IMG/VR virus record: IMGVR_UViG_3300043640_000025
Location: 1 to 47,507 of that record
Source: a virus
Length of the DNA stretch: 47,507 nt
Reading direction: 5' to 3' (one strand)
Shown one piece after another: positions 1-47,507 of this stretch. A program made the translations under genes and the position numbers. The notes below the pieces were generated by a model, which did not search any database, was not told the origin of the DNA, and was given only the letters and a program-made list of their open reading frames with translations. The first letter of the stretch is position 1. Each line of letters opens with the position of its first letter.

Positions 1-127
1 GGTCTCTGGAAGCTTCGGCTGGTCGTGTCGGCCGAAGCCTGCATGCCGAAATCGTCTCTCGCCTACAGGAAAGCTTCGCGCCTCTTGAAGTTGCCCGACC
101 GCAAGAAGCCATGCACATGGTCGAGGT
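1..127. repeat. Terminal direct repeat, copy 1 (identical to 47381-47507)
   Basis: Read directly: ggtctctggaagcttcggct...catgcacatggtcgaggt occurs at both window ends, 127/127 identical. This means a circular or terminally redundant genome; 127 nt is also a common assembler k-mer overlap. Confidence 0.95.
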
Positions 128-245
128 TGCCGTGGAATCCACGATAAGGACCTTGGAGAAACGTGGATGGAAGGGCCCTGATCCAAGGAATAAGGTTTCT
201 GGAAACATAGGGTCAGATTTGAAATCCGACCCCTCTACCCCCTAA
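3..245 (+). CDS. Mnt/Arc-family ribbon-helix-helix repressor, 3' part of a gene that starts at 47323 and crosses the linearisation point (100 aa in total)
   Basis: The frame continues from 47323..47507 through the terminal repeat. Stop TAA at 243-245. It overlaps the stop of the convergent gene 242..658. Confidence 0.6.
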   Translation, partial: SLEASAGRVGRSLHAEIVSRLQESFAPLEVARPQEAMHMVEVAVESTIRTLEKRGWKGPDPRNKVSGNIGSDLKSDPSTP

Positions 246-658
246 GCCGCCTCATCCTCTGCACAGAATCGAATCCGCAACCAGGCAGCGACGTGAACTT
301 TGGCCACCCGGAGACTTTGGTAGTAGTCGGCCCGCGAGCAACCCATGCCAATCCGTCTCATCTTCTGCAGGCGATGCTCTATCGCGGCGCCGGGGTCGAA
401 ATATTCGCACCGTAGAACCGCGGCTGGCCGCTCGCCCACCGGCTGAAGCTCCAAGGCCTTGACGGCATCCTGTACCTCGTCGCCCGCCGTAGTAATGGGC
501 ACTCCACGCGTGATCGCGATCCTCGGCGGCGGACCTTGGAAGACCATCGCCGCATGAAGAGTGGACTTCGATGGCCAGCCGATATGGTCATACTTTCCGC
601 CACGATATTCCTTGGCCCACTCAGCCAGACGAAACTCAAGATCGCTAGATTTTCGCAT
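242..658 (-). CDS. Putative late-gene regulator (lambdoid antiterminator Q-like)
   Basis: 138 aa and last gene of the leftward early operon. LAEWAKEYRGG...GW N-terminus and C-terminal segment GCSRADYYQSLRVAKVHVAAWL resemble Q-type antiterminators. Assigned from position and motif recall only. Confidence 0.4.
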   Translation of the reverse strand: MRKSSDLEFRLAEWAKEYRGGKYDHIGWPSKSTLHAAMVFQGPPPRIAITRGVPITTAGDEVQDAVKALELQPVGERPAAVLRCEYFDPGAAIEHRLQKMRRIGMGCSRADYYQSLRVAKVHVAAWLRIRFCAEDEAA

Positions 659-878
659 TGGTATTCCCCTGTAACTTCAGATGATCTGGTTCGAATTTCG
701 TTCCATGGGTGTGCATGCACAGCGGGTAGCTTCGACCGGCATCGCAGGCCACCCTCCCCCATCCCTCTACCCGATGGATGCAGACTGGGCACCCGCCGCA
801 GCGCATGACGATGGCGACCTTCCGCTTCGTCATCGTCTCGTCGACGTAGTTTTCCGGTCGCGTCAGTGGCTCACCCAT
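645..878 (-). CDS. Hypothetical Cys-rich small protein
   Basis: 77 aa. ATG overlaps the upstream stop (871) and the 3' end overlaps the next gene by 14 nt, i.e. operon packing. CGGCPVC...C...C pattern suggests zinc binding. An alternative start is at 833. Confidence 0.45.
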   Translation of the reverse strand: MGEPLTRPENYVDETMTKRKVAIVMRCGGCPVCIHRVEGWGRVACDAGRSYPLCMHTHGTKFEPDHLKLQGNTNAKI

Positions 879-1155
879 GCCGCTTCCTCCGGCGAAGTTC
901 CCGTTCCAGACGGGTCGCCATGGCCTGGTACTCGGCCACCTTCATCCACGCCCTTTCGATTTCGCCGGCAAGTTCGACATAGCTGAGTTCCCGGCTGCCT
1001 GGCGGCGCATCCGCATCAGCTGCGCGACCTGCCGCAAATACCGCTCGCAGTCGGGCCTTGCCTCGGCCGGTAGTGCTTCCAGCGACGCCGGCCAATTCCG
1101 TGGCTCGATCTGGCGCTGGATACGCAGGGCATGCAGGAGGTGTGTCGATACGCAT
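871..1155 (-). CDS. Hypothetical protein with C-terminal coiled coil
   Basis: Internal ATG at 1155 lies 1 nt after the upstream stop (1157-1159). The longer ORF to 1200 would overlap the VRR-NUC gene. Confidence 0.5.
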   Translation of the reverse strand: MRIDTPPACPAYPAPDRATELAGVAGSTTGRGKARLRAVFAAGRAADADAPPGSRELSYVELAGEIERAWMKVAEYQAMATRLERELRRRKRHG

Positions 1156-1156
1156 G

Positions 1157-1459
1157 TCATGCGGCCCTGCGCCAGTTCTGGACGACGGCCGTAGCCTCAT
1201 CGACGGTGCTGATATGGATGACCGCTGCGCCGCGCCAGTCGCGCGCGAAGACGGACTGGTTGGGGTTGAACCCGGATCGGCCGTAGGCGGTTTCCGGATT
1301 CTTGATCTCTACGAGAAAATTACGGCCGATCACGCCCACTACCAGGTCGGGGAAACCGGCGATGCCGGCGCCATGGAGTTCCGCAACCGTGCAGCCGAGG
1401 TCCTGGAATCGGCCGACGATGGCATTGTGATTGGCGTCCTTCTTGGAGTGGCGGATCAT
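1157..1459 (-). CDS. VRR-NUC / PD-(D/E)xK nuclease-fold protein (Holliday-junction-resolvase-like)
   Basis: 100 aa. Motif GFPDLVV...FLVEIK is a D...E-x-K catalytic core. Located in the nin-like region. Confidence 0.6.
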   Translation of the reverse strand: MIRHSKKDANHNAIVGRFQDLGCTVAELHGAGIAGFPDLVVGVIGRNFLVEIKNPETAYGRSGFNPNQSVFARDWRGAAVIHISTVDEATAVVQNWRRAA

Positions 1460-1800
1460 GCTGCCATCCCTTTCACCGTGATCAGGCCTTTAGCAACCAT
1501 TCGAAGCTGTGTCCGGACAACAGCGCGCAAGGCATAGAAGTTGCGATCCGATTCGTACTGCGCGCGATCGGCCGTCTCGGCATGGGTCGGCGAGTCCGTC
1601 CACCGATTGCATTCGGAACAGGCGAAGCAGGCTTGCAGGTCAGTTGGCTTGAACGACCCGCCGCAATCGCCCAGCCACCGGAGATGCGCGAGGATCACCG
1701 TCTCGGGGTTGTGGTTGCAGACGCCGGCAACCTGCATCGTGCAGCCTTCGCCCTGGGCAGACTTGCGTAGGGGCGTCATCTTGGGGCGGGAACGTTTCAT
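1456..1800 (-). CDS. DUF1364 / YbcO-like putative nuclease
   Basis: 114 aa. C..Q..GVCNHNPETVILAHLR...KP.D...ACFACSECN matches the Cys pattern I recall for E. coli DLP12 YbcO. Confidence 0.6.
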   Translation of the reverse strand: MKRSRPKMTPLRKSAQGEGCTMQVAGVCNHNPETVILAHLRWLGDCGGSFKPTDLQACFACSECNRWTDSPTHAETADRAQYESDRNFYALRAVVRTQLRMVAKGLITVKGMAA

Positions 1801-2312
1801 GCGGCGTCCTCATACCATGGACGCACAAGGCCATGATTCGGGTGAAACCCGTGGTGGGCAGACGCCGCATCGCGAGCAGCTATTGCCTCTGCCTTGGATT
1901 CATACAATCCAATATGCTTCTCACGGCCATCGACCATGATCCTGGCGCGCCACTTGTTCCGGATCGCCATCCATGAAACACCGCAAGCACCACTAGTGTT
2001 ATTCACTTTCAGACGTATGTTTCGACCATTCTCCGCGTTCGTTGCTTCGCGAAGATTCGCCCACCGATTATTTCCACGATCACCATCAAGGTGGTCGACC
2101 TGCTCGTCTGGCATCTTTCCGGTCATGTAGAGAAATGCAAGGCGATGAGCCCGATAGCGCCCTCTGCAGACTCCGATGTAGCGGTAACCGCTAGCCTTTA
2201 CGTCACCACACTCCTGCCCTTCTTGGCAGCGCCACTGCCCAATGATCCGCGTAAATACGCCCGTTTCCGGGTCATATCGAAGATTCGCCTTCAACTCGGC
2301 CTGAGTAATCAT
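1797..2312 (-). CDS. HNH homing endonuclease with AP2 DNA-binding domain
   Basis: Start ATG at 2312 forms an ATGA overlap with the ninB stop. VDHLDGDRGNNRWANLREATNAENGRN is an HNH_3 motif; GVSW...KWRARI...HIGLYESKAEAIAARD is AP2-like. Visibly AT-richer DNA. Confidence 0.75.
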   Translation of the reverse strand: MITQAELKANLRYDPETGVFTRIIGQWRCQEGQECGDVKASGYRYIGVCRGRYRAHRLAFLYMTGKMPDEQVDHLDGDRGNNRWANLREATNAENGRNIRLKVNNTSGACGVSWMAIRNKWRARIMVDGREKHIGLYESKAEAIAARDAASAHHGFHPNHGLVRPWYEDAA

Positions 2313-2755
2313 GCAGCCCTCGCCTGCTCTGACCAGAATGGATCTGGTGATGGAACATCGATCCCAGCCGATGCCGCGATGCGCTGCACGGTGTTGTAGA
2401 ACTCTGCGAACTCGGCGGTGGGCATGACATCGCGTTCGCCGTTCTCGTTCGTCGTCGTGGTACGGAACGGCCGACGCCTGACCTCGCCCATCACCTCGCG
2501 ATCCACCCATCCGAAGAATTTTCCGCAAAAGGATTCGTGCAGGTCGTCGATATCGTCGCCCGTCACAGCCTTGATCGCTGGATAGGCCACCCCGAATAAG
2601 GCCCTGTTTTGTACGTCGGTCCGCTCCTTCCTCGCCTCCTTGATCTCGATCCGCCAGGACTTCCCCGCAGGCAAGCGATCGACGAAGGCATGGACGTTGG
2701 CGCGGACGGTTTCGCGTTCCGGGGCATTGGCATTGAGGGTGTATTTTTGGCTCAT
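2309..2755 (-). CDS. ninB: NinB/Orf-family recombination mediator
   Basis: 148 aa. RTDVQNRALFG...TTTNE...MPTAEFAEFYNTVQRIAA..GI parallels lambda Orf (SLDQNRKLW...STSRMRVGEFAELLELIQAFG). Confidence 0.6.
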   Translation of the reverse strand: MSQKYTLNANAPERETVRANVHAFVDRLPAGKSWRIEIKEARKERTDVQNRALFGVAYPAIKAVTGDDIDDLHESFCGKFFGWVDREVMGEVRRRPFRTTTTNENGERDVMPTAEFAEFYNTVQRIAASAGIDVPSPDPFWSEQARAA

Positions 2756-3921
2756 GCGACCTCCTTTAGGTAGGCCTCGCGGATACGCGCGTCGGCAATG
2801 GTCGTGTAGTCCGCGTCCATCTCTATGCCGATGAAATCAAAGCCTTCAAGCACAGCGCCCCGCCCCGTACTGCCTGAGCCCATGAAGGGGTCAAGGATCG
2901 TTCCACCCGCAGGCGTGACTAGGCGGCACAGGTAGCGCATGAGTTCGGTGGGTTTGACGGTTGGATGGGTGTTTAGACGCTCGGTTTTTCCGCGCTGGTA
3001 CGCGTTATCGGCAGCGACGGCCGGGCCGTCGCTAGTTGTGTCTGGCGTCAGATAGCCGCATCCAGCTTCGCGCTCAGCTTTGCTTGGCTTGGCGCAATAG
3101 AAGAAACGCGCAGCACTTCCAGCGTCGAGTCGTCGCGCGCCCGGCTTCATGGCGAAACCTACGGCGCCGACGTTGGCACTATCTGCGGATGGCTCACCGT
3201 CGCGGCCGTAGCGCATGACTCCATAGATGCCTCGTGTCTTGCAGTCGCCGCTTGTCTTGGCGTTGGCGATCTGACCCGGCGCGGATGGGAATGCAGTAAT
3301 GACTTCATCACTGCCATCGTGGATCACGTTGGCGGGCCAGCGGCCGAGCCGTGAAGGAGGATTGCGGTCGACGGTATCGCCCACCATGCCCGGAGCAGCC
3401 GAGAGCAGCCGAGAGCATCTTTGATGGGCCGCCCAACCCGGCGTCCCAATCTCAGGCACCGCGCCATTCGGCCACTCGACACGGCAAACGTTGATATTTA
3501 TCGCCCCTGTGCCATGGGCCAGCACGTTGGCGGCCACGGTTCCTATAAGCGGCTTGCGCGCCATGACGATAGGCTCATGCGCAGGCTTCAACGCAGTGCC
3601 GCCCCACGCACCGTTGTGCGACTTCGGAAAGCCCGACCCGTAGATCCACATAATCTGGTCGCGAATCTCCCAACCAGCATCCTCGATAGCCGATGCCATG
3701 CGGTGATACGTCCGTGAGCCACCGAACGATAGGAGGTGCCCGCCCGGCTTGATGACGCGGAGCATTTCGGTCCAGAACTCGACGCCAGGGACGCCTTTGT
3801 CCCACGCTTTACCCATGAAGCTAAGGCCATAGGGTGGATCGGTGACGATGGAGTCGATACTGTTGTCAGCCATCGTCCGCAACACTTCGCGGCAGTCGCC
3901 CGTCATGATTTGGTAGCTCAT
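2752..3921 (-). CDS. DNA methyltransferase (N6-A/N4-C, beta-class motif order)
   Basis: Motif IV DPPYG near the N-terminus and motif I DPFMGSGSTG near the C-terminus. Start at 3921 (ATGA overlap with the upstream stop, GGAG 9 nt upstream). About 389 aa, longer than typical family members. Confidence 0.85.
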   Translation of the reverse strand: MSYQIMTGDCREVLRTMADNSIDSIVTDPPYGLSFMGKAWDKGVPGVEFWTEMLRVIKPGGHLLSFGGSRTYHRMASAIEDAGWEIRDQIMWIYGSGFPKSHNGAWGGTALKPAHEPIVMARKPLIGTVAANVLAHGTGAININVCRVEWPNGAVPEIGTPGWAAHQRCSRLLSAAPGMVGDTVDRNPPSRLGRWPANVIHDGSDEVITAFPSAPGQIANAKTSGDCKTRGIYGVMRYGRDGEPSADSANVGAVGFAMKPGARRLDAGSAARFFYCAKPSKAEREAGCGYLTPDTTSDGPAVAADNAYQRGKTERLNTHPTVKPTELMRYLCRLVTPAGGTILDPFMGSGSTGRGAVLEGFDFIGIEMDADYTTIADARIREAYLKEVA

Positions 3922-4133
3922 GCCACCAACTCCCATGCATGTGTCGGCCGGCCCATCCGCGAGCTACGCTTCACGACGAGGCCGGTCCTCACCATCTTTA
4001 GGTCCTTGAGTTCGGCGATCGCGAGGTAGACGTTGTGGCGTGTCACTGACAATTTCTCGGCCAATTCAGCGACACAGGCAGGCGCCTCGGTCAGAGCATC
4101 GATCACCCGAAGTGCAGTGCGTTCCGTCCTCAT
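3918..4133 (-). CDS. Winged-helix DNA-binding protein
   Basis: 71 aa. VAELAEKLSVTRHNVYLAIAELKDLKMV is HTH-like (MarR/ArsR style). Translationally coupled on both sides. Confidence 0.55.
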   Translation of the reverse strand: MRTERTALRVIDALTEAPACVAELAEKLSVTRHNVYLAIAELKDLKMVRTGLVVKRSSRMGRPTHAWELVA

Positions 4134-4510
4134 GAGGCCTCCGGTGGTGTCTGGTCGTCGTCGTGGATGCCGAGCGTCTTGCTGATCTCGGCGAAGGACC
4201 GCATACGAGCCTTTCGCACGCGCTCGTCGTCGATGCGCAGAGGCTTCACAAATGGCTTGACGTTGCTCGGTAGGGACTCAATGAAATCCGACGGCACCGG
4301 CCATGTCTTCCGTGCACCAAGGGTCAGGAAGGCGGACCGGAACCGCTCCACGTCCCTTGCCTCGTCGAACACGCGGCCATTGGTGATGACCTTGCACCAC
4401 ATCATCACCGTGCCTTCGATCAGTTCAAGCGCGGGCTGGCGATCCAAGCTCAAGCACAACAGGCCCTGCAAGCCCTTCGCAATCTCGGTTTCGATCCAAT
4501 TGGTTTCCAT
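4130..4510 (-). CDS. Hypothetical protein, probably replication-associated
   Basis: 126 aa directly after the replisome organizer. It overlaps that gene by 86 nt if the start is 4510; an alternative ATG at 4405 removes the overlap. Confidence 0.5.
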   Translation of the reverse strand: METNWIETEIAKGLQGLLCLSLDRQPALELIEGTVMMWCKVITNGRVFDEARDVERFRSAFLTLGARKTWPVPSDFIESLPSNVKPFVKPLRIDDERVRKARMRSFAEISKTLGIHDDDQTPPEAS

Positions 4511-5270
4511 TGATAATTCCTTGAAGTTTCATGACGGCGATCCCGGTTTTACTCATCGGCGGCGCCATTGGTCCGGCGCGCTGTTGAGCCTTCGGTGCCT
4601 CGTTCTGGGCCTTCGATAGCCATCCATTGACGAACCGGAGGATGCCGCTACGGGTCTTTCGCTTGGTCGGGTTGCTGATCGCCCAGGCCCGCATCGCCCG
4701 GAGTTCCTGGCGCGCATCGGTAGCGGGATACAGGGCTGCGAACTCGGTAAGCTGGTTCTCGGTGATCGGGAACTCAGTACCGTCGTTAAGCGTGATACCG
4801 ACTGCGACCGGGGAATCATCGACTGGCTTGGCGCGAGCATCGTGCCGAGCAGAAGGCTTTTGCTCTTTCTTCTCTGTATCTGTTCTGTTCTGTATCTGTT
4901 CTGGGGCGTTACTGAAACGTTTCATATCGTTTCCGCCCTCGGCCTCTGCCGATTTCTTGGCCTCGCGATACTTGCGAACCCTTGGTGTGCTTGAATCCGA
5001 GACGTATTGGCGGTCATCCCACTTGCGCAGCGTCCAGTCCTCAAGGATGAATCCCCGGCGAAGGAATTCCGCTTTTGTCAGGGCAATTTCCTCGGGAGAA
5101 ATACGCATCGCGAATGCGATGGATGTTTCCCTTTCCGTTTCATGAAACGTTTCAATACCGTTTCCGCACTGGATGCAGAAAAGCATGATGAGGCGCCGTT
5201 GCATGGCCTCGCTCATCATCTGGACCTTGGGGTCCGTCGAGAATTCTGCATAGAGACGTAGCCAATCCAT
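4425..5270 (-). CDS. Replisome organizer / replication initiator (lambda O-like role)
   Basis: MDWLRLYAEFSTDPKVQ N-terminus is typical of phage replisome-organizer N-domains. Basic/acidic linker. The ATG at 5270 overlaps the upstream stop by 1 nt. Contains iteron-like repeats. Confidence 0.6.
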   Translation of the reverse strand: MDWLRLYAEFSTDPKVQMMSEAMQRRLIMLFCIQCGNGIETFHETERETSIAFAMRISPEEIALTKAEFLRRGFILEDWTLRKWDDRQYVSDSSTPRVRKYREAKKSAEAEGGNDMKRFSNAPEQIQNRTDTEKKEQKPSARHDARAKPVDDSPVAVGITLNDGTEFPITENQLTEFAALYPATDARQELRAMRAWAISNPTKRKTRSGILRFVNGWLSKAQNEAPKAQQRAGPMAPPMSKTGIAVMKLQGIINGNQLDRNRDCEGLAGPVVLELGSPARA

Positions 5271-5581
5271 CAGACAGGCCACCACGTAGTAACCCGCTTC
5301 TGGCTCTGCGTGCAGCGACGCGGACGGCCCTTCGTGACGGTGCCGGCGGTCTGTGCCTCCGGGAGTCGTCGGGCGACCTCATGGCGTTCCAGGCGAACGA
5401 TCGTCGCCAGTTCGGCGCTGGTCAGGCCCGGATGCTTGCGCACCGCCTCGGTCACTACGGCGATATGGCACTGACGGGCACCACTGGCGGTATGCAATGC
5501 CGAGGCCTCATGGGACGAGAACGGATCGGTACGACGAGCAGCCGGTGTTTCGATTATGCGGATGGCGTTCATGTCATTCAC
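5270..5581 (-). CDS. Winged-helix DNA-binding protein
   Basis: 103 aa. DPFSSHEAS...HPGLTSAELA...HEVARRLPE....G.V pattern is typical of small phage wHTH proteins. Confidence 0.5.
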   Translation of the reverse strand: MNDMNAIRIIETPAARRTDPFSSHEASALHTASGARQCHIAVVTEAVRKHPGLTSAELATIVRLERHEVARRLPEAQTAGTVTKGRPRRCTQSQKRVTTWWPV

Positions 5582-5843
5582 TCGCCGACAGCACAGGAAC
5601 GTCGCGGTGCGTCAGCCCGGAAAGTGTGCGTTTTCCGCCCGATTGCGCGCGAATGCTGGCGTCCAGTTCGATGAAGTCCACCCGTCGCAAACGCAAACAG
5701 GGGGGGGTCTTGCCTGACGTGGCCATGTAGCAGCTCAACTTGTCGAACTTTTCGAGCAAGGCTTGCTGAGGCTTGGTGAGTTTGTAGTCGCGCAGGCGCG
5801 GGCTATCGACCAGTGCCTTGGCGGGCTTTGTCTGTGCGTTCAT
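5574..5843 (-). CDS. Hypothetical protein
   Basis: 89 aa in operon packing (8-nt and 4-nt overlaps). Contains a C8 homopolymer tract (G8 on the plus strand, 5700-5707). Confidence 0.5.
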   Translation of the reverse strand: MNAQTKPAKALVDSPRLRDYKLTKPQQALLEKFDKLSCYMATSGKTPPCLRLRRVDFIELDASIRAQSGGKRTLSGLTHRDVPVLSASE

Positions 5844-6076
5844 TCCCCTTCCCCTGTTGTCGTACTTTTCAGGCCCTTAAAAGGCAAAACTTGAGCGTTT
5901 CCCTTTCGTAATTCGTACCGGTTGCGAAGTGCCGCGCTTATCGCAGCGGCAGCACATTCGGCTTCGGACATTCCATCGGCGCTGGCTAAAGCGCGGAGTT
6001 CTTTCGATTCGGCGTGACTCAACCGCACCACCAGATCAGGCATAGGGCCTCCATCGGGGCGCATGTGAGCCTTCAA
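5840..6076 (-). CDS. Hypothetical protein
   Basis: 78 aa with 4-nt overlaps to both neighbours. Confidence 0.5.
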   Translation of the reverse strand: MKAHMRPDGGPMPDLVVRLSHAESKELRALASADGMSEAECAAAAISAALRNRYELRKGNAQVLPFKGLKSTTTGEGE

Positions 6077-6258
6077 GCCGCACGGGTCGTCTCGTTACGC
6101 TGCTGCAGCAGGGCCAGTCCTTCGAGCATCAGGTCGCGCACGAACACGGCGCGTTGCCGCTGGTTGAACTGTGCCAAGGCCTCGACGACAGCGAGTTCCT
6201 GGTCGTTAAGACGAACCTTTACTTCGTTGTCGCGGATGTGGCTGGGGTCGGCGTACAT
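6073..6258 (-). CDS. Ribbon-helix-helix-like small regulator
   Basis: 61 aa. VKVRLNDQELAVVEALA fits a beta-strand plus helix RHH start. AAGGA 8 nt upstream of the ATG. Confidence 0.45.
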   Translation of the reverse strand: MYADPSHIRDNEVKVRLNDQELAVVEALAQFNQRQRAVFVRDLMLEGLALLQQRNETTRAA

Positions 6259-6314
6259 CGGTAGATCCTTTGGTGTCTCGGGTTGGTTTGAGGGAGAGTT
6301 GGGTGGAACGAAAT

Positions 6315-6467
6315 TCAGGCGAAGCCCGCCGCGCGATAAGCTGGTGCTGCCCAGCTACCAGCCACCAACGCGGAGGACTTCATGGAAGCGGAAGATGTAG
6401 AACGAGCTTTGGTTTTGCTGCACTCAAGCACGATGGCTACGGATGCATTGGTCGACGTATTACTCAT
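6315..6467 (-). CDS. Hypothetical small protein (50 aa)
   Basis: ATG at 6467 forms an ATGA overlap with the stop of 6464..6682. Below the ORF-track length cutoff when started at this Met. Confidence 0.35.
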   Translation of the reverse strand: MSNTSTNASVAIVLECSKTKARSTSSASMKSSALVAGSWAAPAYRAAGFA

Positions 6468-6682
6468 GACGCATCCCGCCCCGTCAGAAGCGCTCGAAGT
6501 GCTGCGACAGCACTTTTCATCCTTGCGAGCATCCACAGCCTTAGAGTTGGCAAGGCTTGGGGATGCCGAGCATTCGGATGCGCTGAACCAGGCATGGGAG
6601 CGGGCGATGCATCGGGCAGAGCGATACCTTCGCCGGCCTTAATGGCCTCAAGCATCCTCATGGCTTCGAGGGTTAAGCTCAT
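6464..6682 (-). CDS. Hypothetical small protein (72 aa)
   Basis: ATG at 6682 lies 1 nt after the cro-like stop (TGAgATG). Preferred over the antisense ORF 6382..6642 because of this coupling. Confidence 0.4.
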   Translation of the reverse strand: MSLTLEAMRMLEAIKAGEGIALPDASPAPMPGSAHPNARHPQALPTLRLWMLARMKSAVAALRALLTGRDAS

Positions 6683-6683
6683 C

Positions 6684-6902
6684 TCAGGCCGCCTTGGTTT
6701 TGGTTTGACGCGAGCCCCGGAAGAAGTCGGGCTTGAGGACGAATCGAATGCGCAAAGCCTTGTCATCAGGGATGGGCTTGGCCTCACTCCACTGGTAGAC
6801 GGCGCTCGTCGAGATATCGAGAGCATCGGCAAGTGCGGACACGCTCCCCCCGAAGGCGGCGAGAGCTTCCTCTTTGGTCATCTTGGTCGGCTGATCGTTC
6901 AT
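6684..6902 (-). CDS. Cro/YdaS-like HTH regulator (lytic-side switch protein)
   Basis: AAFGGSVSALADALDISTSAVYQWSE is the YdaS/Cro HTH motif. Divergent from the repressor. Start set at 6902 because the 6938 start would place the operators inside the CDS; 6881 is also possible. Confidence 0.65.
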   Translation of the reverse strand: MNDQPTKMTKEEALAAFGGSVSALADALDISTSAVYQWSEAKPIPDDKALRIRFVLKPDFFRGSRQTKTKAA

Positions 6903-6911
6903 GCCTACATG

Positions 6912-6975
6912 ATAAGCATACTTATACGTCGTGTGCAAGCATGCTTATGAAGCACGCTTATATGCTTGGAAGCAT
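6912..6975. promoter_or_regulatory. OR-like operator cluster (14-bp palindromes around AAGCATGCTT)
   Basis: ATAAGCATACTTAT 6912-6925, GCAAGCATGCTTAT 6935-6948, TGAAGCACGCTTAT 6948-6961, and the palindrome ATGCTTGGAAGCAT 6962-6975. All lie between the divergent cro-like and cI-like starts. Confidence 0.6.
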
Positions 6976-7642
6976 GACTAACCTGGCCGCAAGAATCATC
7001 GAGGCGAGAACCGAGGCCGGCATTCTGGAGCCCGCTGAATTGGCCCGCCGAGTAGGTGTTCGCCCTGCCGCCGCCTATCAGTGGGAGTCTGGCGCGACCA
7101 AGAGCCTCAAAGACACGACGCTAGTGGAGCTAGCTGATGCTCTTGGCGTCACCGCTCGATGGCTCGCCACTGGCCGCGCCCCAAAGCGAGAGTCTCAGCC
7201 CGTCGCGCGATTTGAGATACCCGAGGGCTACGTTCGCCTTCCACTCTTGGAGGGGTTCGCAGGCATGGGAAGGGGGGAATATGTCGGGGACTATCCGGAA
7301 ATCGTTAATTTCGTAGAAGTCACCAGGGAATGGGCGGAACGCAAGCTACACGGTGTTCCCATGGCGGCCATTCGCGTCATAACCGGACGTGGCCAGAGCA
7401 TGAAGGGCATGTACGACGACGGGGATCTGATCTTCATCGACGCTAGGGTCAAGTCCTTTGTGGACGATGCAGCCTATGTCTTTCGGTACGGCGGCCGGGT
7501 CCAGGTTAAGCGGCTGCAATGGCGCGGCGATCGCCTACGCATCCTAAGTGCCAACCCGTCCTATGAGGCCCTGGATGTCGACGAGGCCGACTTGGAGATC
7601 GGTGGAATGGCCCTTGCTGCGTGGACGCTTAGGGATTTTTGA
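6974..7642 (+). CDS. CI-type prophage repressor (HTH_XRE plus S24 LexA-like peptidase)
   Basis: HTH segment AELARRVGVRPAAAYQWESG. Candidate Ala-Gly cleavage site in GFAGMG. Ser in GRGQSM and Lys in QVKRL. Start uncertain (6941, 6947, 6962 or 6974). Confidence 0.85.
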   Translation: MTNLAARIIEARTEAGILEPAELARRVGVRPAAAYQWESGATKSLKDTTLVELADALGVTARWLATGRAPKRESQPVARFEIPEGYVRLPLLEGFAGMGRGEYVGDYPEIVNFVEVTREWAERKLHGVPMAAIRVITGRGQSMKGMYDDGDLIFIDARVKSFVDDAAYVFRYGGRVQVKRLQWRGDRLRILSANPSYEALDVDEADLEIGGMALAAWTLRDF

Positions 7643-7678
7643 TTCGGATATCGATGTTAGGGACACAGGGGACCTGAA

Positions 7679-8104
7679 ATGAAAGCAAGTACCATCCTGA
7701 TGAGTATGGCTATGCTTATAGCACTACCCATATCGGCGCAGGCTTTGCAGCAAACCGATCACGACACCTCTCGGATCGCCGAACATAAAGAGTTCATTCG
7801 AGGGTGCCGCTCGGCTACGCAATATATGGACGATCAAGCCTACACTCTAAGTGGAAATGAAGATTCGACGATCACCATCGCATGCATCGCGTATGTAAAC
7901 GGGATCAGCGAAGGTTTCGCAGCAGCAGGAAAAGTCACTGTCGGCGGAGTTCAAATATGCGTCGATGCGAAGGCGACTCCGGGACGAATTATTCGTCGCA
8001 TCGTTTCGTTGGACACGGATGATCCGCAGCACTGGGAAAAGGCATCGACCAGGATCACCGTAATTGCTGCCCTTGCTCAGCTCTATCCGTGCAATAAGTT
8101 GTAA
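7679..8104 (+). CDS. Secreted/periplasmic protein, Rap1a/Tai-like immunity-protein candidate
   Basis: Signal peptide MKASTILMSMAMLIALPISAQA. Cys pattern C.AYVNGI...IC(n)...ALAQLYPC resembles the Rap1a family as I recall it. AT-richer DNA. Sits directly behind cI and before a terminator. Confidence 0.45.
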   Translation: MKASTILMSMAMLIALPISAQALQQTDHDTSRIAEHKEFIRGCRSATQYMDDQAYTLSGNEDSTITIACIAYVNGISEGFAAAGKVTVGGVQICVDAKATPGRIIRRIVSLDTDDPQHWEKASTRITVIAALAQLYPCNKL

Positions 8105-8128
8105 GCCTCTTTCTTCGAAAACCACCAC

Positions 8129-8150
8129 CCCGCTCGCAGCGGGTTTTTTT
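8129..8150 (+). terminator. Rho-independent terminator of the cI operon
   Basis: cccgct-cgc-agcggg stem-loop followed by T7. Confidence 0.7.
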
Positions 8151-8202
8151 GTGCCTGGCAAAAGAAAAATAAACGGTGGCTGAACACATGTAAGTCAGCT
8201 TA

Positions 8203-8238
8203 GTAAGCATGCTTGCATTGAGATATAAGTATGCTTAT
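8203..8238. promoter_or_regulatory. OL-like operator pair
   Basis: GTAAGCATGCTTGC 8203-8216 and ATAAGTATGCTTAT 8225-8238. The second is the exact reverse complement of the 6912-6925 site. Confidence 0.6.
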
Positions 8239-8241
8239 AGT
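8213..8241 (+). promoter_or_regulatory. Candidate PL-like early promoter
   Basis: TTGCAT - 17 nt - TATAGT. Both hexamers overlap the two operator palindromes, and the first gene starts at 8280. Confidence 0.35.
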
Positions 8242-8279
8242 CTCTCCACGCCGAGGAAGTCCCCGGCCTGGAGACAGCC

Positions 8280-8456
8280 ATGAACATCACGAATGCTTCC
8301 GCCCTGATCACCGCCGCGCTCGCCAGTGGCACCATTGATGCAGCGACCGCCCTCCGCGCGCAGTCCGCCATCCGTGAATCGTCCTACTACGGCCTTCGCA
8401 TGACCGCCGACGATCGTCAGCGGATGCTCGCCAACCGCTTCGGCATCAGCGCCTAA
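8280..8456 (+). CDS. Hypothetical small protein (58 aa), first gene of the rightward early operon
   Basis: GGAG 6 nt upstream of the ATG; stop 3 nt before the next ATG. Not in the ORF track (under 60 aa). Preferred over the antisense ORF 8235..8492. Confidence 0.5.
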   Translation: MNITNASALITAALASGTIDAATALRAQSAIRESSYYGLRMTADDRQRMLANRFGISA

Positions 8457-8459
8457 GCC

Positions 8460-8675
8460 ATGAAGAATCCGAGCCCCCTCATTACCGGTCACGGCCTTGG
8501 CATGACGCCAGCCGACGCCCCGCTGGAATTCGTCAGCGACCAGCTGCGTATCGACGCCGCCCGCGCCGGCATCTCCGCCCTGAAGGCCAAGAACGCCGAG
8601 GCATCAGCTTTGAGCGCCGCTCTCGCCGAAGACGATGTTCCCTCCCGCGAACTGTGGATTGGAGACCTGTCATGA
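8460..8675 (+). CDS. Hypothetical protein
   Basis: 71 aa. The stop overlaps the next start (ATGA). Confidence 0.5.
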   Translation: MKNPSPLITGHGLGMTPADAPLEFVSDQLRIDAARAGISALKAKNAEASALSAALAEDDVPSRELWIGDLS

Positions 8676-8842
8676 ACCAGCGCCAGATCAACGCGACCAA
8701 TCGCCTGCTCCAGTCCTGCGAAATGATCCTCGACAGCATGAGCCGCACCGAGCAGCCGGCGATGTATGCCCGCCTCCGGTCCGACGTTCTCGCGGTCAAG
8801 GCGCAGATGGAGCCGTCCGAGCAGATGGAGGTACTGGCATGA
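8672..8842 (+). CDS. Hypothetical protein (56 aa)
   Basis: ATG at 8672 with GGAG 7 nt upstream. ATGA overlaps at both ends. Confidence 0.5.
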   Translation: MNQRQINATNRLLQSCEMILDSMSRTEQPAMYARLRSDVLAVKAQMEPSEQMEVLA

Positions 8843-9153
8843 ACCAGACCCTCCGCCAGCGCAATGCCGTCCGCTCGCCCCGTAGCGACCTCCGCGCAAA
8901 TGATCGTCGTCGTTTCGGCTGCGCGCCGATGAGCCCGGTCCGTCATGCCGACGACAGCCGTCCGGGCCACACGATGCTCATGATCCTCCTTGTCATCGGA
9001 TCGGTCATCGGTGCGTCACAGATCGATACCGGCTCGAAGGAGCACGCCCGCATCCGCGCTGATCGGATGGAGTGTGCCGCCCACCACCAGTCCTTCGTCA
9101 TGGTCAATGATGGCGATAGGGATGACGTGATGTGTGTGGGGGAAGCGCAGTGA
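8839..9153 (+). CDS. Hypothetical membrane protein
   Basis: Start MNQTLRQ with GGAGG upstream. One hydrophobic helix, MLMILLVIGSVIGA. Confidence 0.5.
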   Translation: MNQTLRQRNAVRSPRSDLRANDRRRFGCAPMSPVRHADDSRPGHTMLMILLVIGSVIGASQIDTGSKEHARIRADRMECAAHHQSFVMVNDGDRDDVMCVGEAQ

Positions 9154-9482
9154 CTCGCCACGCCCAGGCCACTTGCTACGCATCCCGCTCCGCCGGCGAG
9201 GAAGCCATTCGCTTCGGCACCGAGTCAGCTGCCGCCGAGTACTTGGCCGAACTCACGGACATCGAACTGCATGATCCGCGCAACTGGGAAGAAGGCCTTG
9301 CGTCATCCATCGACCGTGATTCCGCGACCGGCCGCGAGATCGTCCGCCTCTTCATGATCGGTGATCTGCTCGCTGCTGCAACGCTGATGAACAAACAGGT
9401 CCGTCCGTGGTGCAAGCAGGTTGCCGAGGACGCGATTGCGAAAGAAGCCGATATCGCTGCGCGCGAATGGGACGGCCAATGA
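9150..9482 (+). CDS. Hypothetical protein
   Basis: GTG at 9150 (GTGA overlap, GGGGGAAG upstream). An alternative ATG is at 9132. Confidence 0.5.
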   Translation: MTRHAQATCYASRSAGEEAIRFGTESAAAEYLAELTDIELHDPRNWEEGLASSIDRDSATGREIVRLFMIGDLLAAATLMNKQVRPWCKQVAEDAIAKEADIAAREWDGQ

Positions 9483-9622
9483 CCATCTTCCGTTGCCGCA
9501 TCGGCCGTGAAACCGCCCCTGGCGTCGTCCAGACGCTTACCTACATCGGACCCTTTGAAAGCATCCCGGCTGGTTGGTCGATGGTGATGCGGCGGGTCGT
9601 TAACTCAAGGAAATCTGCATGA
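9479..9622 (+). CDS. Hypothetical small protein (47 aa)
   Basis: ATGA overlaps at both ends (9479 and 9619). Confidence 0.4.
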   Translation: MTIFRCRIGRETAPGVVQTLTYIGPFESIPAGWSMVMRRVVNSRKSA

Positions 9623-10527
9623 AGATCGAAATTAAGAATCGCTGGACCGGTGCCGTGCAGTTTGCTTGCGAACTGACCGCTGAGATTGCCGACAAGTCGT
9701 ATTCAGTCCAGCTTGGCTTTGCCGCAACGACGGCGTTAGCCGACGGTGCGAACCTGCGCGATGCGGACCTGGGCGGTGCGAACCTGCGCGATGCGAACCT
9801 GCGCGGTGCGAACCTGCGCGATGCGGACCTGGGCGATGCGGACCTGGGCGGTGCGAACCTGGGCGATGCGAACCTGCGCGGTGCGAACCTGGGCGGTGCG
9901 AACCTGCGCGGTGCGAACCTGCGCGATGCGGACCTGGGCGGTGCGAACCTGGGCGGTGCGAACCTGGGCGATGCGAACCTGGGCGATGCGAACCTGCGCG
10001 ATGCGAACCTGCGCGGTGCGAACCTGGGCGATGCGGACCTGGGCGGTGCGGACCTGGGCGATGCGAACCTGCGCGATGCGAACCTGCGCGGTGCGGACCT
10101 GCGCGATGCGGACCTGGGCGATGCGAACCTGGGCGGTGCGAACCTGGGCGGTGCGGACCTGGGCGGTGCGAACCTGGGCGGTGCGAACCTGCGTTCATTC
10201 AAAGCCGACCTCTGGATGACGCTTACCGATAACTGGCATGAAGTTCCGGCCCTGGTCACCGCCCTCCGCGAAGGCCGCGTCAACGGTTCGACCTATACCG
10301 GGTCTTGCGCCTGCCTGGTCGGCACCATCGCGAACGCCAAGGGCATCAGCTACGAAACCCTTGCACACGATTCGAATAACCCCGCCGAACAGTGGTTCCT
10401 GATGATCAAGACCGGCGACACACCGGACTCGGATACCGGTGGCGGATTCGCCTGCAAGAAGGCCCTTGAGTGGACGCTCGAATGGTGCGCGCTGAATGGT
10501 GTCGCCTTGCCGGAAGTCGCGGCGTGA
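9619..10527 (+). CDS. Pentapeptide-repeat protein with a Cys-containing C-terminal domain
   Basis: 302 aa. 30 consecutive (G/D)A(N/D)L(R/G) pentapeptides, followed by about 110 aa of non-repeat sequence (GSCACLVGTIANAKG...). Confidence 0.9.
   Translation: MKIEIKNRWTGAVQFACELTAEIADKSYSVQLGFAATTALADGANLRDADLGGANLRDANLRGANLRDADLGDADLGGANLGDANLRGANLGGANLRGANLRDADLGGANLGGANLGDANLGDANLRDANLRGANLGDADLGGADLGDANLRDANLRGADLRDADLGDANLGGANLGGADLGGANLGGANLRSFKADLWMTLTDNWHEVPALVTALREGRVNGSTYTGSCACLVGTIANAKGISYETLAHDSNNPAEQWFLMIKTGDTPDSDTGGGFACKKALEWTLEWCALNGVALPEVAA
9745..10194 (+). repeat. 30 tandem copies of a 15-bp unit G[G/A]TGCG[A/G]ACCTG[C/G]GC
   Basis: Counted unit by unit. Variation is confined to unit positions 2, 7 and 13, plus the last base of unit 30. 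Confidence 0.95.
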
Positions 10528-10602
10528 TCGTCCTCATCTTCCTTCTCCAGACCTTTGCGTAACCCAATTTATCACGCTGGTTTCGGCCAGCAAAGGAATT
10601 CC

Positions 10603-11370
10603 ATGAACGCCCTTGCTGTGCATTCCACCTCAACCGGCATGACCAATAGCGCCCGCATGAATGCGCTGGTGCCAACCTCGATGTCGGAGGCTATGCACCT
10701 GGCCGACATCATGTCGCAGGCAAACCTTTTGCCGGACCACCTCCGGGGTAAGCCTGGCGACTGCTTGCTCGTCATCATGCAGGCCCAGCGATGGGGTATG
10801 GACCCCGTGTCTGTCGCGCAATGCACTTCGGTGGTTCGTGGAAAGCTGTGCTACGAGGGAAAGCTCGTCGCTGCCGCGCTCTATGCGACTGGGTCGGTCG
10901 AGGGGCGCATCAAGTACACATACAGCGACACCGGCACCAAGCGAAGGGTCGTTGTCTCGGCAATCCCGCGCGGCGAAACGGAATACGTCAGCATCGAAGG
11001 CACAGTCGGCCAGTGGGCAACCGATAACAATAACTGGACGCAGAGTCCTGACGACATGCTCGCCTATCGCGGGGCTCGCCAGTGGGCGCGTCGCCACGCG
11101 CCGGAAGCCCTCCTTGGCGTCTATACCCCCGATGAACTCGAAGATACGTCGCCGACCCAGGCCACTGTCGTTTCCGTCACGACCGTCGAGTACCCGGTAG
11201 CCGACTTCGATAAGAACCTGCCCGCCTGGTTGAACGCGATCGTTACTGGCCGCCGCACTGCCGACGACATCATCGCCATGGCCGAGACGAAGGGTCGCCT
11301 GACCGAAGACCAGAAATCCAAGATTCGCGCCAAGCCGGCGCAGACCGCATCCGAGGGGAATGACCAGTGA
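10603..11370 (+). CDS. recT: RecT-family single-strand annealing protein
   Basis: ATG at 10603 with AAAGGAA upstream. MHLADIMSQANLLPDHLRGKPGDCLLVIMQAQRWGMDP is RecT-like. Followed by the exonuclease, so a recombination pair. Confidence 0.65.
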   Translation: MNALAVHSTSTGMTNSARMNALVPTSMSEAMHLADIMSQANLLPDHLRGKPGDCLLVIMQAQRWGMDPVSVAQCTSVVRGKLCYEGKLVAAALYATGSVEGRIKYTYSDTGTKRRVVVSAIPRGETEYVSIEGTVGQWATDNNNWTQSPDDMLAYRGARQWARRHAPEALLGVYTPDELEDTSPTQATVVSVTTVEYPVADFDKNLPAWLNAIVTGRRTADDIIAMAETKGRLTEDQKSKIRAKPAQTASEGNDQ

Positions 11371-13136
11371 AGATTCTCAACCTTATCCAAGGCACGCCTG
11401 ATTGGCACCAGCACCGCGCTACCCACTTCAACGCCAGTGACGCGCCCGCCATGCTTGGCGTATCCCCGTACAAGACGCGTGACCAGCTCATCCGTGAAAA
11501 GGCGACGGGCGTGGCGCCTGACATCGATCCATCGACACAGCGACGCTTCGATGACGGCCATCGCTACGAGGCGCTTGCTAGGCCCATTGCGGAGCGGATC
11601 ATCGGCGAGGACTTGTTCCCATGCGTAGGCGAGGACGGCAATCTATCGGCTAGTTTCGACGGCCTGACGATCCTTGGCGACGTGGCATTCGAGCATAAGT
11701 CGCTCAACGACGACCTTCGCGCGACCTTCGCTGAAATCGACACCATGGCGCCGGAATACCGTGAAGGCATCAGCGCAGGGGACCACTTGGCCGAACACTA
11801 CCGTGTCCAGATGGAGCAGCAGTGCATGGTATCGGGCGCGGAGCGCGTGCTCTTCATCGCCTCGAAGTGGAGCGGTGACGATCTGGTCGAAGAGCGTCAC
11901 TGCTGGTACGGCACCGACGCAACGCTCCGTGCGCGGATCATTGCCGGCTGGGATCAGTTCGAAGATGACGTTTCGGCATACCAGCACGTCGAGGTGTCGG
12001 CGCCGGCTGCCGTAGGCCGCGCCCCGGAGCAGCTGCCGACCCTTCGCGTCGAAGTCACAGGCATGGTCACGGCCAGCAACCTCGCCGAATTCCGTGCTAA
12101 TGCCAGGACGGTTCTCAGCAAGATCAACCGGGATCTTCAGACCGACGAGGACTTCGCCAATGCCGATCAGGCGGTGAAGTGGTGCAAGGGTGTCGAGGAA
12201 AGGCTCGAACTCACGAAACAACAGGTCTTGAGCCAGACGGCTGATATTGAGGCCGTTTTCCGGACCATGGATGAGGTGGCAGAAGAAACCCGACAGGTCC
12301 GCCTCGACCTGGATCGCCTGGTCAAGGCTGAGAAGGAACGTCGCCGCGGTGAAATCGTTGCGGATGGCGTGGGCGCCGTTCGTTCGCACTACGACAGCAT
12401 CAACGCCACGCTTGGCCAGCATGCGATACAGGTCCCGGCCGGCTTGCAGAGCATCATCGGCGAGGCCATCAAGGGCAAGAAGACCCTGACCAGTATCCGT
12501 GAGGCCGCAAACGGCGCTGCGGCAAACGCGAAGATATCTGCTAGCCAGGTCGCTGAGCGCGTGCGCGGCAATGTCGCGGTCTTGGCCGAGTATCCGGACC
12601 ATGCTCACCTTTTCGCTGATCGCGTGCAGCTGTGCGCGTCGAAGGAACCCGCCGACCTGCGCAACCTTGCGTTGGCCCGCATCGCCGAACTTCGTGAGAA
12701 GGAAGATCGTCAGCGTGAATCCGATCGCGAGCGCATCCGCCAGGAAGAGGTAGACAAACTGGCACGGGAAGCCGAGGCGGTAGCGGCGGCGTCCGCTCCC
12801 CCGGCGCCGGTCGATCCCATCGTGGAAACGGCGGCATCCGACCATCCCGAATCATTCAATCACTCCGAACCTAAGGCTATCGAGTCTCCGGCGCCCTTCG
12901 ATGTCTTCGCGCCGAAAGCCACCCAGTCCACGCGCGCAACGGTCAAGCTCGGTGACATCAACGCGCGCATCGCGCCCCTTTCGATCACCGCTGAGGGCCT
13001 TAGCTCCCTGGGCTTCACCCCGGTTGGGACGGACCGCGCCGCGAAGCTTTATTCCGTCGTCGATCTTCCGGCGATCTACCGTGCCATGTGGCGCGTAATC
13101 GAAGGCGCTGCGGCGCCCGCCCGGAAGGTGGGCTGA
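11367..13136 (+). CDS. YqaJ/lambda-Exo-type exonuclease with a roughly 350-aa C-terminal extension
   Basis: N-terminus [36 protein letters not shown] and FEHKS match the YqaJ fold. GTG start with a GTGA overlap. The rest is coiled-coil and Ala/Pro-rich. Confidence 0.75.
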
Positions 13137-13138
13137 CC

Positions 13139-13621
13139 ATGGCGCGCGGAGTCAACAAGGTAATCATCGTCGGCAACCTCGGCGCGGACCCGGAAACCCG
13201 GTACACCACCAGCGGCACGGCGATCACCAGCCTGCGTCTCGCCACCAGCGAGAACTGGACCGACAAGCAGTCGGGCGAGAAGCAGGAACGCACCGAGTGG
13301 CACCGCGTGAAGCTGTTCGGCAAGCTCGCCGAAATCGCGGGCGAGTACCTGAAGAAAGGTCGCCAGGTCTATATCGAAGGCTCGCTTCGCACCGACAAGT
13401 ACACCGATAAGGATGGGATCGAGCGCTACTCGACGGACATCATCGCCAATGAGATGCAAATGCTCGGCGGGAATCCTGGCGGGGAAGGATCGCAAGGTTC
13501 GCAGCGCCAGGGTCAGGGTGGCGGATACCGCGAGCCACGCAACGACGGCGATCGCCAGCCGCCCCGTCAGTCGCCGACAGATAACGGCAATTTCGATCCT
13601 GACGACGATTTGCCCTTCTGA
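13139..13621 (+). CDS. ssb: Single-stranded DNA-binding protein
   Basis: [19 protein letters not shown]...WHRV..FGKLAE OB-fold motif, Gly/Gln-rich linker and acidic tail DDDLPF. Confidence 0.95.
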
Positions 13622-13629
13622 GGTGACCC

Positions 13630-13824
13630 ATGAATGGCACTCCCGACATGTTCTCCGGCTTCTTCGACAACAACGAAACCAAGCACCGCGAACACTGGAA
13701 CAACGGCGTCAAGGGACGCCGCGCGCATCGGTCGACCATCAGCCCGAGCAATCCGTGGAAGGAGTTGCGGGCTCCATGGGGAACATATGCGGACCTTCCT
13801 GCTAACGCGGCACAAGCGGCCTAA
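13630..13824 (+). CDS. Hypothetical protein
   Basis: 64 aa with GAGGTG upstream. Confidence 0.45.
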   Translation: MNGTPDMFSGFFDNNETKHREHWNNGVKGRRAHRSTISPSNPWKELRAPWGTYADLPANAAQAA

Positions 13825-13844
13825 CCCCGCCCAAGGAGAACGAG

Positions 13845-14189
13845 ATGGAGAGTGAGAATGGTGGTGTGGATGTGAGGCTTGCGTCGTTCATCGCGACCCG
13901 TGATCGTCGCATTGCGAAGTCCCAACCGTGGTCGCCGACGCCATTGCTCGAATCGTTCCGCGAGCTTCTGTCGAAGGGAGAAACGATAGTTGGTGGACGG
14001 GCATCGTGTGGAGGAAAGGTAGATCCAACGTGGGTGATCTTCACTTCATGGAACGAGGTGGTGCGGAAGGCCCGGCAGTTCGGGTACGAAATTACCGTGA
14101 CAGACATCAAGCATGGCAATAGCTGGGCAACGAAGGCTGGTGGCTTCTGGAGCGAGAGTGAATACAAACTCGCAGCGAGGGAATCGTGA
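13845..14189 (+). CDS. Hypothetical protein
   Basis: 114 aa with a strong RBS, AAGGAGAACGAG-ATG. Start of the AT-richer island. Confidence 0.6.
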   Translation: MESENGGVDVRLASFIATRDRRIAKSQPWSPTPLLESFRELLSKGETIVGGRASCGGKVDPTWVIFTSWNEVVRKARQFGYEITVTDIKHGNSWATKAGGFWSESEYKLAARES

Positions 14190-14662
14190 TGGGGATTAAG
14201 CGGTATGAGAGTTGCGCCTTTGGCGTGGTCGAACACGTGGATGGTGACCTTGTACTCCACTCCGACTACAAAGACTATGTATTGAAAATCGCTAGGGCGT
14301 GGGCTGCGGATATTGAAATACATTCGGTCGTCATGGTCGAGAAAAACTCTTGGATCAAGCAGCTTCGCGAGATGCGAGACCACGCCGAGTCGGTCGTTCG
14401 CGTACAGAGCCAGACCATCGCCGACCACGCCGCCGTCATGGCTGAGAAAGATGCCGATCAGGATCGGTTGTGCGATGTCCTAAAGACTTCGGAATCTACC
14501 ATCACACAACAGTCAGAGAAGATCGCCGAACTCCGGGCCAAGTGTGAGTGGATGGGGGCGGCTTTGCGTGCGGTGTCCGAGTCAACACATCCAGGCTCGA
14601 AGTTTGTATTCCCGGACGAAGCTATCGCCATCGCCCGCACCGCCATCAAGGAGACGAAGTGA
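14186..14662 (+). CDS. Hypothetical coiled-coil protein
   Basis: 158 aa, coupled to both neighbours. Confidence 0.55.
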   Translation: MMGIKRYESCAFGVVEHVDGDLVLHSDYKDYVLKIARAWAADIEIHSVVMVEKNSWIKQLREMRDHAESVVRVQSQTIADHAAVMAEKDADQDRLCDVLKTSESTITQQSEKIAELRAKCEWMGAALRAVSESTHPGSKFVFPDEAIAIARTAIKETK

Positions 14663-14976
14663 TGGCAAGGTTTGTGAAGAAACCGGTTGTGGTCGAGGCC
14701 ATACAGTTTACCCAGTCCATGGCGGAAGGTCATGAGCCTCTTCCGGAAGCCGTAAGCATGTGGCGAAGGAGTCTCGGGCCTGATGGGCATTTCCCTGAGT
14801 ATGCGAATGATGGGAAGTACCTGGTTAATTACTCAACCCAGCACAAGCACTCTATCCGCACACTTGAAGGCGATATGGATGTGCAAATAGGTGACTGGAT
14901 CATCAGGGGCGTGGCTGGCGAATTATATCCGTGCAAGCCCCATATCTTCGAGCAGACCTATGAGGCCACCCCATGA
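14662..14976 (+). CDS. Hypothetical protein
   Basis: Start MARFVKKPVVVEAIQF; the ATG overlaps the upstream TGA by 1 nt. The C-terminal GDWIIRG..GELYPCKPHIFEQTYE resembles a small conserved phage family. Confidence 0.55.
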   Translation: MARFVKKPVVVEAIQFTQSMAEGHEPLPEAVSMWRRSLGPDGHFPEYANDGKYLVNYSTQHKHSIRTLEGDMDVQIGDWIIRGVAGELYPCKPHIFEQTYEATP

Positions 14977-15013
14977 CCACCTCGCGCTTCGTTGATTGTT
15001 TGGGGGTGGTGGG

Positions 15014-15733
15014 GTGAGCCGAATTGAAGTCATTGGCAACGCCACTCTTTACCTAGGTGACTGCCGAGAGATTATGCCGACACTTCCTTCGGTGGGGGCG
15101 ATCATCACGGACCCACCGTATAACGTGACGGAAGTAAACGGTAGAGACGGTACGAAGCCTGGAAAGGTTAAGAGGAAGGACGGGTCTTACGCTGAGGTGG
15201 TTAGAAACTTTGGCGATTGGGATAGGAACTTTTCCGTCGACTGGTTTCTAAATCTCGCATTCGAGATATTGCCTCATCGGGGAAATCTCATAGCGTTTAC
15301 ATCTGACAGGCTTTTGTCTAATTACATATCTGGTCCGATGAAGCATATGCGGACCATGCTTTGGAGGAAGACTAATTCGCCAGGATCGTTCAATGCGAAT
15401 TACATATCGTGTGTCGAATTCGCTGTTTGGCTAAGCAAAGAAGCCCCTGGCGTCTTCAACGGATCTCGATCATTGCAGCCTATATTCGACTACCCGAGCG
15501 TTCACGGTAAACATCGATTACATCCAACACAAAAACCATTGAAGCTTATGGACGATATTGTTCGACTTCATACGAATGAGTCATTCGCCGTCCTTGACCC
15601 ATTCATGGGAAGCGGAACAACTGGCGTTTCTTCACTGTCGGCAGGAAGAACATTCATAGGCATTGAGTCATGCCGGGAGCATTTTTACGACGCATGTAGG
15701 CGCATTGAGTCATGCGTCACCACTCACGCCTAA
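15014..15733 (+). CDS. DNA methyltransferase (beta-class N6-A/N4-C), orphan
   Basis: DPPYN motif IV near the N-terminus and DPFMGSGTTG motif I near the C-terminus. GTG at 15014 with a GGTGG RBS; the ORF track starts it at TTG 14996. Confidence 0.85.
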   Translation: MSRIEVIGNATLYLGDCREIMPTLPSVGAIITDPPYNVTEVNGRDGTKPGKVKRKDGSYAEVVRNFGDWDRNFSVDWFLNLAFEILPHRGNLIAFTSDRLLSNYISGPMKHMRTMLWRKTNSPGSFNANYISCVEFAVWLSKEAPGVFNGSRSLQPIFDYPSVHGKHRLHPTQKPLKLMDDIVRLHTNESFAVLDPFMGSGTTGVSSLSAGRTFIGIESCREHFYDACRRIESCVTTHA

Positions 15734-15751
15734 CCCCACAAGGCCCCAATC

Positions 15752-15943
15752 ATGACCGGCATAATCAAGTACGCGTGGCGAGAGATCACCAACGGCTATG
15801 CAAGGGTGAGTAACGCAACCGGTGAAATTGTCGCCGAGATTCACTGTTGTTCAGCCTCCCGGTATGGACCGCATACCTACGGCACGTCTAAGTTTATCGA
15901 TGTCGAATCAGCCAAGAAGGCTTGCGAAAAGGATTGGCCATGA
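15752..15943 (+). CDS. Hypothetical protein
   Basis: 63 aa between the methyltransferase and the 408-aa ORF. Confidence 0.5.
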   Translation: MTGIIKYAWREITNGYARVSNATGEIVAEIHCCSASRYGPHTYGTSKFIDVESAKKACEKDWP

Positions 15944-17166
15944 CCAATGAATTTACGAGTGAGCAGGTGTTGGCGATGGCTGACACGCTTGATGAGGTTC
16001 GTTTCGACAAGATCGCCGCCATGCTCCGCTCCCTCCTATACGCGCGCACCGCAGCGGCGGGGGTGAATGTTGTAGCAACGCTTCATCTTCACCACGAAGC
16101 CGTACAAAGCAAAGACAAGTGGCGCGTTACGGGTGTTCAGGAGGCCATTTCGGATATCGACCTTCCTTCCGGCGAATACCCTCTCTACCTCCAAGCCGAC
16201 CGGCCTGTAGATAAAAATGTTGGCGCACTGTTAGGCACGCAAGGGGCTATAGACGTTGAAATCAAGCCAGCTCAATCCTTGGCTGATGTGGCCGTGAAAT
16301 TTCTTAGTGGTCTTGACCCGACTTGTAAGGGAATCAACTGCACGTTCAGTGATACTAACGGGAACAGGCATAGTTCTGAATGTCGATTTGAGTATGCCCG
16401 TAATTTGGCTAGCGGCATCGCTAGTGTTACTTCTGGTGTGACCGTTCCAGACCACATAGAAAACATTAAGTGGCGTGGTGAAATTATAAATTTGGTGAGA
16501 TTGGCGAGTGTGGATGTGGACGCTAGTCGTTATCGAAAACTCATCGCCGCTACCGATATGCCGTTCCCATTGTTGAGTGTATGCGACGACCCGGAGAATA
16601 ATCCGGTGCATAGGTACGGGCGTGAGCGCATCGACTCACTGATTGATGGACTCGACATCGAAACACCAGCCGTACCCACCACACCGAAGAGTGTTGCCCC
16701 GGACATTTCCGAACTGGCGAGCGTCCCGGGAAGCGCATGCCCGACGTGCAAGCAGTCGTTGCATGTGGCGATCGGGGACAACGAGGGCAAGCGGCAGGGG
16801 GACGCCATTGCCGCAACCCTAGGGGCGGACGGCGACAATATCGACGACGTGTTTCGCAAGGCGCGAATGCTGGCGAGTGTGGCGAAGAGGGATGTGGGTT
16901 GGCTGAAGGATAAGTATTCCAAAGAAAGCTATTACAGCGCGATTTCTTGGGTTCTCGGATATCTCAACGGCACAGGTGACAACGGGTCGACGATGTACAA
17001 GGAAATACTTCAGGCCAATGACGAAGACGAGCTAGTTGCCTATGTTCGAAAGAACGGCGAAATGCGGTTCACTGGCCTTGATCGTTTCCTGAGAAATCGT
17101 AGGGATCACGCCGCCATGCTCGCCTCCGCACCCACCCCACCTACGGAGGGCGGGGAAAATGGCTAA
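15940..17166 (+). CDS. Hypothetical large protein (408 aa)
   Basis: ATGA-coupled start at 15940. No family recognised. SDID...(about 35 aa)...IDVEIK could be a PD-(D/E)xK-like motif, but the evidence is weak. Confidence 0.6.
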   Translation: MTNEFTSEQVLAMADTLDEVRFDKIAAMLRSLLYARTAAAGVNVVATLHLHHEAVQSKDKWRVTGVQEAISDIDLPSGEYPLYLQADRPVDKNVGALLGTQGAIDVEIKPAQSLADVAVKFLSGLDPTCKGINCTFSDTNGNRHSSECRFEYARNLASGIASVTSGVTVPDHIENIKWRGEIINLVRLASVDVDASRYRKLIAATDMPFPLLSVCDDPENNPVHRYGRERIDSLIDGLDIETPAVPTTPKSVAPDISELASVPGSACPTCKQSLHVAIGDNEGKRQGDAIAATLGADGDNIDDVFRKARMLASVAKRDVGWLKDKYSKESYYSAISWVLGYLNGTGDNGSTMYKEILQANDEDELVAYVRKNGEMRFTGLDRFLRNRRDHAAMLASAPTPPTEGGENG

Positions 17167-17503
17167 GTTCCTACGCGTCACACAGACGGCGCCCGAGGCT
17201 ATCTACCTTCAGGTATCGGACGACAATTTCGATAGGGACCAAGCCTTCCCTGATAGCCACGATGGCATTTCGTGGTGCGCAGATTCTGTCATGGAATGCG
17301 AAGTCCGTTACGTCCGCGAAGACATCGCCGCCAGTCAGCGCGCGGAGGTGGTTGACGAGGAGTTCGCCGACATCGAGCGGGTTGCCCAGTGGCTGTATCG
17401 GAACGGTATGCGCAACGCTGCGGCAACCGTTCGAGGGCAGATCGATGCGCGAAACGTCCGCATCCGTGAACTAACAGCCGCCCTGGCGGCGAGAGGGGAG
17501 TGA
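17159..17503 (+). CDS. Hypothetical protein
   Basis: 114 aa, overlaps the upstream gene by 8 nt. Confidence 0.55.
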   Translation: MAKFLRVTQTAPEAIYLQVSDDNFDRDQAFPDSHDGISWCADSVMECEVRYVREDIAASQRAEVVDEEFADIERVAQWLYRNGMRNAAATVRGQIDARNVRIRELTAALAARGE

Positions 17504-17504
17504 G

Positions 17505-17654
17505 ATGCGATACCTGATCGGATGGAACACGACACTCGGAAACCACTACACGGAAAAGACATTCCGGACTTGGTTCCTCGCGCAGAGATTCACGCGGAAG
17601 TTGCTGCGTGACGGCGTTACCTCCGTTGGAATATTCATGAGGCCTACCCCATGA
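17505..17654 (+). CDS. Hypothetical small protein (49 aa)
   Basis: GAGAGGGGAG RBS, ATG at 17505, and the stop overlaps the next start (ATGA). Absent from the ORF track. Confidence 0.45.
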   Translation: MRYLIGWNTTLGNHYTEKTFRTWFLAQRFTRKLLRDGVTSVGIFMRPTP

Positions 17655-17917
17655 CCACTCCTAACGCCGTGCAGGCGGATGATGAAACTGATTGCGTATG
17701 GGGCAACGATTGGCGGACGATTGATAGTGCCCCTATCCGTACATTCGATGAGTGCATGCACCATTCGGATAATTTTCTTCTGTGGGTCGGAAGAGCGACC
17801 ATTGGAAGCTATGGCTTCACAATGAAGGGAAAGGGTCGCTGGCAAAATCACCAAGGAAATATCAAACCAACCCACTGGATGCCGCTACCGCCGCCACCAA
17901 CCACGGGGGATGCGTGA
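17651..17917 (+). CDS. DUF551-like protein
   Basis: W..IDSAP...LLW......G......W......THWMPLPPPP matches the DUF551 pattern as I recall it. Confidence 0.5.
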   Translation: MTTPNAVQADDETDCVWGNDWRTIDSAPIRTFDECMHHSDNFLLWVGRATIGSYGFTMKGKGRWQNHQGNIKPTHWMPLPPPPTTGDA

Positions 17918-18192
17918 TGGATAGGAATCAGTGCGAGAAGCTCAAGACTGACCTATGGGGACCGGACCTGGCCACCCGGGAGCGCTGGGTTCAGGGAAGT
18001 GCGAAATCTAAGGAACACGACGCCATGTACGCACATGCGCTGGTGGCGGCCTTGTCCGAATGCACGGATCAGGTCGGGTCACTGGAATATCCGGCAGATC
18101 AGACCGTCAACTACTACAAGCAATCCGTACTGCAAAGAGCCGACGAACTCATGCGGGAGTGGCTGGGGGTGGGTGATGTCAAAGCTGACTGA
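17917..18192 (+). CDS. Hypothetical protein
   Basis: Start MDRNQCEKL; the ATG overlaps the upstream TGA by 1 nt. Confidence 0.5.
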   Translation: MDRNQCEKLKTDLWGPDLATRERWVQGSAKSKEHDAMYAHALVAALSECTDQVGSLEYPADQTVNYYKQSVLQRADELMREWLGVGDVKAD

Positions 18193-18346
18193 CGACCTGA
18201 GGGCGCTTGCCGACGAATGGCGTATCGAGGCCCAGGACTGCCGCAGAAACGGCATGGAGGCATCGGCGCAAGCGGCGTTTGACCATCAGCGCGAACTGCT
18301 CGCCGTGATTGCTCGGCATGAAGGAGGTGGTGATGTCGGCGGCTGA
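18176..18346 (+). CDS. Hypothetical small protein (56 aa)
   Basis: ATG at 18176 (MSKLTDDLRAL), 17-nt overlap upstream. Confidence 0.4.
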   Translation: MSKLTDDLRALADEWRIEAQDCRRNGMEASAQAAFDHQRELLAVIARHEGGGDVGG

Positions 18347-18737
18347 GCAGATATGGCCCGACGTGATGGATCTGATGACCGCGGCGAAGTACCTCGGCTA
18401 TCACCCCGTCACCCTCAGGGAATGGAAGCGTAAGGGCGAAGGTCCGCCGGGCCGAAAGGTCGGAGGCCGCTGGCGTTTTCTGAAGGCCGCGCTCGACAAC
18501 TACCTCATTGGACAGAAAGCACCCGCATGGCCCGCCAACCCTACACCCTCGAACCTCGTGGCAAGAAAGGCATCTACTTCGCCAGGTTCACCGCGCCAGA
18601 CGGACGCCGCATATCGCGAAGCTCTGGGACTTCCGACCGAAGCCTCGCCGCCGAGTGGGCGTCAAGGTTCCATGCGGAGCATTACCGGGTCGCGCGGCTC
18701 GGCGACAAGCCGCGGCGGCTCTGGACGGACGCGGTAG
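18333..18737 (+). CDS. xis: Excisionase-type HTH protein (MerR/HTH_17-like)
   Basis: GGAGG RBS. LMTAAKYLGYHPVTLREWKRKGEGPPGRKVGGRWRF is an excisionase-family motif. The frame stays open to 18737, overlapping int by 211 nt, so the functional end is uncertain. Confidence 0.6.
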   Translation: MSAAEQIWPDVMDLMTAAKYLGYHPVTLREWKRKGEGPPGRKVGGRWRFLKAALDNYLIGQKAPAWPANPTPSNLVARKASTSPGSPRQTDAAYREALGLPTEASPPSGRQGSMRSITGSRGSATSRGGSGRTR

Positions 18738-19630
18738 TCGCGTGGAAGGCTGACCATCTTCATAAGCGAAGCCTGAGCAAAGACCAGCACAACCTGCGAT
18801 GGCTGAGCCCGTACCTCGAATACAAGTATCTGGACGAGATCAATGGGGACCTGCTGGCCGCGGTCGCGTCAGCACGGAGGGCGGAGCCCCGGGACAAGAG
18901 GCGTCGGAAGGATGGCACGACGTTCTCGGATGCCCTGACCAGCCAGTCGACGGTCGACAAGATGCTCGCGCTGATCCGGTCGATACTTCGGGACGCCAGT
19001 GAACGGGGATGGCTGGACAATGCCCCGTCGATCAAGCTGACCCACCCGGAATCCGAGGACTATCGGTGGCTGACCCGAGAGGAAGCTGCAGCCCTGCATG
19101 AGGAACTGGCGTACCATCTGCGGCCACTGTTCCTGTTCTCCCTAGCCACAGGCCTACGGGAGCAGAACGTCATGCGGCTGGAATGGTCGAAGGTCGATAT
19201 CGAGCGACGGGTGCTATGGGTCAAGGCGGCGGCGGCCAAGGGAAAGAAGCCGATCGGCATACCTCTCAATCGGGACGCGATCGCCGTACTCGTCGCCCAG
19301 AAGGACCAGCACCGGCAGTGGGTGTTCCCTGCCCCTGTCAAGCCCGGTAAACGGCAGGCCGAGCCCTATGACCGGGCCAACAACCACGGCTTCAAGGCGG
19401 CACAGGTCCGCGCCGGCATTGCACCACTGCGATGGCACGATCTGCGGCACACCTGGGCAAGCTGGCACGTCATGGCTGGGACCTCGCTACGCGCCCTCAT
19501 GGAGCTTGGCGGTTGGCGGTCCTACAAGTCGGTCTTGAGGTACGCTCACCTCTCCCCAGAGCATCTGGCCAGCGATGCGGCAAGGGTCGAGGGACTTGCG
19601 CCACTTTTGCGCCAGAAGACTGGCACCTGA
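18527..19630 (+). CDS. int: Tyrosine integrase
   Basis: ARQPYTLEPRGKKGIYFARF N-terminus. Catalytic region HDLRHTWASWHVMAG...LGGWRSYKSVLRYAHL (R-H-R-Y). Adjacent to attP. Confidence 0.93.
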   Translation: MARQPYTLEPRGKKGIYFARFTAPDGRRISRSSGTSDRSLAAEWASRFHAEHYRVARLGDKPRRLWTDAVVAWKADHLHKRSLSKDQHNLRWLSPYLEYKYLDEINGDLLAAVASARRAEPRDKRRRKDGTTFSDALTSQSTVDKMLALIRSILRDASERGWLDNAPSIKLTHPESEDYRWLTREEAAALHEELAYHLRPLFLFSLATGLREQNVMRLEWSKVDIERRVLWVKAAAAKGKKPIGIPLNRDAIAVLVAQKDQHRQWVFPAPVKPGKRQAEPYDRANNHGFKAAQVRAGIAPLRWHDLRHTWASWHVMAGTSLRALMELGGWRSYKSVLRYAHLSPEHLASDAARVEGLAPLLRQKTGT

Positions 19631-19721
19631 TCGCGATGCAACGCTATTTCAGGCTACTCGACGGAATAGTGCATTTGGTGGAAAGTCATATATACCAACG
19701 TTTTCAGGAGACAGTACAGCC

Positions 19722-19766
19722 TTGAAAATCCCCGTGTCGGCGGTTCGATTCCGTCCCCGGCCACCA
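19722..19766 (+). other. attP core: 3' half of tRNA-Phe(GAA), from the anticodon loop to CCA
   Basis: TTGAAAATCCCCGTGTC-GGCGG-TTCGATT-CCGTC-CCCGGCC-A-CCA. Anticodon loop with GAA, 3' anticodon stem, variable loop, full T-arm and 3' acceptor are present. No matching 5' half lies upstream (cagcc instead of gggga). Confidence 0.8.
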
Positions 19767-19835
19767 TAAATAAAGATCGTTACTGACTTTTTGCTACCAG
19801 TCATCTAGACGCTTGCGCCGAATTTGCGCCAATCG

Positions 19836-20189
19836 TCAGAACGGCTTCCGCCTCGCCTTGAACACCCGCTTTCTTCCACCCGGATGCGGGATGTCGTCTT
19901 CCGGTTTGCGCACGTACGGCGGCTCCGGCGGTGACCTGTATGGCTTCGGCATGTCGTCGAGGATTCGCTGGTAGCGCGGACGCAGCCAGCGCTCGGCGTG
20001 GAGCATGGCTTTCTCCTTCGACGTGTACGTGTGCCAGGCCCGCTGCCACGGAACGATAACGCAGAGATGTAGGTTCCAGCCTTCCAGGGTGATCGGCTGG
20101 CGGACAAAGGCCAGCTCCTTCGGGCACCCTTGGAACCTGGCCACCCAGCGGTAGTCTTCGTCGGTCCAGATGATGGGTGGGGTGTCCAT
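19836..20189 (-). CDS. Hypothetical protein (moron next to attP)
   Basis: Start MDTPPIIWTDEDYRW at 20189. The translation looks protein-like, unlike the overlapping Arg/Ser-rich frame 19805..20368. Confidence 0.5.
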   Translation of the reverse strand: MDTPPIIWTDEDYRWVARFQGCPKELAFVRQPITLEGWNLHLCVIVPWQRAWHTYTSKEKAMLHAERWLRPRYQRILDDMPKPYRSPPEPPYVRKPEDDIPHPGGRKRVFKARRKPF

Positions 20190-20251
20190 GGCCGTAGGGT
20201 ACGGCTGGAGTGTCTCAGGGGCGGGGACACGACCCATCCGAGATAGCTAAG

Positions 20252-20935
20252 ATGTGCAGGTATTCCACCAAGCCAAGGAAAGAAGTGAGCCTCTACGCGA
20301 ATTTTCTGCAGAATCAGGGAAGGGTGATCCATAAGTGGAAGCACTACTTCCCCATTTATGAGCGCCACTTCGGGCCATGGATAAATAAAACCGTCACCAT
20401 TCTGGAGATCGGTTGCGGTAGCGGCGGATCGCTACAGATGTGGAAAAGGTATTTCGGACCATTCGCGACGATCATCGGCATCGATATTGATCCGAAGTGC
20501 CAGGACTTCGAAGAGGACCAGATCCATATAAGGATCGGTGGGCAGCAAGACCATGCCTTCCTCCAGAGCGTGATTGACGAATTCGGCGTTCCTGACATCG
20601 TCATCGACGACGGTAGTCACGTCATGAGCCACATTGCCTCGACGTTCCAAGCCCTGTACCTGAAGCTTCCGAAAAACGGCGTCTACCTCGTCGAAGACCT
20701 GCACACCGCCTACTGGCCAGAATACGAGGGCGGGGCCCATCGTCCCGGTAGCTTCATCCAGTTTTCAAAATCCATGATCGACGAGCTGAACTGGGAACAC
20801 GCGCGCGGAGAGGTAGCGGAAACCGAGTTCGGGAAGACGACAGTATCTATGCACTTCTACGACAGCATCGTCGTATTCGAGCGAGGCATCCATACTAGAA
20901 AGCGGGCTCCGCGCGTTGGCGACGAAGCCCTCTAA
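20252..20935 (+). CDS. Class I SAM-dependent methyltransferase (CmcI / sugar O-methyltransferase-like)
   Basis: HKWKHYFPIYERHF...ILEIGCGSGGSLQMW...GIDID...IDDGSH...GVYLVEDL motif series. AT-richer. Opposite strand to the tail genes. Start uncertain (GTG 20210 or ATG 20252). Confidence 0.7.
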   Translation: MCRYSTKPRKEVSLYANFLQNQGRVIHKWKHYFPIYERHFGPWINKTVTILEIGCGSGGSLQMWKRYFGPFATIIGIDIDPKCQDFEEDQIHIRIGGQQDHAFLQSVIDEFGVPDIVIDDGSHVMSHIASTFQALYLKLPKNGVYLVEDLHTAYWPEYEGGAHRPGSFIQFSKSMIDELNWEHARGEVAETEFGKTTVSMHFYDSIVVFERGIHTRKRAPRVGDEAL

Positions 20936-20944
20936 GTCGAACAA

Positions 20945-21388
20945 CTATGCCGTTGGATTGGCCTCTACGTGTCCAGGCTCGACCGGCGGAGTCGGCCAGA
21001 CTGGATCACTGTTCGACGTATCGATTCTATTGACGGCGACACGATACTGCTTCCACAGGGTAAGCAGACTCCTTTCTTCCGATGTCGCCACCTCAAGGTC
21101 AACTGCGTCCTGAAGTGGGGCGATAGCTAGAGTGGCTACTGCCAGGAATGCATCACGCGTGCAGGCGTTCGTCGATACGATTTCCTCGGCGCTTCGCTGG
21201 TATGGCGTTGGCTCACTAAAGGATGATCCGTCGTACGACCAGCCAGCCTCAGGCATCGGAAAAATTCCATTTATAGATACCAGTGTCTCGACAAGGTCGG
21301 GAGTGAAACAGTCTTCGATAGCATAGTCATCCGGAATGCTGATGACTTCCACGACTGCGGTACTATTGATGCGTGCGAAGTTTTTCAT
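20945..21388 (-). CDS. Tail fibre assembly chaperone
   Basis: IAPLQDAVDLEVATSEERSLLTLWKQYRVAVNRIDTS...WPTPP is the Caudo_TAP C-terminal motif. Located directly downstream of the fibre gene. Confidence 0.75.
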   Translation of the reverse strand: MKNFARINSTAVVEVISIPDDYAIEDCFTPDLVETLVSINGIFPMPEAGWSYDGSSFSEPTPYQRSAEEIVSTNACTRDAFLAVATLAIAPLQDAVDLEVATSEERSLLTLWKQYRVAVNRIDTSNSDPVWPTPPVEPGHVEANPTA

Positions 21389-22458
21389 TATGCGTACTCG
21401 TAGATGTAGACGGCGCCAGGTGCGCCAGCGCTTCCGTTTGCGGCGCCTGCTCCGCTTGATGCAGCACCACCACCGCCACCGCCTGCGTTACCCAATCCAG
21501 ACAAAATTGGCACGCCATTAGACGACGCCAATTGCCAGTTGGCGCCACTCCCATAAGGTGTCGATCCACCACCACCGCCGACTACAATCGCGGACTGTTG
21601 AGTCGTATTTCCATACGAAAGACCGGGCATCCCGGCTGTTCCAGCGGACAGGATGACCGTGCTTATTGTTGCGGTTGGAAGTGTTACAAGTCCGCCTCCT
21701 GGCGTCCGTCCTGCACCGCCAGCGCCACCGCCACCAGGCGCTCCGCCGTGGCAGGAAATGAGAGCGCCGAAGCTAGTCGTGCCGCCGTCTATACCATTGC
21801 TCACGCCAACACCGCCGGCTCCGCCCGAGCCAATTGTTACGGCGACCGGACTACTCGGAACGTCGATCAAATTGGATTCAATATAGGATCCACTAGCCCC
21901 ACCGCCGCCACCTGTTGCGTTTCCCGTCGTAGACATCCCGCATCCACCGCCGCCACCGCCGCCGCCGATAGTAATGACGCGCAATTTCTTTGCCCTCGCG
22001 TCCGGCGTGTATGTGGTCGTACCCGGCGCGTTAAAGGTTCGAATTGCGATGAGCCTTCCGGCCAAGGCGTCAACCCAGCCGCCACCACCTGTGTCAGGGT
22101 TCGTCGAATTTCCTTCCGTCGTATTCAGCCAGAAACCGTCAAGCGTCGATCGCTGGATGAGGGCTCCTTTCGGATATCCGCCCACAGCGGTAGCGAATTG
22201 GGAATCGTAGACGTACTGCCCGCCCGCATTGGCCCAGCGAACGGCCTGGGTGATCGCGTTGTATATGCCGTTGAAGTCCGCACCGAATGGAGGAATGCCG
22301 CCGGCGGCGACAGGGGTAAAGGTCAGCGGCGGGAACCCGGTGGTGAACGACGCGGCGCCCGGCGTGATGCCGGTCTGCGAAGCAACCGGAATGGTGTTCT
22401 TCGTTCCTGCATCAGCAAAGGGAACAGGCATCCGGGTTGGGACATTGCTAGACAGCAT
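21388..22458 (-). CDS. Tail fibre protein with a glycine-rich C-terminal half
   Basis: Position after the baseplate J/I genes. N-terminus GFPPLTFTPVAAGGIPPFGADFNGIYN is typical of fibre attachment domains. Runs of GGGGGGGG. Confidence 0.75.
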   Translation of the reverse strand: MLSSNVPTRMPVPFADAGTKNTIPVASQTGITPGAASFTTGFPPLTFTPVAAGGIPPFGADFNGIYNAITQAVRWANAGGQYVYDSQFATAVGGYPKGALIQRSTLDGFWLNTTEGNSTNPDTGGGGWVDALAGRLIAIRTFNAPGTTTYTPDARAKKLRVITIGGGGGGGGCGMSTTGNATGGGGGASGSYIESNLIDVPSSPVAVTIGSGGAGGVGVSNGIDGGTTSFGALISCHGGAPGGGGAGGAGRTPGGGLVTLPTATISTVILSAGTAGMPGLSYGNTTQQSAIVVGGGGGSTPYGSGANWQLASSNGVPILSGLGNAGGGGGGAASSGAGAANGSAGAPGAVYIYEYA

Positions 22459-23125
22459 TTTGAATTCCTGAGGCAGTGAAGAACGTCCCTTGGCCGAACG
22501 GCTGTAGGCCGCCCTCGTTGAAACCGAAGGTTGCGGATGGGTCGAGCTGAAGAATCTGGACGAGGACGCCAGCGGGGCGAGGGACGGCCGACGACCTCGT
22601 CATGATCGAAAGTTCTACCGGCGACAGGTTGAACTCGAAGACGTACCGGATCGACATGCCTCCGGTGTCGACCATGTAACAGCGGCCCTGCCCCTCGAAG
22701 AGGAAGCGGAGAAGTGCGTTCAGACTTGCCGCGGTGCAATCTGTGATGTTGGCCAGAGCCTTCACCATGATCAGCTTGCGGTAGGCGTCGTCTGACAAGG
22801 CGAACGTCGTCGATGCCGGCGGTCCGTTGTAGAAGACTCCCTGCCCGAATGGCCGTGCATCCGTCTCTGTCGCAGTGCCGGTATTGGCTTCATCGAACCC
22901 CAGATAGGACGCCGGATTGTCGATCTGAAGGTTTCGGGAGACGTTGACGATGCGACCCCAGATATCGAGGCCGAAGCCGACAGCTGTATCGACATTCCAG
23001 ACGAAATCGAAGAAGTTGTTGAGGTCTGTTTCCGGATCGATCCACTGGTTGAAGTAGTCGATAAGGCCGGTCAGGGTCGGACTGTTCGCGTACTGCGAGA
23101 GGATGGTGTCTCGATAGTTCTGCAT
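22448..23125 (-). CDS. Baseplate wedge protein (DUF2612 family)
   Basis: MQNYRDTILSQYANSPTLTGLIDYFNQWIDP is characteristic of DUF2612. Follows the J-like gene. Confidence 0.7.
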   Translation of the reverse strand: MQNYRDTILSQYANSPTLTGLIDYFNQWIDPETDLNNFFDFVWNVDTAVGFGLDIWGRIVNVSRNLQIDNPASYLGFDEANTGTATETDARPFGQGVFYNGPPASTTFALSDDAYRKLIMVKALANITDCTAASLNALLRFLFEGQGRCYMVDTGGMSIRYVFEFNLSPVELSIMTRSSAVPRPAGVLVQILQLDPSATFGFNEGGLQPFGQGTFFTASGIQNAV

Positions 23126-23128
23126 GCG

Positions 23129-24346
23129 CTACACCAGCGTCACGGTGACGTTCAACGGGTCGAGCGTGGGCCGCTGGTCGATGCCTACCGTCAGAGCCGT
23201 ACCGGCTCCAGGAGAAACGGAGCCCAGAAGGATCGAGAAGATTTCGACATTGGCGTCGGTCGCTGCCACGCCCGCGTAGTAGCGCCCGGCGAACAGCGTC
23301 GCCCCGATACGTGCGCGCGTTCCTCCATCCGTGCCATTGAAGGCATTGACAACCGCCTGCCGAATGAGCGGAACGATGTTCGCAGGAAGTGCCGGATCGT
23401 CGGCAATCTCAACCGTGAAGAAAATCGGCAACGCGTCCGGAGTCACCCACTTCACGACGTAGGATGGGTACGGCTGCTGATACCCCTCGGTGTCCTGCAC
23501 GGTGAATTCGGTGTCACCGTTGTAATCGCATCCACCGGACTTCTTGCTCCAGATGGCCTTGGCGATATCCTCGGCCTCACCGCCGGCAGCGGCCACATAG
23601 ACGCTATGGGCGATCACTGGGTAGTTGGTCGAGCCCTTGTTGACCGTGGCGCCCGTTGGATTGTCGAGGACGTAGGCATCGAGGACATTGGGCACCTCAA
23701 GCACGGCCGACTGGATCGACTGGACCATGTTGACGGAGTTCTTGGCGACCGAGTTCTTCCGGCGAAACTCGAAGTCAGCCCGACTTTCGACGTTCGTGCC
23801 CTCGGTGCCAGCGGAAAGGTTGGTGATCGAGTCCCATCCCGTTACCGCCTTGAAGATGGTGTTGAGCGCGCCGATGGGGCAAGGCACCGGCCCGGTCGTC
23901 TGGCACTGGAAATCGACGTCAACGATGCCCGATGCCGTGATCGTGGCGTCGACCAGAGACGAGTACCGGTAGCCGTTGGCATCTTGCGCCACCGAGCCGA
24001 CCGGGATGACCGCGCCCACCAGGCCCGCAATAGTCCCTGTAACTACCGTCCCCGATGCTGCGATCCTGTCGAGGAAGTAGATGCGCCCAATGGCGTCCTG
24101 CCAGCGCCCGCTCGAGGTATCGGGGTTGACCTGGTTGACGACTTCCGCGATCTGGTCATTCTTGTTTCCGATGATCGCGGTATTGCTCTGGGCGATCTGA
24201 CCTTGGGGCGCCGTCAGCGACAGGCTCATGTTGCCGCCGAAGGCCGTGTTCATGTCGGCCTGCACGCCGGCCAGGATGCTAGCCTCCTGGGGTAGCGTGA
24301 TGCCCGTCTCCGAGAAGACGATCGCGGGGACGTTGGTGTCGGCCAT
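23129..24346 (-). CDS. Baseplate J-like protein
   Basis: 405 aa. Position and size fit, and the gp47/J-like N-terminal motif is present (ILAGVQADMNTAFGG...). Confidence 0.75.
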   Translation of the reverse strand: MADTNVPAIVFSETGITLPQEASILAGVQADMNTAFGGNMSLSLTAPQGQIAQSNTAIIGNKNDQIAEVVNQVNPDTSSGRWQDAIGRIYFLDRIAASGTVVTGTIAGLVGAVIPVGSVAQDANGYRYSSLVDATITASGIVDVDFQCQTTGPVPCPIGALNTIFKAVTGWDSITNLSAGTEGTNVESRADFEFRRKNSVAKNSVNMVQSIQSAVLEVPNVLDAYVLDNPTGATVNKGSTNYPVIAHSVYVAAAGGEAEDIAKAIWSKKSGGCDYNGDTEFTVQDTEGYQQPYPSYVVKWVTPDALPIFFTVEIADDPALPANIVPLIRQAVVNAFNGTDGGTRARIGATLFAGRYYAGVAATDANVEIFSILLGSVSPGAGTALTVGIDQRPTLDPLNVTVTLV

Positions 24347-24699
24347 CAGAAATTCACCTGAACGGGTTGGGGGCTGCGGGTGCTTAGGATCGACACCGAA
24401 CCGGTCAAGGTCCGGTCGACGAGGGAGAGCGAGGTGACCGTCACTGAAAGCACGTCAGCCACGGTTAACGCCGCAGCGGTAATCTTCGACTTGACGAGGG
24501 AGGCCGGAGGGCGCTTGCCGAGGATGCTCTGGAAGTACGGCAGTCCAAGTCTGGTGTCGTACCAGCACTCCCCGAGGAACGTTCGGATGGCGCTGGCAAC
24601 GTCCTGAGCGATCGACATATCCGGATCGGTCAACGTGAGGTTGCCGCTCTGGTCAAGTCGGATATCCCAGTTCGCGTCGAGGGTTAGCGTGTTCGCCAT
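24346..24699 (-). CDS. Small baseplate protein (gpW/gp25-like position)
   Basis: 117 aa. ATG at 24699; the stop overlaps the J start by 1 nt. The longer TTG start lies inside the terminator U-tract. Confidence 0.55.
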   Translation of the reverse strand: MANTLTLDANWDIRLDQSGNLTLTDPDMSIAQDVASAIRTFLGECWYDTRLGLPYFQSILGKRPPASLVKSKITAAALTVADVLSVTVTSLSLVDRTLTGSVSILSTRSPQPVQVNF

Positions 24700-24718
24700 G
24701 GGGATTCCGATGGACAAC

Positions 24719-24738
24719 AAAAAACCCGCATTGGCGGG
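24719..24738 (-). terminator. Minus-strand intrinsic terminator-like hairpin upstream of the gpW-like gene
   Basis: On the minus strand: cccgc-caat-gcggg followed by U6. It lies between the antisense moron and 24699. Confidence 0.5.
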
Positions 24739-24747
24739 TCAGGGGAA

Positions 24748-25203
24748 ATGATGAAACTGGCTCTTTCTATTCTCGTCGCCATGTTGGCGAGTACAACAGC
24801 CTCCGCCGCTGTCGATAGGATCGACGTTCCAACCTTCACACCAAGGGAGTGGGCTACTGCGCCAGGCGCGTCGCCTTGGGCCCACATTGGCGACACTGAA
24901 TCGACTAGTTACTGGTATTCCTATGCAGTCGTCCAGGGCCAGGTATTCGTCGGCATCAAGAACGCCAGCATAGGTATCGGCAAGAACTACACGTCTCTTG
25001 GCCTCACCACTGGGTCGCTTGCCTGCGGACCTTCTGGGGATTACCCGGACTCCATGACCGAATCACATGCCGGCGTCTACAGTCCAGTGACCGGCATCCG
25101 CATGGACGATGGCGATGGTCCATTCGGCGCGGAGACCCCAATTACCCGAAACACAGCCCTTGCCAGGATCGTCGTCAAGGTGTGCGATGCCGTTCGTCGC
25201 TAA
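24748..25203 (+). CDS. Secreted protein of unknown function (opposite-strand moron in the baseplate operon)
   Basis: Signal peptide MMKLALSILVAMLASTTASAAV. AGGGGAA RBS. Its stop abuts the stop of the convergent spike gene with no spacer. Confidence 0.65.
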   Translation: MMKLALSILVAMLASTTASAAVDRIDVPTFTPREWATAPGASPWAHIGDTESTSYWYSYAVVQGQVFVGIKNASIGIGKNYTSLGLTTGSLACGPSGDYPDSMTESHAGVYSPVTGIRMDDGDGPFGAETPITRNTALARIVVKVCDAVRR

Positions 25204-25857
25204 CTATGACGAAGGCCCGCCGGAGTTTCCTGATCCTGGCTGAACAAGTATGTGGTGATGCGTGCTGAGAGGAATGTCGATGCCCATCACCTCGCCAACA
25301 GCGGTAACAGTGCTTGTGGCTGACACCGGGCCATCCAGTTCAATATCCGGCGCGCGCAGTGTGATCTTCGTCGGTGAGACGATCTCTACCCCACCGGCAC
25401 TGAATCGAACGTACTGCTCCGGCACCCCGTTAAGGATGCCACCGAGGTACATGGCATCCGACAGGCTGTTCCGCCGAGCCGAACCTGGCGGGCCATCGGC
25501 CTTGGACGCCGTGACCGCCGATAGGTCGCGATCCCCAATCACGGCAATCCCGATGTCACCGATCTTCGGATCGAGGATTACTGCATCCGCTCCACCCTGC
25601 AGGCGCAAGTACGGGGCGTTATAGATCGGTGGCATGGCAGTGACCTGTCCGGCGCCATCTACCTGCTGGACCATCGGCTGGATATCGACATAGCCGACAG
25701 GCTCAAGGCCACCGGCGTTCGTGACGTCCAGCACCCGGACGATCGTCGCCGTTCTTGCCTTTGCCAATTTCTGGCGAAAGAAGAACTCCATGACATCGAA
25801 CTGGCTCGATCCAGAGGCACCGTCGCGGAACGTGCTGGCACTATTTTGCGATGGCAT
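25204..25857 (-). CDS. Baseplate central spike (gpV / Gp138-like)
   Basis: ATIVRVLD....VDIQP...........PPIYNAPYLRLQGG..AVILDPKIGDIGIAVIGDRDLS is the OB-fold spike motif. A C-terminal STHHH histidine cluster is typical of spike tips. Confidence 0.7.
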   Translation of the reverse strand: MPSQNSASTFRDGASGSSQFDVMEFFFRQKLAKARTATIVRVLDVTNAGGLEPVGYVDIQPMVQQVDGAGQVTAMPPIYNAPYLRLQGGADAVILDPKIGDIGIAVIGDRDLSAVTASKADGPPGSARRNSLSDAMYLGGILNGVPEQYVRFSAGGVEIVSPTKITLRAPDIELDGPVSATSTVTAVGEVMGIDIPLSTHHHILVQPGSGNSGGPSS

Positions 25858-26767
25858 TGAAATTGTTCGCTGCGAGGTTCACGCGTGAAAACCATGGGCC
25901 ATTCGGCGTTTCGGAAGAAAGATCGTGGGTCACGCCGTAGGCCTTGAAGATCCCGTTCGTGCCTGCCGTGGCTGAACCGTTGGCCTGCGCGGGCGCGTTG
26001 GCAGACGGCCTGGGGATGGAGCTGGTTACCCGGACCTGTCGACCCACCTGAATATCCGGGTTGAAGAGGGTGATGATGTCGATACCACGGACGGAGTACA
26101 TCGGATAACCGACCAGGCCGTTCTCAGGCCTAACGTCGGTAACCGAGTCATCCCGACTCCCATCCTTCGGCCAGATGAAAACGGTCTTGTTCTCTATCGC
26201 AACATTGATGCCAGCTGCGATGCCAATATCCTTGATCTGGTCCACAGCCGTGCCACCTACGGCATGATTGCTCAGTACGGCCGCGACGCCATTATTCTGA
26301 AAGCCGAGGTTGGCCGCCTTCGCGATCGCCTCGATCATGGATCCCACGCTCATAGATCCTTTGTAGCTACTGGCAGCGATCGCATCGTATTGGGCTGTGG
26401 CGAATGCCGAGGCGATGATCTCGACACCGACGTCGGGCATGCTGTTGTAGTCGACGATCCCCGACGTGATGTTGCCGGCGAAGACCAGCGTCATACCTGA
26501 GGCATCGTCACCGGCAAAGACGTTGACCGCATTTCGGCGATAGATGCCGGACTGAAAGCCGAGTGTTGACAGCTTCGCCATGTCATCGCCAAGCATGCCG
26601 CTGACGCGGAGGCTTAGTTGGGATGCGAACGATCCGACACTGCCGGAGTAACTGTTTACGGTCGCCTGGCACCGAAGCCCGGTAAGGCTGAGTGTATTGT
26701 TCTCGCCGTCGAAGGTGTCGCCGTTCAGGGCGAATTTGACGTCGATGCGGCGGCGAAGGAACGTCAT
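25841..26767 (-). CDS. Putative baseplate hub protein
   Basis: 308 aa between the plug-like protein and the spike. Assigned by position only. Confidence 0.4.
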   Translation of the reverse strand: MTFLRRRIDVKFALNGDTFDGENNTLSLTGLRCQATVNSYSGSVGSFASQLSLRVSGMLGDDMAKLSTLGFQSGIYRRNAVNVFAGDDASGMTLVFAGNITSGIVDYNSMPDVGVEIIASAFATAQYDAIAASSYKGSMSVGSMIEAIAKAANLGFQNNGVAAVLSNHAVGGTAVDQIKDIGIAAGINVAIENKTVFIWPKDGSRDDSVTDVRPENGLVGYPMYSVRGIDIITLFNPDIQVGRQVRVTSSIPRPSANAPAQANGSATAGTNGIFKAYGVTHDLSSETPNGPWFSRVNLAANNFNAIAK

Positions 26768-27066
26768 GCCAGGTCATCCGGTGTCAGGTACATCAGGACC
26801 CATCGGGCACCGAGTCCAGTGAACCGAGGATCTTCCGTACCCTGGGTGTCCATGAACGATAGGTCGCCAGTGAAACCGAGATAGGCTTGGCGGACGAGTA
26901 ATACTCGATCACGGCATATTGCTCCCGAAATGATCGGCCGGCCTGACACGGCAAGATCAAGAAACATGCCCGTCGACTTCTGGTACACGGTGACGTTGCA
27001 GTTCTGGCCACCGAGAGTGATAAGGGCCGACTGTGACGGCAACGCCTGTATCGGGACGATCATCAT
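26764..27066 (-). CDS. Baseplate plug-like protein
   Basis: 100 aa. PSQSALITLGGQNCNVTVYQKSTGMFLDL resembles the small plug family seen with DUF2612/DUF3383 tails. Confidence 0.45.
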   Translation of the reverse strand: MMIVPIQALPSQSALITLGGQNCNVTVYQKSTGMFLDLAVSGRPIISGAICRDRVLLVRQAYLGFTGDLSFMDTQGTEDPRFTGLGARWVLMYLTPDDLA

Positions 27067-27653
27067 TGCGGCTCACCACCAGAGTTGTAGGCTGCCGCCT
27101 GCTCTTTTGAAGGGATCGATACCGTCACCGTGCCGCCCTTGATCATGCTTGCTGCGCTCGGAGAGTCACTCTGAACGTTCGGAACGTCCGGATCGCTGGT
27201 GTAATCGGACGAGGCAGTGATGCGAACCTCGCGAAACCAGGCATCGACGATGAGCAAGGTCACACCGTTGGTGGACTCGCGCCGATAGTCGAAGTGGACC
27301 AGGGTCATGCTCGGGTAGGTCTTGTCCGGGGTCACCAGATCGTAAACCTCGACCTCACGAAGCATCCGTTCGATGGTGTCCAGAAATTCCTCGCGGGACA
27401 TCGTTTCGTTGCCAGAACACACCATCCGCATCCGTGCATCGAAGGGCGTACTGACCTTGTCGTAGCTTGAAAAAGCTCCCTGCTCCATCGGGTAATCACT
27501 GACGCGTGACTCGCCGCGGTACTCGAACCCGCTCACGGTATCCGGCCGGATGACGAGATCACTGGTCATAGCGTTGACCACGAACCAGTCCGTCGATCGC
27601 GGGAAGAACAGGTCGACCAGTTCAGTCGCGGCAGCAAGCAGGACGGCACTCAT
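27063..27653 (-). CDS. Dit-like / baseplate protein
   Basis: 196 aa directly after the tape measure gene. VSDYPMEQGAFSSYDKV...LVTPDKTYPSMTLVHFDYRRE pattern. Confidence 0.45.
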   Translation of the reverse strand: MSAVLLAAATELVDLFFPRSTDWFVVNAMTSDLVIRPDTVSGFEYRGESRVSDYPMEQGAFSSYDKVSTPFDARMRMVCSGNETMSREEFLDTIERMLREVEVYDLVTPDKTYPSMTLVHFDYRRESTNGVTLLIVDAWFREVRITASSDYTSDPDVPNVQSDSPSAASMIKGGTVTVSIPSKEQAAAYNSGGEPQ

Positions 27654-29566
27654 CAGTTGAGCCCCGTGTCTGCTTGCGCGATCAACGAATTGTTGTCCAG
27701 AGCCCCACGCATATCCATGACGATGCCCTTGGCGTCCGTGGCCTGGGTGTTCACTGTGATGGACCCGATATGCGTTTCCGCCGTACTGGTCCGGCTGGCG
27801 AGTTGTGGTGCGGCGCTCGTCGCGGCTTTCGGACCGGCACCCAGCATGATGCCCTGCGCATAATCCTTCGCGCTGACATATTTCCCATTGCCCTCATGCT
27901 CGACGATGCCCTTTACCAAGGGCACCAGCGTATGCATGTCGCTCAGGTCGAGCTTCGCATTCGGGTCTTTGCCAGTGGCCGAGGCCAGTGCCTTGATGTA
28001 GGCCTGTACGTCGTTATTGTCACCAGCCGGCGCGTACTTGTTCACGATCTCGGTAATCGTGTCGATACCCCGGCGGGAATAGGCCTCTAGCTGATTGACC
28101 AGGGCGCTGACGCCGGTCGACATGTCCTCGAAGACAGCGAACCGGCCCTTTTCGCCGCCTTCCTTCGTCGCCCCTTCCTGCCCAGCGAAGTTGAGGTTTC
28201 CCGGATTGTTGTTCCGGACACCGCGCGGAAGCCTCGTTCCCTTGACGGGCGCCTTACCGAGGCCTCCGCCTGCCTCAATGATTCGGCTCAATTCGGGAGC
28301 GGCATTGCGGTAGGTGGACTTTTCCGCAGGCGTGAGCGACTGGTAGGCATCGACGCGCTTCTGCCTGTCCTCCTGCTTCAGCGAGGACCAGTTGTCCCGG
28401 GCGATCGCCATCTTGGCGTCGTCGTTTCCTGCGGCGGCAAGAACGCCAGCGATGCGCTTGCCGACCCAGTCGCCGGCCTTGGTGCCAGCCAGGACGTGAT
28501 CATTGATCGCCGTCCCCGTCATGTATCCGACTGCAGCTGCGCCGGCGACACCCATGGCCCCGAGGCCAGCCGTGGCCGACGCCAGCAAAGGAATGAGGCG
28601 GCCTAGCCCAAGGATCAGTCCGGTAATCGGTGCCAGCACCTTCAGCGCCAACACCGCACCCACGACGAGAGCTACCGTCTTCCATCCGCCGAACGCGTCG
28701 ACGACCTTGTTCACGCCATTGATGAGGCTTTCCAGCTTCGCGCCGACGGCTTCCCAGTTGACCGAATCGAGCCAGTTGGCGAATCGGTTAGCCAGGCGCT
28801 CGAGCGTCGGAGACAGGCGCGCGAAGGCGGTTTCCTCGACGCCCTTGAACCGCTGCTGGATATCGGCCCAGCTTTTCTGCAACCGCATGGCCGCTTCAGT
28901 GGACTTGTCCGTGACCTTGGACAGCCCTTCGCCGGCCGCCAGACGCTTCTTCAGCTCGTCCGGCCCCAGCATCAGCTCATTGAACATCGAACCGACGCCA
29001 AGCCCGTTGGCGAGCCACTGCGCCTGGAGCCGTGGCAGTTCGTGCATCCGCTTGGAAATGCTGAGCAAGGCATCGTCGATGCCGAGAACCTTCCCCTTGG
29101 CATCTGTCAGGGCAACGCCGTTGATGCGCGCCATGTCGGTCAGCGCAGAACTGCCCTTGATCGACGCCTCGGCCAGGCCGGAACCGACTGCCTGGATCGC
29201 CCCGAACGCGTCCTCAGCCTGTCCGCCCATCTCCTTGGCGACAAGGCCCCACGACTCCAGCTTGCGGGCACTGATATCGACATTGGCGCTCAGGCGACCG
29301 AGCGCAGCCTGGCTAGTGACCTGTGTGGAAATGAACTGCTTCAGCCCCGTCGCCGCACCGAATATGGCCAATACGCCGAGAAGCTCCGTTTTTACGGAGC
29401 CGAAGAATTCGGCCGCCCGCTTGCCGCTGTTGGAAACGTCCTTCGCGACGCCGTCAGCCTTGTCCTTGAACGAGTCCAGCCCTTCCTCGGACCTTTTCTT
29501 GCCCTTGTCGAATTCCTTGACGTCGAGGCCAAGGGTCATGACTAGAGCATCGACTACGGTGGCCAT
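27653..29566 (-). CDS. Tape measure protein with a C-terminal RNNNPGN domain
   Basis: 637 aa, helical with hydrophobic central segments. Position after the G/GT chaperones. Motif GVRNNNPGNLNF at about 28202-28226. Confidence 0.85.
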   Translation of the reverse strand: MATVVDALVMTLGLDVKEFDKGKKRSEEGLDSFKDKADGVAKDVSNSGKRAAEFFGSVKTELLGVLAIFGAATGLKQFISTQVTSQAALGRLSANVDISARKLESWGLVAKEMGGQAEDAFGAIQAVGSGLAEASIKGSSALTDMARINGVALTDAKGKVLGIDDALLSISKRMHELPRLQAQWLANGLGVGSMFNELMLGPDELKKRLAAGEGLSKVTDKSTEAAMRLQKSWADIQQRFKGVEETAFARLSPTLERLANRFANWLDSVNWEAVGAKLESLINGVNKVVDAFGGWKTVALVVGAVLALKVLAPITGLILGLGRLIPLLASATAGLGAMGVAGAAAVGYMTGTAINDHVLAGTKAGDWVGKRIAGVLAAAGNDDAKMAIARDNWSSLKQEDRQKRVDAYQSLTPAEKSTYRNAAPELSRIIEAGGGLGKAPVKGTRLPRGVRNNNPGNLNFAGQEGATKEGGEKGRFAVFEDMSTGVSALVNQLEAYSRRGIDTITEIVNKYAPAGDNNDVQAYIKALASATGKDPNAKLDLSDMHTLVPLVKGIVEHEGNGKYVSAKDYAQGIMLGAGPKAATSAAPQLASRTSTAETHIGSITVNTQATDAKGIVMDMRGALDNNSLIAQADTGLN

Positions 29567-29569
29567 GAC

Positions 29570-30180
29570 TCAATCCTTGGGAGCGTTGACGACTTGATGG
29601 TTATGACTATCGACCGTGTTCACTTCCAGCAACGTCCACAAGTCCTCGACGCCGTAAACGGTGTCAAGTTCGTGCAGGGTGGCTAGGCGAGAGGAAACGA
29701 CGGTCGCGATGGTGCGAGGAACGTTCAGGTATTCGACGATGCCGCGGGGCCGGACGCCGATGCCTGGCCCAAGGTCGAGAGCCCGACGGCCTTGGAAAAA
29801 TCCGCGTGAAGCTTGAACGCCGCGATGCGAAGCTTGAACCGCGTGGCGATCTCTTCGATATCGTTCTCGACCAGGCTACGGACAATCTCCGGATTGCTCG
29901 GGTTCGGCATCATCTGGACGCAGCGGAACATTTCTTCCATGAGGATTTCCGCATCATCGAACGGAAGCTTCGCGATCAGCGTCAGTCCGTAGGAGGCGAT
30001 ACCCGCGAATCCGGACTGTGATATGTCATCCGGCAACTCAACGCCATTCTTACCCATGGCGAGGAAGGCGCGGATGGCCCAACGCTCCCCCTGCGTCGCC
30101 GGCATTTCGGTGATCAGGAAGACCTTGCCGAGATCGCGCCCTTCGTCCGTGACCTTGTATTGAAGCGTCTTGCGAGCCAT
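29570..30180 (-). CDS. Tail assembly chaperone GT-like fusion made by a programmed -1 frameshift near 29794-29802
   Basis: The -1 frame is open with no Met from the GAUUUUUCC run to a TGA 3 nt before the tape-measure ATG. It reads ...GIVEYLNVPRTIATVVSSRLATLHELDTVYGVEDLWTLLEVN... Confidence 0.55.
29725..30180 (-). CDS. Tail assembly chaperone (gpG-like)
   Basis: 151 aa between the tube and tape measure genes. Confidence 0.7.
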   Translation of the reverse strand: MARKTLQYKVTDEGRDLGKVFLITEMPATQGERWAIRAFLAMGKNGVELPDDISQSGFAGIASYGLTLIAKLPFDDAEILMEEMFRCVQMMPNPSNPEIVRSLVENDIEEIATRFKLRIAAFKLHADFSKAVGLSTLGQASASGPAASSNT

Positions 30181-30611
30181 TAGATGCGCGCTCCGATGAC
30201 CGATTCCCAGGTGATCTGGTACGGCACGGCCGCAAGAAGCTTCTTGACGTCAGGCACCGGACGCGAGGACGTCAGGAAGCCTCGCTTCAGGACGTACTTG
30301 AAGCCGATGGATGGAAGGCTGATGGAGGCATTCGCCGTCATGACCTCGCGCTGTGACAGCTGCGCCAGTGCCCAGTTGTTGAAGATTTCGAGCGACGGAG
30401 AGTCCGGCATGATCGTGATGGTCTGTTTCACCGGATTGAAGATGAAGCCGCCGGAGAGATGACCGTCCAGACCCTGCACGACCTCGGCGTTTTCCATCGC
30501 CTCCGTGGTGAAGGCGTCGTCGGCGCCGTAGCCGGACAGGATCTGGGGCGACGGGTACAGGCCGGTGATAGCCAGAGCAAACACCGAGTTTGCGGCAGTG
30601 ATGGTTGCCAT
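30180..30611 (-). CDS. Tail tube protein (DUF3277-like)
   Basis: 143 aa immediately after the sheath gene. Confidence 0.75.
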   Translation of the reverse strand: MATITAANSVFALAITGLYPSPQILSGYGADDAFTTEAMENAEVVQGLDGHLSGGFIFNPVKQTITIMPDSPSLEIFNNWALAQLSQREVMTANASISLPSIGFKYVLKRGFLTSSRPVPDVKKLLAAVPYQITWESVIGARI

Positions 30612-30613
30612 GA

Positions 30614-32092
30614 TTATTGGACCTCAATCGATGCAAGAGTAAGCTTCTGGATACTTCCACCATCGGTGTAGTACAGGGTCATGGGAGGGCTGGACCGCTC
30701 CACGCGGATCGCCGCTGTCGCCGGAACGATCTGGAGGTAGTAGCCGTTCGCGGTGATCGCCTGCGAGACATCCACGCCCAGGGCGTTGCGGATATCAGCC
30801 GCCTGCGAGGCCGACAGAGCAACGCCGGTACGGATCGCGCCGAAGTTGATCGCGGCATTGATCGGGTCAAGGACCGCAGCATCGATCAGGGCATAGCCGC
30901 TGGCGTTGTAGGGGTTCGAGCCGACCGACTGCAGCAGCGTGAACATGGCGAGCTGCAGCTGTGCGTTCAGCCAGATTTGCCCGACGTAGGAGTCCGCCCA
31001 CTTGTACTGACCGGAGATCGAGCCCGGATACATGAAGGTGAAGTCATCGTTTGCCGTCGCGTAGGCGCCGTAGAAGTTGTATCCGTTGGCGATCAGCGCA
31101 TTGGCATCACTGGCGTTATCGACCGATGGAAGGATGCCGGCCTGCTTCTGGAATGCCAGGGTCGTCCGGCCATTGAGGCGATCGACATCCGCCGATGCCA
31201 CCCAACTCAGGGCGAACGCGGCGTGGGTCAGGTCGCCGAAGATCGCCAGCGTGCCGCTGCCCGATGCCAGGTTGACCGCAGCCATCCACGTCGAGGTATT
31301 GCCGCTGATCTTGGCGTTCGGGTCCGAGTCGTAGCCGGCGTATGCGTAGCGGTTGTCCTGCGCGCTTGTCCAAGCCGAGAAGGCGACCTTGCCAGCCAGG
31401 TCCGGCTCCCACGTCGTGGTGAAGGCCGCCCAGTTCTGCGTCAGCGCGGCGATCGCGCTCATGGCTTCGCCTGGCGTGGCTTCGTCTTCGCCCTGTGAGG
31501 TCACCGCGCCAGTCGCCGAGGTCAGGCGAAGACCGGACGACAGCGGGCCACTGGCGAAGCCGATGGTCGATGCTTCGCCGGTCGTGCTGGACGTGAAGAC
31601 GAATGCCGACAGCTGCGGATCGTAGGAGACGGCGAACGTCGGCGAGGTAAACCCGGCCTGGATCAGCGTGGCCGCATTGGAGAAGCTGGTCGCGGCGGAC
31701 AGGCTGATCGAACTGGACGTCAGCGGCGCGCCATTCGAGGTGACCGTCAGGGTGCCGGAGAGCAACTTGAGTTGCGCCAGGGTCACGTCTGCCAGCGACG
31801 CGCTGCGAAGATAGGCGGCGACATCATCGGTGGGGTACTGAGAGAACAGCAGCACACCCGGGGTCTTCGTGGCGGCATCCGGACCCTTGAAGTAGATGAG
31901 GGCTGCTTCGTACTCGAGCGAGGTCAGGCCGAAGAAGGCGCCGACATCATCTGCACTGGCGAACGGCTGGACAGAGCCAATGGGAACGGACGTGCTGTCG
32001 GTGAGGATCAGACCATTAAGGTCGATCGCACTGCCCGCCGCCGCGAGGACGCCAGGGTTCACCTGGACGATCTGTGATGCAGGGATGGTCAT
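30614..32092 (-). CDS. Contractile tail sheath protein (DUF3383-like)
   Basis: 492 aa. N-terminus MTIPASQIVQVNPGVL...LNGLILT is typical of this sheath family. Followed by the tube gene. Confidence 0.8.
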   Translation of the reverse strand: MTIPASQIVQVNPGVLAAAGSAIDLNGLILTDSTSVPIGSVQPFASADDVGAFFGLTSLEYEAALIYFKGPDAATKTPGVLLFSQYPTDDVAAYLRSASLADVTLAQLKLLSGTLTVTSNGAPLTSSSISLSAATSFSNAATLIQAGFTSPTFAVSYDPQLSAFVFTSSTTGEASTIGFASGPLSSGLRLTSATGAVTSQGEDEATPGEAMSAIAALTQNWAAFTTTWEPDLAGKVAFSAWTSAQDNRYAYAGYDSDPNAKISGNTSTWMAAVNLASGSGTLAIFGDLTHAAFALSWVASADVDRLNGRTTLAFQKQAGILPSVDNASDANALIANGYNFYGAYATANDDFTFMYPGSISGQYKWADSYVGQIWLNAQLQLAMFTLLQSVGSNPYNASGYALIDAAVLDPINAAINFGAIRTGVALSASQAADIRNALGVDVSQAITANGYYLQIVPATAAIRVERSSPPMTLYYTDGGSIQKLTLASIEVQ

Positions 32093-32631
32093 TACTGGAT
32101 CTCCGGAGGGAACGTAGCGTCAACTTCAGCCAGGCCGATGTTGAGTTGGTCTGCAAAGTCCATGGGTGTCTGGACGACAGGGTTTAACTGGGCGACGAAA
32201 TCGACCGTCCAGCGTTGTTCGTATTGCTGCTCGCCGTTGACCATGGAGGTCTGTTTCGGCTCGCCGGCATAGAGCGGTTGAATGACGTCGCCGTGATCCT
32301 TGAACCAGGTACAGGCGAAGTCCGTTCGGATCAGGGTCGATACGGCCACCGCCCTGTCGAGTGCGCCGTCGCCGTAGAAATCAAGTTGCACGTCCCATCG
32401 GGTAGACCGGGAGTTGTTCTCGGTGCCCGTACCGAGACCGGTGTCGGTGTAGCTCGCACGGTTCGTCGACAGACCGGTCAGGAACAGGGTCGTCATCGTG
32501 GTAAACGACCCGTATGGCATCGGGACACGGTTTGCCTGCGCCTGGACTACTTCCCCGTCAATCAGAGGCAATAAAAAACCGCGCAAGGCGGTCAGGAGGT
32601 CTTCTTCGGTAATGCTGATGGCTACGGTCAT
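32092..32631 (-). CDS. Neck / tail terminator-like protein
   Basis: 179 aa directly upstream of the sheath gene. Assigned by position. Confidence 0.45.
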   Translation of the reverse strand: MTVAISITEEDLLTALRGFLLPLIDGEVVQAQANRVPMPYGSFTTMTTLFLTGLSTNRASYTDTGLGTGTENNSRSTRWDVQLDFYGDGALDRAVAVSTLIRTDFACTWFKDHGDVIQPLYAGEPKQTSMVNGEQQYEQRWTVDFVAQLNPVVQTPMDFADQLNIGLAEVDATFPPEIQ

Positions 32632-33431
32632 GACGGCTTCAGTGCGATGAGTTCAGCGCACCACCCCCTCGCTGTAGCTGTCGTCGTGGCCGTGCCTGTG
32701 GCGGTTCCGGTGGCGCCTGCCGCTGCCTGCATCTTTGAGGCGACAACGATGCTCGCCACGCCATTGACCCCGCCCTCGGACTTGTTGCTGAATCCTGTCG
32801 GCGCCGTGTAGCCGGTGACGGCGTTGTCCGTCGCCATGTCCAGAGAGCCCACATAGAGCAGCATGCAGTTCGCCGCAGTCGTCGTAATCGTTGGCGCTAT
32901 CAGGGTGATCGGTGACGGCTTATTGCCTGCCGATGCCGTTCCGCTGAGGGCGTTGACCGGTGTAATAGAGTCCACGCCCGACCACCTTTGGCACACCGCC
33001 GACCAGCCATGTTCATGCGCCTCGGCCGCGCCAGTGATCGGTGAGGCCTCCGATCCGTCCGCGACCCGGTAGTAGGCCCGCATGTCCTGTCCGTCCGAAC
33101 CGAACGATCCGGAGTTGAACAGAAGGGTCCATCCAGTCGGACCGGCGCCGCCGTCATTGTCTTCGCCGAGATAGAGTATCAGGAGGCCACCAGTACCTGA
33201 GGGCAGTGCAATGCTGTAGGCGGCACCGATACCGTTGGCCGTTGTCGTATTGACCAGGGCGATCCCTCCCGCAACTGGCGTCTCAGACACCTTGCCGCCG
33301 GCAATGATCTGTAACGCCTTTGCCGTGCCAAATTCCGCCTCGGCCTCCTGACCGCCTGCGCCAACCGTGATGACCTTGGCCGGGCTGACGACTTCGCCGA
33401 GTAGGCCGGACGACAGGATGCCAATCGCCAT
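32628..33431 (-). CDS. Hypothetical virion protein
   Basis: 267 aa, Gly/Ala/Thr-rich, in the structural operon. Confidence 0.55.
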   Translation of the reverse strand: MAIGILSSGLLGEVVSPAKVITVGAGGQEAEAEFGTAKALQIIAGGKVSETPVAGGIALVNTTTANGIGAAYSIALPSGTGGLLILYLGEDNDGGAGPTGWTLLFNSGSFGSDGQDMRAYYRVADGSEASPITGAAEAHEHGWSAVCQRWSGVDSITPVNALSGTASAGNKPSPITLIAPTITTTAANCMLLYVGSLDMATDNAVTGYTAPTGFSNKSEGGVNGVASIVVASKMQAAAGATGTATGTATTTATARGWCAELIALKPS

Positions 33432-33952
33432 TACGCGCGCACGATGCCGGGTGCCGGCTGGAACACGAAGCTGGTCGCGGACAGTGCCCAGCCGACTTGC
33501 TGCATCAGGTTCCCCGTCGCGGCCGGCGGCGTGCTGGTGACGGCACCACTGGTCGTACTCAGGAATACCGGAGCGCCGACCGTGAGGCCGGTGACTCCGG
33601 TGACGATCTGTCCCGGGAAGTAGACAGTCGCGTTCGCGGGTGAGGTCGTGCCGGCGAGAACGAAGCCGATGGCTGCCTTGGTCGCGTCAGTGGCATTCGC
33701 GTTGCGCGCGGTCGGAACGGTCGAGACGAGGAAGATGTTGACCAGCGCACCGGCCGTCAGCGCCTCGGAGGTGGGAAACACCTGGGAGGCAAGTCCGATG
33801 CCCGGGGGTAGAAGGGTTGAGTCCAGTACGCCAGAGGCATTGAGTGCCGGCAGCTTGCCTGCATCACCAGCACCGGCCGAAGTCTGGTTCGCCACGATCT
33901 CCTTGGGGAGTCCGCTGGTTGCATCGACCGCAAGATATTTGTTTCCAGCCAT
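33431..33952 (-). CDS. Hypothetical virion protein (fibre/decoration-like)
   Basis: 173 aa, Ala/Thr/Gly-rich. Confidence 0.55.
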   Translation of the reverse strand: MAGNKYLAVDATSGLPKEIVANQTSAGAGDAGKLPALNASGVLDSTLLPPGIGLASQVFPTSEALTAGALVNIFLVSTVPTARNANATDATKAAIGFVLAGTTSPANATVYFPGQIVTGVTGLTVGAPVFLSTTSGAVTSTPPAATGNLMQQVGWALSATSFVFQPAPGIVRA

Positions 33953-33954
33953 GA

Positions 33955-34470
33955 TTATGCCCTCAAGATGGCGCGGTGAATAAGAACGGTGACGGTGTTG
34001 GCATCCAGCGCCTTGCCTACTTCCAGCACGGCGCTGGCGGCGTAGGTCTGCGTCAGCCGCCCGTCAGATTCGGAGCAGTAGACCGGGCCGGGTGACCAAG
34101 ACCACATCGGTTCGGTAAACGATGCCTGCGGTGCCACGGAGACCATGGCGCCTTGTGTCGCGGCATGCGTGGTGACGCCGATGACGCGCTGGATGTCATC
34201 GTTGTTCGAAAGATCGGGGTAGTACGCGATACCATCGGCTGCGGCGACGATGCGCGGTGAATCCAGTGACTCGCCGGCCACAAGGGTGAGCGTGCTGCTA
34301 CTCGACCCGCCACCGACTGAGATACCGCCAAAGGTGGTGCCGTCACCGACATAGAGCGCCTTCTGGTCGGTATCCCAGCAGGGCTGTCCACTCAGCAGGA
34401 CGGTAGCAAGTCGTTTCGTCGTGGTGCCACGAAGAACGAGCAGCTTGTCGACAAGGACGTCAACGCTCAT
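33955..34470 (-). CDS. Fibre-like protein with an Mtd_N / HylP-type N-terminal motif
   Basis: Start at 34470 (MSVDVLVDK). LVLRGTTTKRLATVLLSGQPCWDTDQKALYVGDGTTFGG matches the motif L.RG.......L..GEp..DTD...l.vGDG. Confidence 0.5.
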   Translation of the reverse strand: MSVDVLVDKLLVLRGTTTKRLATVLLSGQPCWDTDQKALYVGDGTTFGGISVGGGSSSSTLTLVAGESLDSPRIVAAADGIAYYPDLSNNDDIQRVIGVTTHAATQGAMVSVAPQASFTEPMWSWSPGPVYCSESDGRLTQTYAASAVLEVGKALDANTVTVLIHRAILRA

Positions 34471-34895
34471 AGCACGCCCCCATCCACGTTCAAGCTCTGC
34501 GGCTGGCCCTGGCCGATGTCGGGAAGCCCTGCCAGTTGCCGACACAGGATGACCCTGCACCAGTCCGGCCATTGCTCAGGAATCGCCACGACGAGCCAGA
34601 CTTGGTTATCGAAGACGAACGCATCGCCGCCCTTCGCCGTTCCGCGCTCGATACCGTAGATATGACCGTTCAGGTAGACCGAACACATCTCGCCCTGAAT
34701 GTTCAGGCCGTCGACGTGCTGAAGGTCCTTGAAGCTCAGTTCCTGCTTCTGGATCGACAACGGGACAGGCGGAAGGAAGGCCGGAACCTGCTTGCCGCTC
34801 CCTGTCGTCGTGTAGCCGTTGCTCTGGTACACCTCGGCAGGGATGAACGGATTGACCGTACCAATCGCGCCAGACGCGATGCCATGGAGATTCAT
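34467..34895 (-). CDS. Head-tail joining / collar-like protein
   Basis: Start MNLHGIASGAIGTVNP at 34895 (ATGA overlap). A conserved small virion family, as I recall it. Confidence 0.45.
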   Translation of the reverse strand: MNLHGIASGAIGTVNPFIPAEVYQSNGYTTTGSGKQVPAFLPPVPLSIQKQELSFKDLQHVDGLNIQGEMCSVYLNGHIYGIERGTAKGGDAFVFDNQVWLVVAIPEQWPDWCRVILCRQLAGLPDIGQGQPQSLNVDGGVL

Positions 34896-35359
34896 GACCC
34901 TTCCTTGACCTCGAAGTCCACGCCGCGAAGCATGACGCCGGAGTCGATGAGAGGCTTCTCGAACCCCTTCGCCAGAATCGTCGTCTCCGACAACGGCGGG
35001 TCGATGAACTCGCGGATGGATGCCTGAAGCTGCCCGCTGATACCGACGCCCATCCGCTCGAAGGCGACATGCACGTCGCAGTCCGCCGCCTTCATGACCT
35101 TGGCCATGCTCGCACCCCATCCCGGGGACTTCGCCGCGATCATGCGGCGAAAGAATGGGCGTGGTGGCTGGTTGTTGGCCGGGTTGCCGTATTCATTGGT
35201 CGTCGCCACAAGGGCCACGTTTGTTCCGTCCGGATAGGTCGCGCCCTCGAGGAACCCGAGGCGCAATACCTCACCGTCGCCAACCTTCTTCTTGATCTCT
35301 TCCAGCTTCAGGCGAAGCCCATCGCCACCGACCAGACCTAGTTGCATCGCGTCGGCCAT
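34892..35359 (-). CDS. HK97 gp10-like head-tail connector
   Basis: LGFLEGATYPDGTNVALVATTNEYGNPANNQPPRPFFRRM is the gp10 family motif. Start is 35359 or 35347. Confidence 0.6.
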   Translation of the reverse strand: MADAMQLGLVGGDGLRLKLEEIKKKVGDGEVLRLGFLEGATYPDGTNVALVATTNEYGNPANNQPPRPFFRRMIAAKSPGWGASMAKVMKAADCDVHVAFERMGVGISGQLQASIREFIDPPLSETTILAKGFEKPLIDSGVMLRGVDFEVKEGS

Positions 35360-35784
35360 CCGCCACGAGGAAAGGCGCATCGCTGCGACGATCCCGGAAT
35401 GTATCGTGCCGTCCGGTACTGGGCCGTTGCCTGCCAGTACGAGGAGCCGTATTTCGTCTGCATGAACCATGCGGCGGTGCCCGGAACGCCATCCATGGCC
35501 GTCCCGACCGACACGGAGCCTTCCGTGGCCGTATTGACCCGACCCACCAGCGGCGAGGCCGGCTGACCGTTGACGCCGGCATTGATGGCCGCGATGTGCG
35601 CGACCAGCATGTTCAGCAGCAACGCGCGCGGCTCGATGTTCCTGACCACACTGCATTCCGTGTTGGACAGGTAGATCGTCGCTTCATCGAAATAGGCCTG
35701 GAGCAGGCCCGGATCGACCGAAGCGAACTCCGGATACCGGATCAGGAACTGAGCCGGATTGAAGACGACGATCCCGGTGGTCAC
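35338..35784 (-). CDS. DUF4054-like head-tail connector
   Basis: GTG at 35784 (GTGA overlap). FNPAQFLIRYPEFASVDPGLLQAYFDEA is typical of DUF4054. Confidence 0.55.
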   Translation of the reverse strand: MTTGIVVFNPAQFLIRYPEFASVDPGLLQAYFDEATIYLSNTECSVVRNIEPRALLLNMLVAHIAAINAGVNGQPASPLVGRVNTATEGSVSVGTAMDGVPGTAAWFMQTKYGSSYWQATAQYRTARYIPGSSQRCAFPRGGWPTRCN

Positions 35785-36122
35785 GCCTTGTCTTCCTTCT
35801 TGCCCTCGTACTTCTCCGGCTTGATGCCGGGCGCCGGCTTCTCGGGATTGAGGCCTTCGAGGCCGCTCTTGACCTCGGCCTGTTCCTTGGCCTGATCCCG
35901 GGCCTTGGTCTGCGTTTCCTGCGCGAAGATCAGGCCACGCTTCACGACGACCGTATTGGCGGACAGCTTGAGCCAGGCGTCGAAGAAGTCCTTTTCGACT
36001 GGGGTGAGGCCATAGCCGCCGATGACCAGCGAGGTGTTCGCTCCATTGAGCTTCACCTTCTTGCCTTCGACGTCGATGATCAGGCCATGGGGCAGTTTGC
36101 AACCTACGGTGACGGTAGCCAT
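35781..36122 (-). CDS. Hypothetical protein downstream of the capsid gene
   Basis: ATG at 36122, 1 nt after the capsid stop. Lys/Glu-rich tail. Confidence 0.55.
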   Translation of the reverse strand: MATVTVGCKLPHGLIIDVEGKKVKLNGANTSLVIGGYGLTPVEKDFFDAWLKLSANTVVVKRGLIFAQETQTKARDQAKEQAEVKSGLEGLNPEKPAPGIKPEKYEGKKEDKA

Positions 36123-36123
36123 A

Positions 36124-37161
36124 TCAGACCCCCAGCAAGCTGGCGATGCCGATCGGCATCTTGATAATCGCGCCCCAGGTGCCCGCCGACTTCTTCTGCT
36201 TGAAGCTGGACAGGTCGAGGATGACCGGATGCGCACGCATCTTCTCGGTGAACGCGCAGGTGCCGGTATCCTGACCTTCGACACCGTCGACGATCAGCTG
36301 CACCACTTCACCGGCATCGGTTTCGTACTCGACGGCGGTTTCGACGCGCAGGTTCGGGAAGTTCTTCTTCAGCTGGTCGCTGACGTTGACGTTGAACTGA
36401 TTCGTCTTGGTCAGGTTGACTTCGGCCGAAGGCGACATCGCCAGAACCATGTTCGCGTCGCGCGCGATCAGGCCCTTGGTCTGCGCAATAAGCTGGTTGT
36501 AAAGCACCTGGCTGATGTCGTCGTAGACCTGCTGGCCATCCTTGTCGGCCCACAAGCGGCTGCTGCCGGTGCCCGTGGGCAGAGGCTGGACCGGTGCGGA
36601 CAGGTTCGGATCGTTCAGCAGGCCATAGTTCTGCAGACCTTCGATACCGAAGAAGTACGACTTGTTCTGGAACTTGTTGATAGCCAGCGCGCTCGCAGCG
36701 TTCAAGCTCGAGGCGTAGTCGATGCGGCCAAGACCTGCCATTTCCAGTTCGCGCTCACCCCACTGGGTGACCGTCTGGAAGTGGTAGGACTGACGCGGCA
36801 CCCAGTTGACGTTCGCGCTGGACTGGCCGTTGTTGCTGTAGTCGCCGTAGGAGCTGACCTCACCTGTCGACTCCATGACCGGAAACTGGCTGGTTAGCGT
36901 GGTCCAGTCGCCTTTCTTCGCTTCACCGAGGATCGTGGCGGCCTTCATGGGGCTTACCAGTACCTTGATGACTTCAGGGTCGACGTAGTTGGCCAGGAAC
37001 GCGGGGATGCCCGCATTGCTGACGGTGATCATGGAGGGCTGTGCGTCCATAGCGAGGTTGTAGTCGCGGGCAAACTGCGGCTCGATATAGCCGCGAACGT
37101 CGCCGAGATGGATGCCGTAGTCGCCTTCCAGCCTGCGGAGGTCGGATCGGATAGTGGTCAT
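36124..37161 (-). CDS. Major capsid protein (DUF2184 / encapsulin-like family)
   Basis: 345 aa. [43 protein letters not shown] motif. Position after the scaffold and cement genes. Confidence 0.8.
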
Positions 37162-37164
37162 GGC

Positions 37165-37854
37165 TCAGGCCCAGGTGGTGATTTTGACGAGTTCGCCGGC
37201 ATCAGCAGCGCTGGCGACCGACCACGAAGTTTCGACGCCGCTCTTCGTCGTCAGGGTTTCGCTCGCGACGGTCTGCGATGCGGAGACGGTGTACGTGCCG
37301 ATGCCGCCCGGCGTACCGGTCAACTGGTTGACGATCACGGTGCCGGCAGTGATGCCAGCGCCGGTCAACGGCTGTCCCGCGGCCAACGTGCCGGAAGCAA
37401 CAGCGGTGACGGTGAGGACGGTGGTGGCGATGCTTCCAGTGACGGACGCGCCGGCCGGCGGATTGCCGGTCGCTGCCGTGGTGACCTGTCCGGTGGCGTA
37501 GTTCGCATACACCTTCTGACCGATCACGGCCGCGGTGCTGGAACGCGCCCAGAAATCGCCCTGGTTGTGCAGGGTGACCATCAGGCCTTCCGGGATGACC
37601 ATCGATGCTTCGCCCAACCACTGAGTGATCAGGGCCTGCATGTCGCGATGGACGAAGCCGGTCGGGGCGCCTGCGCCGGAGTTGCCGACGATGCCGTCAG
37701 CACTGGCCCATGCGAAGCGACCAACCGTGACGCCATTGGGGCCTGCGACGAGAGCGCCCGGGCCGGCGATGACACTGGCACGCGGGTTGGCCGAGGCAAA
37801 ATCGCCCTCGACTGCCGGCGCGGGAGTGATGTTGACTTGAGTCTGGAAGCCCAT
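37165..37854 (-). CDS. Capsid cement/decoration protein (Gp24-like) with a C-terminal Ig-like segment
   Basis: [28 protein letters not shown]-terminus is characteristic of the cement-protein family as I recall it. Confidence 0.5.
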
Positions 37855-37856
37855 GG

Positions 37857-39167
37857 TTAGGCCCTCTTGAGCTTGGTGGCGGTGGGGAAGCGAGCCGCGA
37901 AGCTCGATTCAGCGGCGGCGTCCATCGCGACACGGGCGGCTTGCGGCTTGACCTGACGGTCTTTGGCCATACCCACCAAGGTCGGCAATGCGGAGGCGTG
38001 CACGCCCTTGGCGTCGACACCGATGGAGTCGAGGGCAAATCGATAGACGGCTTCGGCGCTGTCCATGGCTACCACGGCGCCAACGAGGGGACGGACGTCT
38101 TCCTCGGCCTGGCGGATCGCAGTGAACTCGCGCAAGGCATCCTGGCGGGCATCGGAACGGACGCGGGCGAAGGCAGCATCGTTGGCCTTGCCGTCTTCCT
38201 TCTTCTTGGCTTCCTCGGCCTCTTCGTCCTCGGCCTTTTTCTTGGCCTCTTCGTCGGCTTCGTCGGAGGCTTTCTTCTCGCGAGCGGCCTTCTCTTCCTC
38301 GGTCTCCTCTTCGTCGTCGGCCTTGCCGTCCTCTTCCTCTTCGGCCTCGTCGCAGGCCAGCGTCAGGACGCGGGTAAGGTCATCGACGTTGAGGTCGAGG
38401 TCCTTGAATACCGACTTCGCGTCCATCGCGACGAATGCCGGCTTCTTGTTGCCACGAACGATCGCGCGCAACTGGGGGATGGTGCCGTCCTGAGCCAGAA
38501 GGGGCCGCAGGTAAGCGCCAAGCGCCGCGCGCATTGCGACGGCCTTTTTGCTCAGTTTCATAGGAAGTAACTCCGGGGGTAGTGAATCGCCAACGGTTAC
38601 GTCAGCACCTGCGCGCCCGGTCTCGACCAGGGCGACGTGATTCCCAACGATGTCCGTCATGCGCCCGTCGAACGGGGCACCTTCGGCAACGCCAGGGGTC
38701 ATGTCGGCGACGTAGCGATACGACGACGACAGCTCTCTTTGATCGCCGGTCTCAATACCGGCGATGGCGCTCGCGTCCCAGACGGTCAGCGAGTTCTTTA
38801 GGTAGGGCGGTTCGAATACGGCGTCATTGCCGAGGCAACCGACGACGTCGAACTTCTGGGTATCGGTGGCGCTGACGGGGATGTGCTTCCCCATCAACTG
38901 GATGCCGTTGAACGTCGCGGCACCCTTGGATAGTTCGACCGGGTCGCGATACAGCATGTAGACGCGGTTCGGATCGAGGCCGAGACCTTCGTAGTTCGGG
39001 ATCTCCGCGCCGTAGTACGGGCAGACGTTCGCCTTCGAGATGTTGGTCATCTCGACGTGCATACGGCCGTCGACGTCCACGCTTCGCACGGTCATGCGGT
39101 CCATGGCGATGACATCACCCTTGCGCAGGGCGTTCGGGTTGGCGCGCTTCGTCATGGTGTCGCCCAT
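37857..39167 (-). CDS. Scaffold / prohead-protease-like protein (DUF2213-type N-domain, acidic coiled-coil C-domain)
   Basis: [10 protein letters not shown]...[12 protein letters not shown]...ATFNGIQL resembles DUF2213. Has an [24 protein letters not shown] tract. Start is 39167 or 39155; the track ORF to 39341 would read through a terminator. Confidence 0.6.
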
Positions 39168-39189
39168 AAAAAAACCCGCCGAAGCGGGT
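39168..39189 (-). terminator. Minus-strand intrinsic terminator between the MuF-like and scaffold genes
   Basis: On the minus strand: acccgc-ttcg-gcgggt followed by U7, ending directly at the ATG at 39167. Confidence 0.6.
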
Positions 39190-39210
39190 CGAGGAAATCG
39201 GTTGTGTTGG

Positions 39211-40047
39211 TCAGACGTCGAATCCGGGGACGACTGCCTGCCATGTGCATCGGCAGTTGATCTCTTCCCCAGGCATGATCCATTTGTCGTCGATGAACAT
39301 GCCCTTGGCCAGTTCGAACGTATCGCCATCGGCGGCGACATGGGATGGCCTCGGGTGCTTGCCGGCGTGCGAGTGCTTCCACACCCCTTCCGTGATGCCT
39401 AGTTCCCGCTGCCTTACGGCCTGCAGCGTCGACGTTGCCTTGTTGTTCTGGTCCCTGGCGATGAGTGCCGCTCGCCGCTTCGTCACGCCGTAACGGTCCT
39501 GAAGCTCCCTGCTGAGATAGCCAAGGTCCCGGCCGCGCTGAACCGATCGCATGACCAGTCCCTCGACCTCCGACAGATGCTCGGAAGCGATGCTCTTGAT
39601 CAGGCCGACCTGTTCGCCGATGACCGCTTGGTAGGCATCGTTCATCGGGCGCGTCATGGTGAACTTGACCGAGAGGCCTTCGCCCTTCAGTCCCGATGCC
39701 AGTGCATTGTCCGAATGGGCCAGCATCCTGTCGGCGATACGCTTCGAGAGCGAGTCGGCCAGCTTGTCGAATATCCACTGCCAGCGCCGACTCAGCTTAC
39801 GAAGCGAGCCGCGCATAGCCATAGCTGGACTGTCGTCCTGCGCCAGGCCGTTGGCCAACCCCGTCGCCCTGTACTCAGCTTCGAGCCAGTAGGTAAGCGA
39901 GTCCTGCATCTTGGCGACCTGGTCGTCCAGCCGCTTCTGATACCACGCGGTGAGCCCGGCATTCGGCCGAACCGCGTTAAGCAGCCTTGGTGTCGGCGCT
40001 TTCGGTCGGCTCGCCTTCTTCCTCTTCTGGCTCGATACCGTCGTCAT
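39211..40047 (-). CDS. Head morphogenesis protein (Mu gpF / SPP1 gp7 family)
   Basis: C-terminal HPRPSHVAADGDTF......PGEEINCRCTW motif. The start overlaps the portal gene by 71 nt and is uncertain. Confidence 0.75.
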   Translation of the reverse strand: MTTVSSQKRKKASRPKAPTPRLLNAVRPNAGLTAWYQKRLDDQVAKMQDSLTYWLEAEYRATGLANGLAQDDSPAMAMRGSLRKLSRRWQWIFDKLADSLSKRIADRMLAHSDNALASGLKGEGLSVKFTMTRPMNDAYQAVIGEQVGLIKSIASEHLSEVEGLVMRSVQRGRDLGYLSRELQDRYGVTKRRAALIARDQNNKATSTLQAVRQRELGITEGVWKHSHAGKHPRPSHVAADGDTFELAKGMFIDDKWIMPGEEINCRCTWQAVVPGFDV

Positions 40048-41482
40048 CTGTCAGTTCCAGCGAGTGGTACGGGCTTTCCGGGTCGGCGGCAACGCGTGCG
40101 CGGGATTCCTCCGGCGTAATGACGCTGGCCGTGATCAGAACGGCATCGGTGTCCGCATCAGCCTTCCGTGCCGCGGCCTTCTCAGCCTCCGACAACTGGT
40201 AGAGCGGGACGAACTCGAAGTCGATATCCGGGTCGATATCGCCGAACTCCGAGAGTTGGATCACGTCAATGATCTTCTTCAGTGGAGGGCGAATCTGACT
40301 CTCTTGCTTCGAGTTGACATCGTCGTAAAACACCCGGATTTCGCCATCGGAATCGGCATTCAGGCCGGCAGGCGTGATGCCCAGCAGCTTGACCAGCGGG
40401 ATACTGCTGACGGACGACTGCTGCTCCTGCGCCTGCGCCTGAAGCTTGTCCAGGCCGGCCAGTGGGGTGTTGAACTGGAAGAACTCTTCCGAGTCCTTGT
40501 TGAGGGCGAAGACGCCGCGGTTATCGCGAGTCTGGTTGAACATTTCCAGGCGCTTGAACAGGTCTTGGCCGGAATCACCTTCCAGCACCGATGACATGTC
40601 CGTCAGGATGCCGCTGATCGAGAACGAATGGATGATGTCCGAAACGCTGTCCCGCGTCCTGATCCAGTGGTCGATGTACGGCTTGGCAAGCTGCGACATG
40701 GATAGGCCGCCGAAGCTGTAGGCTGCCTTGAGCATGTCGGGCACCGGCCGAGAGATCATCATCAGCATGCGGCTGGCATGCACGGACTTCCCCATGACGT
40801 ACCACTGGGACGGCTTGTAGTAGTCCTTCTTCAGCGGGTCGGTGGAGTTGTAGATGCCCGGATAGGTCCACATCGGCTCGACGCGCCGGAAGCCAACAAG
40901 CGAGCCTTTGGTGATCTTCTTCTCGGACAGGGACAGCGGCGTCGCAAGCTCGGCTGGATCATCGGTAGCCAGCACGCCCTTGGGTGTCTTGACGTCGATG
41001 TAGACCTGGCCGCGACCGAAGTAACCATCATCTTCAATGACGTGCTTGAACAGCTCCCTGACGCTGAATTGACGAAGCATCTCGTCAATCTTCTTGATCC
41101 GATCGGTCTTATCGCCCTCTCCGTGCGAGGTCAGTTTGATCCACTTCCGCGTCATCTCGTCTGCGAGGACCGACGACATCTTTCGGTATTCGGCGATCTG
41201 GGTCAGTTCGGCCAGATACGGGTAGCCGGGGAAGCCTGTGAAGCATCCCAGTCCACCCAGTTCGTTGAGGTAGCCATAGGGCGTGCTGTCCATCGCCAGG
41301 ACGGATTTCAGGTCCTTGGCGGGCACCACACCAGGCGCGGGTTCGTAGGTCTTGAACTCGAACCGCTCGCGTGTGGGTGCAGTACCCGCCATCGCAACAG
41401 CCATCGCACTGATAGACATCTTGCGCGCAGGGGCCTTCGCCGGCGCAGTCTTCGCCGCCGCGGTCCGCTTACGTGAGGTCAT
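39977..41482 (-). CDS. Portal protein (DUF1073-like)
   Basis: About 501 aa. The ATG at 41482 overlaps the TerL stop by 1 nt. Acidic C-terminus. Located between TerL and the MuF-like gene. Confidence 0.8.
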   Translation of the reverse strand: MTSRKRTAAAKTAPAKAPARKMSISAMAVAMAGTAPTRERFEFKTYEPAPGVVPAKDLKSVLAMDSTPYGYLNELGGLGCFTGFPGYPYLAELTQIAEYRKMSSVLADEMTRKWIKLTSHGEGDKTDRIKKIDEMLRQFSVRELFKHVIEDDGYFGRGQVYIDVKTPKGVLATDDPAELATPLSLSEKKITKGSLVGFRRVEPMWTYPGIYNSTDPLKKDYYKPSQWYVMGKSVHASRMLMMISRPVPDMLKAAYSFGGLSMSQLAKPYIDHWIRTRDSVSDIIHSFSISGILTDMSSVLEGDSGQDLFKRLEMFNQTRDNRGVFALNKDSEEFFQFNTPLAGLDKLQAQAQEQQSSVSSIPLVKLLGITPAGLNADSDGEIRVFYDDVNSKQESQIRPPLKKIIDVIQLSEFGDIDPDIDFEFVPLYQLSEAEKAAARKADADTDAVLITASVITPEESRARVAADPESPYHSLELTDDDGIEPEEEEGEPTESADTKAA

Positions 41483-42897
41483 CAGGCTTGCCTTAGGGCG
41501 GTATCGGAGATGCGCATCGGTGCCACGGTGGGAACGAAGCACATGATGAAAGCGTCAGCTAGGTTGGGCGAAGGGACAGGGCCGCCGGGACGGTTCGATT
41601 TGGCCAGGTCCTTCTTGCTCTCCACCTTCACTCGACCGTTCTGGTCGTAGTCGCGCTTCGGGGTGGAGAGTTCGTCGATCAACTGCTCGAGTCGCGGGCA
41701 GTCGCTGGAGATGCTGATCAGATCGTCCTCTGCGAATACCTCACCCTTGCGTACCGCGTTGAACGTGTTCCGGAACCTGTCCGCCACCAGCCACCAGGCC
41801 TGCGACTTGATGTTCGTGAACATGTCCTTGTTCTTGATCTTGGGCTCGTAGAAGGCATCGGGGCGCCATACAGCACCGCCGGCATTGAACTTCTCGTAGG
41901 CCACCCGGATACCGGCGAGCCTGTTCTGCTCGTTGATGTCCTTGAACTTCGATCCCGACCCAGCGCCGACGCCGATGCTGTCGTAGGTGATCGACGCGCC
42001 GCGGTCCCTGGCGGCGTTATAGGTCCGTGTGCAGGACTTCTGCAACTCGTCCTCGCCCGCCTTCCATTCGTCCGCCCACGACACCACCGAACCATGCGCG
42101 AAGACGTTGGCGCACTTGTCCGCACCGGAGTCGGCGACATCGAAACCGACGCGCTTAGACCCCTTCGCCTCGAACTTCAGTACCAGGTGAGCGTCGATTG
42201 CTGCCTGAATCCATGACCGCTTGATGATCACGCCATCGTCGTCTTCCCTGGGCACGCCGAGATAGACGTGCTGGAAGGCTTCGAAGTCCGACGCCTTGAG
42301 GGCCTCGATGATCTGCTGGCTGGTCGTACTGAGAAACGGGTTCTCGGTGTAGTTGATCAGCCGCTTTACCGTGTTCGGCGGCGGCTTGACCACGAAACGC
42401 TTGTACGTGAAGTCAGTGGCCAGCTTCGGATTGAAGATGACCCATACCTGTGAACCTTCCTTACGGATGGTCGGCTCTAGAATCTCCCACTGCGCCTCGG
42501 TGAGGTTGTGGGCTTCCTCGATCCAGAGGATATCGATGCCCTCGAGCGACTTGATCTCGTCGATATGGCGCCAGAGACCGTAGAACAGGAACTCCGATCC
42601 AGTGCCCAGATGGACGATGGAGTTGTCGGTGATCTTGAACTGGTCCTGCAGGCCGAACCGCTCGATCTGGATCTTCAGCAGGGTATAGACCGACTCCGCG
42701 ATCTTGTTCTGGAACTGTCGCGCGCAGCACACCCGGATACGGCATTGCTGGGCGAGGAACACCGCGAACCCTGCGGCATCCCATGATTTCGACGAATCGC
42801 GGCCGCCGTACAGGACGCGGTTACGGGCCGGCGTCAGCCAGAAATCGCGCAGTGCAGGGTTAAGCGTCGGTGCCTTTAATGCCAGGGAGGTTTGCAT
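41482..42897 (-). CDS. terL: Terminase large subunit (PBSX-type)
   Basis: 471 aa. Walker A-like YGGRDSSKSW. ILWIEEAH is Walker B-like. Nuclease half with acidic residues (GFDVADSG). Confidence 0.9.
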   Translation of the reverse strand: MQTSLALKAPTLNPALRDFWLTPARNRVLYGGRDSSKSWDAAGFAVFLAQQCRIRVCCARQFQNKIAESVYTLLKIQIERFGLQDQFKITDNSIVHLGTGSEFLFYGLWRHIDEIKSLEGIDILWIEEAHNLTEAQWEILEPTIRKEGSQVWVIFNPKLATDFTYKRFVVKPPPNTVKRLINYTENPFLSTTSQQIIEALKASDFEAFQHVYLGVPREDDDGVIIKRSWIQAAIDAHLVLKFEAKGSKRVGFDVADSGADKCANVFAHGSVVSWADEWKAGEDELQKSCTRTYNAARDRGASITYDSIGVGAGSGSKFKDINEQNRLAGIRVAYEKFNAGGAVWRPDAFYEPKIKNKDMFTNIKSQAWWLVADRFRNTFNAVRKGEVFAEDDLISISSDCPRLEQLIDELSTPKRDYDQNGRVKVESKKDLAKSNRPGGPVPSPNLADAFIMCFVPTVAPMRISDTALRQA

Positions 42898-43189
42898 AGA
42901 AATCGCCCAAGCCCTTCGGGGTCATGCTTCCGTCGCTGGACTTGAGGTCCGTCGTCTGAATGGACTTGCCGTATCCCCGGTCAAGTATCTCTTTCGTCGC
43001 TGCCACGCGGGCCGCAGGAGGTGCGCCGCGGTCCCGCATGATCTCCACCAGATTCTCAACTGCCTCTTCGCCGTAGCTCTGGGCAATTTCCTTAATGTCC
43101 GACGTTATCTTGTTGCGCGCGCCTTTAGGCCTGCCCTTTCCACGGTTGCCCTGAACCGTATTGGCCCGTTCTTTACGGTTGGTCGCCAT
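42860..43189 (-). CDS. terS: Putative terminase small subunit
   Basis: 109 aa. Basic N-terminus NRGKGRPKGARNK. Overlaps the TerL start. Confidence 0.5.
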   Translation of the reverse strand: MATNRKERANTVQGNRGKGRPKGARNKITSDIKEIAQSYGEEAVENLVEIMRDRGAPPAARVAATKEILDRGYGKSIQTTDLKSSDGSMTPKGLGDFYANLPGIKGTDA

Positions 43190-43226
43190 AATTAATGTAC
43201 CGACACTCGGGAACCGAGTTCAGTAA

Positions 43227-43694
43227 CTACCTCAATGCTTGTAAGTGGTCGGAGAGCTTTCCCCATGAGAGAGGGATAACCCCCGCCTCTTCGCAGGCCA
43301 TCTCGATCATGCCGTCAGCGGCGGCGTCGCCAACCGACGTCCACAGAAGGGCTCGGCGAACCTTGCGTACCGTTCCCTTGAGCGACAACTGAGTCGCGTA
43401 GAGTCCGGCTTGACCGATACCGGCAATGACGTGCGTATAGCCCTTGGTGCCGTCCTTGACCTCAACTACCGTGGCTGAGCCGTCGAGGTGGAACATGACC
43501 ACGTCGGCACGACCATAAGCAAAGGCCATCTCAGTCCGGATCGTGTCCTCGGTGGAAGCAAACGGCATCCGGTCATCAAGGCCTGAAGGAACCTGATGAC
43601 AGGTAACGAACAGGTAGACGATGGCTCGCTCACCACCAAGGCTAAGGGCCGTGTCGGCGAGGACGCTTCGGGTTTCGGCGCTCGCCTCGATCAC
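43227..43694 (-). CDS. PD-(D/E)xK nuclease-fold protein
   Basis: 155 aa. GRADVVMFHLDGSATVVEVKDG gives D...E-V-K. ATGA-coupled to the o-spanin stop. Confidence 0.45.
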   Translation of the reverse strand: MIEASAETRSVLADTALSLGGERAIVYLFVTCHQVPSGLDDRMPFASTEDTIRTEMAFAYGRADVVMFHLDGSATVVEVKDGTKGYTHVIAGIGQAGLYATQLSLKGTVRKVRRALLWTSVGDAAADGMIEMACEEAGVIPLSWGKLSDHLQALR

Positions 43695-43966
43695 GGCTGA
43701 CCCTCTCCCAGCTTCCGAAGCGCCGCCTTATCGGCGTTGCATGCCTCAAGCGAGGCCCTGCGCTCCCGGGCAACCCGGATGGCCTCACCGACACTCATGG
43801 TCTTCGGCATCGCGATCGGGCAATCCTTGGTCAGCTCGTCCGGGATCGGCACGTACTGGGGGACGGCGACCCGCACGACCTTGGGCACGACGACCGGCGC
43901 GGGCGTGGTGGCACAGGCGGCCAGCACAGCCAGCATGAGAATCAGTAGCCAGCGAGCGACGGACAT
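43691..43966 (-). CDS. o-spanin (outer-membrane lipoprotein)
   Basis: Lipobox LAAC after a signal sequence, Pro-rich mature N-terminus. Overlaps the i-spanin gene by 25 nt. Confidence 0.8.
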   Translation of the reverse strand: MSVARWLLILMLAVLAACATTPAPVVVPKVVRVAVPQYVPIPDELTKDCPIAMPKTMSVGEAIRVARERRASLEACNADKAALRKLGEGQP

Positions 43967-44313
43967 ACGTTGGCCTCCATGAGCGCCTTACAGTCGGGCG
44001 CCTTGAGTGCTTCGGCGTACTTCTTCTGCCATGCGGCCAGGCTCTTGCCGGCGTCAGTCTTCACCTTGGCCGATGCCAGGATGGCGGCTTGCGCCATGCC
44101 CTGCTGGTCCTTGAACTTGGCCACGGCCACGTCGGTGGCGTTGTTGGCCTCGCTCAATGCTGCGGCGCAGGCGGTCGATTGCTGGACCGCCATGGCACTC
44201 ACTGATTGGGCGGTAGCAACCTCGCCTTTCAGGTGATCGACATACAGCCAAGCGCCAACCACCGCCAAGGCGATCAGCAGCACGGCAATAGCGATCTGGT
44301 AGAGCTTGGTCAC
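43942..44313 (-). CDS. i-spanin
   Basis: N-terminal transmembrane helix IAIAVLLIALAVVGAWL, then a helical periplasmic domain. Confidence 0.75.
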   Translation of the reverse strand: MTKLYQIAIAVLLIALAVVGAWLYVDHLKGEVATAQSVSAMAVQQSTACAAALSEANNATDVAVAKFKDQQGMAQAAILASAKVKTDAGKSLAAWQKKYAEALKAPDCKALMEANVCPSLAGY

Positions 44314-44591
44314 ATCGGTGGCTCGAGCGGGTCACGGCGGTCGTTGACCGGAAGCGCCTGGCGCTCTTCGGTCTTGGGCTTCTGGGCCACTACCCGACTG
44401 ACACCAGCGGCACCGCCCGAGAGCAACGCACCGGCAACCAGGGAGCCTTTGACCCATCCCGGTACGGAGGGAAGCCAGTCGGCCGGCAGCCAGGCATAGG
44501 CCAGCGCGGCGCTCGAGCAGAAGGTCGAGATGATGGTCCAGCGCATGGACCACCACCGCTTCCACTCGCGCCAGTCTTCGACGAGATTCAT
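44310..44591 (-). CDS. Holin/antiholin candidate (two transmembrane helices)
   Basis: 93 aa, hydrophobic segments WTIISTFCSSAALAYAWL and SLVAGALLSGGAAGV, charged C-terminus. In the lysis cassette. Confidence 0.6.
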   Translation of the reverse strand: MNLVEDWREWKRWWSMRWTIISTFCSSAALAYAWLPADWLPSVPGWVKGSLVAGALLSGGAAGVSRVVAQKPKTEERQALPVNDRRDPLEPPM

Positions 44592-44890
44592 CGCAACCTC
44601 CGAACCTGTTCCAGATCAGTGACCCGACGTGCGGTGTCGTCCACCCTTACCTTCAGGGTGGCGACGTCGCTATTCAGTTGGGGAATTGCCGCAATGACGC
44701 CGGCATTGGCCGCCTGCATACCTTCGATCTGGGTCTGAAGGCGGACAATCGCCCTGGTTTGGTCCGTCTGATTGTTGATCGACCAGAGGATACCGGCGAG
44801 GATCAATCCCTCAAGGATCACTCGGACGGACTGCCAGTTGCGGTTCTCTTGGCGCTGCATGCCTTCGGTCATCGTGCCGTCCTGATTCAC
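44588..44890 (-). CDS. Membrane protein of the lysis cassette (holin/lysis regulator candidate)
   Basis: 100 aa with one transmembrane helix (VILEGLILAGILWSI) plus a coiled coil. Confidence 0.5.
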   Translation of the reverse strand: MNQDGTMTEGMQRQENRNWQSVRVILEGLILAGILWSINNQTDQTRAIVRLQTQIEGMQAANAGVIAAIPQLNSDVATLKVRVDDTARRVTDLEQVRRLR

Positions 44891-45522
44891 GCGACCAATG
44901 CCGCTGCGTTGTAAGTCTTCACCGTCGCCAAGGGGCTAGACGGCGCGGTAGTGGCGCGGCTCATAGCCATGGCGTAAGCGCGATCAATGACGCCCGTATC
45001 GTCCATCTGCGGACCTGGCTTCGAGCCGAGGACGCGGCGCGTCCAGCCATTACCGAAGTCCACGAAAGTAGGCAGGGACCGGAGGAACGACATTCGGGCA
45101 TTGCACATCGCGTCGGACAGGGCAGTCGGTCCATAGCTGGCCTTGTATCTCAAAGCCGAGGCTATCGTCACTGACCCGACGTGACCGTCCTGCACGGACC
45201 CCACGATGCTCTGAAGCACCTTGGATGCCCTCGATACGCCGGAGTTAACCGCGAAGTCGAAGACCGCATAGTCGGCACCAGCCGGGAGGTCATCTGCCCG
45301 CACCAGGTCCCAGTAACGCCACCTGTAGATGGCTTGAAGCTCAGCATCGGTAATCAGCTTGACCGATCGCCGCGGGAGTCCGCGCTGATCTCGGTCGTCG
45401 TCGTATACCGCCTGGGTGACACCGCGCATCGTCGCTCCGCCCGGGTCCCTTGGGTTATCAGACCAGCCACCCTCGTAGACCAGCGTCAGATTGAGGCTGG
45501 GGGCGAAGTTTGAGGCGGTCAT
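44887..45522 (-). CDS. Endolysin (GH108 N-domain plus PG_binding_3)
   Basis: YEGGWSDNPRDPGGATMRGVTQ is the GH108 signature. Confidence 0.85.
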   Translation of the reverse strand: MTASNFAPSLNLTLVYEGGWSDNPRDPGGATMRGVTQAVYDDDRDQRGLPRRSVKLITDAELQAIYRWRYWDLVRADDLPAGADYAVFDFAVNSGVSRASKVLQSIVGSVQDGHVGSVTIASALRYKASYGPTALSDAMCNARMSFLRSLPTFVDFGNGWTRRVLGSKPGPQMDDTGVIDRAYAMAMSRATTAPSSPLATVKTYNAAALVA

Positions 45523-45607
45523 GGCTCATTTCATGCTTGACGTGCGCAGTCGCAAATTTGCGAATACGCTCCGCTTGCCCAGTTGCGGGCGCTAAGGGGA
45601 GTGAGGC

Positions 45608-45733
45608 ATGGCCACTAAGAAACAGGCTGCATACCACTACATTTATCGCGACGCCAAGACAGGAAAGCTCGTCACTAAGGAGTACGCGGCGAAACATCCA
45701 GCCACAACAGTGAGGGAACGAGTCCCGAACTAA
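45608..45733 (+). CDS. Small conserved-looking ORF (41 aa), opposite strand
   Basis: AAGGGGAG RBS. MATKKQAAYHYIYRDAKTGKLVTKEYAAKHPATTVRERVPN. Followed by a strong hairpin. Confidence 0.45.
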   Translation: MATKKQAAYHYIYRDAKTGKLVTKEYAAKHPATTVRERVPN

Positions 45734-45750
45734 GCCTCATGGAAACGCGA

Positions 45751-45775
45751 AAGCCCCGCTTTTTGGGCGGGGCTT
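45751..45775. terminator. 9-bp GC-rich hairpin between convergent genes (possible bidirectional terminator)
   Basis: aagccccgc-tttttgg-gcggggctt. There is no clean U-tract on either side. Confidence 0.4.
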
Positions 45776-45839
45776 CGCTTGGTGGTCAGTTTGACTAGGC
45801 GCGAGTTTGACCGATAAAAGTCTAGACGCAAGTACTATT

Positions 45840-46565
45840 TTACGCCGCGCGCGAATGGAGAATCTCTGCCAACCGCGTAATACCCTTCGGAGTCACACGT
45901 ACACGCTCGACCGATTTCTCGGTTCCATCCAGGCGCAGCACGACTACGATCTTGTGAGTGAGCAGGCCGGCCTTGGTTTTGTCGCTGTATGCCAGCCAGT
46001 CGCCGCCCTGATGCTTGTAGATCCAGCCGCGGGCGTGCATGGCCTGGATGAACTTCCGCTCCGGGACGTTGCATGCCTTTGCCGCTTCGCGAAGACTGAA
46101 AGATCCCTCCGAGTCAGATAGGCGCGTCAAGGCAACCACCTTCGGCCCCATCTCAGCCACCTGCCCTTCCAGCTTCTTGTTCTCGTCGGCCAGGTCGGCA
46201 GCAAGACGCAATGCCTCCGGCAAGGATTGAGGAATGGCGAAGGCTGGGGCAGCGGCCTTGTGCGCCAGATCGTAGAAGGCGTGGACGAGTCGACGCTTGA
46301 ATGCGCGGATGACCTCGGTATTCCGGAGATAGGTCATAAGGAGTGTGGCCTGTTGCTCGTTCAGCACGGCGAACTCAACATTTCCGCCGCCATGCTGCCC
46401 CTCTGGCCTTGGTCGGATTTCAAATCTGACCAAGCCGAAGGAATCGAAATCGTCCAAATAAGTACGGACCAATTTGATGACACTGGCATGTTCGTTCTCT
46501 GTACCCTCGGCAATCGCCAAGGAATCGGTGAACGGCGCACCATTCCGCAGAGTGACGAGATTCAT
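45840..46565 (-). CDS. Antirepressor (Rha N-domain plus KilAC/Ant C-domain)
   Basis: FTDSLAIAEGTENEHASVIKLVRTY is Rha-like. The C-terminal half LREAAKACNVPERKFIQAMHARGWIY is KilAC-like. Confidence 0.75.
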   Translation of the reverse strand: MNLVTLRNGAPFTDSLAIAEGTENEHASVIKLVRTYLDDFDSFGLVRFEIRPRPEGQHGGGNVEFAVLNEQQATLLMTYLRNTEVIRAFKRRLVHAFYDLAHKAAAPAFAIPQSLPEALRLAADLADENKKLEGQVAEMGPKVVALTRLSDSEGSFSLREAAKACNVPERKFIQAMHARGWIYKHQGGDWLAYSDKTKAGLLTHKIVVVLRLDGTEKSVERVRVTPKGITRLAEILHSRAA

Positions 46566-46972
46566 GCCTCCACCCTCCCGCCAAGGTCCCGCAGACGGCT
46601 GACCAGTACGCGATTTCGCTCGTAAGCGGCTTCCAATTGAGCGCGGAGGCGTGCATTTTCGGCATCACCCTTGATCTGGTCGCTCGAGATGGCCTGTCTC
46701 ACGTCCGCGTAGATGGCGTCGACGTCCGCGATCATGGCGATGTTCTTCGCCGTCTGCCTGGACTGCTCGTCCATATCTCGACCGGTGAGGACCTTTGCCC
46801 GCCAACAGACCTCGTCGAGGCGAGTCCAGAGATTCATGAATAGCTCGCGGATCGCATCGATACTAGGCGGAGCCCGGTTTTCGCTGGCGGCAAAGCCGAT
46901 CCACGCGATATCCGATGCTGGCCGATGGTTGCCCGTGTTGACGGCGGACATGGCTTGGGTGACAATTTCCAT
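46562..46972 (-). CDS. Hypothetical protein, translationally coupled to the antirepressor
   Basis: 136 aa. GCAGGAG SD 6 nt upstream. ATGA overlap with the antirepressor start. Confidence 0.6.
   Translation of the reverse strand: MEIVTQAMSAVNTGNHRPASDIAWIGFAASENRAPPSIDAIRELFMNLWTRLDEVCWRAKVLTGRDMDEQSRQTAKNIAMIADVDAIYADVRQAISSDQIKGDAENARLRAQLEAAYERNRVLVSRLRDLGGRVEA
46938..46966 (+). promoter_or_regulatory. Candidate antisense promoter (Psar-like)
   Basis: TTGACG - 17 nt - GACAAT on the plus strand, inside the 5' end of the minus-strand gene. Confidence 0.4.
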
Positions 46973-47032
46973 TAGAAACTCCTGCTAAGGGTTTTTTGTA
47001 ATCCGACCCGGCGCGCCAACGCCGGGTTTTTT
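46973..47032 (+). ncRNA. Candidate ~60-nt antisense RNA (sar-like)
   Basis: Bounded by the promoter above and a plus-strand terminator: cccggcg-cgccaa-cgccggg (47007-47026) plus T6 (47027-47032). Complementary to the SD and the 5' edge of the start codon of 46562..46972. Confidence 0.4.
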
Positions 47033-47043
47033 ATGCCTGTCGT

Positions 47044-47223
47044 TCAGGCCTTGATTGCTCGGTTATCCCGCAACCCGAGAGCCGCTTTGAGCCGGTCATT
47101 AATGACCCAGTTCAAGCTTCTGTCTTCTTGTTTTGCCACTTCAGCGGCCCTCACTCGAACTTCGTCGTCCATCCTCAGCGGATAGGGGGCTGGCTGTTTA
47201 CGGCTTGATTTTTCCTCACTCAT
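47044..47223 (-). CDS. Arc-family ribbon-helix-helix repressor (59 aa)
   Basis: PYPLRMDDEVRVRAAEVAKQEDRSLNWVINDRL aligns with the P22 Arc/Mnt motif F.(F/L)R.P.E....L...A..NGRS.NSE. GGAG SD. The track ORF to 47340 is too long. Confidence 0.7.
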   Translation of the reverse strand: MSEEKSSRKQPAPYPLRMDDEVRVRAAEVAKQEDRSLNWVINDRLKAALGLRDNRAIKA

Positions 47224-47250
47224 GGCTGTCTCCAAGAATCTAGACTCTAT

Positions 47251-47277
47251 TTGACGCCCACATGATGTGGATGTCAA
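47251..47277. promoter_or_regulatory. 27-bp palindromic operator candidate with divergent -35 boxes
   Basis: TTGAC-gc-CCACAT-g-ATGTGG-at-GTCAA. Minus-strand promoter TTGACA (47277-47272) - 17 nt - TCAAAT (47254-47249) points at the arc-like gene. Confidence 0.5.
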
Positions 47278-47322
47278 GTGGATTCTTTGAATAGCATCAT
47301 GGTGACGTCCACAATCTCCCGC

Positions 47323-47507
47323 ATGAGTGATCGTCACCAAATCAAGCCCTACCCACTCCGTCTACCAGAGGACTTAAGGGGGTCTCTGGAAGCTTCGGCT
47401 GGTCGTGTCGGCCGAAGCCTGCATGCCGAAATCGTCTCTCGCCTACAGGAAAGCTTCGCGCCTCTTGAAGTTGCCCGACCGCAAGAAGCCATGCACATGG
47501 TCGAGGT
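47323..47507 (+). CDS. Mnt/Arc-family RHH repressor, 5' part (continues at 3..245)
   Basis: MSDRHQIKPYPLRLPEDLRGSLEASAGRVGRSLHAEIVSRLQESF. Divergent from the arc-like gene. No SD. TTGAAT (47287) - 17 nt - CACAAT (47310) would give a near-leaderless mRNA. Confidence 0.6.
   Translation, partial: MSDRHQIKPYPLRLPEDLRGSLEASAGRVGRSLHAEIVSRLQESFAPLEVARPQEAMHMVE
47381..47507. repeat. Terminal direct repeat, copy 2 (identical to 1-127)
   Basis: See copy 1. Confidence 0.95.

Follow-up and report, generated by a model that had tools for sequence, protein, structure and literature searches.

Introduction

Phage lambda carries rexAB downstream of cI, between OR and OL, and the genes are expressed in the lysogen. 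In the Bacteroidales, the acquired interbacterial defense islands described by Ross and colleagues in 2019 reportedly provide immunity without a cognate effector against foreign effectors of type VI secretion (T6SS, for the secretion system).

Rap1a (SMA2260) of Serratia marcescens is the founding 'Tai4a' immunity protein and acts against the T6SS DL-endopeptidase Ssp1 (PDB 3ZFI, 4BI8; PMC3852654). Its precursor has 127 aa, the first ~25 of them being the signal peptide, and the protein forms a five-helix dimer, in which an essential disulfide, Cys78-Cys122, joins the loop between helices alpha2 and alpha3 to the C-terminus (PMC3852654). The loop at residues 81-87 includes Gln84, which contacts the catalytic His of the effector (PMC3852654). 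Characteristic of immunity by the Rap1a/Tai4a family is a stable homodimer in a 2:2 complex with the effector, by which the active site of the Tae4-type DL-endopeptidase is blocked; the Tae4 effectors themselves are basic, with a pI of about 9 (PMC3852654). Orphan Rap genes have been described as well, namely Rap1b and Rap2b in Serratia and the Rap1a-like ESA_03939 in Cronobacter sakazakii, and a guard against foreign Tae4 effectors was proposed as their role (PMC3852654). Prophages that carry a whole T6SS effector-immunity module are known too (PMC11481896; PMC13366799).

Here, we follow up an earlier note on a viral genome sequence (IMG/VR record IMGVR_UViG_3300043640_000025), whose full stretch of 47,507 nt is referred to below as the window. 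The note concerned a 141-aa ORF behind a phage repressor gene.

Results

A temperate phage with a lambda-like immunity region

Bases 1-127 of the window are identical to bases 47381-47507. The window is therefore a circular assembly and a complete 47.4-kb phage genome, free and not integrated as a prophage. With an integrase and cI/cro genes, the phage is temperate. The earlier note had spoken of a prophage, which holds for the temperate lifestyle (integrase, cI/cro) but not for an integrated state, the contig being circular with a terminal repeat of 127 nt; a prophage state of this phage is what we infer from a free genome. Large terminase and portal genes are encoded, as are RecT, RecE and SSB, and no tRNAs were found in the genome. 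The main landmarks outside the repressor region are the following.

18527-19630: integrase
43.7-45.5 kb: lysis cassette, with GH108 endolysin, holin and Rz
45840-46565: anti-repressor

The window proteins that were looked up all fell into singleton clusters of JGI/IMG origin, and a megablast search of the region against GenBank phages gave no match and no close relative.

The repressor region was resolved into the following features.

6684-6938, minus strand: cro-like gene, divergent from cI (P22_Cro PF14549, E 1.7e-10; phrog_409, 3e-13)
6912-6962, no strand: OR-like operator cluster made up of three (T)AAGCATGCTTA(T) palindromes, repeat family D1
6974-7642, plus strand: cI repressor gene (HTH_3 and Peptidase_S24; phrog_4, 1e-40)
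7667-7672, plus strand: Shine-Dalgarno AGGGGA, read from the sequence, 6 nt ahead of the Rap1a-like ATG
7679-8104, plus strand: Rap1a-like ORF, 141 aa
8129-8150, plus strand: intrinsic terminator, CCCGCTCGCAGCGGG followed by T7 (6-bp stem, -9.6 kcal/mol), closing the cI-Rap1a-like unit
8204-8238, no strand: OL-like operator pair, copies at 8205-8216 and 8227-8238, after the terminator and before the rightward early operon

Between cro and cI (6914-6961) lie three copies of the 12-nt palindrome AAGCATGCTTAT, at 6914-6925, 6937-6948 and 6950-6961, and two more lie at 8205-8238. A pattern search of the window at 0-1 mismatch found no copy outside the OR-like cluster and 8204-8238. On the minus strand, a sigma-70-like promoter for the cro-like gene is located at 6937-6909. 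Since the 5' end of the cro-like ORF overlaps the operators, translation probably starts at an ATG inside the ORF, near 6902 or 6881. In-frame alternative starts of cI are present at 6947 and 6962. By tblastn, cI showed 33-37% identity to the annotated cI of lambdoid coliphages and Klebsiella phages, and its matches mark the gene upstream of the Rap1a-like ORF as a genuine CI.

From left to right, the layout is a leftward cro, three OR copies, a rightward cI, the ORF, the terminator, two OL copies and the recombination genes; the early operon that runs rightward from the OL-like pair holds pentapeptide-repeat, RecT, RecE and SSB genes. The ORF is on the strand of cI and lies between both operator clusters. 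A gap of 36 nt separates the cI stop codon (7640-7642) from the ATG of the ORF at 7679, and the scan for terminators gave no candidate in this interval. The immunity region mirrors that of lambda, and the Rap1a-like ORF occupies the rexAB slot. Coordinates, Shine-Dalgarno site and hairpin bear out the earlier description of a 141-aa ORF 36 nt behind cI and before a terminator at 8129-8150; the comparison with the position of lambda rexAB, also made then, agrees with the operator sets on either side of the cI-ORF unit, with three copies upstream and two downstream. This anatomy suggests that the ORF would be co-transcribed with cI in the lysogen.

A secreted protein encoded by AT-richer DNA

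The ORF divides into two parts.

7679-7744, plus strand: Sec signal peptide as predicted by sequence rules and hydropathy (residues 1-22, cut after AQA)
7745-8104, plus strand: mature Rap1a/Tai4a-like domain including the stop codon (PF18602 residues 59-138; AF2; Foldseek)

The N-terminus, MKASTILMSMAMLIALPISAQA followed by LQ after the predicted cleavage site, opens with basic residues, continues with a hydrophobic core whose highest 10-residue Kyte-Doolittle mean is 2.5, and ends in an A-x-A site; it has no lipobox. The signal peptide was called by rule, not by SignalP; with its n-, h- and c-regions and the A-x-A site, it is as clear as had been claimed. All 13 sequences of the family alignment described below begin with an N-terminal hydrophobic segment. 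The mature protein is predicted to be mildly acidic (pI 5.9), and a pI of 4.3-6.1 was calculated for 11 of the 13.

The DNA of the ORF is AT-richer, another point raised before: its GC content is 50.7%, whereas the genes of the window average 60.0% (z = -2.5, the second lowest of 58 genes), and its GC3 is 53.5% against 71%. Such a low GC identifies it as a moron, an accessory gene acquired from outside. A 104-aa antisense ORF (7847-8161) was considered as a real gene and set aside, as it had nothing in its favor.

Family membership

When scanned against Pfam with hmmscan, the protein had a sole match, PF18602 (Rap1a), with E 2.1e-8 and 35.0 bits (curated cut-off 27.7), which places residues 59-138 on profile positions 15-90 of 90. 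The family named in the earlier note, Pfam accession included, was thereby recovered by HMM, and the Cys-framed pattern quoted there is exact in the 141-aa translation. The ORF had no significant match in PHROGs or NCBIfam and none in PADLOC at E <= 1e-3; phmmer against the PDB returned a chance match only.

Relatives are scarce. A HMMER pass over 1.84 billion representative proteins gave only 13 matches at E <= 1e-3, one of them a repeat protein that was rejected as spurious. A word-indexed protein search returned the query itself only, and its profile version recovered 4 of the 13. Scans of genome contigs, viral contigs and metagenome contigs found no relatives. Nothing useful came from tblastn of the ORF and the relatives P0008 and P0005 against phages, where a weak KBNP1711 match (E = 3) was inspected and dismissed as chance.

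The family alignment consists of 13 sequences, the window protein and 12 relatives, at 24-41% identity. Each of the 13 matches PF18602, the best at 3e-15. The invariant residues are C69, G75, C94 and C138, with C43 and P116 almost fully conserved; the cysteines of the window protein are at 43, 69, 94 and 138. Because the match is above the Pfam gathering threshold and 12 homologues keep four cysteines, the ORF is evidently more than a chance ORF.

Compared with the PDB, the family profile found Agrobacterium tumefaciens Tai4 (6IJE/6IJF) at E 0.01 (hhalign probability 85%), with C94/C138 aligned to the Cys pair of that protein. The C94-C138 spacing of 44 residues is the same as in Cys78-Cys122 of Rap1a, and the putative disulfide has the same topological position. 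Just after C94 follows a loop that is variable across the family, and the next helix is conserved. This loop corresponds to the contact loop at residues 81-87 of Rap1a, and its variation, as expected for specificity-determining contacts, lends slight support to such a role.

Predicted structure

Single-sequence structure prediction was useless (pLDDT 38). An AlphaFold (AF2) model built from the 13-sequence alignment reached a pLDDT of 84, with most of residues 41-140 above 90, and has helices at 36-51, 60-83, 101-114, 116-120 and 124-135 and a hairpin at 85-94. The best seven Foldseek matches in the PDB were all chains of Tai4 (6IJE/6IJF) or Rap1a (3ZFI/4BI8), with probabilities of 0.66-0.99, target-normalized TM-scores of 0.55-0.67, weak E-values of 0.1-1.1 and identities of 11-18%. 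All matches beyond these seven had a probability of <= 0.10. The AF2 model and Foldseek agree on a five-helix fold like that of 3ZFI and 6IJE, and Tai4 and Rap1a are the only credible fold neighbors, in keeping with the family first suggested. The ORF product is a divergent member of the Rap1a/Tai4a family and belongs to a subfamily on mobile elements.

Genomic context of the relatives

Four of the 13 family sequences, the window included, lie just downstream of diverged CI-type repressors; the other three are on contigs L012, L013 and L010. The 39.8-kb lambdoid contig L012 encodes a CI (HTH_3 and S24), a 98-aa lipoprotein and the Rap1a-like protein in this order, with three 17-nt operators before cI, a terminator after the Rap1a-like gene and then two more operators. 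It repeats the whole operator-cI-gene-terminator-operator module, with operator sequences unrelated to those of the window and a CI that is 30% identical. On L013, a cro gene diverges from a CI-like gene that is followed by the Rap1a-like gene. On L010, the S24 C-terminal part of a repressor precedes a 103-aa lipoprotein gene and the Rap1a-like gene. Since the four loci share 26-49% identity in CI and 26-31% in the Rap1a-like protein, the linkage of the two genes is old or recurrent and not the property of a single recent lineage.

Other mobile settings were seen too. An integrase C-terminus lies directly before the Rap1a-like gene on L020, the gene is at the edge of an integrated element on L001 (Frateuria), and it follows a CC0125-family lipoprotein gene on L003. 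Contigs of the other relatives were too short or had unrecognizable neighbors. A small lipoprotein gene is often found beside the Rap1a-like gene in related phages.

No recognizable Tae4 or other effector gene was present beside any of the 12 relatives, some of which are on short contigs, and no T6SS locus was found linked to any relative of the subfamily. Its gene neighborhoods indicate a subfamily that is mobile-element-borne and consistently orphan. When ~50 window ORFs, not including all of the structural and very small ones, were scanned against Pfam or PHROGs, none matched Tae4 or another effector family, which agrees with the orphan gene without cognate effector proposed earlier. As no effector match was found in the phage ORFs scanned or beside the 12 relatives, the Rap1a-like gene is classed as an orphan and not as half of an effector-immunity pair.

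Rap1a-like genes in other phages

Among the predicted viral structures of BFVD, Foldseek matched 'Rap1a immunity protein domain-containing' proteins with probabilities of 0.89-0.95, from Escherichia phages SP5M and Bp4 and an uncultured phage. In Bp4, a local HMM search identified orf70 as the Rap1a-like gene, and orf15 and orf2 were rejected. Its product has 109 aa, a signal peptide ending in ...APSAQA and the pair Cys62/Cys106, spaced by 44 residues; it matched the family profile in the local hmmsearch (E 1e-4) and in hhalign (5e-6, probability 86%). By tblastn, the Bp4-type gene was present in 57 records, almost all of them from Gamaleyavirus, a group of virulent N4-like coliphages. In three of the records the gene has already been named: it is called 'Rap1a' in that of Shigella phage Moonfish (PQ613263), and 'tai4' in those of PBM-3 (PV053165) and UE-S5a (PP175015).

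Phage carriage of the Rap1a/Tai4 fold is thus already visible in databases. In the literature, we found no experimental work on the Gamaleyavirus Rap1a/Tai4-like genes and no paper that discusses phage carriage of this fold.

Discussion

Proposed orphan immunity made by the lysogen

On balance, we lean toward a protein that is made by the lysogen, exported and oxidized, and that blocks an incoming Tae4-type DL-endopeptidase. This would be orphan immunity, and purely defensive, as no matching effector was found among the phage ORFs scanned. The phage would then probably shield its lysogenic host from the cell-wall-cutting toxins that rivals inject.

Judged by the anatomy of the region, a bicistronic cI-ORF message would be made in the lysogen from the repressor-maintenance promoter and end at the 8129-8150 terminator. 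By homology to Rap1a-Ssp1 and Tai4-Tae4, the product would be exported by Sec, lose its signal peptide, become oxidized by the periplasmic Dsb system and probably dimerize. Such a pre-formed binder could plug the active site of a Tae4-type (CHAP or NlpC-P60-like) peptidoglycan DL-endopeptidase that the T6SS of a competitor delivers to the periplasm. Protection would make the lysogen fitter, and hence the prophage as well. The orphan Rap genes, with their proposed role against foreign Tae4 effectors, are a precedent (PMC3852654).

Two further observations count weakly for T6SS immunity, the acidic mature protein as opposed to the basic Tae4 effectors and the variable contact loop. Because no relative in the subfamily is linked to a T6SS or to Tae4, it is distant family membership that carries the T6SS link. 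The lipoprotein gene beside the Rap1a-like gene in relatives counts against it, as this pattern is typical of superinfection-exclusion cassettes.

Alternative functions

The strongest competitor, though we consider it rather unlikely, is superinfection exclusion or inter-phage defense, with the protein neutralizing the virion peptidoglycan endopeptidase of other phages or blocking their entry otherwise. It would then be competing phages, and not bacteria, against which the lysogen (with a virulent phage, the infected cell) is guarded. The gene sits in the classic slot of exclusion genes such as lambda rexAB, and the small lipoprotein gene with which it is paired in L012 and L010 is found in many exclusion cassettes. 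In virulent Gamaleyavirus, where a role in lysogen fitness is impossible, a Rap1a/Tai4-like secreted protein is encoded nonetheless; these homologues show that phages can make use of the fold without lysogeny, and they could point to a phage-related target. However, no Rap1a-fold protein is known to act against a phage enzyme, all characterized members binding Tae4-type T6SS effectors (PMC3852654), and PADLOC gave no match. The phage's own wall enzymes also argue against exclusion. Its endolysin is a GH108 protein, and a 637-aa tail protein (27653-29566) has a PHA02564 lysozyme-fold domain like that of the Enc34 endolysin 7Q47 (PMC8943055). By these domains, the wall-degrading enzymes of the window phage would be of the glycosidase type, unlike the cysteine-peptidase targets of Rap1a, so phages with the same enzymes are unlikely to be excluded in this way.

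Cognate immunity is improbable. In this case, a Tae4-type effector would be deployed by the host species or a co-resident element, and the phage gene would provide sibling immunity or stabilize the prophage. Family membership speaks for cognate immunity as much as for the orphan role, and effector-immunity modules are known on prophages (PMC11481896), but the missing effector, both among the ~50 phage ORFs scanned and beside the 12 relatives, speaks against it.

Still less probable is a modulator of phage lysis or host autolysins, that is, an inhibitor that works in the periplasm and adjusts how active peptidoglycan endopeptidases are during lysogeny or infection. Such a role would suit a periplasmic protein of a hydrolase-inhibitor family with homologues in virulent phages. 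However, the gene lies outside the lysis cassette, its linkage to cI favors a function in the lysogen, and inhibition of the phage's own lysins was set aside because endolysin and tail lysin are glycosidases and not cysteine peptidases. Very improbable is a silent passenger, a decaying or unexpressed acquired gene without present function, for which one could cite the low GC relative to the phage and the phage's being a database singleton, but the ORF is intact, with its Shine-Dalgarno site, signal peptide and four conserved cysteines, the family keeps its invariant residues at 24-41% identity, and the gene recurs behind diverged repressors with terminator and operators retained.

Implications

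A broader generalization is doubtful as yet: tailed phages, temperate and virulent, may routinely carry periplasmic inhibitors of the Rap1a/Tai4 type that protect the cell in which they reside against peptidoglycan endopeptidases injected by T6SS-bearing neighbors or by competing phages. Temperate phages would have wired the gene into the cI operon, and virulent ones (Gamaleyavirus) would carry it as an early gene. What need strictly lytic phages have for the family is a question that their use of it raises.

Should the broader generalization hold, phage carriage would be an unrecognized route for the spread of interbacterial immunity, and how contact-dependent warfare between bacteria ends would depend directly on lysogeny. 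Gain of a protective prophage would instantly change which neighbors can kill a bacterium, and the protection would be under control of the lysogenic switch. The small, recurrent cI-Rap1a module would offer a simple handle on how phages shape interbacterial competition.

Comparison with known systems

Like Rap1a, the window protein matches PF18602; both precursors measure ~125-140 aa and begin with a cleavable signal peptide, and both mature domains have five helices and the 44-residue Cys spacing; in the Foldseek comparison with Rap1a, the target-normalized TM-score was 0.67 and the rmsd 3.6 A. It differs in that identity to Rap1a is only 11-15% and in having neither an adjoining effector nor a T6SS cluster. 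Relative to the solved members, it has two further conserved cysteines (C43 in helix 1, C69 in helix 2), which make up a second pair, and an insertion of ~8 residues before C94, which is predicted to form the hairpin.

The best match by both sequence profile and fold is A. tumefaciens Tai4 (6IJE; Tae4-Tai4 complex, 6IJF), with a Foldseek probability of 0.99. Aligned motifs include Y(V/I)xG, the xC loop, the R..(V/I) helix, D.P and the C-terminal PC, at an identity of 15-18%. That Tai4 is cognate to a neighboring Tae4 in a T6SS locus, whereas the window gene is a phage orphan.

The Gamaleyavirus ORFs share with the window gene the location on a phage, the signal peptide and the Cys pair spaced by 44 residues. 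Their products are shorter (109 aa), lack the C43/C69 pair and have ~21% identity over the C-terminal half, and they are encoded among the early genes of strictly lytic phages, with no link to a repressor.

The chromosomal orphans and the Bacteroidales islands resemble the window gene in providing immunity without a cognate effector and in being mobilizable on genetic elements. Theirs are T6SS clusters or integrative/conjugative elements, whereas the window gene is in the repressor operon of a temperate tailed phage and tied to the lysogenic switch. With lambda rexAB, it has position and putative regulation in common (after cI, between OR and OL, ended by a terminator), but no homology; RexAB is a cytoplasmic/membrane abortive infection system, and the window product is a predicted periplasmic protein of the inhibitor type.

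Orphan T6SS immunity genes on chromosomes and conjugative elements are thus already known, as are whole effector-immunity modules on prophages. The searchable literature gave us no account of a T6SS gene for immunity only within a temperate phage's repressor operon. The locus is not categorically new; what it adds to these systems is a divergent orphan Rap1a/Tai4a subfamily that is wired into the cI operon of temperate phages.

Genome form

The two ends of the window (1-127 and 47381-47507) are identical over 127 nt (100% identity). Because of this identity, the window is a complete temperate phage genome of 47,380 bp, assembled as a circle, and an integrated prophage as its form is ruled out. 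Each of the window proteins looked up formed a singleton cluster, with JGI/IMG as the source.

The Rap1a-like gene and its relatives

An antisense reading frame overlaps the Rap1a-like gene in its 3' half, as well as the terminator behind it. Nothing suggestive of a gene was seen in it, and it was regarded as an ORF that arose by chance in DNA of high GC content.

Window 7847-8161, minus strand: antisense ORF, 104 aa

In three of the loci carrying relatives (L012, a 39.8-kb lambdoid contig, L010 and L003), a small lipoprotein gene with an LSGC or LSAC lipobox lies immediately 5' of the Rap1a-like gene. In L012 and L010, the order is cI, lipoprotein gene and Rap1a-like gene. These lipoproteins may represent a second accessory protein acting on the envelope, or a partner.

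L012 7702-7998: lipoprotein gene
L010 416-727: lipoprotein gene
L003 3292-3756: lipoprotein gene, CC0125/CC1285 lipoprotein family

The whole module was reproduced in L012, an unrelated lambdoid phage, but with operator sequences differing from those of the window. Its two operator sets enclose cI, the genes for the lipoprotein and the Rap1a-like protein, and a terminator.

L012 6972-7035 and 8458-8498: 17-nt operators, AGTMMACYATAGTTGAC-like, 3 + 2 copies

A secreted Rap1a/Tai4-like protein of 109 aa is also conserved in virulent N4-like coliphages (57 records, almost all Gamaleyavirus), as in Escherichia phage Bp4 (L018). Its gene is located among the early genes of Gamaleyavirus, and a few GenBank records label it 'Rap1a' or 'tai4'. 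We found no study of this protein of Gamaleyavirus phages in the literature.

L018 12806-13135, minus strand: Bp4 orf70, secreted Rap1a/Tai4-like protein, 109 aa

Other genes of the window

The protein encoded at the tape-measure position carries a PHA02564 lysozyme-fold domain (residues 444-580, motif RNNNPGN), resembling the endolysin of Hafnia phage Enc34 (7Q47, E 1e-13) and Gp29 of 9VVP. This is probably a virion-associated domain for wall degradation.

Window 27653-29566, minus strand: tape-measure position, 637 aa

Two methylase genes were found, one having the lowest GC content of all genes (48.5%). The low-GC ORF after it had no match in Pfam, PHROGs, NCBIfam or PADLOC; together they may form an acquired restriction-modification pair, or this may be an accessory gene of another kind.

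Window 14996-15733, plus strand: DNA methyltransferase
Window 15922-17166, plus strand: low-GC ORF, 414 aa
Window 2752-3936: second methylase

The first large gene of the operon controlled by OL, the operator pair ahead of the rightward early genes, encodes a pentapeptide-repeat protein, with RecT, RecE and SSB directly downstream.

Window 9619-10527, plus strand: pentapeptide-repeat protein, 302 aa, ~30 tandem 15-nt units

In lambda, the equivalent position is occupied by gam, and the pentapeptide-repeat protein may be an analogue of Gam that mimics DNA.

Follow-up and report, generated by a model that had tools for sequence, protein, structure and literature searches.

MfpA, Qnr, and AlbG have the pentapeptide-repeat protein (PRP) fold and are established DNA mimics. 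These proteins and McbG consist of degenerate repeats in fixed number and dimerize through a short C-terminal helix; Qnr also carries loops (A and B). Regular A(D/N)LXX repeats that form a quadrilateral β-helix occur in Nostoc Np275/Np276, in Alr5209, and in the synthetic Beta1 solenoids. Consensus pentapeptide solenoids already serve as designable scaffolds, and we know of no report of variable unit number or of solely nonsynonymous unit variation in the Nostoc or synthetic consensus PRPs. The gene order in lambda is gam-bet-exo, and Gam, a conserved helical dimer that is small and does not vary in size, is an acidic DNA mimic that inhibits RecBCD. Ocr and ArdA, which mobile elements express early, are acidic proteins of elongated shape and act as decoys of DNA-binding defense enzymes. 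TAL-effector repeats and the alpha C protein of group B Streptococcus are encoded by near-identical tandem DNA units that undergo concerted evolution, with variation at few specificity or exposed residues and with varying unit number.

We compare with these systems a PRP gene located at positions 9619 to 10527 (plus strand) of a viral sequence of 47,507 nucleotides (IMG/VR record IMGVR_UViG_3300043640_000025, positions 1 to 47,507), referred to below as the window. An earlier note, made from the sequence alone, had singled out this gene for its repeats and for lying where lambda carries gam.

Architecture and predicted fold

The coding sequence (9619 to 10527, stop codon included) specifies 302 amino acids and was assigned from the open reading frame (ORF) list, Pfam, full-length homologues, and an AF2 model. 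A Shine-Dalgarno-like AAGGA lies ahead of it at 9607 to 9611. The product has a three-part architecture, consisting of a conserved N-terminal cap, a β-helix of 30 pentapeptides, and a conserved helical C-terminal domain with a CxC motif. The cap (residues 1 to 42; 9619 to 9744, plus strand) contains two β-strands and a helix in the AF2 model (E2-7, E13-18, and H28-41) and carries the conserved motif (I/V)KNR(W/F/Y)TGxV.F, in which R8 is invariant in a 20-sequence alignment. The match to Pfam Pentapeptide (PF00805; E = 6e-43, 144 bits against a cutoff of 20.2) places the protein in the pentapeptide-repeat family.

In the AF2 model of the full protein (pLDDT 92.2), a β-bridge recurs every 5 residues over residues 49 to 190, and every significant Foldseek match of the model in the PDB was a PRP structure. 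The protein is predicted to be a right-handed quadrilateral β-helix with four pentapeptides per coil, the array making up about 7.5 coils. The earlier note had anticipated a right-handed β-helix and an acidic protein and had named any other predicted fold as evidence against its proposal. AF2 and Foldseek both gave a β-helix, and the computed pI is 4.4, with a net charge of −17 (−10 for the array alone and −6 for the C-terminal domain alone). Among arrays of the family, the median charge is −0.21 per unit (range, −1.0 to +0.19); 76% are negative, and 23 of 96 are neutral or slightly positive.

The best Foldseek matches were consensus-like and cyanobacterial PRPs (E = 2e-13; 49 to 53% identity), and the window protein shares its regular repeats and quadrilateral β-helix with Np275/Np276, Alr5209, and Beta1 (PDB 4ycq, 4yc5, and 2j8k). 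Those proteins, however, have neither the conserved N-cap motif nor the 110-aa CxC domain and are not encoded by phage early genes. The NCBIfam Alr5209 model scored 161 bits by summing repeat matches over four stretches, a score that does not denote an equivalent architecture.

With MfpA, Qnr, AlbG, and McbG, the window protein has in common the fold class, a predicted rod of DNA-like diameter that is acidic in net charge, and a proposed mode of action through DNA mimicry. It differs from them in its homogenized array, its family-wide variable length, and its large unrelated C-terminal domain, and it lacks the loops of Qnr. The NCBIfam scores were 42.6 bits for Qnr (NF033086; cutoff, 240) and 49.3 bits for MfpA (NF000349; cutoff, 360), and all Qnr submodels scored below 52 bits against cutoffs of 425 to 500. 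Qnr and MfpA proteins have about 180 to 220 aa and a short C-terminal helix, compared with 302 aa, an uninterrupted array, and a 110-aa C-terminal domain here. These results bear on a possible role as a topoisomerase modulator of the Qnr/MfpA/AlbG type, which would mimic the T-segment or G-segment on DNA gyrase and either slow host replication or shield gyrase from host toxins. MfpA, QnrB1, AlbG, and EfsQnr are among the Foldseek matches, and phage-encoded gyrase inhibitors exist as a precedent (PMC10886550). With model scores so far under the cutoffs, top structural matches to consensus and cyanobacterial PRPs rather than to Qnr or MfpA, no Qnr-type loops, a different C terminus, and an unfixed length, such a role is very improbable. 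Membership in the Gam, Qnr, and MfpA families was excluded by the sequence and fold tests.

The C-terminal domain (residues 193 to 302; 10195 to 10524, plus strand) directly follows the array. It was defined from alignments and an AF2 domain model (pLDDT 94.3). Its motif, G-[RK]-[VI]-[DN]-G-S-x-Y-x-G-x-C-A-C-L-V-G-T ... P-x-E-x-[WF]-F ... G-D-x-P ... W, includes an invariant Cys-Ala-Cys (C230, A231, and C232; 10306 to 10314, plus strand). Residues invariant across the family include D197, E208, G219, G223, Y226, C230, C232, L233, G235, T236, E257, F260, and W285, and the window protein carries every family-invariant residue of the domain. The domain had no match in Pfam, PHROGs, NCBIfam, or PADLOC, and a profile search of PDB sequences gave 0 matches at E ≤ 10. 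Foldseek returned best E values of 6.4 against the PDB and 2.1 against BFVD, with no catalytic or ligand-binding fold recognized in either. The earlier description of a Cys-containing, 110-aa unassigned domain holds with respect to known families and folds, but no other part of the protein is as conserved or as widespread.

Sequence and evolution of the repeat array

Positions 9745 to 10194 (plus strand) consist of exactly 30 head-to-tail units of 15 bp in a single register, G[G/A]TGCG[A/G]ACCTG[C/G]GC, encoding (G/D)A(N/D)L(R/G). Recounting gave the same number and register as first reported, and TRF agrees (9744 to 10191, period 15, 29.9 copies, score 651). Unit position 2 is G in 16 units and A in 14, position 7 is A in 21 and G in 9, and position 13 is G in 17 and C in 13. 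Position 15 is C in 29 units and T in unit 30, and the remaining 11 positions are invariant. These counts bear out the claim that only positions 2, 7, and 13 vary, apart from the last base of unit 30, and that all three are nonsynonymous (G/D, N/D, and R/G, respectively). The residues that vary face outward in the predicted solenoid, and the internal units have three nonsynonymous and no synonymous variable columns. Seven of the eight possible haplotypes of the three sites are present, as are all four combinations for every pair of sites. The plus-strand frame of 9619 to 10527, which is the frame searched, matches Pfam and full-length homologues. ORFs on the opposite strand or in other frames over the array (e.g., 9600 to 10283, minus strand) are probably by-products of the repeat.

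The window protein was found once in the homologue search, on a single short-read metagenome contig, and the exact number and order of its units are provisional because a 450-bp array of 15-bp units exceeds a typical short read. The array might for this reason be an assembly artifact, that is, a collapsed or chimeric repeat, and block deletions between relatives are of a kind that assemblers can create. Its regularity might otherwise come from templated mutagenesis, for example by a diversity-generating retroelement. The same architecture occurs, however, in hundreds of independent assemblies, including megabase isolate contigs; some arrays recur unchanged in independent samples (L049, L052, and L053; P0026 and P0271); no break interrupts the reading frame; and the fold is confidently predicted. 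A 30-nt two-unit probe with ≤3 mismatches gave 17 matches in the window, all within the array (0 expected in shuffled sequence). A diversity-generating retroelement target was rejected, as there is no second (template) repeat copy in the window and no reverse transcriptase among the ORFs scanned. The variable sites are G/A, A/G, and G/C, and the adjacent A (unit position 8) does not vary, a pattern that differs from the adenine mutagenesis of such retroelements. An artifactual or templated origin is therefore extremely improbable. Short-read misassembly could account for part of the variation in unit number and order between assemblies.

Arrays throughout the family are homogenized at the DNA level. 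For nearly all of about 115 genes, two units with the same amino acid use the same codon with a probability of 0.95 or more; the value for the window is 0.992. Within an array, all Ala residues share one codon and all Leu residues share another. These codons differ from gene to gene, whereas the C-terminal domains of the same genes use mixed codons. The contrast that the earlier note drew with ordinary, degenerate PRP genes is real, but it belongs to the family (about 115 homologous genes) and is not a peculiarity of this gene. Polymorphic columns across 87 arrays were nonsynonymous in 300 of 306 cases and synonymous in 6 (p = 1.5e-29 against 25% synonymous), a count that pools related genes and whose columns are not fully independent. 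By our own estimate, about 40% synonymous columns would be expected if exterior sites were neutral. πN exceeded πS in 92 of 96 genes; the column-based count is preferred because the Nei-Gojobori πS is inflated by degenerate terminal units.

Unit number changes between close relatives. Eight proteins with 100% identical N- and C-terminal flanks have 21 to 30 units, and further clusters range from 11 to 21 and from 8 to 26 units, whole blocks being cleanly inserted or deleted. At the DNA level, flanks that are 97 to 100% identical accompany differing arrays. Comparison of these genes shows that units are gained, lost, and reshuffled. The patterns indicate in-register slippage or unequal recombination as the probable mechanism, together with diversifying selection that acts at the protein level on residues facing outward. 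These results agree with two earlier proposals, namely rapid turnover under selection at surface residues and a variable repeat number. The homologue search and unit counts suggested as a check returned relatives with differing counts, and a fixed repeat number with normal synonymous divergence, which would have spoken against the proposal, was not found among them. The resemblance to TAL-effector repeats and the alpha C protein is one of evolutionary mode alone, as the units of those two systems, at 34 aa or 82 aa, far exceed a pentapeptide and the fold and biology differ.

No convincing per-face (period-4) pattern was found in the variable residues, the excess identity at lag 4 being only +0.044 ± 0.016, and no face-specific charge was found in the window array. 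The absence of a period-4 pattern counts against a face-specific binding surface, which might show one.

Early-left operon and recombination genes

A CI-like repressor with helix-turn-helix and peptidase S24 domains (Pfam HTH_3 and Peptidase_S24) is encoded upstream of the PRP gene at 6983 to 7642 (plus strand). The operator-like motif AAGYAYGCTT has 7 matches in the window, where chance expects 0.12, and all fall in two clusters. One lies between the Cro-like and CI genes (6913 to 6960) and is an oR analogue, and the other (8204 to 8237) is an oL/pL analogue at the start of the early-left operon that includes the PRP gene. An intrinsic terminator (8129 to 8150, plus strand; a six-pair G+C-rich stem and then T7) follows a lipoprotein-like ORF located after CI and is a t_imm analogue. 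An integrase gene (18527 to 19630, plus strand; phrog_1 integrase, 1e-54) marks the distal end of the same-strand operon. The CI-controlled early operon is bounded by these operators, the terminator, and the integrase gene, and the phage is a tailed, temperate one in which the PRP gene, transcribed within this CI-repressed, pL-type operon, is an early gene of accessory status.

The next gene downstream encodes a RecT-family single-strand annealing protein (10603 to 11370, plus strand; Pfam RecT, 6e-14; phrog_561, 4e-60) and starts 75 nt past the PRP stop codon. It is followed by genes for a 589-aa RecE-like/YqaJ exonuclease (11367 to 13136, plus strand; Pfam YqaJ, 9e-8; phrog_7655, 1e-198) and a single-strand DNA-binding protein (SSB) (13139 to 13621, plus strand; Pfam SSB, 1e-38), the start of the latter probably being an internal Met of ORF 13088 to 13621. 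The PRP gene accordingly lies directly upstream of recT-exo in an early operon, as the earlier note had it, with SSB next in order and CI control recognized from the operator motifs.

This is the position of lambda Gam, an early-left gene directly upstream of annealing-protein and exonuclease genes, although such adjacency holds for a minority of the family. A recombination gene (RecT, ERF, a Rad52-type annealing protein, YqaJ, PDDEXK exonuclease, or SSB) lies ≤4 ORFs downstream on the same strand in at least 42 of 101 nonredundant relatives, compared with 3 in which one lies within two ORFs upstream, and is the immediate neighbor in 9 of the 101. None of the 30 closest RecT relatives has the CxC-domain gene. 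In these modules, the slot upstream of recT holds varied small ORFs, none recognizably Gam. Two RecT-related loci have cap-plus-array PRPs with other C-terminal domains upstream of recT.

The protein might then be a Gam analogue, an acidic β-helix that mimics a double-stranded DNA end or duplex and blocks RecBCD, AddAB, or AdnAB, protecting linear phage DNA and the substrates of RecT and the exonuclease. The fold of MfpA, Qnr, and AlbG, the charge and pI of the window protein, the position of its gene ahead of RecT-exo-SSB, the downstream bias among relatives, the two RecT-related loci, and the phage-specific distribution of the family, which is absent from plasmids, all argue for such a role. 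A Gam-like or DNA-mimic role is a plausible candidate. The protein nevertheless has no sequence or fold similarity to Gam or to any known nuclease inhibitor; in Pfam, which includes Gam as PF06064, only pentapeptide models matched it, and its C-terminal domain had no PDB sequence match and no fold match there better than E = 6.4. Immediate adjacency is limited to the 9 loci, the CxC-domain gene is missing from the closest RecT modules, and the synteny may merely reflect a shared early-left operon. A rod whose length varies about 30-fold (about 1 to 37 units), with about one-quarter of arrays neutral or slightly basic, appears to fit poorly with a dimensionally precise DNA mimic, and a hypervariable surface under diversifying selection is unexpected in a mimic of a conserved nuclease. 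On balance, we consider a Gam analogue somewhat unlikely.

A phage protein family and its possible role

By sequence comparison, proteins with the cap, solenoid, and CxC domain constitute a large, uncharacterized phage and prophage family, defined here. The homologue search gave more than 7800 matches to the window protein; homologues align with it end to end at 54 to 66% identity. The C-terminal domain forms at least 1077 clusters at 50% identity among 1.84 billion representative proteins. Family members have about 136 to 390 aa and are found on 253 IMG/VR contigs and in genomes of many phyla, with prophage carriers in Proteobacteria, Bacteroidota, Actinobacteria, Acidobacteria, Gemmatimonadota, Planctomycetes, Verrucomicrobia, and Firmicutes. 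Among 50,697 genomes of cultured phages, one has the C-domain gene. Bordetella phage vB_BaM-IFTN6 is a cultured carrier, and homologous arrays also occur in prophages of Bordetella bronchiseptica, Agrobacterium, and Rhizobium. A megablast search of window positions 8000 to 14000 against the same number of phage genomes gave no match. A tblastn search of the C-terminal domain against 72,556 plasmids likewise gave none, in contrast to ArdA, which is common on plasmids; a generic plasmid-type anti-restriction gene is disfavored by this absence. Full-text literature searches found no publication on the family, and the gene goes unmentioned in the paper that describes phage IFTN6.

Solenoids of hexapeptide and other repeats are likewise found joined to the CxC domain, and the cap-plus-array also occurs with two other C-terminal domains; solenoid and C-terminal domain appear to be separable modules. 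A long rod seems inessential to the core function of the family because some members have only 1 to 4 units. The CxC domain could be the sole effector, either as an enzyme or by binding a metal, a ligand, or some universal component of host or phage, with the solenoid serving only as a rigid spacer or as a solubility or oligomerization scaffold that drifts by repeat instability. It is the most conserved part of the protein (invariant D, E, Y, C, C, E, F, and W residues across 137 representatives), is predicted as an independent domain (pLDDT 94), and occurs with pentapeptide, hexapeptide, and other repeats, down to the shortest arrays. Pure drift, however, fails to explain 300 nonsynonymous against 6 synonymous columns, and no catalytic or ligand-binding fold was recognized. 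The array also has value of its own, since the cap-plus-array keeps the same genomic slot with different C-terminal domains. We judge a sole-effector CxC domain unlikely.

The explanation that we prefer, held tentatively and with less than even confidence when taken whole, is an accessory early gene in which a fast-shuffled array provides a retunable binding or decoy rod joined to a fixed CxC domain. Array units come and go and change order in register, by a mechanism that would be replication slippage or unequal recombination and to which the phage's own RecT/exonuclease single-strand-annealing system probably contributes. Turnover is so fast that no synonymous differences build up between units. 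The variant states are few, all of them single-nucleotide neighbors at three outward-facing residues, and would be kept by protein-level diversifying or balancing selection. We infer from this that the mildly acidic, DNA-sized rod may be a rapidly retunable binding or decoy surface. During the early stage of infection or induction, the rod would counter variable host factors that act on phage DNA as it enters the cell or replicates, candidate targets being nucleases, restriction enzymes, and other DNA-targeting defenses. The constant CxC domain would give a fixed effector, dimerization, or anchoring function. The likeness to Ocr and ArdA is by functional analogy alone, and those proteins have other folds, fixed lengths, and far higher charge density.

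A further and rather unlikely extension is that the locus is a natural system of combinatorial diversity. A ladder of exposed residues would be re-dealt by in-register shuffling, possibly catalyzed by the adjacent annealing protein and exonuclease, so that a constant scaffold would acquire new surfaces for binding or evasion, with the CxC or swappable C-terminal domains as the invariant effector. Such a system would be functionally comparable to the repeat diversification of TAL effectors and variable lymphocyte receptors but would operate in phage-host conflict.

Recombineering can be enhanced in a host-specific manner by auxiliary proteins located next to phage recombinases; those of the Burkholderia RecET system, termed "h/e," are not presented as PRPs (PMC8313284). 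If our interpretation is true, practical uses may include recombineering enhancers and designable solenoid scaffolds. The family would also provide a tractable natural model of concerted evolution in which the mutational substrate adjoins its likely catalyst, the annealing-protein/exonuclease pair. A selection signature of the kind seen here usually marks direct molecular conflict with the host. The family would then represent a widespread, previously undescribed class of phage early proteins, with a rigid repeat scaffold whose evolution proceeds through shuffling of the array while strong diversifying selection acts on the protein, and would constitute a candidate counter-defense or host-takeover module together with a new conserved domain bearing an invariant CxC.

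Sequence turnover and selection in the repeat array

The gene for the 302-aa pentapeptide-repeat protein (PRP; 9619-10527, + strand) contains an array of exactly 30 in-register 15-bp units at 9745-10194, the number and order of which come without independent cross-check from a single metagenome contig and a protein seen once. Of the 15 unit positions, 11 are invariant; position 2 is G in 16 units and A in 14, position 7 is A in 21 and G in 9, and position 13 is G in 17 and C in 13. Apart from these sites, one base differs, the final one of unit 30. TRF reported a period of 15, 29.9 copies and a score of 651, and matches to a two-unit probe were confined to the array, with a chance expectation of zero. 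These counts confirm the head-to-tail units, variable only at positions 2, 7 and 13, described in the earlier note, and translation confirms that the three sites are non-synonymous (G/D, N/D and R/G). The variable residues are the three outward-pointing ones of the A(D/N)LXX fold. With all four combinations present for each pair of sites, the units are mosaics assembled by recombination among three biallelic sites. Ala is always GCG and Leu always CTG, while Gly/Asp at residue position 1 is GGT/GAT and Asn/Asp at position 3 is AAC/GAC without exception.

This DNA-level homogeneity is shared by nearly all of ~115 homologous genes. Where two units of a gene encode the same residue, they do so by an identical codon with a probability of 0.95 or more in almost all of these genes (0.992 in the window) and of 0.25 in L135, an ordinary degenerate PRP locus in the set. 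Each array uses one Ala and one Leu codon, the choice of which varies from gene to gene (GCG/CTG, GCC/CTG, GCC/CTT, GCC/CTC, GCT/CTG, GCA/TTG and GCG/CTC); the C-terminal domain of the same gene, unlike the array, has mixed codons. Such uniformity within arrays, with codon differences between genes, is, as judged from these comparisons, classical concerted evolution. Across 87 distinct arrays, 300 non-synonymous and 6 synonymous polymorphic columns were counted, taking those in which two or more units had the minor allele (p = 1.5e-29 against 25% synonymous), and the inward-facing Ala and Leu were never variable. We estimate from unit site counts that ~40% of columns would be synonymous if exterior residues were neutral; against this expectation, the counts indicate that selection at the protein level preserves or keeps regenerating the exterior variation and that turnover wipes out all else. 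The reading of the array as turnover plus selection is thus strongly supported and extends to the whole family.

Unit number, which the earlier note suggested could vary, does so among relatives. Eight proteins of one 90%-identity cluster carry 21, 25, 28, 29, 29, 29, 30 and 30 units between N flanks (46 aa) and C flanks (107 aa) that are 100% identical; in other clusters the counts are 11, 15, 16 and 21, or range from 8 to 26, and some of the differences are clean deletions of internal blocks. Between DNA flanks that are 97-100% identical, arrays differ (at least 21 versus 19, 19 versus 10, and 30 versus 28 units; in a further set, 14, 26 and 19), and unit order is often reshuffled. Arrays may change by in-register slippage or unequal exchange, with the adjacent RecT/exonuclease single-strand-annealing system as an obvious possible catalyst. 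That assemblies can be reproducible is shown by the recovery of identical arrays from independent samples (contigs L049, L052 and L053; proteins P0026 and P0271), although misassembly could account for some of the differences. A diversity-generating retroelement was excluded: the window has no template copy of the repeat, the ORFs scanned include no reverse transcriptase, and the pattern of variable bases is at odds with adenine mutagenesis. That an artefact or such an element explains the array is extremely improbable.

A known fold with a novel C-terminal domain

The PRP matches Pfam Pentapeptide (6e-43). An AF2 model built with 20 homologues as input (pLDDT 92.2, pTM 0.79) begins with two strands and a helix that form the N-cap (residues 1-41), continues as a beta-helix bridged every five residues (~43-192) and ends in a helical C-terminal domain (192-293). 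Significant Foldseek matches in the PDB were exclusively pentapeptide-repeat proteins, led by designed consensus solenoids and Nostoc Np275/276 and followed by HetL, MfpA, QnrB1 and AlbG. The beta-helix foreseen in the earlier note is thus predicted, and the protein is acidic as proposed (pI 4.4, net charge -17; array -10, C-terminal domain -6).

The C-terminal domain, modeled by itself at pLDDT 94.3, had no match in Pfam, PHROGs, NCBIfam or PADLOC, in a sequence search of the PDB, or in fold searches of the PDB (best E 6.4) and BFVD (best E 2.1). Residues kept across 137 representatives, in the numbering of the window protein, are D197, E208, G219, G223, Y226, C230, C232, L233, G235, T236, E257, F260 and W285; 100% conservation of G219, G223, Y226, C230 and C232 is by construction, since the selection pattern required them, and these five are invariant in other alignments also. 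This CxC domain, with C230 and C232 in its motif, is also found after hexapeptide (GNARVS) arrays, one decapeptide array and pentapeptides of S-x-F type, and in some proteins after no more than 1 to 4 pentapeptides, and the N-cap and regular array are joined to at least two other C-terminal domains; array part and CxC domain are separable modules. Fusions to GNARVS/GDARVY hexapeptide arrays with a different N-terminal domain occur at L104 7160-7924, L107 2795-3541 (Burkholderia sp. TSV86) and in P0137 and P0143, combining an effector-like domain with a different beta-solenoid class. Loci L173 (2442-3101), L132 (2830-3435) and L151 (2-433) pair the N-cap motif and DNA-homogenized pentapeptide arrays with other C-terminal domains, one of which has the motif IGCQ.H.I.EW. 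That the CxC domain is the sole effector and the array a passive spacer is unlikely.

A protein search with the PRP returned >7800 matches, many of them full-length homologues (45-66% identity, 203-337 aa) with the same three parts. Among 1.84 billion representative proteins, a profile of the C-terminal domain alone matched 1077 clusters (E <= 1e-3), at the C-terminus in every one; it also matched 253 IMG/VR viral contigs. Matching genomes span Alpha-, Beta- and Gammaproteobacteria, Bacteroidota, Actinobacteria, Gemmatimonadota, Verrucomicrobia, Acidobacteria, Planctomycetes, Paenibacillus and one cyanobacterium. Curated collections nearly lack the family: Bordetella phage vB_BaM-IFTN6, where its sole annotation is "pentapeptide repeat family protein", is the one carrier among 50,697 cultured phage genomes, and 72,556 plasmids gave no match. 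A literature search found no publication on the family. A low-GC (38%) viral contig, L044, encodes two members ~0.5 kb apart on one strand (2-688, cut by the contig end, and 1201-1890) with nearly identical C-terminal domains and differing arrays (at least 25 and 17 units). The fold is known; the architecture is previously undescribed and the conserved domain novel.

Position in the early-left operon

The gene content of the window is that of a temperate, myovirus-like phage, with portal, protease, major head protein, sheath and tape measure genes on the minus strand, an integrase (18527-19630) and a CI-like HTH/S24 repressor (6983-7642). Directly after the repressor, a 141-aa ORF without family match (7679-8104, +), whose N-terminus resembles a signal peptide or lipoprotein signal, occupies the lambda rexAB slot and is a possible gene for lysogenic conversion or superinfection exclusion; a strong intrinsic terminator follows at 8129-8150. 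The motif AAGYAYGCTT occurs seven times (expected 0.12), limited to 6913-6960, between the Cro-like and CI genes, and 8204-8237, just past the terminator. We read these clusters as putative oR and oL analogues, giving with the terminator a lambda-like oR/t_imm/oL-pL layout that, with the repressor, places the PRP gene in a CI-controlled early-left operon. Its order (small ORFs, PRP, RecT, exonuclease, SSB, methyltransferase and, last, integrase) bears out the placement upstream of recT-exo noted earlier.

The RecE-like exonuclease (11367-13136, +; 589 aa) has a YqaJ nuclease domain at residues 12-159 only and a long C-terminal extension matching phrog_7655 and phrog_16197. Between methyltransferase and integrase, a 414-aa ORF (15922-17166, +) has no Pfam or PHROG match. 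Two DNA methyltransferases (2752-3936, -; 14996-15733, +), a weak SAM-methyltransferase-like ORF (20210-20935, +) and an HNH endonuclease (1797-2528, -) mean that, beyond the PRP, the phage has several genes with likely roles in DNA modification or against restriction. In some relatives (L003 4721-5659 and 6450-7607; L026, L049, L052, L053), the PRP gene is flanked by two other hyper-regular repeat proteins, one with DUF7666 and 9-aa units SAATNTG[DH][RQW], the other with DUF6745 and QLWDQLRD-type units, clustering several solenoid/repeat proteins with few-state variable positions in one early operon.

Among 101 non-redundant family loci, a recombination gene (RecT, ERF, Rad52-type annealing protein, YqaJ, PDDEXK exonuclease or SSB) lies within four same-strand ORFs downstream in at least 42, as the immediate neighbor in 9, and within two ORFs upstream in 3. 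For all 30 closest RecT relatives, the 4 kb upstream lack a CxC-domain gene and hold varied small ORFs; the RecT-related loci L151 and L173 carry their cap-plus-array PRPs upstream of RecT. The PRP gene is accessory.

Candidate functions

Membership was ruled out for Qnr (42.6 bits, curated cut-off 240) and MfpA (49 bits, cut-off 360), in both cases also by architecture, and for Gam by absence of sequence or fold similarity. A gyrase-modulating role is very doubtful. The function put forward in the earlier note, that the PRP may be an acidic DNA mimic blocking a host enzyme, is a hypothesis with moderate circumstantial support. Our lead hypothesis is that the PRP works like a DNA mimic or decoy. 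It draws on the pentapeptide-repeat fold, acidity (76% of arrays net negative, median -0.21 per unit), predicted early expression, recurrent location upstream of four non-homologous recombinase families and restriction of the family to phages. A putative Gam-like end-nuclease inhibitor is a rather unlikely form of this: the ~30-fold range of rod length, the minority of neutral or basic arrays and the hypervariable surface argue against a dimensionally precise mimic of a conserved nuclease. The reading ranked first, still tentative, is that the PRP may be a rapidly re-tunable decoy or binding rod attached to a constant effector domain. The family-wide mode of evolution of CxC PRPs is unusual, and its selection signature is most consistent with a direct conflict between phage and variable host factors, the protein being either an inhibitor or decoy or one that needs to evade recognition.

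Follow-up and report, generated by a model that had tools for sequence, protein, structure and literature searches.

[quoted passage not shown] In the annotated P22 record (BK000583), the sar promoter occupies 15097-15125 (-) and the sar RNA 15021-15090 (-), with the ant ATG at 15091; in Psar, the distance from the end of the -10 element to the A of the ant ATG is 6 nt, and the start of the RNA adjoins the start codon. Another small RNA of this kind is OOP of phage lambda (77 nt; cited in PMC3134472 and PMC7067206). Like the candidate described below, OOP is short, cis-antisense and equipped with a promoter and an intrinsic terminator of its own, and it opposes the mRNA of a lysis-lysogeny regulator, but its module and position are different. 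OOP reaches across the 3' end of cII and, as Krinke and Wulff reportedly found in 1987, works by RNase III cleavage and not at the ribosome-binding site (RBS). The c4 RNA of phages P1 and P7 (P1 immI) blocks a RBS upstream of the antirepressor operon; it lies on the same strand and in the same transcript as its target, is processed from there, and pairs through short complementary boxes. Our candidate has in common with c4 that it would be an RNA regulator at a RBS in an antirepressor operon, but it lies on the opposite strand with a promoter and a terminator of its own instead of being processed from the target operon, and it would be fully complementary to its target.

Here we analyse a 47,507-nt stretch of viral DNA (IMG/VR record IMGVR_UViG_3300043640_000025), referred to below as the window. 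We propose, with a probability that we put at about 0.65, that its plus-strand positions 46938-47033 form a gene for a small antisense RNA of the kind of P22 sar, set within a module that resembles immI.

Gene organisation of the immI-like module

The module runs in the order mnt-like gene, palindromic operator, arc-like gene, orf136, Rha-ANT antirepressor gene and terminator, which is an organisation of the P22 immI type. The arc-like gene (47044..47223, -; stop codon at 47044-47046), the first of its operon, encodes a 59-aa ribbon-helix-helix repressor with the Pfam Arc domain that is 45% identical to an Arc-like protein of a Stenotrophomonas prophage. Divergent from it is a mnt-like ribbon-helix-helix gene (47323..47507, +) which, since the two ends of the circular contig overlap by 127 bp, continues past the window end and runs on into window positions 128 to ~209. 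Between these two genes lies a palindrome with 22-nt arms (47242..47286), the presumed operator, which overlaps the divergent arc (TTGACA-17-TCAAAT, - strand) and mnt-like (TTGACG-17-TCAAGT, + strand) promoters.

The initial annotation had taken the gene after arc to be the antirepressor, which proved not to be so. That gene is orf136 (46562..46972, -; 136 aa), with the Shine-Dalgarno (SD) sequence GCAGGAG at 46985-46979 and its ATG at 46972-46970; the antirepressor gene ant (45840..46565, -; Phage_pRha and ANT/KilAC domains) comes next, its start overlapping the orf136 stop by 4 nt (ATGA). The GC1/2/3 values of orf136 (0.63/0.45/0.72) are coding-like, and ten remote homologues were found, with no match in Pfam or PHROG; an AlphaFold model computed with no alignment is helical and of low confidence (pLDDT 49.6). 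The gap between arc and orf136 measures 71 nt (46973-47043). On the far side of ant, a hairpin in the convergent ant/orf41 intergenic region (45751..45775) has a tail that is U-rich on the minus strand only, and the arc-orf136-ant operon hence probably ends there.

The G+C content of the genome is 60%, and the closest relatives of its Arc and Ant proteins come from prophages of Stenotrophomonas and of betaproteobacteria; the host is no enterobacterium. In blastn searches of 45800-47507 against phage genomes, the Rha domain of ant alone matched (actinophage) and the intergenic region had no match, while tblastn of Arc against phages gave no match either. Word-index protein searches with orf136 and Arc as queries returned self matches only, and locus scans for close relatives in viral contigs gave none that was syntenic.

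Candidate promoter, terminator and predicted RNA around the arc-orf136 gap

On the plus strand, a -35 hexamer, TTGACG (46938..46943, +; within orf136 codons 10-12), is separated by a 17-nt spacer from a -10 hexamer, GACAAT (46961..46966, +; within codons 3-4, ATT GTC), which ends 6 nt from the A of the orf136 ATG (46972). This sigma70-like promoter, which the initial annotation had put forward, is exact in the sequence, and our consensus scan agrees with it: scored at 9/12, it is the sole promoter-like site on either strand of 45500-47507. Scanned by equal criteria over its 2 x 47.5 kb, the whole window has 4 such sites, a density of 4.2e-5 per nt per strand, and the number expected by chance is about 0.006 for such a site at most 150 nt upstream of the terminator at 47005-47032, and about 1e-4 for one at the exact offset from the orf136 start codon. 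When the 85 SD-preceded ORF starts of the window were scored for an antisense promoter, that of orf136 came top with 9, the next best reaching 7. The candidate is identical to the mnt-side promoter in its -35 sequence (TTGACG) and 17-nt spacing, and its -10 hexamer relies on the rare Ile codon ATT (38 ATT vs 166 ATC in ten long genes). That GACAAT is a mediocre -10 (4/6) and the promoter as a whole only 9/12 counts against a sar-like reading.

The terminator (47005..47032, +) was likewise found where it had been annotated, with a stem at 47005-47028 whose core (47007-47026) consists of cccggcg (47007-47013), the loop cgccaa (47014-47019) and cgccggg (47020-47026), and with T6 at 47027-47032; our scan gave 9 pairs, 7 of them G-C, and a loop of 6. 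We took as marks of an intrinsic terminator a G+C-rich stem, a short loop and at least 5 T directly downstream on the transcribed strand. The plus strand has T6 and a folding energy of -16.8 kcal/mol; in the sense direction there is no T-run and TCGGATTAC comes after the hairpin, which is hence terminator-like on the plus strand only.

A transcript running from the promoter to this terminator would be ~59-61 nt long (46973..47033, +), its start (46973-46975) being estimated from the position of the -10 and its 3' end from the T-tract. The RNA so predicted folds at -24.1 kcal/mol (z = -2.85), with a 5' hairpin (46974..46996, +) that carries the anti-SD CUCCUGC (46979-46985). It would indeed be complementary to the SD and abut the start codon, as originally suggested, given that CTCCTGC at 46979-46985 on the plus strand lies opposite GCAGGAG, and the SD is 6 nt upstream of the ATG.

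Comparison with P22 sar

The P22 geometry claimed at the outset stands as regards the offset of 6, the span of the gap, the cover of the SD and the fold, but not as regards the target, which is orf136 instead of ant. Both elements are part of a mnt/arc/downstream-gene module and both antisense promoters lie within ~35 nt of the 5' end of the gene that follows arc, with the same offset of 6 between the end of the -10 (46966 in the window) and the A of the ATG (46972). Both RNAs, as predicted for the window, span the intercistronic gap and cover the SD, and both are predicted to form a 5' anti-SD hairpin and a 3' terminator hairpin. At the sequence level, the location in the gap, the placement of the antisense promoter, the SD complementarity and the two stem-loops are thus those of the P22 sar functional type; that type also has ant as its target, whereas here orf136 lies directly opposite.

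The two differ in other ways. The window RNA would be shorter (~60 nt, compared to 68-70 nt for P22 sar), their stem sequences are unrelated, and the window terminator has a canonical T6 where that of P22 sar reads ...CUUCAACUUU. The window RNA would end 11 nt before the arc stop, which P22 sar overlaps, and it would target an orphan 136-aa gene between arc and ant, in contrast to ant itself in P22. Moreover, the window element is a prediction, whereas P22 sar is reported as experimentally detected. The Rfam sar model (RF00262; threshold 43 bits) recovered the P22 positive control with 97.8 bits at 15023-15090 and matched P22 alone, finding nothing in window region 45500-47507 even at E <= 10 and nothing in the 15 related loci (0/15) at E <= 1, so that the window element would be an analogue or a very remote homologue of sar.

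Recurrence of the arrangement at other loci

Eight other loci with an arc-gap-gene order, L094 and P22 among them, have the hairpin, an antisense promoter offset of 6-9 nt and a predicted two-hairpin RNA of 60-80 nt. A gap hairpin together with an antisense -10 whose end is 6-9 nt away from the ATG was observed at L006, L021, L078, L083, L086, L089 and P22, and the fold with a 5' anti-SD and a 3' terminator hairpin is predicted in the window, L006, L021, L094 and P22. In the window and at most arc-gap-gene loci, the U-tract is better on the antisense strand than on the sense strand. As candidate sar-like units we list L094, L006, L021, L078, L083, L086, L089 and L085, all of them unannotated predictions in metagenomic or prophage DNA that differ in stems and target genes; in these units arc or ant is followed by a hairpin, the 5' hairpin holds the anti-SD, the antisense promoter has an offset of 6-9, and the lengths are 60-85 nt. 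The downstream genes differ too, that of L006 (orfX) having no similarity to orf136 and those of several other loci being ant-like. A short motif, AACCCT(T)AGCA..GGA, is all that the window has in common with some of these units (L006 and L078).

Antisense-promoter scores of six non-P22 loci plus the window were higher than those of 945 background ORF starts (Mann-Whitney p = 5e-9), of 780 SD-preceded starts (p = 3e-8) and of 19 gapless arc-adjacent genes (p = 0.0016), p-values that are optimistic because the offset window of 5-9 was picked after the first cases had been seen. Five orf136 homologues outside the arc context provide a natural control, and score 4, 0, 0, 0 and 0 for an antisense promoter. 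Counting against a sar-like reading, arc overlaps ant in the closest Arc relatives, which have no sar-like element. Locus L001 is identical to the window and hence carries no comparative information.

The syntenic locus L094 consists of arc, a 46-nt gap, an orf136 homologue and ant. Its antisense-oriented terminator has a 13-bp stem whose sequence is wholly unlike that in the window, and its antisense promoter, TTGACT-17-CATTGT, has the same offset as in the window, with TTGACT at the position of the window -35. The block around the orf136 RBS (about -30 to +9) is ~86% identical in L094, compared to ~40% for the flanking arc coding DNA. The candidate -35 overlaps a Val-Asn dipeptide conserved in the orf136 family, and its conservation in L094 may therefore be driven by the protein.

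Covariance models

A covariance model (R2) was built from L094, L006, L078, L086 and L089, with the window left out. Its best match in the window, ranking first of 11, was 46970-47035 (+), aligned to model positions 1-83 with 15.2 bits and an E of about 0.008, a weak match given the rough calibration and a training set that includes the syntenic L094. The second-best match was the 45751..45775 hairpin, to the terminator part of the model only. R2 also recovered P22 sar, at 15015-15093 (-) with 20 bits. An earlier leave-one-out model (R1; 7 sequences, terminator-only consensus, poor alignment, 0.58 bits per position) missed the site, and the support from R2 is hence modest. Furthermore, R2 matches the antisense strand of other RBSs, at Stenotrophomonas-type loci where no antisense promoter was found, indicating that a hairpin with an upstream A-run followed by a RBS can occur with no recognisable promoter.

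Alternative explanations

That no plus-strand gene could use the terminator, as the initial annotation held, is too strong a statement. A conserved 41-aa gene, orf41 (45608..45733, +; homologues 78-85% identical), lies 1.27 kb upstream on the plus strand, and read-through from it, or pervasive antisense transcription, could give rise to long plus-strand transcripts antisense through ant and orf136. The terminator might then serve mainly to stop these and insulate the arc/mnt control region, the promoter-like site being incidental. The hairpin of orf41 itself is followed in the window by TTCGCTTGG, a plus-strand U-tract weaker than the TTTTCTTC of its relatives L104 and L105, and the consensus scan found no other plus-strand terminator between 45733 and 47005; the R2-type hairpins upstream of other RBSs with no detectable antisense promoter also fit this explanation. 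We nevertheless consider it unlikely, as it accounts neither for a rare promoter-like site at the P22 Psar offset, nor for the recurrence of this offset in L006, L021, L094 and P22, which are orf41-free, nor for the missing promoter at orf136 homologues outside the arc context. Stopping long transcripts is, besides, compatible with the sar-like reading, as an extra role of the same terminator.

If the hairpin acted instead on the minus-strand mRNA, with the A-run as an RNase E-type site, no antisense RNA would be made. Its part might be in processing or stability, protecting the arc 3' end or the orf136-ant 5' end, or it might be a leaky attenuator by which the arc:ant ratio is set. In favour of this, the sense-strand hairpin is just as stable (-17.5 kcal/mol), in the window it lies 11 nt past the arc stop and in L094 and P22 it overlaps the arc end, and R2-like combinations of hairpin and RBS exist with no antisense promoter. 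However, the sense strand has no U-tract and so no intrinsic terminator, whereas the antisense T6 is perfect and the antisense U-tract is the better one in most loci. The equivalent P22 hairpin is annotated as the sar terminator, the sar RNA having been reported as detected (PMC13397905), and the enrichment of promoters would be left unexplained, which together lead us to regard an mRNA element as quite unlikely. Even more improbable, in our view, is a coincidence in which a generic GC hairpin with a T-run met a chance 9/12 promoter, neither strand having a function. Each element by itself is a weak predictor, our scan expects 0.7 promoter-like and 1.8 terminator-like sites in a 2-kb stretch, and the exact 28-nt hairpin pattern was matched once in viral contigs, in an unrelated microvirus-like contig, a match that we judged to be a chance generic terminator. 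Against this, the joint placement of the elements is improbable, the arrangement is kept in the syntenic L094 despite a different stem sequence, and R2 ranks the site first in the genome.

Proposed mode of action and significance

In the sar-type reading, transcription from a sigma70-type promoter within orf136 codons 3-12 would begin on the opposite strand, at the base right beside the orf136 start codon, and run as far as the intrinsic terminator, 11 nt short of the arc stop. The product would be a two-hairpin RNA of ~60 nt, the full complement of the orf136 leader including the SD, which would pair with the arc-orf136-ant mRNA and block ribosome binding at orf136; the RNA duplex of ~60 bp would probably be cut too. 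Expression of orf136 would decrease, as would that of the antirepressor through the 4-nt overlap and the shared mRNA, making orf136 the likely direct target of the candidate RNA and ant a likely indirect one. We infer promoter firing, RNA accumulation, repression and an effect that reaches ant from the sequence elements, whose geometry and recurrence in related and unrelated loci are described above together with the predicted fold.

More tentatively, and with less than even odds, the window element could belong to a wide, hitherto overlooked class of sar-type antisense RNA cassettes, in which an RBS block is combined with an antisense promoter in the first codons and a terminator in antisense orientation. 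Such a class may extend over Arc/Mnt-antirepressor modules of beta- and gammaproteobacterial phages, be linked to P22 sar and stand before varied cargo genes (ant, orf136 and other orphans). Were this so, immI-type immunity would include control of the RBS by antisense RNA as an ancestral and portable part, and this would be no peculiarity of P22. A functional equivalent of sar, unrelated in sequence, in a 60% G+C phage related to Stenotrophomonas and betaproteobacterial prophages would by itself show that the three layers of control of antirepressor operons (Mnt, Arc and antisense RNA) are a design conserved across distant phages. Annotators would gain a positional rule, namely a gap hairpin in antisense orientation together with an antisense -10 that ends 6-9 nt into the gene following arc, that would catch regulators missed by homology searches, and orf136, an orphan under the same control as ant, would become a candidate for a part in the choice between lysis and lysogeny. 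Should no such RNA be made, what is left is an ordinary hairpin.

Other candidates and hairpins in the window

A 91-aa plus-strand ORF (46713-46988) was considered as a user of the terminator and discarded, having non-coding GC1/2/3 values (0.43/0.58/0.74) and no SD, and lying antisense to a gene, orf136, that has homologues. We also rejected the view that the hairpin and orf136 form a conventional moron that brings its own terminator, as the terminator is upstream of orf136 and on the opposite strand. Rfam matches to anti-hemB and Sr006 were sub-threshold chance alignments to the terminator hairpin and assign it to no family. Elsewhere in the window, four other hairpins have an equal stem-plus-T-run style, and two of them, compared with the ORF list, each come after an ORF of the same orientation.

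A candidate antisense RNA opposite the orf136 start

The plus strand carries a -35 hexamer TTGACG (46938-46943), a 17-nt spacer and a -10 hexamer GACAAT (46961-46966), followed by the complement of the Shine-Dalgarno (SD) sequence GCAGGAG (46979-46985) and a terminator with stem cccggcg/cgccggg (47007-47013/47020-47026), loop cgccaa and a T6 tract (47027-47032). Opposite, on the minus strand, lie the start codon of orf136 (46972-46970), a 136-aa gene, and the stop codon of the arc-like gene preceding it (47044-47046). All these elements, from which the initial annotation had proposed a sar-like antisense RNA over the ribosome-binding site (RBS) of the gene downstream of arc, were confirmed in the sequence at its coordinates. 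It was also right about orientation: on the minus (sense) strand TCGGATTAC follows the hairpin, which hence looks like an intrinsic terminator solely on the plus strand; its predicted stability (~ -17 kcal/mol) is alike on both strands. In the consensus scan the terminator has 9 pairs, 7 of them G-C, and TTGACG-17-GACAAT is the sole promoter-like site on either strand of 45500-47507. The best-supported reading of 46973-47033 (+) is a predicted cis-antisense RNA of ~60 nt, and from sequence we put the probability of the mechanism at about 0.65. The RNA would pair with the orf136 leader and mask its SD, which should lower orf136 expression; we infer that expression of the antirepressor gene ant, next in line, would also be reduced via the shared mRNA and the overlapping stop and start codons. 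Since a GGGAGG belonging to ant itself lies 8 nt before the ATG, translational coupling is perhaps only partial.

Such sites are rare in the window. By the tool's criteria, scanning all 47.5 kb yielded only four promoter-like sites on the two strands combined (4.2e-5 per nt per strand), and ~0.006 promoters are expected within 150 nt upstream of the terminator at 47005. When antisense promoters were scored by matches to both hexamers plus an extended -10, at an offset of 5-9 from the start codon, the orf136 start ranked first among the window's 85 SD-preceded ORF starts (9 versus 7 for the runner-up). The window scan found four other hairpins built like GACCCGC...GCGGGTTTTTT. Two of them, at 8129 (+) and 39190 (-), were compared with the ORF list, and both lie 3' of a co-oriented ORF; the 47005 hairpin is surrounded by opposite-strand genes.

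Genes of the immI module

The window ends are identical over 127 bp (1-127 and 47381-47507), which indicates a circular contig, probably a complete phage genome of ~47,380 bp. The local genes are a P22-type immI module. A mnt-like ribbon-helix-helix gene runs from 47323 (+) across the circular junction, and the minus strand carries, in order, the arc-like gene (59 aa, Pfam Arc), a 71-nt gap, orf136 and ant, which encodes Phage_pRha and ANT domains and begins in an ATGA overlap with the end of orf136. With this order, the direct target would be orf136 and not ant, which corrects the check advised in the initial annotation, to measure antirepressor translation. A palindrome with 22-nt arms (TTGACGCCCACAT/ATGTGGATGTCAA, 47242-47286) overlaps the promoter of the arc-like gene and the divergent one of the mnt-like gene, and related inverted repeats reach 47339; these are presumably Arc/Mnt operators. 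A hairpin at 45751-45775, given its U-rich tail on the minus strand only, probably ends the arc-like/orf136/ant operon.

The GC content of orf136 at the three codon positions (0.63/0.45/0.72) is coding-like, and a full HMMER search retrieved ten remote homologues; a single-sequence structure model was unusable. The small family (P0003-P0012) shares a conserved L-R-E-x-F-x-x-L-W-x-R-L-D-E-V-S-W-R-A motif and a C-terminal helix, in settings as diverse as after integrase, replication modules and immI. Between ant and the endolysin gene lies orf41 (45608-45733, +), encoding a conserved, Lys-rich protein of 41 aa. Its homologues in other contigs (78-85% identity) invariably immediately precede lysis genes, in opposite orientation. 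In relatives the orf41 hairpin is a terminator in both directions (A6...TTTTCTTC); its plus-strand U-tract is degraded in the window. Another hairpin (212-236), between the mnt-like gene and a convergent 138-aa gene, contains the 10-mer GGGTCGGATT, also found at 46997-47006 in the spacer beside the terminator in the arc-orf136 gap, which may be coincidence.

Comparison with P22 sar

Earlier work describes P22 sar as an antisense RNA of ~69 nt repressing Ant (PMC3134472, PMC2629481, PMC13397905). In the P22 genome (BK000583), with arc at 14861-15022, the sar RNA (15021-15090, -) adjoins the ant start codon (ATG at 15091) with its 5' end, and the -10 of its promoter (15097-15125, -) ends 6 nt from the A of that ATG. 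The same offset in the window (46966 versus 46972) bears out the P22-like geometry originally suggested, and the predicted folds follow one plan, a 5' anti-SD hairpin and a 3' terminator hairpin. The P22 promoter (GTGTTA-17-TATACT) matches consensus at just 8/12 positions, scores 9 with the TG of its extended -10, and was missed by the tool's consensus scan, so the window's 9/12 is not weak by this standard. The Rfam sar model (RF00262) gave 97.8 bits on P22 and zero matches in 45500-47507 of the window at E <= 10, which places the window element outside that family as defined. The antisense-RNA kind is already known; the novelty lies in a predicted counterpart of P22 sar in function that acts on another direct target (orf136), has a canonical terminator, bears no detectable relationship in sequence to the Rfam family and belongs to a non-enterobacterial, high-G+C phage. 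There are also signs that comparable units are widespread in Arc/Mnt-antirepressor modules.

Arc-gap-gene loci elsewhere

Because close relatives of orf136 and Arc were not found in the word-indexed protein database, related loci were gathered via Ant, Arc and Mnt-like proteins. The nearest Arc relatives, in Stenotrophomonas-type prophages (L007, L060-L066, L068, L069), have arc overlapping ant (GTGA), with neither gap nor antisense element between them, and immI is wholly absent from relatives that share the lysis genes and orf41. Together these observations indicate that the gap-plus-orf136 arrangement is a derived insertion in a mobile "ant moron".

The arc-gap-gene layout recurs in seven further loci (L006, L021, L078, L083, L086, L089 and P22). 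All have a gap hairpin and an antisense -10-like hexamer (TATCAT, TATGAT, TAACAT, TAGTAT, TAGCAT, GATAAT and TATACT, compared with GACAAT in the window) whose last base lies 6-9 nt from the A of the ATG; a TTG-type -35 accompanies each, at a distance of 16-18 nt. The downstream genes differ: that of L006, orfX, showed no similarity to orf136, and several others are ant-like. In L021, 1.6 kb contains just two promoter-like sites, Pant (12/12) and the antisense site (10/12, extended -10). Antisense-promoter scores reached at least 8 in six of the seven non-P22 arc-gap loci (window included) and at 1.8% of 945 background ORF starts (Mann-Whitney p = 5e-9; p = 3e-8 against 780 SD-preceded starts and 0.0016 against 19 gapless genes following arc), p-values that are optimistic because the offset window was fixed only after the first cases had been seen.

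Gene order matches that of the window in L094-L096, which carry the orf136 homologue P0010: YbcO and a 138-aa gene come before mnt-like and arc, and after a gap of 46 nt follow P0010, Bro-N/ANT and lysis genes. The 13-bp hairpin of L094, which overlaps the stop codon of arc, differs wholly in sequence, and the tool likewise calls it a terminator for the antisense strand alone; the antisense promoter, TTGACT-17-CATTGT, also has an offset of 6. The target-gene block from about -30 to +9 is ~86% identical between L094 and the window, versus ~40% for arc coding DNA. A Val-Asn pair conserved in the orf136 family overlaps the -35, so conservation of this hexamer is not by itself independent evidence. 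Five orf136 homologues not preceded by arc had antisense-promoter scores of 4, 0, 0, 0 and 0.

Several side observations concern these loci. In some loci where arc and the next gene are at most 13 nt apart (L084, L087, L002), a good antisense promoter (for example TTGCAG-16-GATAAT) nevertheless lies in the first codons of that gene, and an antisense RNA from it would overlap the 3' end of arc. A motif, AACCCT(T)A(G/C)CA..GGA, directly precedes the start codon of the post-arc gene in several otherwise unrelated loci (window 46981-46993 (-); L006 2411-2426; L078 (-) 1554; L086 (-) 1591; L094 2481-2494) and can form a CCU-loop-AGG mini-hairpin in both RNAs; its AACCCT(T)AGC form occurs eight times in ~0.97 Mb of strand positions, three of them at the post-arc spot. 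The antisense-strand hairpin after arc in L086 and L089 (GAAGCCCTGAAGC...GCTTCGGGGCTTC) and the terminator of P22 sar (L004 15021-15058) have their outer stem, GAAGCCCTGA/GGGGCTTC, in common, which hints at real homology; the Rfam sar model did not detect the L086/L089 hairpin.

Covariance models

A first model (R1), built on seven poorly aligned sequences including P22 and with structure for the terminator only, missed the window site. R2, a two-hairpin consensus trained on L094, L006, L078, L086 and L089 with the window excluded, matched 46970-47035 (+) at full length as the top hit of both strands (15.2 bits, E ~0.008, E-values being approximate as calibration was rough), the genuine sar RNA in P22 (15015-15093, -; 20 bits) and the predicted unit of L083 (16.5 bits).

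Further R2 matches lie opposite the RBS of other genes. Stenotrophomonas-type prophages have an R2-like hairpin with an antisense U-run (L007 3671-3760 (-), homologous in L061-L064, L068 and L069) just 5' of a conserved 127-aa gene (MANNSVP...); an antisense promoter was looked for at these sites and none was found. The preceding 84-aa ORF (L007 3479-3733) looks CsrA-like by eye. Counting lineages, by our own grouping, rather than loci, ~6/11 independent R2 matches have a promoter score of at least 7, versus 7.7% of background starts; the hairpin-plus-RBS layout is thus broader than its promoter-bearing subset.

Alternative explanations

Given this breadth, the hairpin may in some loci serve as an insulator or act on the sense strand, there perhaps as a processing or stability element of the mRNA. 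The terminator may instead chiefly stop read-through from plus-strand orf41, whose terminator keeps only part of the U-tract in the window phage. Both roles can coexist with an antisense RNA; a third possibility is that the whole arrangement is coincidental. None of the three accounts for the recurrent, position-specific promoter.

R2 matches after ant

Strong full-length R2 matches also lie antisense to the RBS of the gene following ant, not arc (L085 540-620 (+); L082 948-1036 (+); L022 3306-3385 (-)), which suggests that the sar-like cassette also controls other genes. The L085 match reaches 64.6 bits and has an antisense promoter, TTGGCA-17-GATAAT, with a score of 10.
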